A stretch of 64,000 nucleotides of DNA from Trichoplax adhaerens (lineage: Eukaryota > Animalia > Placozoa): positions 7,634,066 to 7,698,065 of the forward strand of contig NW_002060943.1 of assembly GCF_000150275.1 (NCBI RefSeq), given 5' to 3'. Numbering within the stretch: position 1 is the first letter of the stretch; each line of letters opens with the position of its first letter. Positions 1 through 64,000 of the stretch are shown here, one piece after another. Both the position numbers and the translations under genes were made by a program. The notes beneath the pieces were generated by a model. The model saw only the letters and a list, made by a program, of their open reading frames with translations, was not told the DNA's origin and did no database searches.

Positions 1-62
1 TTCTGAAAAATAAAATTCAATTGAATGCGAGAGCAAAATAAAATAAAATATGATAAATTTAG

Positions 63-3000
63 AGCTAGAAGAATCAGAAATTGAAGAGGAAGATATTGAA
101 TTAATTGATATCGAAAAGTTGGAGAAACGAGCTAAAAAACAAATGAAACAACAAATGAAGGAAATTCTTGTCTGGAGAAAGAAAATTGAGAATAGACAGG
201 ATAATATTATGGCTGTCCGTAAAGCTAGACACGATAAGCAGATTGAAAATAACGAAAGAAATCGAGAAGTTTACACTGCTAAATTAGAAAAAGAAAAGAA
301 GAAATTAAATGAAATACAAAATGTAAGCAGCAATCGTGGTATTGTTCTTAAAATCTTCAGCTTAACACATATTGTTATTTCTGATATACTTACATGCATA
401 TGTTGTATGTTTCCTTGTAGCAATTTCAAATTTTCGTATATTATAGAAGGAAATTGATGCATAATTTCTATTGGTTAACGCTAAAGCTTATTACCACATT
501 TCTTGCATATTTATGCATATCCTAAATAGAAATTCTTTGTAAACATATTTCTAGAATTTAAAAATTGAACTCGAACAAATTGTAAAAGTAGAAGAAGAAA
601 TGATTCACAATGAGAAAGTAGCTCTTGAGGTTAAATATCTTAATTTTAGATTATGAAATAACATGACAACATAGATGAAGCTATTACATTAAAATTTGAC
701 GTTAGTTATGTTATTGATTAAAGTATCCATCTCATGCAATTATAGCTAGAAATTAATAAATTAGAAGCAAACTTACAGGAAGAAAAAGTAGTACTTGAAA
801 AGACTCAATCTGAAGCTAAGAAATACCATAATCTTCGCGAGAATAAAGCAGCTTCAACAATTCAAGCTCATTTTAAAGGTTTTAAGTAAGTCACACTTAA
901 TAAAGCGAAGAACGGGTTGCATAATTACCTGTGCTAACTAACTTAGTGCGTCACTATTCTTTCAAAATTTTCCTGATCATATTCCTGGCGATATTACGAT
1001 TTAGAATTCGTAAGCGTTATGGGGAAGAAATTAGGATTAGAGCCAAAAGAAAGTTAAAAGAGATACAAGAACAACTTCAACGCTTAGAACGAGAGGAAAA
1101 ACGACAATTAGAAGAGGAAATAAAGCGCAAACAGGTGATAATATTATCCCTTTTGCAAAATAAGCTTGCCAATGGAAGATATTATACTGATAAGCACTTG
1201 TCCCTTACTATATCCTATATTTATTAGGAGGAAGAGAGATTAAGAATAGAATTGGAAAAAAAGAAAAAACAGGTAAAAGTTTCATTAGATAGTATTATTA
1301 AGATTGATTTCAGAAGCTTAGTAAGGATTACGGTAGGAGATTGGAATAGTAGTGATAATTTACGAAGGCCCATGTACTACTTTCGTATAGGAAGAAGAGC
1401 AGAAAAGAATTGAAATGGAAAAGCAAGCTGAGATACAAAGATTAAAAGCCAAGGAAGAAAAGCGTCGACAAGATGAATTGAGAAAACAACGAGAAGAAGA
1501 AGAAAGAAAGAAAAAAGCTGAACTGGAAAGGAAAAGGCTAGCTGAAGAAAAATTAAAGAAAGAAGAAGAGCGCCTAAGAAAATTAGAGGAAAAAAGAAAA
1601 ATAAGAGAAGAACAAGAAAAAATTCGTCGAGAAGAAGAAGAGAGGGTAAAAAGAGAAGAAGAAAGAAAACGCCAGGAAGAGGAAAACAGAAGGCGTCTAG
1701 AAGAGGAGGAGCGAAAGCGAAAAGAAGAAGCAGCAAGACGTAAAGAGGAAGAGAGAAAGCGAAAAGAAGAAGAAAGACGCAATGAGGAAGAGAGAATGCG
1801 AAAAGAAGAAGAAAGACGCAATGAGGAAGAGAGAAAGCGAAAAGAAGAAGAAGAAAAAAGGCATCGAGAAGAAGACAGAAAACGGAGAGAGGAAGATGAA
1901 AGAAAACGCAAAGAAGAATTAAAGCGAATACAACGAGAAAAAGCTATTAAACAAAAAGAACAAGAAAAGTATGATAGACCTCAGCTAGTAAAAACTCCAA
2001 TCCCATCTGAAAACGCTTCGCTGAAAGTGGCAAATGCACATCATCCAGAATTAATCTGTCAATCACAATCAGAATCTGCTCAAACAGTATTAGAATTAAA
2101 GAAAGAGCAATCATCACAACTAGAAATTTTAATTCATCAAGGTGAAGAAGAAATTGCAAAAAAAGAACATCAATTAAAACAACTAAAGCAAGAAATGTTG
2201 AAATTTCAAGATTCAGACATGGATGCTGCCACCAATCCCGAAGCAGTTAAATCCGAACTATCAAGCTACAATAACTATTTATCCAATGTTCAGCTACCCA
2301 GTCATGAAATTAAGTCATTACCCGAATGGCTGAATAGCTACTACCAGAAATGGCTAAATCTTCGAAGTGTAGAAGATGAAAAAGAGCAAGCTAGCGTACA
2401 AAGTGCTACAAAGAAAAAGAGGTATTAATTATTGTTATGAAATTAACCCCTCTCAAGGTTGCTATTCACAATAGATTATCCTCAGAAATTGAACTCTATC
2501 ATCATCTTGATTAGTAGATCTAAGTACCGCAAAAAACCTTCCAAATACTACTGATAGCTCGAGAGAATTTTAAACTTTCTGGTGCTAGTAAATTGTGAAA
2601 TTGTTAGACTAAATTTAAACCATTTCCAAGAGTGCAAAGATGTTTTTCAACTGATATAGAGTATTTGGTTATCGATCTAGCCTCTATATACACTTGAATT
2701 ATCCCAATCTTCTTGTCGCAAAAAATCATAAATTCATCCATTAAGATTCGTACCTAATTAGACTCATAATATTGATTTACAATCATAAGATTATAGTAGT
2801 GATCATGCAAATACATTCTATGATTTAAATTATTCCTCAATGCAAGAATCCGTTTACTCCATTTTAACGGCTGTATCTATATTGAATAATCTCATTATCG
2901 AAACCACGTATGTAGAAATAATTACTTTGATCTTAACGATACTTGACCGGTTCATACGAATCATCACAATTTAAGCATCGAAACTAATGAAAACTGTTTC

Positions 3001-6000
3001 CTATGTTTAAGTTAGTAATTATAATAGTCCACTTAACATATTCTTGTTAAATTGATCACATATAACTGATTATATCCCTATTCTAACTACGATTACCTAT
3101 AATTGATGTATTATTTCGTTTAGTGATATCCTAACTATTTTCTATACTATTTTCTACATAAATTAATTCCAAAATATAAAAATAATTTAAAATTGCAATT
3201 TTGTTTCTTTAGATTTACCATTTCGGCTCTTTATTAATGCCTCATTTTTATACTTTTAATCTAGAAAGCCAACGGCTCTATCTAAGCTTCTGCCATTTCC
3301 TGAGTCGCAACTATTAGCGGCATCGTCTACATCTTCAATCGATTCAGTTTCCATCATAACTATAAATAGCTGTCCAACATCTTATAGTACATCGTCCATC
3401 GGCCAATATCAATCATTGTGCTGGCTATCACTAACACATTGTAACCTAAAAGCTCTGGATGGCATTAACCAGTGTCGTAAACTACAGTATATCAAAATTA
3501 GCGTAAGCCAATTACTTTATTTATTTTTTCCAGTTCTCAAAGATTTCATTGTTTATAAGTCTACTATGAAGTATAGACCTGATCATTGGATTAAATTCAT
3601 TATAGGATAATGATGTGGAATATCTTGACCTGCAAGGATTATCAACTTTAATGGAGCTTAATGCAGCTAATAACAAATTAACGACGGTTCATGGATTAGA
3701 CGGTTGTACATCGTTAAAAGTGGTTGATTTTAGTAAAAATAGATTGACACGCCTAGGTAAAAGGATAGAAATTAAATATTGATCATTGAAAGAACAGTAG
3801 ATTTATTTGCCTTGTAAATAAATATAAGCTATCATTCTTGTGCTTACATACGGAACAGTAGGTATACGTACTTGTAAGTCAAGAATTGCTTAGATGATAG
3901 ACTGTTTTCAAGCTTGGAGTGTTGTTAACTTACATTTTTACATTTAATAAGAAGAGCTAATCCGATTTCGTTCGTAACTACTCCACTTATATTATTGATT
4001 TGTATAATAATACGAAGTATCCTTACTTTTAGGTGAAATTACAAATTGTACCGCACTACAAGAAATTAACTTGGATAATAATCTTCTTGTAACGATTAAA
4101 GTAAGCTCATATTTTATATTATATGTTCATAATTAAAAATTACACCAGAGAATCTTATTGGTCTAGAGACATAAAACAAAATTATTATTTTTATTGCCCT
4201 TATCATTATTAATTCCTCTAGCATCATTCTAGCATCTGTAACTTACCACCCATCTATGAATTCTGTAACACTTTACAAAATTCTATCTAAAAGTCTACAT
4301 TTCGACCTGACATTAATCTACCACATTTAGCAATCTTATGCGAGCAATTTGTAGCATTGGCAGACACCGACAGTAGATATAATAATTAAATTTAATATAC
4401 GGCTGTTCACGGTTCAATTTCGACTCTAATCCATTCTCATTTACTACTCATTTATATCTGTATCTAGTCAAATCAATATATAAACATTACAATCGATGCA
4501 ACACTGTACCTAACTTTTTGATACCATTTACTACTTATTACTTAAATTATGCTTACTATGAAGCTTGTAAAACTATTAATTAGACTCTACCAGCTTAATC
4601 GTACTCATCCGTATTTAGAAATCTGCATGCAGGCATGCAATATCGCTATAGATTTGTCCTAAAATCAAAGTTGTTGCTATTTTCCAGATTATATGGCCTA
4701 CAGGGCACATGAAAATACTATATATATGTAATTAATACAATCAAAGATAGAATATTTACGGTGGGTTATTGTATTATATTCTGATATATAATTTTACAGG
4801 GAATTCAGAACCTAATCAATTTACAAGTTATATCATGCAATTTTAATGATGTAACGTATCTTGATGAATTGAAGAGATGCCATCTACTTCATTCCATCAG
4901 CTTTACCAATAATAGTATCCAACTGGTAAGAGATATTTCTTAATTCCTTAGTTACTACGAAACTGTCATTGCACTAGTCATTTGATTAACTCAGTCGTTC
5001 AACTTGATATAATGAAATATATAATAAATTGCTACCATTCATAATGTTCCTATTTTATCATTTTGTTATAGCTACCTGAATTAACAAATCAATCCTTACT
5101 TGTCGAAATAAATCTAAAATCCAATTGTATCGCCTCATTGGAGAATTTCAGTCAGTCATGGTTACCATCTTTAGAAAATTTGAATATTTCAGAAAATAGG
5201 TAATACATAATAATGTTCCTGTACAAATTAAAGTGAACATATAGTATTATCGAATCGCTTCTTCAATTAAGTTAATTTAATAAGTTGACCTAATTGAGAA
5301 TTATATATGGTTAATTATTTCAGTCTATCAAATCTCGAACCATGTTTAAAACACTTTGTGTCCATCCAAAAATTAGATGTCAGTGACAACTGCTTCGATA
5401 GTAAGTCATTTGTAAATGTTGCGATCTTGTAAGATTCAATTTTATCAATTATTCAGCATCTATTATTCTACGATAATTTTAATATTATGACCATATGCCA
5501 TAAATATCCTACTAAAACCAATTATTCAATTGTATTTAATCATCTGTAAGGTTTCGATGCAATTCTTCCATGCGTAAGCCAATTAACAAGACTAAAATGC
5601 CTACGTTTAAATGGTAATCCTGTGGTAGAAGAGCCTAATTTCCAGGCAGTAGTGACTAAAGCCATACCTTATATGCAAGAACTGAACGACATTAGCGTAG
5701 AAGAGAAAAATTTGAATTTGCATACAGATGTAAATGAACATCCTTTTATTACGATGATACAACGGCAAATTCAAGTTATTCCTGGTTTACGAATATCTTA
5801 TGAAAGAAAACTTCAGTAATCTTAACATACAGACTATTCAATATTATGATGCTCGCACGTACTGATTTTGTCTAGCTCTTAAGTCCATACGCTCATTTTT
5901 ATCCTATTTCCCTTTGATACAGAAAGCTTCGGGCTGTACAAAGAAATAACAATCCTAAAACCTTACTCTGGGTTAAGGTTAGAAAGATTTATAAATTCTA

Positions 6001-9000
6001 ATTATTGATCGGCATCTAAAAGGTGACCTCATTAAATTCTGTTCTCCTTCTTTCATTAGGAAAATTATTTTCAAAGAATGCTATTTGCTTCTCAACAATT
6101 TTTACAACAGCAGTTAAGCTATTCTATTGAATTGAATACAGACCATGAAATCATTGAGTAAGTATCATTTGCTGCGGGTATAAGACGAAATTAATACGTT
6201 GTAGCTTATTATGCATGACGGTTTCTTCAAATAGTTAAGTTACATTTTAGCATGGCATCTTTAAGTAATTAACCGGTACGCAACTATATGGATACATTGA
6301 AACCGTAACTGATCACCCTGAGATTAGAGAGAATTTGACCAATTTATTATCTAATTGTAAATTCTCACTTTCTATGTATGCTACATTAAAACAACTTACG
6401 CCAAATAACCTTAATAATCAAGTTTATTCATATAGTAATAACCTGCAGTATTAAATCTTTAACTTATATTTATTAACATCTAACAAATCAAAAGTGTTTC
6501 TGTTACATTAGTAAAGCTTTATCACATTAGCAATCAAATATAAATATTAATATTATTATGCCTAGTAGTTAATCTATTATTCGATTTTAAATATCACTTG
6601 TTAGCAGGCATACTGCAGGTTTCTTAAATAATTGTAAAGCAAAGGCTTTCCAAAACTATCCATTTATTAAATAACAGCTAATCGATTGCACTAATCTTCT
6701 TAACTTAAATTACTTTTTGCTTGTTCTTAATCACAGTGAAGACTTTCTCAATTTATCACAATCCTTAGATGCAACTCAATACCAACAATTTAGCCAGGTT
6801 AAATGATTGATTGGTACAAGTAGATATCTTAACACAATTGTCTGATCTACTCGCTTGTATATCTGTACTAGGCCAAAAATTTAGCGACAGCAACTAGTTT
6901 ATCTAGGCAAAATAGTGCTGCTATAAAGATTCAGTCTTTATGGCGAGGCTATCGAACTCGAAAGGCTAGCAAGAAGATATATTCAACACTACCATCAACT
7001 TCTCATTCAAATAGAGAGGAAAAAGCAGTAATTGAAATACAGGTAATAAATTAAACAGCAGTTAGCTGTAGTAATAGTTACCGGTACGTGGTGATCAATT
7101 TACCATTCCAACTTACAGTATCTTCCAGTGTCTTCTGAACTAAGGCTCAAATATTATAATTTCTTTTCCAGTCCTTTTATCGTGGCTATAGGACAAGAAA
7201 GCGCATAAAAGCTGCGCTAGTAGAAGCTAAAGACATTCGTGACTTAGATGATGATTTTAATTTTGATGAAATAGATCTATCGCAATTCGATGTTAAGGAG
7301 GTAAACTTTGACATAAATATTTCGACTACGAAAACATTACTGATACTCATAGAATCATAAGGAGAAGCTAATCTCCTATTAACATCTTAAAATAGTATAA
7401 ATCATTCCAATAGGCGTTACGTTTTGATCTCAATAAATACATTAATCCTTAATATCATAAAAAAACTATGCAATGATAAAATACAAAATCATAATAATTC
7501 AATGACTATTCTGTATTAATCTATTACAACCTACTAGGACTATTTTAATCAAGATTGGAAACTAGATGAAGACAGTGATGCTAATGCCGCAAACCTACGG
7601 TAAAAGAGATCATTTCTATTGAGAGATTAGTATACAGTTGGATATGGTTAGGGTTGAGAAAATATTATTTTCTGGCATTTTAAAAAGCATCTTTTCATTC
7701 CGAACATTTAATAGAAATATAGATCCTGATGCGAGCACCAATGCTTTACCAAAAAGTTACGAAAGTATTCCGAAACCAGTATGGCAACTAGAAGAATCGC
7801 TTAACCAAAGTCAACTAGATACCAACCTGAGGCAATATCCTTATCAGGAAGAAGTTCCTGTTGATAATATTTATAAACCACAGCTCGACGATGCGGGCAA
7901 TGAAACATTATACGACGATGATCAAACTTCTGAAGTACCTTCTAGTCAACAGTATCCTGCCAGTAAAAGTGAAGAAATTGTTAATGAATGGTAATAGGAA
8001 TAAAATATTCAGAAATTTAAGCCAGTTTGATTGAGCTTCTTTAATGTAGTTATTTTATTGATAGCTCAACAACTGATTAATACAATCTATTTATTTTAAG
8101 GGGATTTTCGAATTATATGACCGCTGAGCTAATGAAAAAAAGGGCTCGTCGATTCAAACAGAAAAAGAAAATTACCGACCCACAACGTCGCTACGAACAA
8201 TTTAAAAAATTAGATGAAACTTCTTCATGGAAAAATGTTAAAACAACTAAAAAACCGGATAATACTAATAAGTTAAATTACACACAAGGTATACTACATC
8301 ACTATATTTTCACTAGAAAAACTACAGTAATAATGGAAAAATTGCTATCTCAGTTTCAAATCTTAAAGCGAATTGCTTATATTCTTAATAGCTATATTTA
8401 TTATTATTATGTTGTATGAACAGTTGGCAAGCCCACAGCAGCATGGGAACTATCGCCACCTCAGCATCCACAGCGAAAAGAAGATTACACCACATCATGG
8501 ATCAAAAATCAAAGTGAACTTCAAAGCAACTTATCGGATAATGATACATCACCTAATAGTTATAGATCCAAAAGGAAGGAAAATTTACGTAATGTAAACT
8601 ATAAAATAGCAAGACAAGTACATAGCCTACCACAACTGAATGCACATGTGATATCAGGGAAAACCGTTCAGTTAATCGTAAGTTGGAATGATAATTTATT
8701 GTTGTGCTCATTCCTTAAGACAACATCGTGAGATACAGCTCTCGTGTTACTCAAAGACAAATCTCTCATGTTGATGAAAAATTTTTAAAATCTCTGCTTT
8801 TGAATGTAACACAATAAAATTATTTTCGTGTAATTATCTTACAGAAATCAAATCAATACATATGTAACTCTTTCTGTAGTGTGGATATTATTATAATTAA
8901 AATTAGAAAAAACCCCTATTTGTGAAGTATGCCAATATTGGTTAAACTATGCTGTAAACGCTACTATCTTACATATGTAAACGTATTTTTCTAATCTACT

Positions 9001-9312
9001 TCAAAATTTACCTGTATAATACATTTTGCATTTTAGAACCCTTCTAATGAAAATCGAGGAAATTATCCGCCACATGACAATAATTCTTATAGAAGATATT
9101 CTACTGAAAATGGTAAGAAAATTGGGAATAAGACCTTCTCGTTTCCCTTAAAGGGTAGTTTTTTCAACTTTATAATATTTCGGCAAAAATATTCCAACTT
9201 GAATTTTTCGCATTTAGTTCAATTGCCTCCAATATCCAGAGCTTCATCATCGAATAGTGGTTATCGATCCGAAATAATCAATACGGAATCACCGTACAAG
9301 TTTCGGCGATAA
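63..9312 (+). CDS. LRRIQ1: Leucine-rich repeat and IQ domain-containing protein 1; multi-exon, 5' end probably outside the window
   Basis: Hand-spliced GT-AG exons stay in frame: 63-322, 555-629, 746-885, 1005-1134, 1228-1272, 1391-2421, 3265-3502, 3606-3756, 4033-4100, 4800-4925, 5072-5199, 5324-5400, 5551-5815, 5923-5977, 6060-6157, 6737-6797, 6872-7041, 7172-7300, 7538-7599, 7715-7990, 8101-8288, 8423-8677, 9036-9111, 9218-9312 (TAA). Three IQ motifs (AASTIQAHFKGFKIRKR; AAIKIQSLWRGYRTRK; AVIEIQSFYRGYRTRKR). LRRs (LMELNAANNKL, LQEINLDNNLL, LKCLRLNGNPV). An E/R/K-rich helix. The C-terminal EWGFSNYMTAELMKKRA resembles the conserved LRRIQ1 tail. The ATG at 50 is possible, but an acceptor AG at 61-62 suggests upstream exons. 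Confidence 0.85.
1745..1852 (+). repeat. Coding 39-bp tandem repeat (~3 copies, EEERKRKEEERRN) inside the LRRIQ1 charged helix
   Basis: The unit gaggaagagagaaagcgaaaagaagaagaaagacgcaat starts at 1745, 1784 (one aag>atg change) and 1823 (partial). Confidence 0.85.
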
Positions 9313-12146
9313 CAGCTAAAAGTATTAGCCACTCATAGAATTACTTTACGAAAAGAAACGACATGTAATATATTCAAATTCTGTTTTAATGAGCAATTGT
9401 TTTTCCGTATCTACTGTAGCTTTTTAATATATAGGAATGCAGAATTTTTAAAAACTTACTTCGTGATGAAATATTTAAACTACTCAAGAGAGAGCAATGA
9501 GTGGAATGACGTCTATTCACAAAGCAGCAGCAATTTCCATATCAGAATTGAAAATTATAATAAGTCCTGAAAGGATTTATTCTATTTTCTGCACATTTTC
9601 AGCTAACGTTTGAACTTCCTACTTCCTATTGATAAATTGAAATTATTTTAAATACTTCTTCGAAATTACGATTCTGTAAATATTTTACTTTAAAGTTGAC
9701 TTAAAATATATTCGCCTTATATTTATTACAAAAATATAATTTTAATTCCGTATGTCAGTAATATTGGATGTTGTAAAAGATTATATTATAGTCTAACTAT
9801 ATAGGCAAATACGCAAGTTTCTATAAAATAGTTATGTATATATGTATGCACCCAATTGGCAAGAATAATATTTATTGTGTTTCAATAAAGGGGGTTTGCT
9901 TATTATATGATGCTGAATTGAATTAGGGAATTAGGGATAACGTCAGAAATATCAATTACAAATAATGTTTATTATGTAATTATTACAGAATATCTTTGTA
10001 AGAAAGTGCGATAGACAGAAAATTGATCATAGTCTAATTATGATGACAGATTTCATGTACTTCCCAACAAATTCCATAAATATCGTACATATATGCCGAA
10101 TATAGAAGTAAATATTTAATAAATAGAGCTCAAATAAAGGATATTGAATAGTTCTTGATGCAGATTTTTAAGCATTGAGTTCTATAACGTGTGGACGATC
10201 CACAGCATATAATATCGGGACAACTTGAACATTCCAAAGCTATTGCGATATCGACTATTTACTCTTAAAATTCCTCAAAAAAAGTTCCTGCTATTACAGG
10301 ATCACAAGAGTTATATATGAAAAGATTACTGACACACCGTATCCACATTACTGTACGTGAAATCCTATACCATGCTATTTTTGTAGTAATCTATTGACCA
10401 TCTAGTGGATTTTACGATCAATATCCTTTGTGAGAAGGAAAGGAAGAGAAAATCACAAAATATTCACGTTAATTCCGTTGGACAAAGGATGATGAGTGAA
10501 TAAATAGAATATAATCATCTTATTTGAACTATGCGATTCAATATTTCTGTTAAATGCGTACTATAACGGACATTTTTCTATTTCATTTAATGAGAGACTA
10601 TCATATACTTTCTGACATTTTAATGGAATAATATCAATCCTAAGGCCTACCCACAGGAATTAAAATAACAGTAGTCTAAAATTGATTTATCACGCACTCC
10701 TTTATTTAATAATGCAGCTATTTTAAATAAATTGCTACTTTTAAAAGGTATTTAATTAAAGCTGATAGCCCAACAAATAGAAAGAACCAAATCATTTATC
10801 TAATCGATGCCCATTTTTTATGTTATTATTCGGCCAATGCGTAATACAATCAAGCTTTCAATTTAATCATTTCCCTCTAGCGATTTTACATAATTAATAA
10901 TAGCCATTACTTAAATCTCCATAATGATGCACTAGTACAAATGCCTAAGCAACTACCATAAACATACAGGGTAGGTCTAGCTAGATTTAGCAAAGCTGAC
11001 CACTAGTTTTGACATAATCAGCAAACTCAATGATGCCATCAACTAACTAGTTTTATGTAATCGTAATGACTTCAAAAAATAATGCGAAATGTTGTTATAT
11101 AAGAATGAAATTCTTAATCCAGCAACATAGTTATCTATTTCCAGCCTAATAGATGAATGATCAATATCACTAAGGGAATAATAACTATTTTGCTAACACT
11201 TATTTTATCAATTTATTAATTGATTATAGTACGCATCTAGCTATTGATTATAATGATAACAGAAGCTATAACTATATCTTGAAATAATTTCTGCTCTTAC
11301 GGCGCGAAAAAGGTCATTATTTCATCAGCATAATTGTAATAAAAATGATTGTAAAACAAGGATCAGAACTAACTTCAACAGTTTTACAATGTGATAAAGT
11401 ATAGGTAATTCTACTGTTATGGATGACATAAATTGAGAATTCAAATCAAACTAAATTAAATGCACCATTGCATTATAGACAAGCGTAACATTATTTTTAT
11501 GTTGAGTTGAAATGATTGAAATTTTCTCTTACTTATATGCAAAACTATATAGGAACAGCCATTATTATTTAAGTGAAGATATTCAAGCCGGTAAATTCAT
11601 TCATTTTATCAGTTAATTAAATGAAAACGAAATGATTGTAAGGTTAGAGTAAGTAAGAAAGTGTCGTCAAAGTTAGGAGAATAAGGTAGGGAATAGATAT
11701 ATAAATCAAGGATAAAATTATTAATTATCACCCATTAAGTATCCATCTGATGATAATTGCAAGATTCTATACAATCATTATCAGCAGCGATAACATTCTT
11801 TATATCTTTCCTAATCCTATTTGCTTAGCTAACTTGAACCTACAATCTATAGGCAGTACGAAATATTTGCCATCCTTGTGATATTGCAAGATCAAATTAC
11901 AATATTTTATACCTAAATCAACTATCATGCTAAGACTAAATTCATGGACATTTGTGACTATCATTAAAATTAATTTCATTACTGTAGAAGATGTTTTGAA
12001 AAAACAATAAAACCTTAAACATGAGGGTTAAGAAATGCAAGAGTGCGAGATGATCAATTTCTGGCGTCATATTGGTTTAAACAAATTCAAAGAAACAAAT
12101 AGAAATTTATTATGATCCAGCTACCCTCCACATTATCAGTCTACTA

Positions 12147-15100
12147 CTAATAATCATATGGATCTCTCTTGAGTGGTAGTGGGCCATATCCTTGTGATCC
12201 GTTCAAACTGCAGCACAATATGAATGATAGCATGATGCCCATGATCTAGTAGAAATAGAGATGATACAAAAAAAATTAACATTCAATTTTTTCCAAAGTT
12301 TATAGAAGACAGAACTTTTATATGTCCTATCTTAAAAAAATTTTGTTTGCAAGCCTTATATCCGTATAATTTTATAACAGATCTATAAAATATATAACTT
12401 TATAAATCTAGGAATTACTTTAAATTACAGTTTATAGTTCTGCCTATGATAGACGAAGCTCTGTTTTTAATCTCATTTATTCATTTTTTATGAGACTCGA
12501 AATGCTACAGGTCTGATAATGAAAATCATAGTAATAATATGCTTTCCTGAAGCAATTACCAATCTGGATTATTAAATGATGAAGAAATCGACTACAATTC
12601 GTTTTTTAGCTGAATGTTACTCCAATAGATGAGTGAGAACTAAAATTTTGCCTTACTTTTAAATGTCTATTAACTATAAGTTTTTATTATCATATAAAGA
12701 TCTAGATGATATTATTACATCTAATCTTTCGACGACTACTTCTTCTTTATCCTAATTTAACGGCATTGCTAACTGGTCAATTAAAGTCTTAAAAATTAAA
12801 GTAAATTTACATTACCTTTAACTGTATACTAAACTCCTATTTGTAATCATAAAATTAACTCAATCCTATTGCAACGACATGATGTCTAAATTGGTTTTAA
12901 CTACAATCTACTACAATTTATCCTTCTAAATAAAAGTAAATAATTTTAAAGATGTAACTGCTTTATTAATACGAAGTATTCTTGATACTATATATCATGT
13001 AGAATCTAAAAACTGCATTAATGGATTAAACATTTCTAAACCGCTTTTTAACAAGTAGCAATCTCTGATTTTACTACAATATAGACCAGCAGTCTATGAC
13101 AATTACTCTCTCGAGGTAAATTGTTAAGCTAATTGTAAGGAACTTTTAATCCAATGTCATTCTTCATACAATAATATCCTTAATCCATACTATTCACATT
13201 AGATCATACACTAAGTCATTATATTGTAGGATCATGTACTGTAGCAATAAGATACATGCATTGTTACGGGATAATTGTAACAGCCTAAAATAATAGATAT
13301 CTTGTAAAATGAAATTATCCAATAAAATCTAGTACCGTACCTGCAAAAGCGTCATTGAAACACCAACAGCACCTAAAGAGAACATATACTGCACGATATC
13401 ATCTCGATAACGTGGATAGCAACCCTATAAAAAAAATTTAGATATTCTTAGATGAAAATGATACGGATCTAATTAAAGTTATGAAGTTCGGTATTATTTA
13501 TAAATTACGGGAATAAGAAAATCCAGTAATATAAAAATTTATGATAACCATCTCAATTAAGATTCAAATTATTTTTGCATAAATAAGATGATTATGGAAG
13601 CAATAATTAATAAGCGCGTCAATCAGATTTAGTACTATGTAGTAAGTAATATTTTACGCTATAAGCACCCTTGTATAGCAAGCATAGCACTGTCATCGAA
13701 TGTAATATATTTTTGTAATTGCGTAACTATAGTTAGATATTTTACTTACATCTGCATAAATATATGAGACGTTCTTGCCATTAGCGTATTCTTTTTGGCA
13801 TCGCGGGAGATCTTCGCCAACAATGCTTGTATTACAGCAAGAATCGGGTACAGGAAAGTTACCTTTCAGATCACTTTCTGAATTGTTAAATTTAGCCAAA
13901 GCCCAAGATGATTTAGCGTAATCTTTATAGGTGTCAACACCACAGCATTTTCGCTGTTAAAACAGAAAAAAACAATCTTAATATTACAAATTACAATCAC
14001 TATTATGCCATTACTTTAACTCAAATACTGTTACATCAATCTTAAGCTAATTTACTATATTATAAAATATTAAATGAAAGCAACGGAAGAATGCAAGATT
14101 GCTAAGATGGCTTTTTTATGATACTCCAATTATTATATCGTTAATATGCTATTAATAGTGGTAATTAACTTAATTATCTTCATAATCATCTAAAACTTAT
14201 ACACCATCTTACAGGTTATATAGAATAAAAAATTTTAAGACTACTCTTATTGCTCCATAATACATAAAAATAAAGCTAAGTTAACATTTATTAAAGGCTC
14301 ATTTTGTGTGTCAGTGATTATTATCAAATCATAATCATACGAGACTTAAATGTATTCTAATTCGTAATCATTTCATATTTAAGTGACTTACGGTCTTTTG
14401 TAAGTTATTCATGGCCTTCTGGACCTTTACATTGGTTCTAAATTTAGTTTCAACGTCCTGTGTCATATGTTTCTTTGCAATTCCTTCCAACTAAATCAAT
14501 CACAACCAATATTAGAGATTGTCCTTTATCAGCTACTCATTATCTGATCTATAAATAATATCATACTTTATGTCTCGCTCCAAAGCTATAATTTTGATAT
14601 AGAAACTAATAGATAGTAATTTTCTAGATGATTATAGCGGACTTACAGTTGGAGTTCCAACATAGCCATAAATAGCAGTACCAATTTCTAAGCCAAGCAA
14701 AAGAATCAGAGCCAAAATAAACTAGAAAGTATAAAGTTTCAGAGTAAATTTTAAAGAAAAATACAGAGAAGAATATCATTGAATGCTTATTTGAATACTT
14801 CTTCTAAAATTTTAAGTAAATTTTGAAATTATGACCATTTATGATGGAGTTTAGCAAAATTTGGAAATTGAAATACTATCAGAACTTTAGAAACGAAATT
14901 AGAATATTCAATAATGCAGTGGTTAAAGAATAACACAAAGAACCAATTAAACTCCAGAACAATATAACATAGCTAAACTGAATACTAATACTTTTAGAGC
15001 TACATTAGCATACTTACTCCAACTAAAAGGGCTTGATTATCGCATAGAGCACTGAAACAACCCAAGAATCCGGCAGCAAATAAAAGAGTGCCGCCTGCAA

Positions 15101-17715
15101 TCAATAAGTTAACACCAATAAAGTAAGACTCGCTAGTTAAAACCGCATAATCTGTATGAGCAATATGATAGTAAATCCCCATGCCAAGCATTGTTGCACC
15201 TACAACCTATTAGGTAAAAATAGGGTAAATATATGATTAGTCGGTATTTTTCATATCATAAAACAAAAGCCTAATTTTAATTTTTAGAAACATTAGCAAG
15301 AGATCTTTGCAATAAATTCTAAATCATCGATTTACAGACATTTTACTGCTATTAATGTCAATTTACAATTAATTAGATGTGCAATAGTAGTAACAGAAAA
15401 GTTATACCGCATTTTTCCGGGGCATATTGTAAGTTGAAGACACTTAGTCCCCATGCTAGTCCTTAAATAAAATATACCGTGATGGATGAAATTATACGGT
15501 AAAAAAAAATAGCAATCGTCGTTTCCTAACATAATTCGCAAGGATCAGAACGTTCAAACTACTAGAAAGAATTTAATTTTGATACTGGTCATATTGGTCT
15601 ATTAAAAATTAATTGATAACTAGTTTAATGAAAATCACTATAATTGATTTCGAGCAGCAGTAAGAGCATACATAGAAATAAAATTCGACTTTGCTATTGG
15701 TCTGAAGTGGCTTAGATATATATTCATCCAAGATGATTTAAGATATTTTAGCCGCCATTTTTATAAATTTACTTCTGAGTTATTGAAATATAATGATAGC
15801 GTAATACAGTTAAAATTACAAGGCTGAAATTCTGCAGCGAAGAAATGACCAATATAAAAAAGAATATGTTGTTATCATGACCTTAAGCAATTATGTCTAT
15901 TACGTGTAACGTGTTGCGGTTGTAAACTCGTTGTAAAAGTTCGTCTTTATGTTACTATATCGACTACACGGCAAACACGCTATTAAAAATATGTTTTATC
16001 AAACAATCATTCTTTAAAATTTTGTCAACTAAATGTAATTCTTTCTTTATAACCATAAGATGATTAAAGCTGCAACCATAGAAATAGTTACAGTTATACT
16101 CTAAAATGAAAGTTATCGGTGTGATTAAAGCTGTATATAAATTGCTATATTGTGTATAGTAAATATTGTTTCTGCACCATGCAGCTAACGACTATGAGTT
16201 AAACATAAATTCCGTATCAATAATAAGGATGAGCATCTGCTGTTTAATTAATCCGCCTGAAATAGAAGTAAATGACTCATTACACTATTATACTATCATA
16301 AATTGACATAACGAGACTTTAGTGAGGTGGTCATTCACAATTATGGATCGTAACGGTAACCTTTTTATGATAATCTTTTATGCTAATTTTTACAAAGTGA
16401 AAATTTAGGGAGAGAGGCAAGTGTGTGTCTATGAAAGGAAAAATTTGCCTTTATTTCCCTATAAGGACTTATAGCTTATTGTATTCGACACAGGATTCGA
16501 TCATCTTATGTGATACTTCAAGCTAATCAAATGAAATAATTGAAATTTAACTAAAAATTGGCTAGTTTGTGTAGGGATTCCTTTACTCTTTTATGTCTAT
16601 TTCTAATACTTAGCTTTCAGACCTTCTTAGCTAGAAAGGATACATGGTATTGTACAACTAAAGCAGCATGATATTAGACACGTCTTTGAATATTAACTTA
16701 TCTTTACCGGCAATTAGGGCAATAACTATCAGCTCTTATCTAAGATGAGACATTGATGAACTGTTTTGTGTCAAAGTGAATCTAAGTTGATGCTTGTAGT
16801 AAAATTAAGTTTTTCTAGCCAGTCGGCATTTTACTATAGCTATTTATTAAATATTAGTAGACATCCAAGTTTTAATTTAATCCTGCACTATTCATTTTTT
16901 GTAATAATATTGTACTAAAGTTTGCCTGCAAGGTTTATTCAGTAGAATATATCTCGAAATAGAAAGTCCAGATTGTAGTGCGGTTTCACATACTGGCTAT
17001 AATAATTTCATATTCTAAAGAAATATACTTTAAAATAAAATTGATTTATAATGTGAACAGAATATTTAAGATCGACTTGATTAATTCAGTATGCTACTTT
17101 TCATGACCATAATTAGTAAAAAATTAGTCCAGCAAACACCTATTATAAGCTATTCCAGAAAATTAACGATGATTGATGAAACTAGTTCACGTTACTGTTT
17201 AAAATATAATCTATTTATATCTGTATAGGGCTGATTGATTCTATTTTGGGAATGAATCGTGCAAAGCGGATATATCGTCTGCAATCAAATCATTTAGTGT
17301 AACACAGGCTATTTTAACGGTTTTCCGTTAAATTGTGAAGAATGTCGACAATTAGAATTAGTTATAATAATAAGGCCAATAATCGATACTGCGGTCTGTA
17401 AAAATGATTATCCACATATGGGCAATTTGATAACGTACTATAGAATTTCTAACGTTTAAAAATTTCATTTATCAGTGATAAAACAAGATTATAAAACATA
17501 AAATGGTGATTTTCATACGGAATATTATCCCGTTTGATATTAGATTAGACAATAAAATACAACTTAGTCATGAAAATTTCTCTATCAGATTAGCTATAAT
17601 TGATATCTTCTGAAACATCTAGAATGCTACTTACCCATAGGACTATGTTGAAAAAAAACATAAAGTATTGGGCAAAGACAACTCCTCTATCTTCGAAATT
17701 GGAATATTTGGCCAT
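12147..17715 (-). CDS. Tetraspanin A (CD63/CD151/TSPAN4-like, 6-Cys large extracellular loop)
   Basis: Exons 17715-17635 (MAKYSNFEDRGVVFAQYFMFFFNIVLW), 15206-15018 (..AGFLGCFSALCDN..), 14721-14647 (LEIGTAIYGY), 14490-14392, 13953-13750 (RKCCG..VPDSCC..C), 13424-13341 (GCYP..), 12245-12147 (..QGYGPLPLKRDPYDY*). Four TM segments; all introns phase 0. Confidence 0.93.
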
Positions 17716-19740
17716 GTCTAAAGTTATCCTTAGTCTTCAAGTAATTTAGAAATTTCTATCGCGTTATTAATAAGATAAAAGGCTAAAGGGATATAATCGA
17801 TTAGCTTGAAGCAGTTTCCCCCTTGAGATTTCCTCTATCGATGGCTAACGAAAAAATATGTTCAGCTAGACGCTAACTCATCCCAGTAAAAATCAAGCTT
17901 ATGCGAATTTTATACATAGCTGAAAGCTGATTGGTTAATATATCAATAAGATTTTTGATTGGTGAAGCCTAACGTATCCTCATGAAAATGACATATGTTT
18001 CAATTACCAATATTGAGCATTTTTATGAGATCACATAACTAGTCATATCATGACGAGGGAAAAGGTTATTTTATAACGATATTTTTTGCACAAGATAATT
18101 GTTAGTAAAATTCTTCTATTTTATTTGCTATAATAAATTTACAGCTTATTAAAATTTTAGATAATTAAATAATACAATTTTTTGTATCTAATTTATCGGC
18201 TAGCCATTGATTTTTTATCCTGGCCATCGTTTGTAATAAATCATATGTATCAGTTCGTGAATGGCAAGGTCTTGCCTTGCTTTCAACTTTTTAATACTTA
18301 GCGCTTAAATCAATGCTGACGTTTCTATAACTATCATGCCATATGCCATATTGTTATAATGACAATCGCACTAATTATGCAGATGAGTAATAGATAGTAC
18401 TCTATAGGTATTAAATAAGCATTTTTTAACGATGATGACAAATTAATTGCAATTGTTGTTATGGTATTTGAATATTAACCACGTGCTAATTGTATTCTAT
18501 TCAGTCGGCGTCATTCTAATAAGGTGACGACCCAATGGAAGCATTATTAATCCGTTCAAATCAAAAGGTTTTTTGCTTAATTTGATGTAAAAGCTGGGGC
18601 ATCAGCTATAGCAAATGCTAGATTATCTGTAACAGTCGGTAAAATCTGCAACCGAAATGGAATACTGATAGAGTAGAGGCCCACACGCGATACACTATAT
18701 ATTTACAAGTTCTACATTTACTGCAATAATATATGCCATAACACTTAAATGATAATAGACTAAAACATTCTTAAATTTTATTAAATTTAATTCAGAATTA
18801 ATAGCATAATATATGATATTTAGAACTAAGAATGATTCGATGTAGCATTTATTATTGAAATTTTATGATGTCAGATTAGCAATAGCATCGCAGAAATTTG
18901 TGATAAAAGTATCATTGGAAACCAATTAGATGATGTGTCATGCAAGATAATTTTATGCGCTGTATTGGGAGTAGTAAAACTATTTATAGCTAACACAGCA
19001 ATGAAACAATTTAATTTTAGTATTTGAACTGATTAACTCTTCAGTGATTTTAATATTGAAGTAAAATACTAAAATTGCAAAGTTTACAATTCAATGATTC
19101 GCACCTGCGTTTGCTGTAAATAGATACACGGCCTACGATTAGGTATCAATAATGTAGACATTCAAAAGTAAAGTTGAAGTATATAAAATTTCATAATTAT
19201 ACCAACGGAATGAACTATTTCGAGTGATCATGTATTATAGCGTAACAATTAGATTTTTGCAGTCATATATTCTCTTTATATAGTTAAGAAGTAACTGCAT
19301 TATTGCATGCATAGTTATATACTAATATCGCTGCTCTACTGTACCTTATTATACGAGTATACTACAGTTTAATAGTATACTGTATCAAGTATGGCACGTT
19401 GCTAGAACTTACTACTTAATATAGAAATAATATAGAGCTTACTCATATGATAGCTGTCATACATCTATATGTGTATTATATTACAGTATGTCTCTTTCTG
19501 ATACAGTACGAGCTACATTGTTACTTTCTACAATATACTCGTATTATTCGTGCTACTATTCCACATCTATACTTTATACTGTAACTTTAAAAATATATAA
19601 GCAGAGCTGCTTAACATTTTGGAAATTCAAATAAAGATATCTAGTTGTCCTTTTATTGTACTCAATAGAAGTTAGCAGCTGCTTCAGAGTGCTTTCCCTT
19701 CATTTATAACCCAAGGATGAGTAACATTTATCTGATACCA

Positions 19741-20190
19741 AAACATATTATTTAATTTCTTGAAGGACACAATGTATGTATGTAGATTAGCTAAGTAAAT
19801 CAATGCTATCATCGTCTAGGTACAGTATATTGTATCATGTTTGTAATCTATCGTGGCCGATCTTGCTGCTGTTCTTAACACATTTACCACGGCGTAAAAC
19901 TGATGGAAACACTTAGATATAATGTTTAGTGTTGCGTAAGATGCCGTATGTATGCGTTAGTTCAACATTTTCAATATTTTATTTTTCAGTTATATTCTAA
20001 TTATACGCTAATTCTATTCTCAATCGATCGAGATCTCTTGTACTTTGTGTTACTGTATTTATAATCAGTCTAGTGTTTTTCTTTATTGAATCGGAAGACG
20101 TAAACATAATATTCAGTATTACTTAGGATAATTAGAATGTGTGTGATTTGGCTAATTAATCAATGCTATCGTCTCTAAACATATCAAATA
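19741..20190. repeat. Degenerate ~90-bp dispersed duplication (about 19741-19830 and 20102-20190)
   Basis: aaacatattatt..gattagctaagtaaatcaatgctatcatcgtcta aligns with aaacataatatt..gatttggctaattaatcaatgctatcgtctcta. Confidence 0.55.
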
Positions 20191-20377
20191 TCAATTATTA
20201 CATAATTATTTATGTTATTGCGCGGCATACTATAAGCGAGTGCATATCACTGCACTATATTTTATATATAATGCTTGTGATTTTCATACTGCCATTGTTT
20301 GTATGCCTATCGATCTTAGCATTAGTAGAGGTAAAATTGTAAATAAACTAGTAACTAACCTATGGCATACGCGTACG

Positions 20378-20513
20378 AGTAATATGCACATAGAAGCACT
20401 AAAGATTTGAAGTTACCCCTTTTATCGCTAAAGGATATTGTACGTAATAATATACACATAGAAGCACTGAAGATTTGAAGTTACCTCTTCTATCGCTAAA
20501 GGATATTTTACGT
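20378..20513. repeat. 68-bp tandem duplication (2 copies)
   Basis: cacatagaagcactaaagatttgaagttaccccttttatcgctaaaggatattgtacgt (from 20387) and cacatagaagcactgaagatttgaagttacctcttctatcgctaaaggatattttacgt (from 20455). Confidence 0.9.
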
Positions 20514-20544
20514 TGTTGCTATACGAATAGTATGAGCGCTAAAC

Positions 20545-20780
20545 ATACTGTATAGCATGAACACTGAACAGTACAGTACAGTCGATTTTTCTATAGTACT
20601 GTGCTACTGATACTGTACACTGTACACTGTACAGTACACTCTACTGTACAGTATAGTACAGTACAGTACACTGTACAGTACAGTACACTGGACACTCTAC
20701 AGTACACAGTGCACAATTCTAAGGTACTGTACACTGTACAGTACCTTAGATTTCTAGGCTACTACTGATACTACAGTGTG
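20545..20780. repeat. Self-complementary low-complexity (CAGTA/TACTG/ACTGTAC) array containing a perfect inverted repeat with 16-bp arms
   Basis: Mixed cagta, tactg and actgtac units in both orientations. tctaaggtactgtaca-c-tgtacagtaccttaga at 20718-20750 is a perfect inverted repeat. Confidence 0.85.
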
Positions 20781-21015
20781 ACGGTATGGTAGGATATCGC
20801 ATACGTTCTCGTATGCAGTAGCTAAGCTACCGCATACGGATCGCAGCAGCTGCAGTGTCGCAACTCGTGGTGCTCAACTTATATACCAGCAGAAAATTAG
20901 CAATCTTGTGATGATACATTCTGCTCACACGTGTTACTAATTGGTTATAAATATCAATTTATAATCCGTCCAACTCCATTTTTCCAACTCATCAATATAC
21001 AATTGCTGCTACAGC

Positions 21016-24560
<3,545 letters not shown>

Positions 24561-24765
24561 TTTTTGGATTATCAATTTATTGCATACATTGTTACATTCA
24601 TGATTCTATCAGTTCCCGTTACTTGCTTAATTTTTGTTTGAATGTAATATAAATGTCATACTCTGCAAAACGCTATTTTTTGTCTGGTGTAATATTTAGT
24701 AGTACAGTATTTGTATTTTAGGTCCGTGTTATTGTACTGAACTTTAGGAAATTGTCGCCTTTGCT

Positions 24766-24771
24766 AATAAA
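24766..24771 (+). terminator. Putative polyadenylation signal of PRMT1
   Basis: AATAAA ~205 nt after the stop codon, followed by GT/T-rich sequence (gcatgtgtcttctcttg). In AT-rich DNA this can occur by chance. Confidence 0.4.
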
Positions 24772-25073
24772 GCATGTGTCTTCTCTTGACTTACGAATAT
24801 TATGAGTCTATTGCCGCACTTTGATTACGCTGATAGTTAATTATAAGAATTACTAAATATTAGAACTGAAATTGTTATTCCATTGGTCAACTGTACGTAG
24901 TATAATTAAAGAAACGGTTTTCTGTTAACCTAATTTCTAATCCAAATCTATAATCACGGAATCATTTAGTGACGATTTTATTTTCTATTACGGACGCCCT
25001 CAATAAATGTCTGGAACGAAAAATGGGGACACCGCAATAAAAATCTTTTTAGTCAATAGAAGCAGTCTTCACT

Positions 25074-28000
25074 TTAAAGAATCATACGCAATTCGTGACT
25101 TTTCAAATGTACTATACTTCGCAAGCTCTGATTTCGGTTAGATAATTTAAGTAACATCGGATAAGTTGATTCGTTTTCGCCCTGAGCAAACTCAAGTCCC
25201 TTTCTAAAAAATATATAATAAAGTCTAATTAAAGGTGTCTCGTTATGATTTAAGAAAACATTTGTTCGAGTTATATTTCCCAGTCTAGATGTACGTATAG
25301 GAGTGAGTAATCTTAGTTAGGTACTCACTTAGCGTATACACTTTTTTGTTAACCTAATTCCTGGATTTGAGCTGTAAAACTTGTCTAACCAAGGTTTCAG
25401 TCTATCAGAGATGAAAATTTGATTAGCATCTTAAATTTTGAATTACTATCAAGAATTAAAATTTTGCTGATAGATATGAACAACTATAAATCTTGATAGT
25501 CCTATTGTTTCGATTTACCTTTCCTTTTGACCTTAACTGAAAGCAACCCATAACTTCATTTAAAACCCTATCCACATTTACGATTTTTATTCGTTTACTG
25601 AAATTTAAAGTCATGAGATTTAGGCTTTTATCTTTTATTCGAAGCTTTTATGTTAATTAACTATTTTTTTATATACGTGTTGCATACTCTCTTCCTCTAA
25701 ATGGAGAAGCCACCAGCCCCTTTTTATCCAATCTCTTCAAAACTTGCCTAGTGACAGACATGTTAGCACCTAAAATCATGCCGCAACATATATCGATTAT
25801 ATTAAAATTGGTAAACAATGCCACAGAATTTGCGTATATACGTAATAAGCTAATCACAAAATTATGTTTTATCTCACACAAAATACGCCTAAACACAGTT
25901 TAAAATGCATGAAAGATTTAATTTAAATAAAAATTCGTACTAAGAAAACGACAAATGTATATCACCTAGCCTGCTCGCAAGCCCAGCGCAAGTAATGTAG
26001 GGATATTCGTAAATAGCAATTAAACTTCTACGCCAAAGACAAGTTAGCTGCAATTTTGAAAGTAAAATTATACTATCTATAAAAAATATTGGCTGTTAAA
26101 CTTTACTATTAATTTAATCGGTGTTTAGAGTATACTAATGACTTGTAAAATCTTTGGAGTCAAATTTTTCAATGATGTATCAGTTGACGGTGTTGCATTA
26201 TCCTATAAAACAATATAATATGAGTCCAAGTTTTATTATACGAGTAAATTATCAGTTGCTTTTTTCTGAAAGAAATCATGATTGATTGTGCTATACTATC
26301 TGATTGCAGCAAATTTTATCACCAATTTTAACTATTTAAGACGAATATAAATTTTGTTTTAGCTTACTAAGCAACATCTTATGCAAAAGTGTTTTCGAGG
26401 AACGTCTCGCGTACTGCATATCTTATAGCAAAGAGTATGCTGCCAGGTATTACAACTATCGCACATTATCATCAATCCATCATTCTATAATAAAGTAAAT
26501 ATGGATACACTTATCAGCGTTTATACGAATTATATTACTCTATTCTGTTCATAAAAATATCATCATCTTCGAGTTCTTATATTTTATAATGATATATACG
26601 AGTATACGTGTATACCGCAGTAAGAATATGAAATCTAAGAATGAATCATTGTAGCTATGAATTAACAATAGTAATATTTATTTAAAGATAATATGTCTAT
26701 GTGTTACCACATTGCATCCACAGGAACAGCGTATTAAATCTTTATTATTTTTCTTCTCACTTTCAAATATACCTGGTTCTGAATTATAATTATGCAATGC
26801 GCGTAAATAAAAACTTAAAGCATAATTTTAGGAAATCTTGGAAAAAGCTTAAAATAAATAATGCTCGACCTAAACCATCAATGGTAGCGTCAGAATCATC
26901 CTGTGTTAAGCTGGCTGAGGATAGGCATGAGGCTTCTTTCTCGATTTTTATCTATAAATCAAACAGTAAGCTTCAACTGGAGAAATTTTTAGAAAAGAAT
27001 GATATAACGGAGCAATAACCTTCGGTTGATTGCTTGTTGTCATGTAACGCTTTCGTTTGACGCTATTTTTTTGCAAAGATGCAATTTCTTTATGAAGTTG
27101 ATGGCAGGAACTTTGCATTCTCATCTTAACCCTAAAAGTATTTAGTTTATTACAAGTTTCTTTATAGATTTATAAAATGATCAATTATCAACGTTAAAGA
27201 TGAAGAAATAGCTCAACACTTACGATAGAAAATCCTATTATTCATCGAATGCGTGTGTAAAGGCGCCCATATATATATAAGATTATAACATAAAATTGAG
27301 AAATTATGTAAAATATAAAGTATTAATTTACGGCGATAGGTACAGAATTGATAACTTTAGTTAATTTTATTCACCACAATTGCTGAGATTATTATTATAT
27401 TTTATTTAGTAATAACAATAATACTCCTCATACCGTCTTTGTTAACGACTACCGATTTTAGGGATATTAACTTAATTAAATACAGTAGCAAGCTGTTCTA
27501 AGTTATTTAATTCCAACCTAGAAAAAGTATCGTATATGCTAGCTAAAATTAAATTTTCAACTTTGATTTTGCTGTAATCATAGAAATAGATAACTAAACC
27601 ATCTAATAAAGAAGATTCCCACTTTAATTGCAAAATGTTACGTTTTTACTCTTCATTACCGAAGTAACGGCTCCAATATTGAAAGAGGTTTGTTCGCTTT
27701 CAGTAAGTAGACAAGTATACAATTCTGATGGTAGATATTTAAAACCTTTTGGTTCATAGTCAGGCGGGGTAGCTGCATGGTCATCGTATTGTCAATGAAA
27801 TCCTCATATTTTTACTCATAAACTATTAAAGTATTGATAAATTTAAAATCTACAATATTGCTTAGGTATTCACCCTCATCGTAGTATAGCATTCTTACGG
27901 TAATACTGATATCATCTAGAGCGTTGTTTTAAAAAAAAGTTACAAATAAATTATCTTTTTTAAGCTTAATTATCATATTTCGATTAATAAAACACATTTA

Positions 28001-30607
28001 ATGCTAGAATATGCAAATATTACCTGGTAGTGGTTCTAAAATAGTACCTAATACGACTATTTTATTTAAAAAAATAATCACTGCAGACTCAATATCGTTT
28101 GCCGCCATACAATCCGCTGGATAGCTAATTCTATTAAAGTAATTCAAAACACATATACGGTACAGGTATTAATCAATTGGATTCAAGCTGTCACAGAACT
28201 AACTAACGAAGGTTTACTTCGTTGTTTAAATTAGTTGTAAATATTTCAGTACATTTTTGCCATAATAAATGCAATGTTGCTATTATATTTATTTTAAATT
28301 TTAAATTATTCTGCTGTTATTTAAGCTTTAACTACAAGAGCGACATTTTTAATCGAACTCACGTAAGTATATCCATCGAGCTAAGGCCAGTCATATTATA
28401 ATGCACTTTAATTGTGTAAGTCTCCATTACAGACTGTATTCCGATAGATAAATGGGATTACAACGAATACATTGTTGTTATTCATAGAGAAATGAATTGA
28501 ATTGCTTACATTTGTATCGTTGTTACTTGAATGAAACTGCAAAAGCGAGAATTAAAATTTGTATCAAATCTTCTATTGAAATCCTATAACTTTCAAATTT
28601 GATTTCATGAAGTAATTGATATTGGCTATTGGTATATCTTACACCGAGCATCATTTCCCTAAGCTGAATTAGTAAAGAATAAAAACTACTGATTAATAAT
28701 TATAACCAAAAATTCACTGTAGCAATTTACTTTATTATAAATCACGTACATATTTACGTTCTAAAGCTTCGAAACATGCTTTCATCCTGTAAAATTAAAA
28801 GATTACTTTACGTTGAGTGCATGATACAATAATGTAATCATATCAACTGTGAAAATATAATGGTAAATATTTATTAAGACAGTAAAGAAAGCAGTTTTTT
28901 ATAAGCTTGAGTTGGATAGAATTAAAACTTTTTCGATTCCTTAATAGTCGAAATATAATTATCGACGATCATAAAAGCTGTATTATAATTCACTGGTAAA
29001 ATATAGCATAATTGCAATCTTACCAAATTATTAAATCACTCACAACGGGGCTTGAATTATTACTATTCAATACTTTTAAGCATAGCCCTTGATGGTATAT
29101 AAAATTATACAAAAAAAACTAATATCAACATTGGCAACTAATAATTATTACAAAGAGAGTACTTTATGGTCTCATTGTCAAAAATTTTATTGCCAAAAAA
29201 TACGAAAGTTTTATGCTTTACGTGTAAATAATTACTGTATTAAAATATTACATTATGTGGGAAGATTATCACACAGTCATTTTATGTGATCTACCTAAGT
29301 AGACTACTAGAATAGACTAACAAAGGCAAGTCAGTTAATTTTATTCATGTCTAGAGCTGCTAATACCTCCAAGGCGTCGCTCAGTAAAATCTTCTTCTGG
29401 AAGCCTGGTCCTAGGATGATAACAGATTCATAAGATCAAATACCGATACGTAAATATGATACTCGTTCATGTTAACTTAACAAAAAGGCTATATTGGGTT
29501 GTATCACCAGTGTACCAATTATAATTTTACTGTTCTATTTGTTCTCAGAGTAAGTACCGTGCAGTAGGCAAAATGAAACAATTAACTATCGTCATAAAAA
29601 CTGGTATGGATACCTGAGATACAAAATATTTGAGATCTGCATATCCGGGTCCCAAAGATTACGTTTTATGATATAGAAGAAAAGTAATGCAGCAAGTAAA
29701 GTTCATTTATAATTGATACTTATTAGCAATACTCATGTTACCAAATATTAATCTCCAATTTTTAATATAGCAATTTTAGATCGCTACCAGTACATAACAT
29801 CATGTAAAAAGAGATTTATACTTGTATTCATTAATGACATTTGAAATTAATTCCAGGATGATAAACTTACTGCAAAGGCAATCATTTTTTTCATGTTTAG
29901 AATACAATCTTTTTCTAAAATTCATAAAATAATACAATTTTCTTCCTTGATTAAAATTGCTACTAACAACATGCAAGAATTAGGATACTTTACACTGCGG
30001 CTGCTTCAATAGAGAAGCAAGGCCTTCTGATTACGTTAATAAGTAGATTGGACAAACTTACCTGATGTCATCGAAGGCTCTTCATCTGACTTTGCCTAAA
30101 AGAATAGAGATAATTTACAGCCTAATCATTTAAGAAATCGCAAAAATTATATTACTACCTTTAACCAAATTATGACCACTCATTTGCTTCAATTTATCGT
30201 TACACAAGTATGAAAATTTTAGAAAAAGTTAGCATATTTCTGATTGCTGTCAACGATGACATTATTAGATAAATTTTAAAGAATAGTTATATCAATATGT
30301 GCAGGTATAATATCGGTATTCATAAGAATATCAGGCAATAATGGTCATCAACGAAATCGACCATAGCTGTAGTAACGGATAAATAATCGGGTGCCTCACA
30401 ACCCGTTAAGCTTATATAGCACCATCAACTAACTCTCTGAACCTAGCCGCAAAATTAAGAAGATAAATCTGACGGAAAAATAGTAAAAGTATACCAATTC
30501 GTATCTATTTCGTCATCCTACATACAGACTATGATATCATAGCATAGTAACATCCTACTAACATTATCACCAATGAATTTTGAGTCGGTTCCCATCATGG
30601 CTGCCAT
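25074..30607 (-). CDS. HORMAD1: Meiotic HORMA-domain protein (HORMAD1/2, Hop1, ASY1 family) with PHD finger and winged helix; both ends uncertain
   Basis: In-frame exons: 30095-30062; 29914-29871 (EKDCILNMKKMIAFA); 29636-29614 (ISNILYLR); 29410-29367 (TRLPEEDFTERRLG); 29087-29024 (GLCLKVL..LIIW); 28786-28750 (MKACFEALERKY); 28663-28643 (LREMMLG); 28536-28510; 28433-28363 (METYTIKVHY); 28130-28024 (LNKIVVLGTILEPLP); 27915-27874 (DISITVRMLYYDE); 27772-27659 (TPPDYEPKGFK); 27234-27224; 27131-27020; 26951-~26876; 26778-26708 and 26484-26368 (PHD); 26202-~26143; 26047-25966 and 25769-~25688 (wHTH). LEPLP..MLYYDE.TPPDYEPKGF is the HORMAD/Hop1 signature. The start may be ATG 30607 or 30071. The stop lies somewhere between ~25074 and ~25330. 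Confidence 0.88.
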
Positions 30608-32334
30608 TTTTCATAGCCTAGCGAAATCCTTCATATATTAATTGTAATTTTTTTTACCCAAATTTGTTACTTTTCTCTCCTCTTACAACTGTCTTAGCAA
30701 GGAGTAACTGTGTTTCCTAAATCACAAAGAATCATGGTCGTAAACTCCTAGTAACTACTGCAATAACTCAATGCGTAGGCTAAATGTAGACTAAATTCTA
30801 TATCAGTAAAGCAAACTCAGTAGTGTTCAGTCGAAAGTTTATGGTTAATAACAACTGTATAGTTTTATGAGTGGTAGTACAAGCTATGGCCACAAATAAG
30901 AAAAACAAATATTGCAACATTTCTAACCTACATTGAGAGACAGGTTACGAAGAAAGAAAGGATTGCCTTTGAATTTTACTTTTCAATGCCGCTGTAGACG
31001 ATGTACTAGACTAGAATGAGACTTTTCCTATAGCCTTGCTACCCTAAGAGTAAAAGGCCAATGAATTTTCAGAGAAATTTATGAATGGTTGTTTCATGAG
31101 TATAGGACGCAGTGAATTCAATCTTATCTATTGGGCGTCAATCTTAGTCGAGTAGTTAGCCAATAGAAGTTCTAGCCTAAATGATTCGTGGTTTATTCGC
31201 ACGTAGTGCACTAGCAATGCGTCACCCTCCAACGTTGTTAATGACATCAACTCTTCAATGGCGTAAAACCAATTGGGGCTACTTTATAGTCTATTTGTAA
31301 TGTAATAAGGCTCTACGTTGAAATATTCTCTGTCTTTTTTATATCAAAGACAGAGAATTGCAGTGAATTAATGGCAATTGCTGTGATTTGATTTAAAGTC
31401 GATAGTCCCATTGCTCTGTTGAAGAAATGTCCATTACGTTATCTAGGTTAAATGTCCATTAATGGCTTATAACATCAGCCATAAAATATTGATACAAATA
31501 ACTTTCTATTTTTAGCGGCAGATTACTGAACTGGAGTATTCTGAACTCACCTCTATTTTTCATTGAGAACAATCTTCAATGTCAATTTTTATTCCTCTCA
31601 GTAATTTAAATAAGTTACACTACTTTGTGTTAGGCTATTACTGTTTGAGGATAATGCTTGTAGTTTTAAAATTCAACTTATAAAACCATTAGTATGCAAT
31701 GCTTTCTCAAACCACAGCATATCAAATTGTTATGAAATTGTATTCTTTAAATTATTTTAAATCCATTTCGATCTCTTCTCTGAATTAAGGACGTGCAAGA
31801 TTTTATTTTTCGTTACTTTACCGTGGCTAACAGTTTTTATGCCTATGACTAACTTGAGATTCTATTTTAGCTAGTTTACGAAATCGTTTATTTTATTAGA
31901 TTGCTACAATATTTACTGAATTGCTATAAACCCAACATGAATAATGATAATTAAAATGATTTTCTTATTATAAAATAGTGTACATAGTATTTGAGTGACT
32001 TTACTTTATTATTCTAATTATTCCTAACTATATAAAAGAGACATCAATTTAAAATCACTCTGTGGGTTAGACAATAAATTATTATGTTATCAGGCTGGCA
32101 ACTAACATCTATGCGCAGTACAATACTGTAGGTTTTACCGGACTCAACCCACTAATAGATTCCACAAATTCCGATTATTTCTTAATTAAGTGTAAATGAG
32201 CAAGGCGAAAAGTTTGCCTAACAGAGTATGCCATGTTCCTTACCAGCACTATTGCATAGATTAAATAGGTAACATCACATTCCAACTTTATTTAGATCTA
32301 CCGTATGTTATTTGCTGTGATTTCAGTTGGGAAC

Positions 32335-35236
32335 TTATAATTCCTCATGTTTGTGTCGCTGTTCTTTTCCCGTATTATCGCCTTCGTCTTCGAACATTGG
32401 CTCATCATTATCATCTTCCATTTCATCATCTATTTCTTCTTCATCGTCATCTGCCCCATCTCGGCCTTCCATTTCCTCCATATGTGCTTGTTTTTCTCTC
32501 TCTTCTTCAGCCAATCTTTCTTCTAATATTTTTTCCCATTCTATTTTGGGAGCAGGTTCTAAAGGACCTGCAGGGTCCTCCATATTTCTAGCAACTCCTT
32601 TAAGATTTTCAATCGGCATATTTAATACATCCTCTTTTGTGTAATAACCTTTACCTTCAGGATCAATAAATTTCCGAAATAATTCATCTGCTTCCATTTG
32701 CCAAGAATCAGATAGCTCTTTATACAACACCTTGCTAAATTCTTTAAAGGTTATACGCCTTTTTTCATTCTCACGAAATGGGTCAAGTAAGTTATTACGA
32801 ACAACCATAAGATTCTTATAGCCTAAGTCGATCGTTCGATCCCCTTCTTTATACGTCCAATGGATTGGTGCTTCACTCATTGGGGGTAAATGCTTTATAT
32901 CTAAGTCATCACAGCCACTTGAATTGAAGAAACTTGTAGGAGAAAACAGCGTCGTTACAGATATTGTTCTGTTATACGATCTTACTTGATGAATATAACC
33001 TAGGTGAGAGAAAAGGAGAGTTAACACAGCCGTATTCTCTTGGCGAAAAATGTATCTTTTGGTCTATTATCGACAATTTGTTTATAGTCAATATACCTCC
33101 TGGGATATAGATACAATCGCCCGCTCTTAATGTGGCGTATGTCCAGGGTACTCGCTTTAACATTGGACGCTTTTTCATATCTACTTTTCTGACGTTAAGA
33201 TTAGAGTATCCGGAACCAGATCCTGGATCCTATTAATAAATAATGTTGATCGATTAGTTTCCATGTATAAGATTTAGCTTAGGATTTACTGTACATTTAC
33301 AGATGAATTACTAATCTCAGGTAAAATCTTAGACTTTACATTTTGTTTGAAATAGAGATACTTGTAATATCGATGGTGAATCATCATGAAATCCTAAAAG
33401 GAATTAAAGATTGAATAATGAAATAGCGAAACAAGGACTCTTTTAATATTTTGGCTGGTATTTTCTTGCTTTACACATTACTCTTTTTACTACCTAATTC
33501 TAAATCCTATGGCCTATGATCTAGATTCTAACATATTTTACAAACAAGGCTGAAATTGGCAAATACAGTCTCAGAAATACTGTAATAACGCTATCGAAAA
33601 ATAACTTCAATACTGATATCAAATTTACAGATTACTTAAATTACCTTTCTTCCGTGGACTAAACAATGAATGTTATGATCAGCATCGAAATGAACTATGG
33701 AGTTTGTACCGCCAGAGCCAATCCATAAATTTGTCTCTTGCAGATAGGTTTTAAAAGTTCCACATAAAACGCTTGGAACAATCTAAAATTTAAATAGAGA
33801 GTATTTTTATCGCTATAAAGAAAAAACTATCAGCAGTGTAAACTGTAGTACACATTGTAACAAAAATTTCCTTAGTCTTTAATCAATGCTGAAAATGAAT
33901 CCAATAGCAAAATATAATATCATAGCAACCTAAAGTAGGTAGCCGTAGTAGATATTAAGCATACGGTACTCTATGCCGAACAAAACAGATTATCTTTATG
34001 ATAAAATTTTGTATATCGAAATATCGCTAGAATGTACTATGAGGTGAAAAGATCGATTACAACTGTATGGTATAATAACTAATCGATATTCCGCGTAAAT
34101 CTCTGTATAGTTTCTCGCATCAAGAGTGTCGTATAATTTTTTACGGTCCTATGATTATTAAATACTTAGAATATTTAAGGTAATTTTCAAGCTCGTATAC
34201 ATAAATGATAGGGGTGGCTGTACCACTAATACATTTGTCCACTTTTACAGCCTTAACCAATGGCTTAGATTGAAATATACAATATTGAGAATTATATCCA
34301 TCACTACGCGCTTTTTGTTTAGCACTTAAAAAGCATCTATACATTGATAAAACCCTATATATGTATCGTCCAACAGGTGTTATCCTGAAGAGAAGGCTGT
34401 GGATATGAATATGAGTATTACACACTGTAGCAATAGTACGGGTCAACTAGAAAATTTAAAGAACTACCAATTATTTATGATTGATTACGTTATGGCAATA
34501 AAATTTAGTAGCTGCTCCTCCCTTATAGCTTCGAGTGCGAAAACTACAATTAAAATTTCTTTATGTTGTATAGCATCGCGATATATAACTAAGTTAGAAG
34601 ATTGAGTCTTTGATCAGAAAAAAACAGCCGCATAGATCGATATGATATAGTAGAAAACCTTTAAAATGGCTTAAAAGACATCGTATTGCAGTCTTTAAAA
34701 CAATTTATTGCTGAGCAGCAATTTGTATATCATTCTAATTCTACAGTATTAGTTCGGTTCTTAAAACTATAGTACCGTACCTGAACTTCAGGTCTCATCG
34801 CATCTGGTAAAACTGTTACCACATAGATATCTTCTTTCCTATATTGCTTTAGAAATCCTTTTAATACCATTCTTCGTGGTGAATATGATCGATTCTCTAC
34901 TTTTCGCTCAACTAAAACATCCAAATCGCCATAATTTTTTAGTAAATAATCATCGGTCCATAACTTTATAGCGGGTGAACCAGTAATGGCGTTACGGTAA
35001 ACCAAAGGCAATTTGTCCTTAACATGATACTTCCAGAAATCAACTGGATGCAAAAATCGATCGACATATGGTCTTACTGGACCTTCGGGTGGTCTTTGAT
35101 GCCCGAGACTTTGTAAATGACCTGGCGGACTAGTTCGCCATGGACGATACGGTGGTGGAAAAACCGGACCATCATTTACCAACGTTCCATCGATAAAGCA
35201 AAATTTTAACAAGGCAAGAAAAATCAATAACTTCAT
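32335..35236 (-). CDS. ER-luminal JmjC (cupin-like) Fe(II)/2-oxoglutarate oxygenase, paralog A
   Basis: Exons 35236-34781, 33782-33645, 33393-33340, 33229-33097, 32999-32335. Signal peptide MKLLIFLALLKFCFIDG. PAIKLWTDDYL; NLWIGSGGTNSIVHFDADHNIHCLVHGRKDF (HxD motif plus 2OG-binding K); LRAGDCIYIPGGYIHQVRS (distal His). EF-like loop DPEGKGYYTKED, acidic tail, C-terminal KHEEL*. Confidence 0.9.
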
Positions 35237-37396
35237 AGTTGTTTCTTTCAATAATGGTAAAACCAAAGTGTTCGACCAAGAACTGAGTTTTTTTATACGC
35301 TAAAAATATTTATCTAATGAATTTAATCGTCAGTTATGGATACTAGTCGGAGCAGTATGATCAATTCAAAGTTTCTAGCGCAAGATGTCTTGATTATAGT
35401 GTAACTTCGAGTTACTCTATGTTGCTATCGCGGACAACCAACAACTAAGAATGACAACTCCTGTTGTAATTAGTGAGATTGATATGCGAATGAATCATGA
35501 AACTGTACATGCTATATAGTCGTGTTTGCTCAGCGATGTACGTTAAATGCTATAGTATAATTTTTGACCTATAAAAACCAGTCACGTACAAAAGTCGTCG
35601 CGACGTTTATGGCGTAACAATTATTACTTATTGTTTCAATTCTATTGTGAATATTCATTATAATTCGTAGTGGGCATTACTTTTTTTAACTGAAAACCTA
35701 TTAACTAATTCCTTATTGAATGTTAATTCTATCGAGAGATCGACATTTAAAACAATTATGCATCATATTCGTACATACGCGTATATTTGTGATATTAAGA
35801 GGGTGTAGATATCGGGCCCAAAATCGGCTACCTGGATTATACGTATTCAACGTGTTAAATCATTAGTATATTAGCATGGTTATAACTATCGTAAACTTCT
35901 AGGCTGTCTTTACTAAATCTTTAAATCAGTTCTCACTTGACGGTAGTCATCAAATTATGAATTTGTAGTAGCAGGCTATCTATGCAAAACTATAGATCAT
36001 ACTCAGCCTTCAACGATTATAGCAGATTGAAATTAATTTCATTTTAGAAGATCTCGATCCGACTATTTATGGATATGTTCAAGTAATAAAGAAGTTAATG
36101 ATTATATTATAGAAGCTAGCGATAATTCTTTGTGAATGAATGATAACAGTCAATATGGAACTTTAATATACTGATTGATAGAATTACCTATAATAGCTAA
36201 TATACCAATTTAATATGCCTTTTTATATACTACGCTCATAAATAGATTTTATTTAAAAGACAGATTTAAAGATGTTTAATTCATCTTGCATGCCTCCAGT
36301 AAGCATTATAAAGTACCAGTAAAATCTGCATTTAATGAGATTTTAAATTCAATCATCCTTCTAGAAGGTGATTTTTCGAAAGTTAAATGGATTGCATATA
36401 TCCATATCAGACTAAATTACCGAATAACAAACTTCGATAATTTTATAATTTAATAAAGGACATCTTAAAAGCATGCGTAGGAAAACTTGCCATGCATTTA
36501 GAGTAAATTGTTAATATTGTTATAACATAACCTGTACGAAACTTTAACCCTACTAGATTTTAGGTTACACAGTTTTAAAAGTGATTAAATGCCTGAATAT
36601 ACGGATTAATCCAAGGATGCAATATACTATATATCTAAGCACGAATGCTTTTTGAGTGATAGGGAATGCTGAAGTCTAGTAGAAAATTTTCAGCTATGAT
36701 ACAAAAATTTAAATAATAGGCTTATCATAATTTTTTGAGCTCGTGGTTTTCAATGATTTTCATTTGATTTTTCTTTATAGCTAATATTTTCTTCTATCGT
36801 ATCGCTGGAATAACTAGTACTTTAATATTTCTCGATCATTAACTCCTCTATTCATTGTTTGCTGTTTTATCACTTAGTATAAGGAAGAAACATTCATTTT
36901 TTTACAACGATGTGAGGAATAGTTTTATACTATTGTCATGGTAATAATTTTAATAGCACAATGTATATACAATTTGGAGATTTTTTGTATTTTATTCGCT
37001 AAAATTTAGAATAGCTCTTATAACAATAAAATATTTTAGGCACTGACTTATAATAATTGTTTACCCATTCTCGGACGTGACCAACTAGTCAAGTCAATTA
37101 TAAGAGACAATAAGTCAATATTGTATGGAAGTAAGAAAGTTGTATTAATAATTGTTCAAGGGGAATATACGATCATGGACTTTACTATCTAATTCTAAAT
37201 AATACCTTATTTCAAATGCTGTATAGTGAAACCTTGCTTAATATTATTCCTAGTTATCTAAGCACGTATACTCAATTCATTCTAAAAGAATATTGGCAAA
37301 AAATTTCTTTCGATAGTTTATAGGGAAGTCATCAACCTTTATCGGATTGTTTGATCTTGTTCCACTACAGAAAGTTTAACCGACTACAGATTAGTA
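35237..37396. promoter_or_regulatory. Divergent intergenic region and probable promoter(s) of the JmjC pair
   Basis: 2.16 kb between head-to-head ATGs. ACGTGAC faces each gene at a similar distance (35581-35587 on -, 37075-37081 on +). Confidence 0.45.
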
Positions 37397-40300
37397 ATGA
37401 AGTTACTGATCGTTCTTCTGTTATTAAAAATTTGTTCCATTAATACCGTACCATCGGATGGGCCACAATTTCCGCCTACATTTAGACCGTGGCGTACCAT
37501 ATCACCTGGCCATTTACAGAGTTTTGGCAATCAGAGATCACCTGATGGCCCAGTTCGACCTTATATAGATCGATATCTACATCCAGTAGATTTTTGGGAG
37601 TATCACGTTAAACATAAACTACCACTTGTATATCGTAATGCCATTAATCGTTCTCCGGCTATTAAGTTATGGGATGATGAATATTTACTTAAAAACTACG
37701 GTAACTTGGATGTTTTAGTAGAGAAAAAAGTAGAAAATAGATCTTATTCACCAAGAAGAATGGTACTTAAAGCATTTCTAAATCAATATAAGAAAGAAGA
37801 TATTTACGTTGTTACCGTTTTACCAGACGCGATGAGGCCTGAAGTTCAGGTACAAATGAAATTAAAATCTAAAGTAAATTGTAAGAGAAAATGAAGCCCA
37901 GATTTTTCAATTTGTTGTTGTCTGACAATGTTTGTTACATCGGCTCATTGATAGCTTAGTAAGAACACCATTAAGCTCTATATCCTTTCTGTACTTTTAT
38001 AAATTGAATGATCCCATCTAATAACTTCAAAAATTATAGCCCTTGAATAGCAACGGTACTGTCCGAATCACTCATAAACAATTCTGGAGGTCCAAAAATT
38101 GTTGGTGAGCTAATATAGTATGTTGAAGAAATAAAAGAGTGTAAGGACTTTCATTTCCAGCTACTATCATACTGAATGTCCTCTCTGGAAAATAAGTTTA
38201 CTTTAGTCTTTCGCTATAGGATGTATTCATCTTGCACACATAGAATTAACCACACTGTCAACCACTCTCTTCGCAGTCTAATATACAAACTAAGATATGA
38301 AATTATGGATAGGTCATTTCAGCTATATTTAATAGGGAAGATACATACGTACGTATGATAGTTTATAACTGCCAATTTATTATAGCTATAACTATACGAA
38401 AGTAAATTTAGAAACACTTGTTGAATATATTAATGTATAGCGATATCAGGTATCCTATAGTAACTCATACTAGCATGAGTTACTCTGATAAAAAACATAC
38501 TTTCTACTATCTCATTAAAATATCTGTACTTCTACAAAAGTATTATTTTACTGGCATAAGTAGTCATAGAGTATTAAAATGTAAAGGTTAAATGTGGTAT
38601 GATAAATATTTTAATCTTATACTATATTGAAAAACCCTTTCCTAAACCTGGCATTATCGACGTTTAAGTTAAGATAGAAGCAGATTCGGCTTTTTCATTT
38701 CTCATCTACTATAGAATACTGCGTGTTCCTGTCCGTATTATAACGCAATAGAAGGAATAATTCTGCTTCCCAATTAAATTTTACGCTAAATACAAATCTT
38801 GTAGAAAGAATACCTAGAAACGACCGAGATATGTTTTAATGATCGAGGGAATAGTTTATTATTGCCTCTCTATTTAGTAAAATTTCACCAGCACGATCGC
38901 AGAAGTCCTTTGAGTTAAAAGAAGTATTTTTTAGATCAGAGAAATTGTAATTTTAAAATAATTTCCCTACGATTCGTACTATTAAATAAAGATATGCTAA
39001 TTGAATTTCTTATAGATCGTTCCGAGTGTGTTATGCGGAACATTTAAAACCTATCTTCAAGAAACCAATTTATGGATTGGATCTGGTGGCACTAGCTCTA
39101 TTATCCACTTTGATGCGGATCATAATATTCATTGTATGGTGCATGGAAGAAAGGTATGCAGTACTAGAATAGCATAAATAGTATTAAATAAATAATGATA
39201 GAAAGACCTGTTACACTGAGAATACGTAGAACTAATAGTAGAACTTAATTTTAATCAGTAAGCACAGTATTCTTTGTAAAAAGTTCCGCGCTATTAAATT
39301 TAACAAAATTTGACGTTGTATCTTGAGAAATCTATCATCAAGTTACGTATCTATTTATTCATTTAACATCCATAAAATTCTGTATTAGCAATCAAATTAT
39401 GAAGCGTCATGTACGCGTATACTGTATAGAACAACTTTAAAGTCCTAAAAAGCATCATAAAAATCTCTTATACTAATCCAAATTACCTCTTTCTATATCT
39501 GATTTCATGTAGGATTTCATGATGATTCATCATAGATACTATAAGTATCTGTATTTTAATCAAAATGTAAGTAATAAGAAAACAGGATTCTATATTTTTA
39601 GTGTTAGAAGCGTTTACCGTCTACTATATTTATAATTTATAGCCGTAAGCGATCAGAAAATGATAAATTTTCTAGAAATAGACAAATGATATATCAAAGA
39701 AGTCTCAAATTAATTTCACCTTTAACTATAGCACTTAATGTACCTGTACCTACTAGCATTTTCTGCCGTATAATCCACACTAGAATTCAATTAATATCCA
39801 ATATGGACTAAAATACGATTAGTAGTCATCATCACTAAAAAAATTGTAGTAAAACGGTAACTAATCAATCACTTTAACTTATAAATCCATAAGATTGGTA
39901 TTACGTTGAGATTTATATTTCCAAGCTAAGGATAAAATTATGTGAAAAATTTTTTTATTTCATTTCAATTTGTTACAGTATATGATCGACAAGTATCAAA
40001 TTTCTGACTATGAATTAATAATTATCATTCTGTGATATCTTCTCTTATTAAAGTCGCCAGGATCAGGATCCGGCTATTCTAAAATCAACGTCAATAAAGT
40101 GGACATGAATTTATATCCTCTTCTAAAGCGAGTCCCGTGGACTTATGCTACGTTAAGAGCTGGCGATTGTATTTACATTCCAGGAGGTAATGCTAAGAAT
40201 GCATTTGCCGTATTCATGATTATAGTAGTCATAAACCTTATCCTAGAAATAGCAGGCTGTAAGATCTTCGCAAAATAGATACAATTAGACCAGAGGACCT

Positions 40301-41472
40301 CGACAAAGTGATTAAATAAAGGAGTCTGTATATCTGAATGTGATGCTGCCTTATAATAAGTAGATAATCAAAGTGAACTACTGTATCTTCTTTCACTTCA
40401 AATCGATCAGGTTATGACGACCTATAATCGATGCTATTTTACAACGCTCCATTTCTCTTCTTACTGACTGAATAGGGAATTGACCGACATTAATTATAAG
40501 ATGCTAATGAGAGTTGTATCAGTTTTATGTATTTCTAAATAATAAAAGAGCCTACAATTTATCTGTTATCTTATTCAGTCGCATTTCTAATCTCAGCAGT
40601 TTTATTGATTTGCGAGATTTCAAAAAAATAGTAACTGTAACTCTTTTATTTAACCATTGAACTCTATAGTTCAAATAAATGCAAATGCTTTTCTTCAAAA
40701 TACAGAATTTTTTCCTTTAATATTTAAGTATCTGTAATGTAGCTTCAATAATAATCTCACTTAGCAATTCTTGATCTCTCCTTTAGGATACATTCACCAA
40801 GTGAAATCATATAAGAGGAGCATTTCTGTTACTACTTTATTTTCTCCAACTAAAACATTTAATTCGAGCGGCTGTGAAAATTTAACTTTGAAGTATACAC
40901 CCATGAGTGAAGCACCTATCCACTGGACATACAAAGAAGGAGATCACACTATCGATTTAGGGTACCGCAACTTAGTAATAGTCAGAAAAGACATTTTAAA
41001 GTTATTTGGGTTAGTTGCAAAGGGAAAAGCAAAAATTACGAAAGAAATGTTCATGAAATATGGAGCTAGAGAACTTTGCGAAGACTGGCAAAGACCGCCA
41101 TTAGAAGTGTTTGAAAAGTATTTTGACCCTGATGGGAATGGTTACTTTACACAAGAGGATATTGAGCAATTACCTATTGCATCACTGAAAGAAATTGTCA
41201 GAGCTATAGAAAATCCAGCAGGACCTTTAAAGGCCGCTGAAAGAATAGATTGGAACCAAGTGTTAGCAGATAGACAAGCATTAGAAAAAATGGAAGAAGA
41301 AGAGCTAAGAAGAAGACAAGAAAGGGGTGAGGACGAGGACGAAGAGGACGAAGACGATGATCGACGAGAAGAGAGTGATGATGATAGTGAAGGAGAAGAC
41401 GATAATGATGGACAACGTGACCTTCAAAATGAATATGATAGAAAACAACAGCATAAACACGAAGAACTTTAA
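37397..41472 (+). CDS. ER-luminal JmjC (cupin-like) Fe(II)/2-oxoglutarate oxygenase, paralog B
   Basis: Exons 37397-37849, 39016-39153, 39513-39566, 40054-40186, 40787-41472, with intron positions identical to paralog A. Signal peptide MKLLIVLLLLKICSINT. SIIHFDADHNIHCMVHGRKDF; GDCIYIPGGYIHQVKS. EF-hand loop DPDGNGYFTQED, D/E-rich tail, KHEEL*. Confidence 0.9.
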
Positions 41473-43494
41473 ATTATTTTATTACCAATCATTATAATTG
41501 TTAACCATAATACCATGTATAAGTGATAAACTAGATTTTAATGAACATTGACAGGGTAAAAACTCGTATTTTTATGATTTATTTCTGTCTTTGTAATGAA
41601 TTATTTCATGAATCTGGTAATCCTACTACACAGTAATGAAAGCTTAATTAGGAAGCTCCTAATAATTTTTAGCCTAATCTTTAACTTTTGATTAATAACC
41701 TAGAATGTACATAATTTTGACCGTTAGGATTACATTCTACCGAAATGAGACTAAATGACATTAAAAGATCTAGTTAAAGCGTAAGCAATTGGTCATCCTT
41801 TATGATTCCAAAATTCTAATCTTTTCGTCAATTTCGACTAATACAAGTATGATGTTAATGCTATTACGCAACCATAATTAGCTTTAAAAAAAAATATTAA
41901 TGCAGCTATTCACGTATTCCAATAACTTAAGTGCAACGGTTTTTAATGACTTCTATTCCATAACCTTCTTTTATTAGGCAACTACAGCATTTCCAAGTAG
42001 TTGTTAAGTTAGCATCAGGATGGTGATAGTAAACTTATAATTGTGAAGAAACTTTGATTATAGTGAGCAAAATACTAAATCTTAAGTTACTATACGATTA
42101 ATGATCCAACATACATAAATATAAATTTATCAACAATTTCTTATTCTGCAATGAACAGGACTACATCAGTAGTGTTTCTTTCATTACCATATTAATATGT
42201 ATAGTATCTATATGCACATATACTCATCTACATTTTAAGGATTTGTCTTAGCAACTTTAAAATTACCTTTAGTATATCCTGGCTTGACGTTCAAATATTT
42301 TAAATTACAACACGATAAAAGATAGTTCATAGCATGCGACGAATTAAAAAATTAGATATAAGTTTCACTTTAATCTCGTCACGACGATTTTTTGATCATT
42401 TTACATTGCTGAATTAGTGACTGTGCCATCGTAACAGCTCATACTACATTAAGAAGTCGGATAATTGGACATGAATACGAGCTAGATATTTCGCTATTTC
42501 CATTTGATCAAGTTAAGATGATGAGCCAATGTCTCGTTACTTCATGGGGATTGAATGATTTAACTAAGGCATACGCATATCTCATACTATAATTTATTAA
42601 AATTAACATAAAACAAGCTATCAAAACTTGGAAGTCGATATATTATTTGCCTCCCGTATTACATAATATTAGTAACTGAAATAATTTCATAGATTCAAAA
42701 CATGTTATTGGATATAAGCCATTTTTACTATAGATTATCCTACTTATTACGGATTTAAATTGGCATAGTTGAAATGATTACTAAGTGTTCACTACTTGTA
42801 GTAAAAAATGATTAGAAAATTAAACTAAACTAATTGCTTGCATATATGCTATTTCAAGCACCAAGAAACAAACAATTATTACAATACATTTATATAGCTA
42901 CCATGACGTAATATATAATTAATATTAGGGAAAAGTAGATTAAATTAGTGTCATCATTAATCAATAGCTACATCATTATAACGTAGATATTAGTCATTTT
43001 CTGTAATTATAATTCTTGAATAGGCCTTCAATTATGAGAGCTAGTATAATATAATGGCTTCATAAAGAAATCCTATAGCATTAGTTTAATTGCTGTAGAC
43101 CTTCAACGATGGGCTATCTAAGTTGGCTATTTAATTATTAGATACACTGATAAGATCATTATCGATTTTAAGTTTATGGTATTTGAGTTGTATTGAAAGT
43201 CCTGAAAAAACGAGGCTACAAATTTATGGTAAACTGGCAGTATTTCTACTTTCTACTGAAAATTTGCAACATGAAATAAATCAACATTTTTATGTTAATA
43301 TCGATAGTCATCAGTATGTACTCGTAGGTGTACCTGATCAAAATATTAAATCGTAATACGAGTATTAGTATAGGTCTATAGTCTGAATTTAAATATATAT
43401 TGTCAAATTTTATCATAACGATATCGACACAATGTCAGATCATATACGAAATGATTTCTAGTTAGTACTAGATAATACAATCGAAATGACGATA

Positions 43495-46400
43495 TTAAAA
43501 TGCTGCATTTTCGTATTCCAAGTCTTCATTTTCTTCTTGATGATGGACTGTAGTTGCTGTATCAACTGGATCTGCGTGATTTGATTCTGCAGGTACGTTG
43601 ACTTCGACATGAATTGTTGAACTCGAAGGTTCATGTTCCTCATGGTGTATTTCGCTTCCCGTTAATTGATGATGATCATCACTATCTGTTGGTAACGAAG
43701 CAGGTTTTTGTGCCGACTCTGAGCTTACATCGACTTCTTTAACCGATGCATCGACATGATGAGCATCTTGAGATGGTGCTGAATCAATATTATCGGTGGT
43801 TGGAGATGGTTCTGCTGTAGGTTGGGCAACATTTGGACTATGAGGTTCTTCAGGAGCTGGAACTTTCTGGATATTCTCGGATTCAACATCAGATGATATC
43901 GGCGATTTGCTATGATCATCTTCTCCTGATAATGGACCTGAGCCATTACTTGGTGGCACAGGAGCTGTACTTTCATCAATAATCTTATTTGAATCCTCGG
44001 ATGGTATTGGCGTTTTCTCATTCAGGACTAAATTCTCTTTTGGTTCGGATCCTTTCAGACTAGTTTCTTCATCAACATCACTTGGTTCATCTTCGTAATG
44101 GCGATAATAATCAAGTAACAAAACTGAACAAAAAATTCCAAATACCTATAAAATAATGCAAGAAAATTATACCAAATATTTGTGATAGCTTAATAGTGGA
44201 ATCTATCAAATGATTTGGCAATCATTCATATAGAACAATTATTTCAGTTTTATATTCGTACCTGAACAATTGCTACCGAGATGCCAATACCAAGAATAGC
44301 TCCACTGTGCTCACTGATGTGCTGCCGAATAGCAAATTGACATCCCTGTTAAAGTAATAAATCAATGGCATAACACTTAAGATTTCGCGAAATCATCCCT
44401 ATATTTTCTTAATAGCTATAGTCTATTGTTAATAGAATCATAGTGGTTGCATCTTCGCTATACTAGAGTCTTTCATTACTGTCTTGCTAGGTGGATTTTA
44501 TACAAGATGTATAAATAAATAAGTAAAATAATATCAGTGTTGACATTATACGGTACTCATACTAGAACTCTTTACAATAGTCGATAGAAATATACACAAA
44601 TACGTTCATGCGAATATATCGCGCTAGTTGCACGTTTGCGCTATCTAATGCAGCCAATCTGTAAATATTCTTACTCGAGTATAAATTCCTCCGGCTGGGT
44701 TGGTTACATTTCGTACTCTAGAATCCTCGCCACATCCATCCACGTAATATGCAGGTCTACAACATGATGATGGTACTGCATAGGGTTTAAAATCCTTATT
44801 TGCATTCCATAACGACTGAGCCCAATCGGTATAGTTGTTAGCACCACAGCAAAAGTACTATAGGCAAGTCATCGTGAATAGATGTTTTAGAAAGCAATCA
44901 TGTGAGACGGAAAATCACTTAATTTGAGATTTTAGAAATAATGTAGTGCTGTATTATTTATAAATTCTACGTTACAACTTTAGTAAAGATATTAAAATTC
45001 GCATTTCTATAACTTCTAAAATACAAGAAATCATTTATCAGACAGAGCTCATCTAGTAGCTAGTATAACTTTTAATTTATGTGAAAAAAGATTAAAATTT
45101 TGGTGGTAATTCGCAAAGGATAAAATGGTATGATTTTTCAATTCAAATTTAATTCATTTTAATATGTAATTAACTAATTAATTAACTGATTATGGAATTA
45201 TGAAAAAAAAAGCTTGAAATTAAATAAAATATTACGTAAGCCAGAAACGATAAAATTTTACTAGTAGTTAAGTAAGATAGGTAATTAAGAAGACATTCAA
45301 GTTCCTAGTAAATAATCACATCAAAGAGTTATGCGGGAATATGGTAACAACATTTCTTAAGTAAAATTGTATCATTAAATTATAGTCCCAATAGCTCATC
45401 TTTATTATCTTCTAATTTAGTAAAGGGTAAACGATTAAAGGACCCTTAAAGCGCAGATGAATTTCGAAAGTATTCTATTTCATTTAATTGTTGATATTAG
45501 CAAATACCACTAACGACACTTTATCTAATCTTCAGACTTGGCTAATTATCAGAAATATTATTAAAGATGAACTTACTCGATGTTGGATTGCATCTAAAGC
45601 CTTAGAAAGTGGTGCATTCGATGGTTTACCATATTTTTCGATTACGTCAGTTATTAATGACGTGGTTAATTTTTGTATTTCCTATTTCATTCATCCATTA
45701 TCATTAATATATGTAGAAAATGCCATGAACAAAAGTGATAGAAGATTAAATCTCTTAACATAACGTAAAGGTATTTAAAAAGTATTTTTTCAGATAAAAT
45801 GATTACGATAACTGGCAAATGGTTATACCTGTCCTTGATTTACACCTGCCCAAACTCCAGCTGCAATTTCTAATAGGCAGACGATAATTAAACCGCTAGT
45901 AAACTATAGCAAACAAGTAGAGTGAGTTACAAAACCGATCTGTTTTACAGAATATAGCATTAGATTCAAATAAATAAGATCCCATAGATAGATCGTTGGA
46001 AAAAGCGATTTTTATCGTTTCATCCAATTATTTTTGCATTAAATACTGTATTAAAAGAGCTAAATGTACTTGTTGGGTTATAAATTCTGCTCGAAATCTT
46101 ATATCTTATTATTAATGAAATACTGTGATAATATAATGAACTACTGTCCTGTTCAGCTCTAGCAGCCATATCAACTTAAGGACATATCAAACTATTATAA
46201 CTGCCCCTTCCTTAGCTAAATTAGTAGATAGAGCAACTTGTCCGATTAAGTTTTAAGAATAAACTAAGGTACGCTGTTGCACTGCGTTTCTTCGTTATTC
46301 TTAGCCTCAAAATTGAACAGAAACAAAAAATAAGTTATACTAATTTGATCTATGATCTGTGATATCAGCTATGATTTCAGTAATGAAGATATAACTGTAA

Positions 46401-49003
46401 TGTTCTATATCAGCATTTTTATCTTTAAATGAATTGTTAGCTTGCATCTTAATTCTTACAGACGGTCTAGGTGTAAATTAATGATTAATGTAAGCTCATG
46501 AGTATGACTTTATTACTAAATAAATATTTCGTTTTTGTGTTAACATCACATTAGGTAGTTCTAAATCTGGCTAATATAAATAGAAAGTCAATATTATGTC
46601 TAGCAACTACAATTCCATGGAGTGGACTTATAAGGCGAATGTAGGTTATAAAATTACAACTGATAGGGATTGATTTGGTTTTAGCAGCTGCAAAATAAAA
46701 TTTTGTTTCCATCACGTCCATCATATAAAATTTATTTTAAATTTTGATACGGTAATATTGTGCTTTATCATGATAATCCGATAAAACGCAAGTTATATTT
46801 ATCAAAAAAGGTACTATAACTTGCTTGATAATGCCTGAAATATGAAGTTTACTTTATTAGAATAGAGAAATGGCTAATAATATTATTTACCATCCCAATC
46901 AGACATGCATGTTCTTGATAAGCACCGAACCATCCCAAGAAACCGATTAAGCCAATAAAACATCCAGACACAATAACTAGAATCGTTCCAGTTCTAAATA
47001 AATTATTTGTTAAAACCGATGTGTTGGCATTGGAAATTAATATCCAGACTCCAACACCAACAGTCGTAATTCCCATAATCTATAAAAAGATCAATTAAAT
47101 GATAACATTGAGAATGGCTATTTTGTAATATATATTTATACGAGCATAGCTGTAGGCTATCAGTGAAAATCAAAGTTAAATGATGCTGGTGAATGTTTTA
47201 ATATTTTAATAATTAAACATTTTAACATGTCACTAAACTGACGATAACCTTGATTTTTGTAAGCTAAATATTGCATTAAAATACGGGATATTGCGTATTA
47301 GATATTATGTTCGTAAGAAACAAACGAAACGACCTTTATTACCAGCTTTTCAAATACTAAATTGTATATTAAACTAGTAATTATGGATAAAGTGCAACAG
47401 TGGGCCGGCATATAGACTATCGTAAGTGATAAACTGGAGGTGATGAAGCTCTAGCTAGTTATCATATTAAATTAGAAATTATTGCACCGTATTTTGGAAA
47501 TAAAATTCAAGAATTAAGCAAAATTAGTTAAATTAATTTAGTGCGTTTGTATTTTATATTTTATTATTAATTAAATTGATGACAATCAAACAAGTTAAAT
47601 TTATCACTGGAATTAGAGATAAATAATTGCGGAATTAAAATTTATTCAAATTTTACCCTATTATAAATTTACTAGATATGTTTCATTATCAATAATTTTA
47701 TAATCTGAAGATAGACCTAAATCGCAGCTGATTGCAGCATATTATTCATCGTCACGATCTGATAAACTAAAACTTTCAATCTCGATTTGTGTTCATATCT
47801 ACATTCTTCCGTACAGTGCGATATAAACTTAATTCATGCACAAACAATTACATGCTGTATAACTACGAAATAGTTTTACGATACATCCATCAAATACAAT
47901 TATAAACCATTCTTAATCTATTTAAATTACATATCTTTTGTAATAAGTATTTTAGAGAAATTAAAATTAAGCTCAATCAAAAAATACCAGCAAATAACTG
48001 TATGTAGAAGGGTGGCATTTCTTGTATACAATTGTAGTCCTGACTAACCTCTTCTATAGCTTTTTTATCGACGTATAGTACCACGCTTTTAATGCATTTT
48101 CTAATTTATAGCATGGTGTTAAATAATTTTGATATGTAGTACTGTACCGATTTCTATTCGACAGTAAGTAATATTTCAATCAATTGTAAATTATTTATCG
48201 ATATCTAAAATGATGTTTCATTTATTATAAATTAATTTCTACAGGAATATATCTACAGGATAACTATATTAGCAACCTAATGCCTGTAAGATATGTAAGA
48301 TGTTATAACTGCTAAGGATAAAGTAATACTAATAAATAATGTGAATAGATACGACCTAATCTTCTATTAGGATTGAGACTTTTAAAGTTGGTCTTTTATT
48401 ATATGTCGAAACCAGGATACTAAGTAGCCCGATTGAACTATTAATATATGAAACGATGATGAGAAAAAATGAAAACAGTGCAAGTAAATGTTACTTTTAG
48501 GTCTGAAATTTTTAATTACAATCTTTTTGTATTAAATCCTGATTGAAAATGTTCCAAGATTTGGAAGAGAATTTTTGCTTTCTACTTAAAATAAGATGTA
48601 CGGAATGTTAATCTATGACGACTGACTATATTCTTTGTACATCTTAAAGAAGTAGCAGGATCTTAGCGGTATTAGATGATTATTTGCTACTAGGCTAGTA
48701 GTAATAATTTAATGTTAATTCGTGGCACATGGGAAATTTAAATTGATCGATTTCAAAAATCGCAAAATATGAAAACCAATTAGCCAGTTTAGGAGAATAG
48801 AATTACGGGAAAATGCTATCTTAAAAATATGAATAATATGTTTTGATTTATCTTGTTACTTTAAGCTATCGAATCGCTAGTAAATTATACACTATCAATC
48901 TAATTAAACTATTTTTTACCCAAAAGACGATATTAAAGGCAAAAAGGGACCAACGGGCATATTTCATTTTGCCTTTAGCTTTTACTTCACCTTTAATAGC
49001 CAT
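43495..49003 (-). CDS. Tetraspanin B with an extended ~200-aa acidic/disordered C-terminal tail
   Basis: Exons 49003-48920 (..KYARWSLFAFNIVFW), 47079-46891 (GFLGWFGAYQEHACL), 45903-45829 (LEIAAGVW), 45681-45577, 44857-44675 (YFCCG..VPSSCC..GC), 44345-44262 (GCQF..), 44145-43495 (VFGIFCSVLLLDYY + tail ..EDLEYENAAF*). All introns phase 0. Confidence 0.92.
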
Positions 49004-52000
49004 CGCTCTTATGATAGATTAAATTCTAGTCTTTAATAGAGGAAAAGATAAGAAAAAGTAGGAAGGAATATTATATAAATTCTTTTAATGATGATATTAG
49101 TGATGATGAAATAAATTGCTAGTTGTACCGGAATATGTCAAAATGTAATTCAGCAGCAACGTTCTAATTGAGTCAAAGCTGGTTACAAGGTTATTCGGGG
49201 TTATCTTTCAAGGTTCACCTAATCTACTGATCTATTCAAAATCAACCTGTTATCAATAGATGATTGACAAGATTATTTAATCATGTCCTTTTTATTTGTG
49301 AATCACTCTTTCCTCTTTGGGTGTGTCTAACTCAAAATTAAATAAATTTTAATATGTATGGAGAGAATTGATATCAAGCTTTTACTATAGCTGTAATTTA
49401 CTGATCAACTAACACTTTAATACTAAATATTTTACCGTACCAATCTTATTTATAAACTTAAGATCTTATATGGTATAAAAAGATTCTTGCGATGCCCTCT
49501 AACATAAGAATAAGTTAAGACATGATTACTAAGTCTTAAAGAGTCAATCATTCATCGATCGTATCAATTTAGATGTAATTTGGAGCAAGTACAATTTATT
49601 TTTGAATTGAAAATATGTGTCACGTAGCTTATATATTCTGAAGGAATTCTACTTTCATAATATCATTTCAAGATGACATTAACGAAAATGGTATTTATGT
49701 CGAGGTTAATGATGACAATAGTTCAGATAGCTAGCCCTCAATATACATGACTAGGTGTGGTTGTTTATTATTGACATTTTTGAAAAGCCATTTGTCTTAG
49801 TCGGTCAGTTGTTATAATAATAATTTGGTACTTATTTAGTGATTGAAAGTTGTTAAATATTAATTTATATCTGATTCTATCACCAATTAAATAACTCAGG
49901 CGATAAAATGAATTGGATACCATTTCAATCATTGTTGCAGCAGATTATAATGAACAGAATACTATTAATACTATCATCTGATGATGTTTATCGAACCTGA
50001 TGACGTTCGATGTCAATATTCGACTGAAAAGAAGCACCAGGCATTTTCAAAATTTTTTAACAACATGTTTTACGGTAATTTCTTGGAAATGAATGAAGTC
50101 GATCGACGTTAATCGAAAATATATATGCGACCGTATGATTAATCAAATGTTAATCGTTAGGTTAGGTACTACCCTATTTCTTCCAACAAGAATGAATGAA
50201 TATAAACCCTCCAAGAGTAAATATTGCTCTATTTAGTCAAGTTCACTATTAAAGTAATCTTGAAGGGGTAAATTTGCTAAAATCAATGTGTAAAAAGCGT
50301 TTTGAGATAAACTCTTCTATTCTACTGGTAACACATAGTATTTTGCCCCTTGTCAAGATTTTTCAATCGGAAACAATGACTTCATGATTTTAAAATCGTT
50401 TATTAGAATAAAGATTTATTGAACTCAGCGCGATTTCTCATTAATCAGCCTATAGTAACACTTTTTGGGATACATAGCCACAGTTTAATGTAACGATTAG
50501 ATAAGTCATACTTTCTATAGTAAACTTTCAATGCAGTATTAAAGACTGCAGGAGTACAATTATCGATATGATAGCCGATCGTACAGCAATAGAATGCAGA
50601 TAATTTAGTTTTACGTCAGTATAAGATTTGTACTCGCACGTATGAATTTCTGACATAGATAATCTTATAGCTTGATCACATAGGATAATAAAGACGTTAC
50701 AAATTCTTGAAAGACCCATAAAATGACTTTAGAGATGTTCCAAGTCTTCGGTACAGGTATATAAAGGAGATGATGTGATGTAATATCATGCTCAGATGTT
50801 GGTAATTATATAACTTAGTTAAACAGTAGAAGTAGGTTAGAAATATATCGCAATTTTGAAATTTCTATAAATAATTGTTAAAGATTATTCATTATCTCAA
50901 GGATAGATAAAGTTCGACCGATGGTCTATCAAATAATAAATTAGCAATATCATCTGCGATAGTTATTTATTAAGTGCATATCAAAAGACTATTTATTAAT
51001 ATAGCTAAGAATTCCATGATTGCGATTGATTTCTAGCTATTTAAGTTGAAACTGTATCCTTCTACCTGTTCAATTTCATCACTACTTTAGCCAAGAATAA
51101 CAAATGAAAATAAAATATCCCTATTATTGCTATTCAATTAAGTTATGAAAACAGGCGTTGCCGTAATGGAAATGGTTAAATTGTTGTGCTAATGATGTTT
51201 ATTTTGATGCGAGTTCGTATTGTATTATGATGGTCATGGTGTTACATTTCTACTATTTTTTTAGTCATTTATCAAGCTAGATAGAGTAAGAGTATTTGAA
51301 ACAAAAATAAATCTCTACTAAAATGATCTGAGAAGATATTCTATTTTCTGGGCTAAAGGGTTGATGATTTCTTGAGTTTTCGAGGAATATCACGTAACAG
51401 GTGTAATGTTGTAGTCAGATTTGAGAACAGAATCGGTTTAGCTATTCTGATAAATCATAGAATTGCTTATGAAAGTGTTACAAAATAGCATAAGATGATT
51501 TTAAGATTGATGGACGTTCTGATATTTCTGATATTGAGCACGAATATGAGCCTGTCCTATTAGCTCTCTTTCTCGAATTATTTTTAATCATACCTATTTT
51601 CCTTCTACTACCTGATTCTATCAAGCTAATCTACAATATAACAGGTATAACTGAATTAAAGTCTATGACTTGCATGCTTTGGCAGGTCAAATATTTTATT
51701 CTCTCCTCTTAATCCCAGCATAGAAGGTCAAGTTAACTATCCATTGACAGCTAACTAATTAATTAGAATTCATCAGTTAATCATGGTGACATAATATTGT
51801 AAGATAATCCCTCCTTACTAAGATAAATAAACATAGGTAACTCCTTATTCCATTATAATTCAATCAATCAAGAAAAATAATTCTTTTTGATCCTTGTGTA
51901 TAAAAAAGAAATCATTAGGAACATGTCATATGCATTATCCCATGTAGCCATAGTGATACAGAAAATAGAATTCAGTACCAGCAATACGTTGGAAAGGTGG

Positions 52001-52163
52001 AGATACTTTACCTTTAGGCCGCTAGTACAGGCTTAGGTTAAGATTGACCGTTGACATTAGATTTAAGGAATTCCTATCATCTCTATTTCTTTCTCCACTT
52101 AACTTTGAAGGCTTGTCATCTATAGGTCATTTATATTCTTCACTGGTTAAAATTATAGACACT

Positions 52164-55100
52164 ATGGGTTGTGGTAATTTATCAAGGATATTATTAATTG
52201 TCTTCAATTTTATCTTTGTGGTAAGTTATAGATTACATGGTAAAATACGCATACTTCTTTAACGTTGGTAAATTGTCTTACTTATTCCTTTCTTTAAAAT
52301 TGAAAAGCTATTCGTAACTTCTAAATCACTAAAAGTTATTATCACACAAGCTATTTATCGGTTTCTTCTAATATCCAAAGGAATAATTATTTAAAGATTC
52401 TAGATCATCGTTAAATTACACTCCTGCATAGATTATCGTAAATATCTATTTCTTTCAACATTTGAAATGAATATTAAAAAGTTCTAAATCATCGTTAGAT
52501 ACCGCTTAATGATAAAGTATTACGCAAATCAGTTCCTAAAATTCTCAAAAGATCATTTTTAAGTTCTAAAATCATCGTCATACAAGTATACTACTTTAAT
52601 ATTTCCTATCCTATTTATCCGTTTCTTTCAGTATTGAAACGATCGTCAAGTATAATTTTCATGTTCTCCATCTCATTCATCTATTCCTTCTATTATTTAA
52701 AAGAATTGTATAAAATTATCAGATGCTACTTGATCAGACTGTCCTATTTATATGTTTCTTCTAATGTTTAAAAGATGATTTGGAAGTTCTAAATTATCAT
52801 CAAGTGCTACCTCCACATAAATTGATTTACTACATGTTTCTGTTAATACTAAAACGATAGCTTAAAAACTTCTAAATTGCCACAAAATCCTACTTTAGAT
52901 ACATGATCATAGATTATAATAAAACGACCTTTTCCTTTTAAGATACTTTTCACCGTGATGGCATAGTTTGCTTACGATGGTACAGCAAACTATCCAGTTT
53001 ATCATCATTTAAAATTGAATTTTTTCTATCATAATGTTATTTTTTACTTAGAATAACGTGTCACTAAAAATTAAGCCACATTGTAGTAGTTGAATTCACA
53101 GATTATGGTGATTTTTTCTGAATATGAGTATTTCATAGTATCTTCAATCATTCACATTCATCTCCATTGCAGTAATTTCAAATTTCGGAAATAGCATTAA
53201 TATCTGTATTACTAACATTTAGATTTGCTATTTTTGGTGCTATTGGTCCAATAAATCATAGCTACTATTATCGTGGTTTTCAATTCCTTACCCTAAGCTA
53301 ATAGTATCTTGAGATACCATAAATTAAAATCTATCTGAAATCTAATCTAGCATAACTCTTTGGTATCTTATTGTTTAGCTATTCTCACTAGTTATAATGT
53401 TCTCACTATGGAACTACAATGTAATTCATAAAAACTTTCGTCTTTAATGGTATCAATATAGTCAGTTTTAAGTAATCATAATTGGGCATATCACAGGTAT
53501 CTAACACTATGGATTAACTTTCAATTTTATCATACTGATTAAATTACACTCATCCGAAGGAGCACCAAGTAAAGATTTTCCTTCAGTCATTTCCTGCTGA
53601 ATGTTGTACGTTAGTACATTATATAGTATAAGGTTCTTGAAATCTTCTTTCAAGCCGCTAGTAATATACGTAAATAGCTGATAAAATTTGTGAAATTAAT
53701 CACCATTTATCATTTCTATATCTTATTTAAAGATTTGTTTTCAAAAATTGGTGTTAAAGATTATAAATTTTGAATTTTAGCCATTTCTCTTTACTCTTAA
53801 GTTATTCAAATGTTACGGGATAAGGCCTAACCGGTCTAGGTTTTCCCTGATATGGCTTTTTCCTCGCAACATAGAGATTTTTTTTTAAATTGGTCTTAAA
53901 AATTACAAATCTTTGAATCTTAAAACTTTTTTGTTTACTTTTTAAGTTATCCAATTATCACAGGATAAGGCGAACCAGGTTCGGTTTTCGCTGATGTAAC
54001 CTTTTTCTATAACGCAAAACAGTACGAAACAGCTAATTTCTTGTAGAAGGCCGCATTTAAAATGACTTTTACAAAGTAATTGGATATTTTTAATTAAATC
54101 TTTGATATCAGAAAGGGCTTCATGGCACTTTTAAAGACTGTAATAGCTTAAAATTACTTTATTCTGACTTAGATTTTTTCATTTCTAAAGCATCTAAATT
54201 ACTCAATCTCAATCTAATAGTAGATTCACTACTCGCGATAGTTTTAAAAAAAATGAGCGTATCATTTAATATTGGGTATTCTTTTCTAATCGATAGACAG
54301 TTTTATAACATACAGAATTGATAAAACTGCTATTAAAAATCAATTGGATCAACCCATGACGCAATAGCCAATAATACTATAATTTTGCTTTTATTTAAAT
54401 CAGCTAAATGTTAGAATTAGCACAACTTCCTTCTATATTAACATTTTACCACGGTCACAGCCAAGTTGTGAAAGGTGGCTTAATTAGTAAAAAAAGTGGA
54501 TTGTATAGTGATCTTACGAATTATAGGAATAATTAAAAAGCAACTGCAATATCCTATGTTATTAATATAGTTTAATCATACAATTATCTTCTTATTACTT
54601 TTTACCTTCTCGATTGGAAAAGCTATAAAACTTGATTTCGCTTCCTTGATTAATTGATTAACTAATTGATTAGTGTTATAAGTTATGCTATTCCGTTATT
54701 CAAGCTTTAAGTTTCAACACTGGACTGAAATTATTATTCACTTAGCGAAGCTTTGTTGCTGTACTTTAATTCAAATCTAATCATACTGCACGAATTTATG
54801 ACTTAAGATATTATACTATTTTTACACTCTTACAACAGTATACGTATACGCGTAAATACCCGATTAAATATTATTTGATATCATTAATATGCTTGTACTT
54901 ATTCCTTCTTACAAATTCTTCAATTAAATCATATTGTTAATATTGCCATAAGTAGAATATGAAAGTTACTTGAAATAGGTTTCCAGCTTGTTTCTTATTC
55001 TTATTACCAATATCAGCAAGTAACATAATTCTTTACGTAATTTAATTAAGCGGCCTGCAGCGGATATCTTAAAATATTACTGATGTCTAATGAGATAATT

Positions 55101-58011
55101 TCATTGTGTTGAGATTGGCTGCGTTTAAGGAATTAATACTACATAATAAAATTAGCTATTGCAAATCTCCTACAATTTGAGTCTAGTTTGATAACTTTAT
55201 TTTATTTTAATGACGCCTACAATTAAGAATTTAATGTTACATTTAATAAACTAAGCTAAGGGCAAATCTTGGATTTAATTTATTATACTGTATTTCAGAC
55301 TTGTAAAGAATGATTATAATTGACATGCTATCATTAGATCAATTGCTCAATCTGCAGTAGATCTTTACTTCCTGAATGTAATTTTAATGATTTTATTTGT
55401 TCCAAGACTGCTTACGATCAAGATAATAGTCTTACTAATATTTAATTAGCTAATCTGGTATAAACCTTTTCGGATATGAGTCTAATTTGATCTTTTCATT
55501 TTATATTTAAATTTAAATTTATTAAAATTTAGGAAATAATTTACACCCTATTTTTGCATATTTCTTTCGCAGTTATCCGGTTTCGCGGTGATCGGTTTGG
55601 CGGGATATAACCTCGCTACCTACTGGGATATAGCAACAATTGCTGCGGATAGCGCAGTTACTATCGGAACTATTCTCTTGCTTACTGCTGGTATTATCAC
55701 CACTCTAGCTGGCATATTAGGCTTTTGTGGTTCACTTAATCGGCATCCAGGAATGCTACTTGGAGTATGTTATAACAAAATTACACTTCTGTCATAACTG
55801 ACAGTACCGTAGTTTAATTTAATGAATTCTTTTAAGATTTATGATTGGAACCTAATTAAGCTAACAGTCGAATTCACTGGTAGGCAAAGTGTAATAGCAT
55901 ATCTCCACCATTATTAACATTTACAATGGATTATATTATATTATCTTTTTAGTTTTTTATCCTATTGCTTTTAATATTTGGATTTGAAGTAGCTGCCGGA
56001 ATTTATACGGTTGTGCATCGCCAAGAGGTATTATAATCCTTAAACTTTATCAATTACTAGACTGCCAATTGCAAAGTCATAATCTCTTAATTTATTAATT
56101 TCAACTAGGTAATAGATGCATTAAGGACTAAATTATCTAACGATATTCAAAATAAATATACACCTAACAATCTGGGTATTCAAAGAGGACTCAATGCAAT
56201 TCAAACTCAGGTAAACAAGTTTTACAATCTAAAGATAATTTGTGTACACCATTAGCTCTGTATACAAGTTAATGGACGGCATAAAATTTAACTTATTAAA
56301 CCTAAATATCCATGATTAAAAGAATTACAGCTTACAAGTTACCTAACGGACTGTTTTCGTTAATTCCACATTATTTACTAGTTTTACAAGAATTACATAC
56401 TGTATGCTAAAGTTACAATATCCAAGATAAAACTAATCGATCTTGAGTTGGACCAGATTTAGCGAATTATTTATTCATTGAACCAAATAAGTGCAAACAA
56501 AAGCTGAAGTAACTTCCTATAAATCATGTTGGCATCGTAGAATCTAGAGATATAGATCATGCTACCGTAACTGTATGAACATTTTCACTAATGCTACTAT
56601 AAGAATATAAGATGAGTGAATTTACAAGATCATAAATAGGATAAATACTGACCGTACTTAAATATATGATTACACGCCAAATGCCCAAATTTGTAGACAT
56701 AGCTAAGATTATCTAAATTCTTCATGGTTGAAACTGTAAACAAATTCATTTCCGATCTTTACTATACTGTATGCAAGGTAGCTTACATATCTAAAATACT
56801 ATCGCACTAAATTGCATCAGATCATGTGCCGTGCGAAATTTCCAGATTCCAGATAGAATAGAGCTTACTTGAATTTGTACACATATAAAAAGTAATATAA
56901 AGGTTGGCATTAATAATGTTAAAACGGAATTGATAAATACTGCATATATATATGCTTTATGCAAAGGAAATCAAATTTTTGTAAATTTTATTCATTCTGC
57001 ATGCATCATGTGATATTAATATTTGCAATTAAATCCGAATAAAAATATTTAGATGACTTTTAATCGCATCAATTTAATATAATAAGTATTGTGTGCACAC
57101 GCTTATCCTCCTCCTAATATTTTATGAAGTCTCTAAATTCATTTCGCGATATAGTTTAAATGCTGTGGCTCCAGTAACTATACCGATTGGGCAAGATCAA
57201 CCTGGGGTGCCGGTAAAACTATCGCTTATCCAGTACCTGATTCTTGTTGCAAAGTTTACGTTCCAGGTTGCGGATTAGATGAAGTACAAAGAGGTGGTGC
57301 AAATCTAACCGGAATAAACCTGAATGTAAGTATGACAAACTTTCGTATACCAAATGAATAAAAGTTTTGGGAAATAGTAAGGGTAAATGAATTTAAAAAT
57401 CGCACAATGTCCAATCAATAGGGTTGCGTTCAATCAGTTTCTAATACAATATCAGAAAATGCCTACATTATTTTGGGAGTTGGTGTCGGTATTGGTGCCT
57501 TGCAGGTAAATAGTCACTTCAAATGTTCTAGATATTGTTATTCTTGCTATTTATCGCTTTATGATAAAGTTGATAAGATTCGCTGATATCGCTGAAGTCT
57601 TTGTTATAGTCGTAATATACTGTACACATTATTATTCTAACGAGCACATATCACTGTTATACGATTTTTAATATAGCGTAAGAACAATACGCATCAATTT
57701 AGTCCTATAACCAAATATAACCAAGTTATAAATAATTAAGTCTATTACTACAGTGAATGCACCGTAAACTTAAAAATAGTTAATGCTATATGTATACAGT
57801 TACATGTATTGTAAAGATAAAGTTATTCTGAGTTGATACGCTACTAAATACGTATATCGATAAATTCTATCTCTTATAAATGTTAATGAAAAATTGTTAT
57901 AACAACTTGATTGTAAATATTTCGTTCGCTTTTCAACGTTCTCTTTTACAGATCTTCGGTATGGTTTGTTCCATGATTTTATATTGCGACTTAAAAGAAG
58001 ATAAAGATTAA
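52164..58011 (+). CDS. Tetraspanin C (CD63/TSPAN4-like)
   Basis: Exons 52164-52220 (MGCGNLSRILLIVFNFIFV), 55573-55764 (AGILGFCGS), 55953-56027 (FEVAAGIY), 56109-56210, 57155-57325 (FKCCGSSNYTDW..YPVPDSCC..GC), 57422-57505 (GCVQ..), 57952-58011 (IFGMVCSMILYCDLKEDKD*). Confidence 0.93.
52300..52900. repeat. Degenerate ~80-84-bp minisatellite in intron 1 of tetraspanin C
   Basis: A core resembling ttctaaatcatcgt recurs at about 52319, 52398, 52482, 52564, 52787 and 52870. Each copy is preceded by a similar tatttctt-c-aatatt--aaa-ga segment. Confidence 0.65.
53744..54007. repeat. ~143-bp degenerate tandem duplication in intron 1 of tetraspanin C
   Basis: aaattggtgttaaagattataaatt..ttaagttattcaaatgttacgggataaggcctaacc..gttttccctgat aligns with aaattggtcttaaaaattacaaatc..ttaagttatccaattatcacaggataaggcgaacc..gttttcgctgat. 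Confidence 0.7.
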
Positions 58012-60044
58012 CCTACTAAATATTCGTGTTTGAAAAAGAACATGGATAATACGCATTACTTATTAAGTATAAATTAACTTAGTATTCGTATAAAATAATG
58101 TCATTTTGTTTTAAATTACATCGACGAAAACATTTGGAGATTTATAAACTCCAAAGTTAATTCACATTCTATTAATTAATCATTACATTTCGATATCTAG
58201 CATGATTACAAGTAACGAAATTTTTTATGTATAGTATCATTTCAGTTGAAATTTCGTCTCTGGTTAAACTTGTCATTATACCGTAGCTTTTCCTCCCCCA
58301 TATTGCAATAAGTGTCGTTTTTATCTTATATGTTGATAGAAAAATTAATTCTAGAATAAAGATTACCTATAAATAGTCGAATAATAACTTCTAGAGCAAC
58401 TATGCAGTACCATATGACTCGATTTGATAAGCTGTTATTCAATGGTTTTAGCTTATACTACTATCATCATATGCATTTAATTAGTTATAAACCTTCGGAT
58501 CGTACCAATTTCCTAGAATTCTGAGTGGATATAGAGTATGATCTGATCGTAATCATCCTTTTTTATTTCCTAGTAAAATTATCGTAATACTTGATTAGCT
58601 GCGGATTTTTAAATAATGTCCGCTTGTTAACATTTTAAAGCAATTACTTATCTTGGATGCGGTAAGCTTTTTGTCCAAGAAATGATACTTGCTTCTACAG
58701 CATGATAATAATCTTAAATGTTTAATTAGCTATAGATTGTTCCATTATAATCTTTTTTATCACTTTAAAGTAATTATGTAAATTGATAATGATAAAATTT
58801 ATGTCCAAAAATGATTTTCACTTGCAGTATGATTCTTTATATGTTAGCTATGAACTATCGGATAATATCGTATCCATCTATCAAATTTTTAAAATAACTA
58901 TTTAGCTGGGTTGATAGTCTTTATTTCAAGTATATTATAGAGCCGACAAATTGTATCTATGTTTAAATCTTATCGATCAAACCTTAATCTTGAAATGAAA
59001 TAAAGCTAGACTAAAAAGAATTAGAATAAAATAAATTAGAACATGGATTGTCCAGTTTCAGTGCTTTTTTGCTTGCTATGATGATAGAAAATTTAAACTG
59101 CGTATAGTTTTTAACTTTCTTATAAGTAAATTAAATTCTTGTTAGACGTAAAATCAAATAAAATAAAATAAAGCACACTCAAGAACTCAAGCTGCTCCAC
59201 ATTATATTTCTAGTATAGATACGGTATCAGTGCATTTTCTCGTTCGCGATGGTTCCCGTAAATGGTTTACTAAGTAGAATATTTCAGTATACGCGTATGC
59301 TGTGTAGGCTATGCTATAATAACCTACCGTTAGTCACACTTTATTTCACTATAACGATTTAGTTATTTATTTTTTCTTATAATGAGAAACTATTAAAAAT
59401 CTTCTCATTGGCTATGAATAGATGTATAAATTTATATTAGTCAGCAGTGAGAAGAACAACCATTAAGTGTAAGCACAGTACATGGTGCTCTTTCAACAGA
59501 AATTATTTTTATGTTCTTCGTGACAGGATTACGAGGTGAGAAACCATCCTTTCAGTACAAATTCATCCAGATTACCTTTTATTTATTTTTAACTAATAAC
59601 AATACTAGCACAGTAGAGGTAATAAAGCACTGCTATGATAGATTACAGAAAATGCCTACCACTCAAATTAAGATACAAACATGTAATGATGTTTGATTGT
59701 TTAAAAACGTCTTAATGATTAAAACAATATTAGTACTACAAGTCAATTGTAGTTACACATTGATTGAATTGCACATAACAAGATGAATATAGATATACTG
59801 TACATGTTATGAAAGCTACAATTTGTCATACTTAATACAGGAAAATTCCTACAGTCAATTTTTATACTGTAAACTTCTCAACAATAACATGTACAGTATT
59901 ACTTTTCGGATTGATAAGGGTACAATAATTTTGATTACGATGAACAGGTTAAAGCATGAATTAGTTAAATAAAAGCTAAAGGTAGCAAGGGGCGTACACA
60001 AAATTATAATTCTACTTATGTTTAATTATGATTTCAATACTGGA

Positions 60045-63000
60045 TCAATCATTTTTTATGCTATTGCATAAGATTACCCCGAAGATAAAACCAAGGATCT
60101 ATAATTGAAAATAATTACATATAGATTTCTAGATTAATTGAAGACATATTAATAAGTGTAGTTATTATATAAATCATAGTTGTATAAAATATTTTCATCC
60201 ATGAGTTATGAAATGAAATATTAAGAAGTAAAATTTATGTGATTGCCAATAGATGCAGCTAGAGAAATGGTCGCATAATCGGTCAAATTAAGACACCTAA
60301 AATGTTTGTTACTGAACGTTATGATGCTTCTACTAAAAGTCACTAAATATTTTGAAATATGTAATGTAGCTATAGTCGATCAATTACTTCTTCCTATCTT
60401 TACATTTACTTGTTGATTAACTTTAAGAACATAACACACCTGCACGACACCAACACCAATACCAATGCCTAGAAGAATGCTTGCATTATCGGATGCAAGA
60501 GTTTGCAATTTGGCAAGGCAACCCTGTAGATAGGAAAGTAGATAGTTAATATCTATCTGGAACGATATGTCTAAAAAGCAAATTTCTTGATGATCTCTGA
60601 TATTAGTATAGTTATGATAAGATATACGAAAACATTTTCAACTTGTGGTGTCTACTAACTGTTGTATAGATGTTATTGGTGGTGGAATAAGTATAACCAC
60701 AGCTGGCAGTGTCCGAAACATTGGAACGACAGCAAGAATCAGGGACAGGGTAGGTAACCGTCGACACTGCGGAAACGTTGCCATACCATGATGTACCCCT
60801 CCACTCTGTATAATTGTGGACAGCACAACAGGACAGCTGAAATGCGATCAACAGTTCGATTAATTGGACATTTTAATCAATTTAATGCTAATATCATCAC
60901 AATTATAGTAATAGACAAATAGATGAATTGTACAACATAAGTATAGCTAATTTAACACTATCGTTATAATTATGGCTTGAAAGCAGTAAATCTATGAAGC
61001 AGCTAATCTTACTCTTTCATACATATATCACGAATAATCAAAACTATAGTAATAAATTATTGAAAATTAAGGATTAAAAGCTATCGATCAATCATTGCAG
61101 TATTTGATTTTCAAAGACTCTTATAGTTATTTTCAATGACTTATACAATCTTCGCTACTATTAATTAGAAAATTTTAATTTAAATATTTTAGTATTTGAT
61201 TATGAGACAAAATGTGGTCCATAGTTTACCCCAGATTGAATGGTATTAAAGGCTGTTTGAGTAGTTGGTGTGTTGTAGTAGGTTGCCAAATCAGAATTAA
61301 GCCTAGATGTTAGATTTGTGGTAATCTAAATTGATAATTTAAAAAAGTGAAGAAATGAATTTCTAGTCACAATGAAACAGCAGTATGCAATCAAAGCATA
61401 AATCCAATTCAAATTCTTTTAAAGCTATCTTTTCTTCTTTACTAACCAAATCACGATTGACATAAGCATAAACTCCGCCAGCAATTTCTAATACGATGAT
61501 AACGAATAGGATGATGAGGTACTATTTAAAAGGTCAGTAAGAGATAAGTGAAACTTTTAATATCAAATCTAATTATAACTAATGAAGCTTTTTTTCGAGG
61601 TATAAACCCTAATCAAACATGGTGACCAAAACTTAAATTGACTTACACTTGTTAAACACCATCTCTTTCTCTTGTTAGCACCGCAGCATCCAAATCCGCT
61701 GCAGATGAAGGTTACAATACCAGCTACCATCAGTAAAATCACACCTGGAAGAATTAATCCAGAACTTCCCAAAGCGGTTGTAATAGTTGTGCCGGAAACA
61801 ACCAAAACATAGATCGCTAAACCGATCATTGCACCACCGCATAGCTATAGATAAAAAATAATAAATGCCCAACATTAATTCAATGTGCGGTAGTTTATTA
61901 ATTATTTTATTATTAGCGAGTTTGTACATCACAGAGAAAGATGGTTTACTTGTAGACTAGCCTTAAATTTGATTCACTTTTGTCTAAGTTATAAAACACG
62001 AAATGTTTTCTGTGGAGCAATTTTTGATAAGTCTTTAATGAAATTGTAACTAATAGAACGATGCAGTAAAGTTCAGAAATGTAATTATTGCCTATCAAGT
62101 AATTCCGGACTGCAGTAATTGATAGTTTCAATACTAGAGACAGTAAGGAGAATTTAACCGAAAATGATATATTAAGGCAAAATTTAATTACTTCAAATGG
62201 GATTTTCTTATCAAATCTCATCAAAACTTAATGTGGATTACTAATACTGGATATAGTTCTCTAATTAATAAGAAAGTTAAAACGTTTTAATTCACTGTAT
62301 AAATTTTAATGCTTACTTATGCCAGTGTCATCGTCAACTTAGTTTAGATCAAGTAATAAAAAAGAAGGCAGCCTCTCTTAGTATTGAAAATATTGGAAGT
62401 ATATACCGTTAGATCGATACATGATAAACGATTTCTTGAAATAAATGAAGTCATTAACTCGCTAGAGTAGGCATATCTGATTTACTCTTGACATAAGTTT
62501 ATCAATGGTATGATATAAACATTTCTGAAGAGCCATGTACAAATAATTATATGACTATGATGAGCATAAAATTTGGTGCCATAATATATATTAGAAGTTC
62601 TGACTTTGTTATAATTAAAATAAAACTGTGCGCTATTACGTATAGTTACTGCGTATAGTTTAATTGAGTTACATCCCCTGGATTATATATCAAATGTAAG
62701 ATTAAATTTTATAACTATAAGCATTAAATGATCAAGATAAATATACAGTCATTTTATTGAAGCAGAATAATATACTGAAAATTTAAACTATTTGCGATGA
62801 TGAAATTTTAAGGAAGTAATATTCAAATTATCATTGGATTAGGCTTGTTCGCCGATTTATTTCTGGTAATAAATAATTGTAGAATGGATACTAATATTTA
62901 TCATGTTCAATTTCCTTATGCGTGATAAAAACAATCATGTGCTAAGCTTACTTCATGAGAAGTCAAGGATTATACATATGTTTTGGCACGATGAAAATTT

Positions 63001-63524
63001 TTCTACGGTAGTGCCATTCCCGCAGTAGTCATTATTTATTTTACACGTATGTATCGCTTATAACTTCGTTACTTTTCTAATAAATTTAGATTAATCATTC
63101 TCAAGTGTAATAAGGTATGAAAACAAGACAAATTAAACAAGCCTATAGGGATGTCAATAATATTAAAGTGAGAGTAATTTAGGGCTTGTCATTACAGTAT
63201 CGAATAGATTAATTAGCTAAGAAATTGACAGAATAATATTAATAATATCCGCTTATCCCTGAACATATTTTACGATATTGAATTTACTTTTCATCTTAAA
63301 AACATGAAACGCCATGGCGAACTACTATAGCTGATTACTGATCAATTGAATTGTTGATATTTCTTGCATTTATTTTTCGGTAAATAACTCCACAAATACA
63401 GGCTGTCCATTGCATTAGCAGGTAAGTTAATGGTAGAAAGTTAAGAATGAAATCAATAACTTACAAAGAAGATGGTATTGAGGACGATTAAAATAATACG
63501 AACAAGATCACCACAGTCAGCCAT
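60045..63524 (-). CDS. Tetraspanin D (CCG motif changed to CCA)
   Basis: Exons 63524-63465 (MADCGDLVRIILIVLNTIFF), 61844-61647 (SGFGCCGANKRKRWCL), 61521-61447 (LEIAGGVYAY), 61325-61230, 60836-60660 (LSCCAVHNYTEW..YPVPDSCC..SC), 60523-60440 (GCLAKL..), 60098-60045 (ILGFIFGVILCNSIKND*). Confidence 0.92.
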
Positions 63525-64000
63525 ATTGAATCAATTCAATTTTTAGCTACGGTCCAGCCGTCAAGGATTAGAGCAGAAAATATGAAATAAACACAGTCGG
63601 TGTTGAAGAATGAAGGAAAATCTATGTTTGTTCGAACGCTAACAGACTATATATATAATAGTATTTGAAATTTGTTAATAAACTTAGGACCTCTGTTATA
63701 ATGTAGAAAGGACCTGAAACGATTGATTTATTTTATTAATTTTAACTCGTTGCTAAGATATGCCTCAATCAACACATCGAATTGACGTAAGCTAGACTAT
63801 TATCACCATAGTAACGTGATGTGACGTCATAGTGTCCCAATCAGATAATTCCACTATTTAAATATAGTATCTAAATGTGTCATTCCAATGGAAACTCCCT
63901 CCATTTCATTCATTTTTCTACTAGAAGATTGGATATTACTATTGTAATTAAAATCTAGTTTGAATTACATTTGAATGGATAATGGATATCATAATTTAAT

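Follow-up and report, generated by a model that had tools for sequence, protein, structure and literature searches.

In a stretch of 64,000 nucleotides of the Trichoplax adhaerens genome (the window), two paralogous genes, A and B, lie head-to-head at 32335-41472 and encode JmjC proteins that combine a hydrophobic N-terminus with the C-terminal sequence KHEEL. This combination raises the question of whether JmjC oxygenases with an intact iron site reside inside the endoplasmic reticulum (ER) lumen, and what they would do there. To our knowledge, action inside the ER has not been described for any JmjC enzyme whose catalytic site is intact, and the known luminal 2-oxoglutarate (2OG) oxygenases come from different fold families. 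In this study, gene models, domain and family searches, structure models and published work on related proteins were used to address this question. Judged from their sequence features, A and B are probably soluble, ER-lumen-resident Fe(II)/2OG-dependent oxygenases of an animal-specific secreted JMJD5-like family.

Gene models and transcription of the head-to-head pair

Both genes comprise five exons and are transcribed divergently. Gene A (32335..35236, minus strand) consists of exons 35236-34781, 33782-33645, 33393-33340, 33229-33097, and 32999-32335 including the stop codon, encodes a protein of 481 aa and corresponds to the public protein TRIADDRAFT_52143. Its model was derived from open reading frames and sequence, RNA contigs, and the public models P0001 and P0064, and all four splice joints were found at the exact predicted positions in RNA-library contigs. 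Gene B (37397..41472, plus strand) was modelled from the sequence with exons 37397-37849, 39016-39153, 39513-39566, 40054-40186, and 40787-41472 including the stop codon, resulting in a protein of 487 aa. Its exon 1 donor at 37849 coincides with the end point of RNA contigs, and one RNA contig has the length expected if the 54-nt exon 3 is included. The ortholog of gene B in Trichoplax sp. H2 (P0169) is identical except that it does not contain exon 3. Searches were carried out exon by exon for both genes, and full-length work was done via the public models P0001, P0064, and P0169.

The start codons are separated by a spacer (35237..37396), into which RNA contigs extend from both sides. Transcript contigs start near 35453-35487 for gene A and at 37015-37258 for gene B, and about 1.5-1.8 kb between these transcript starts are without strong RNA coverage. 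Exons 1-4 of the two genes share 80-94% identity, synonymous sites are saturated, and dN/dS was 0.06-0.09 where computable. The two genes stem from an old duplication in placozoans, and purifying selection maintains both copies. A genome search with the last exon as query returned the pair itself only.

Catalytic core and kinship with known JmjC enzymes

The Pfam domain Cupin_8, for which the earlier note had proposed a search, was found in both genes. In single-exon searches, it matched gene B in exons 1, 2, and 4 and gene A in exon 1. For the gene A ortholog of Trichoplax sp. H2, searched at full length, the E value was 1.8e-28. In an alignment, HFD, GRK, and YIHQV line up with the H-x-D motif, the lysine, and the distal histidine of JMJD5 and JMJD7. 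Thereby, the H-F-D iron ligands were located in exon 2 (gene A, 33684..33692, minus strand; gene B, 39106..39114, plus strand), the predicted 2OG-binding lysine of GRK at 33645-33647 (gene A, minus strand) and 39151-39153 (gene B, plus strand), and the distal iron-binding histidine within YIHQV at 32989..32991 (gene A, minus strand) and 40795..40797 (gene B, plus strand). The intact iron triad and 2OG lysine that had been claimed for both genes are thus borne out by the alignment and, together with the exon models, the RNA contigs, Cupin_8, and the KHEEL ends, confirm the presence of two head-to-head JmjC paralogs.

With the family profile, the best match was JMJD5 (2e-24), followed by JMJD7 (1e-15), TYW5 (4e-10), and FIH (1e-7), with alignment of H-x-D, GRK, and H-x-V, and the fold model matched JMJD5 (TM to target 0.79-0.84) and JMJD7. 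JMJD5/KDM8, an arginyl C-3 hydroxylase (6f4m, 4gjy), is also the best fold match across the entire JmjC domain and has the same Fe/2OG ligands, but it is nuclear or cytosolic and has neither a signal peptide nor an EF-like domain nor an xDEL ending. A JMJD5 ortholog proper lies elsewhere in the Trichoplax genome, so that A and B are JMJD5 paralogs, and one-to-one orthology was ruled out: the canonical JMJD5 is a separate locus (C1413:3049115-3049474), where a 60-aa exon matches human JMJD5 with 1e-21. When the gene A protein was compared with single sequences, the top match was JMJD7, a (3S)-lysyl hydroxylase (7.8e-9; HxD, Lys, and His aligned). JMJD7 is found in the cytosol or nucleus, its C-terminal dimerisation region is different, and JMJD5 gives the stronger profile match.

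Vertebrate JMJD8 (PMC5684140) resembles A and B in its JmjC-only core and has the N-terminal signal and the location in the ER lumen that are predicted for A and B. Compared by its published description only, it differs from them by HxH in place of HxD and by having no described KDEL-type ending or other functional domain (PMC5684140), which agrees with the earlier view that JMJD8 does not have the architecture of A and B. HFD is present in both genes, no HxH gene was found among the eight other translated Cupin_8 loci of the genome, and no source annotation calls any member of the family JMJD8-like. Also, JMJD8 is listed as a separate family by Iyer et al. 2010 (PMC2938197). The translated Cupin_8 loci included the canonical JMJD5 ortholog, and JMJD7-, TYW5-, and JMJD6-like labels were given to other loci by eye only.

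N-terminus, predicted ER retrieval and the C-terminal domain

MKLLI opens both proteins and leads into a hydrophobic stretch, for which the Kyte-Doolittle 9-mer maximum is 2.7-3.1. The predicted signal peptide comprises about 17 codons in gene A (35186..35236, minus strand; maximum 2.69 at residue 2, with a modelled helix at 2-13 followed by a low-confidence linker) and about 14-17 codons in gene B (37397..37447, plus strand; maximum 3.14 in P0169). Its cleavability was predicted from hydrophobicity, from the -3/-1 rule applied by eye, and from family-wide conservation, as a hydrophobic leader is present in almost all full-length relatives. A GHxxxhG motif (as defined in PMC2938197) is found as GHLQSLG in gene A (35102..35122, minus strand) and as GHLQSFG in gene B (37508..37528, plus strand), with G39, H40, and G45 being invariant in an alignment of 20 sequences. 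Invariant are also the cysteines C159, C192, C268, and C303 (P0064 numbering), which presumably form disulfides, and N-x-S/T sequons are present.

The final 75 residues of each protein form an acidic tail with 45% Asp+Glu (gene A, 32338..32562, minus strand, HEEL at 32338-32349; gene B, 41245..41469, plus strand, HEEL at 41458-41469), so that both the tail and the terminal KHEEL were described correctly in the earlier note. Endings of the ..EL type occur in 91 of 105 family relatives (RDEL 26, HDEL 22, KVEL 13, HEEL 11, KDEL 9), and the PROSITE ER-targeting pattern [KRHQSA][DENQ]EL fits 74 of the 105 as well as both window genes. Given the leader, the sequons, the four invariant cysteines, the intact Fe/2OG site, and HEEL, A and B are best read as JmjC oxygenases residing in the ER lumen, and this part of the proposed Ca2+- and O2-responsive luminal hydroxylase is supported.

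In such a mechanism, the N-terminal leader would direct the proteins into the ER. The alignment suggests a double-stranded beta-helix of the JMJD5/JMJD7 type that would bind Fe(II) via HFD...H and 2OG via the GRK lysine and would hydroxylate side chains of secretory-pathway proteins in transit, with Arg or Lys as a guess by analogy to JMJD5 and JMJD7. Escaped enzyme would be returned from the Golgi by binding of HEEL to the KDEL receptor, as indicated by the motif and by its conservation throughout the family. In the model, the helical module at the C-terminus folds as an EF-hand pair, and the acidic tail appears similar to the tails by which other ER residents bind Ca2+ at low affinity.

The EF-hand-pair-like domain was located at 40960..41310 in gene B (plus strand; AF2 model with pLDDT 88; second loop DPDGNGYFTQED at 41125-41160) and, from the secondary structure of the full model, at 32500..32835 in gene A (minus strand; loop DPEGKGYYTKED at 32629-32664). 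The gene B model contains two helix-loop-helix units with short loop strands, and all top Foldseek/VIA matches of this domain are EF-hand pairs, with weak scores (E ~0.1, Z 4.4-5.7) and no Foldseek match at E <= 0.001. Pfam searches with the last exons gave a sub-threshold EF-hand_6 match for gene B (E 0.03) and no match for gene A; in a Ciona relative, EF-hand_7 was above the cut-off. The EF-hand-like loop reported in the earlier note is present in both proteins, but only gene B has acceptable ligands. In gene B, positions 1, 3, 5, and 12 of the 12-residue loop are D, D, N, and D; this set is near-canonical with Asp, not Glu, at position 12. In gene A they are D, E, K, and D, with a lysine in place of an oxygen ligand at position 5, which is also the family consensus. 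Few relatives have a canonical loop (8 of 93 by a relaxed pattern, 2 by a strict one). With this rarity and the lysine in gene A, the postulated response to Ca2+ is weakly supported. The module may bind Ca2+ weakly in gene B; for gene A and the majority of relatives, a structural or substrate-docking function is more likely.

The VIA fold matches for the C-terminal domain include FKBP14, an ER resident with two EF-hand motifs, and P4H-TM was also recovered as a fold match for this domain. ER-resident EF-hand FKBPs carry HDEL or HEEL endings. FKBP14 (4msp) shares with A and B the order of enzyme domain, EF-hand pair, and ER-retrieval tetrapeptide, but its catalytic domain, a prolyl isomerase, is unrelated. 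P4H-TM (6tp5, PMC7948501), like A and B in the reading as luminal enzymes, is an ER-luminal Fe/2OG oxygenase with an EF-hand pair, and its physiological substrates are unknown. It differs by a P4H-type catalytic fold, by an inserted EF domain with two true Ca2+ sites, and by a membrane anchor in place of KDEL-type retrieval.

Family identity, rival explanations and possible role

The earlier description of an uncharacterised system does not hold for the family. A and B are members of the already named, biochemically unstudied animal 'secreted JMJD5-like' family of Iyer, Abhiman, de Souza, and Aravind 2010, and their hallmarks are identical to those by which it was defined, namely GHxxxhG, conserved cysteines, and a JMJD5-like core (PMC2938197). 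According to that paper, the family occurs in animals only, was lost in vertebrates, arthropods, and nematodes, and comprises three subfamilies with lineage-specific expansions, a large one of them in Trichoplax. Very probably, it is the same as the HRJDs described by Cao et al. 2019 (PMC6390904) and in a 2024 study (PMC11295675), since KDM8 is the closest human paralog, the loss pattern is the same, and the 16 reported Trichoplax genes compare with ~19 loci found here.

In these two papers, HRJDs are linked to whole-body regeneration, with RNAi and fly expression data, and are separated from KDM8 at bootstrap 100 (PMC6390904). The same papers describe planarian death after HRJD RNAi, ectopic HRJDs that are cytoplasmic and not nuclear, and a non-cell-autonomous action on junction proteins in flies with rescue of gut junctions; the cytoplasmic, non-nuclear location and the non-cell-autonomous effect fit an ER enzyme. 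A KDEL-type ending, the ER, or an EF-hand-like domain is not mentioned in the searchable text of PMC2938197, PMC6390904, and PMC11295675, and a literature search for JmjC proteins with EF-hand/HDEL/KDEL or for a secreted JMJD5-like hydroxylase found nothing.

In Iyer et al. 2010 (PMC2938197), the family was placed among secreted proteins, with cysteines that form disulfides, and hydroxylation of cell-surface proteins was predicted. Truly secreted or surface-acting enzymes that modify matrix or surface proteins extracellularly would also suit the non-cell-autonomous effect in flies. We regard this original prediction as unlikely, since KDEL-type endings are near universal in full-length members and HEEL terminates both A and B. 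Also, 2OG, Fe(II), and ascorbate are available in the ER, the site of action of the known secretory-pathway 2OG oxygenases. Another explanation would be non-catalytic ER residents (chaperone, lectin-like binder, or Ca2+ buffer) using the JmjC fold for binding only, as suspected for JMJD8. The high Asp+Glu content of the tail points in this direction, as do HxH in place of HxD in 14 of the 105 relatives, lophotrochozoan wherever the source is known, and the ER protein JMJD8, which has HxH and whose activity is doubted by its authors (PMC5684140). Parts of the family may thus be catalytically altered. For A and B, a role in binding only is nevertheless quite improbable, as every aligned Fe and 2OG ligand is kept, the exons are under strong purifying selection, and HxD is retained in 91 of the 105 relatives.

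From the kinship with KDM8, the HRJD papers regard the proteins as possible histone demethylases or epigenetic regulators (PMC6390904, PMC11295675), which would place A and B in the cytosol or nucleus. The hydrophobic leader, the ER-retrieval ending, the invariant cysteines, and the sequons make this reading very hard to sustain, and so do the non-nuclear location of expressed HRJDs in the same papers, the separate canonical JMJD5 gene in Trichoplax, and the fact that JMJD5 itself is now titled arginyl hydroxylase in solved structures. In the HRJD literature, phenotypes are given, a chromatin role is assumed, and histone demethylation is discussed; that the predicted signal peptide and the ..EL ending (91/105) point to residence in the ER lumen appears underappreciated. 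Returning to ER-luminal oxygenases as the preferred reading of A and B, we lean slightly towards HRJDs being ER-luminal hydroxylases of secreted or membrane proteins rather than histone demethylases. If this is true, a secretory-pathway hydroxylation system was lost from vertebrates, arthropods, and nematodes, and both the planarian RNAi death and the non-cell-autonomous rescue of fly gut junctions would be effects of modified secretory cargo. The sequence features arguing for a role in the ER also change which substrates should be sought.

The named sources of the relatives are sponges, cnidarians, placozoans, echinoderms, hemichordates, amphioxus, tunicates, molluscs, an annelid, a brachiopod, a bryozoan, and a flatworm, and no vertebrate, arthropod, or nematode was among them in this word-index-limited search. 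The family is old (sponges to amphioxus) and is not represented in the main model animals, which explains the lack of biochemical study. In the Trichoplax genome, the family-profile search yielded the ~19 loci, and the other clusters (C1409, C1410, and C1412) were found only via this profile. Flanking tetraspanin loops, suggested in the earlier note as clients, were rejected, because no Pfam tetraspanin match was found near these three clusters. A tree of 135 N-terminal residues, from which the profile-matched C1412 cluster was left out, contained three groups: the window pair represents the sole Trichoplax members of the first group, and the other two groups hold the clusters C1409 and C1410.

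Divergent gene pair and transcript structure

Two divergently transcribed genes, placed by ORFs and sequence, lie at positions 32335–41472 of the window, which belongs to T. adhaerens contig C1414. Gene A (− strand; exons 35236–34781, 33782–33645, 33393–33340, 33229–33097, and 32999–32335) encodes 481 aa, and gene B (+ strand; exons 37397–37849, 39016–39153, 39513–39566, 40054–40186, and 40787–41472) encodes 487 aa. All four splice joints of gene A were found at the exact model positions in RNA-library contigs from three studies, and one 2-kb RNA contig covers all five exons. The RNA contigs of gene B have their 5′ ends near 37015–37258 and their 3′ ends at the 37849 donor, and the length of one of them is consistent with inclusion of the 54-nt exon 3. 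This exon is skipped in two public protein models, namely P0001 for gene A of T. adhaerens and P0169 for the gene B ortholog of Trichoplax sp. H2, while it is longer by 39 nt, with a donor further on, in P0064, the gene A ortholog of Trichoplax sp. H2. The short 54-nt form is the one backed by RNA contigs, and the public models are imperfect. For sequence searches, each exon was used separately and public models served as full-length proxies. Exon 3 (33340–33393, −; 39513–39566, +) corresponds to the JmjC-core beta-strand immediately after the GRK lysine.

In exons 1–4, the two genes share 80–94% protein identity with saturated synonymous sites, while the last exons are 54% identical; dN/dS was 0.06–0.09 where computable. 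A tree built on the N-terminal region places both genes as sisters (support 100/99). As identical orthologs of both copies exist in Trichoplax sp. H2, the duplication is older than the split of T. adhaerens and Trichoplax sp. H2, and by these comparisons the pair is old and constrained.

Catalytic core, secretory features, and family identity

In gene B, Pfam Cupin_8 matched exons 1, 2, and 4; in gene A it matched exon 1, and on the full-length Trichoplax sp. H2 ortholog of gene A it reached 1.8e-28. A profile of 20 relatives matched JMJD5 (2e-24), JMJD7 (1e-15), TYW5 (4e-10), and FIH (1e-7), and its alignment to JMJD5 places HFD on H-Q-D, GRK on GRK, and Y-I-H-Q-V on Y-W-H-Y-V. With the gene A protein as single query, JMJD7 was slightly ahead of JMJD5. 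An AlphaFold model (pLDDT 76) gave TM scores of 0.79–0.84 relative to the target against JMJD5 structures. Both proteins carry an N-terminal hydrophobic leader and N-x-S/T sequons, and end in KHEEL preceded by a tail with 45% Asp+Glu. The head-to-head JmjC paralogs proposed in an earlier note are thereby borne out by exons, RNA joints, Cupin_8, leader, and KHEEL, and its reading of the architecture, including the acidic tail, was sensible.

Trichoplax keeps its own canonical JMJD5/KDM8 ortholog (C1413:3049115-3049474, −; one 60-aa exon, 1e-21 against human JMJD5), and therefore the window genes are JMJD5 paralogs. Other Cupin_8 loci, assigned by eye, are JMJD7-like (C1408:5766644-5767909), TYW5-like (C1400:1262105-1262374), and of JMJD6 type (C1413:3442566-3443123).

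The pair had also been taken for a candidate uncharacterised system. However, a 'secreted JMJD5-like family' is already tabulated by Iyer et al. 2010 (PMC2938197, Table 1), who predicted cell-surface protein hydroxylation for it and treated JMJD8 (HxH) as a separate family. Genes A and B show the hallmarks given there, the hydrophobic leader being the predicted secretion signal. Cao et al. 2019 (PMC6390904) described HRJDs as JmjC-only genes with KDM8 as nearest human paralog, lost in vertebrates, arthropods, and nematodes and present in 16 copies in T. adhaerens; HRJD RNAi caused planarian death during regeneration. According to a 2024 study (PMC11295675), planarian HRJDs in flies were cytoplasmic, not nuclear, and their expression improved gut junctions non-cell-autonomously. 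The activity proposed in both HRJD papers is histone demethylation. Judged from the properties in common, the secreted JMJD5-like family is very likely HRJD. The pair is thus not a new kind of system, since its family dates from 2010 and very probably received the name HRJD in 2019. Those of the terms 'signal peptide', 'endoplasmic', 'KDEL', and 'EF-hand' that were looked for in the main text of each of the three papers were not found there. ER residence of the family is worth testing; if true, it would redirect the search for substrates, and the main text of the recent functional papers leaves this reading aside.

C-terminal module and calcium

In a separate model of the gene B C-terminal module (pLDDT 88), there are two helix-loop-helix units whose loops contain short strands. 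EF-hand pairs made up nearly all listed Foldseek matches (E about 0.1) and 50 of the 50 top VIA matches (Z 4.4–5.7), at weak scores, among them FKBP14 and the ER-luminal P4H-TM. Because of these structural matches, a match of the family profile to calmodulin (about 1e-3), and Pfam EF-hand models above cut-off in a Ciona relative, the predicted EF-hand-pair fold is well supported. The suggested Ca2+ response fared differently: while the fold stood, the loop sequences do not support Ca2+ ligands well across the family. At loop position 5, the family consensus is Lys or Arg and gene A has Lys (D-P-E-G-K-G...), and a canonical loop occurs in 8/93 relatives by a relaxed pattern and in 2/93 by a strict one. 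The loop of gene B (D-P-D-G-N-G...D) could bind Ca2+ weakly. A subset of relatives of ~700 aa comprises P0124 (Ciona), P0125, P0126, P0136, and P0137. In P0124 and P0012, which end in RDEL and KTEL, respectively, the core is followed by two EF-hand loops, of which one or both are fully canonical; within the family, Ca2+ binding looks most credible in this subset.

Between core and module, residues 11–64 of gene B exon 5 (40819–40980) contain an invariant Cys and a W-T-Y...G-D motif. Pfam made no HYR_4C call on this exon itself. In several long proteins (P0019, P0029, P0038, P0045, P0047, and P0053), the segment matched 6–14 repeats per protein. P0019 and P0047, the two that were scanned, each combine Pfam HYR_4C repeats with a bacterial Por secretion tail.

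Family distribution and genomic loci

When 1.84 billion representative proteins were scanned in full, the last exon of gene B gave 63 matches only, about a dozen of them long enough for the whole layout, and word-index searches added ~100 relatives. Named sources reach from sponges to amphioxus (sponges, cnidarians, placozoans, echinoderms, hemichordates, amphioxus, tunicates, molluscs, an annelid, a brachiopod, a bryozoan, and a flatworm), with no vertebrate, arthropod, or nematode among those of either search. Database labels are inconsistent (KDM8-like, JMJD7-like, TYW5-like, uncharacterized). A G-H-x-x-x-h-G motif and four cysteines are invariant in an alignment of 20 sequences, and 91/105 family proteins end in ..EL (RDEL 26, HDEL 22, KVEL 13, HEEL 11, KDEL 9), the other endings belonging mostly to truncated models.

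The family profile detected ~19 loci in the T. adhaerens genome, i.e. the window pair and ~17 in three tandem clusters: ~9 on C1409 (3416789-3417963 and 3463354-3506572), 5 on C1410 (8078180-8103733), and 3 on C1412 (2725479-2736991). The N-terminal tree, built without the C1412 cluster, assigns the window pair and the genes on C1409 and on C1410 to three different subfamilies. Tetraspanins, suggested earlier as clients, match Pfam Tetraspanin at 46885–47103 (−) and 57152–57523 (+), with more just past the window end. This proximity is a single case, as no such match was found near the three other clusters. Junctional localisation of the tetraspanin Tsp2A is among the features preserved by HRJD expression in flies (PMC11295675); we regard this correspondence as coincidence, not as client evidence.

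The iron site of the C1409 genes reads H-K-D. In 14/105 relatives, HxH replaces HxD (among them P0049, P0058, P0059, P0146, P0152, P0156, P0158, P0159, P0163, P0167, P0168, and P0170), the named sources being molluscs, a brachiopod, an annelid, and a flatworm. Vertebrate JMJD8, which its published description sets apart from genes A and B, is defined by the same HxH change.
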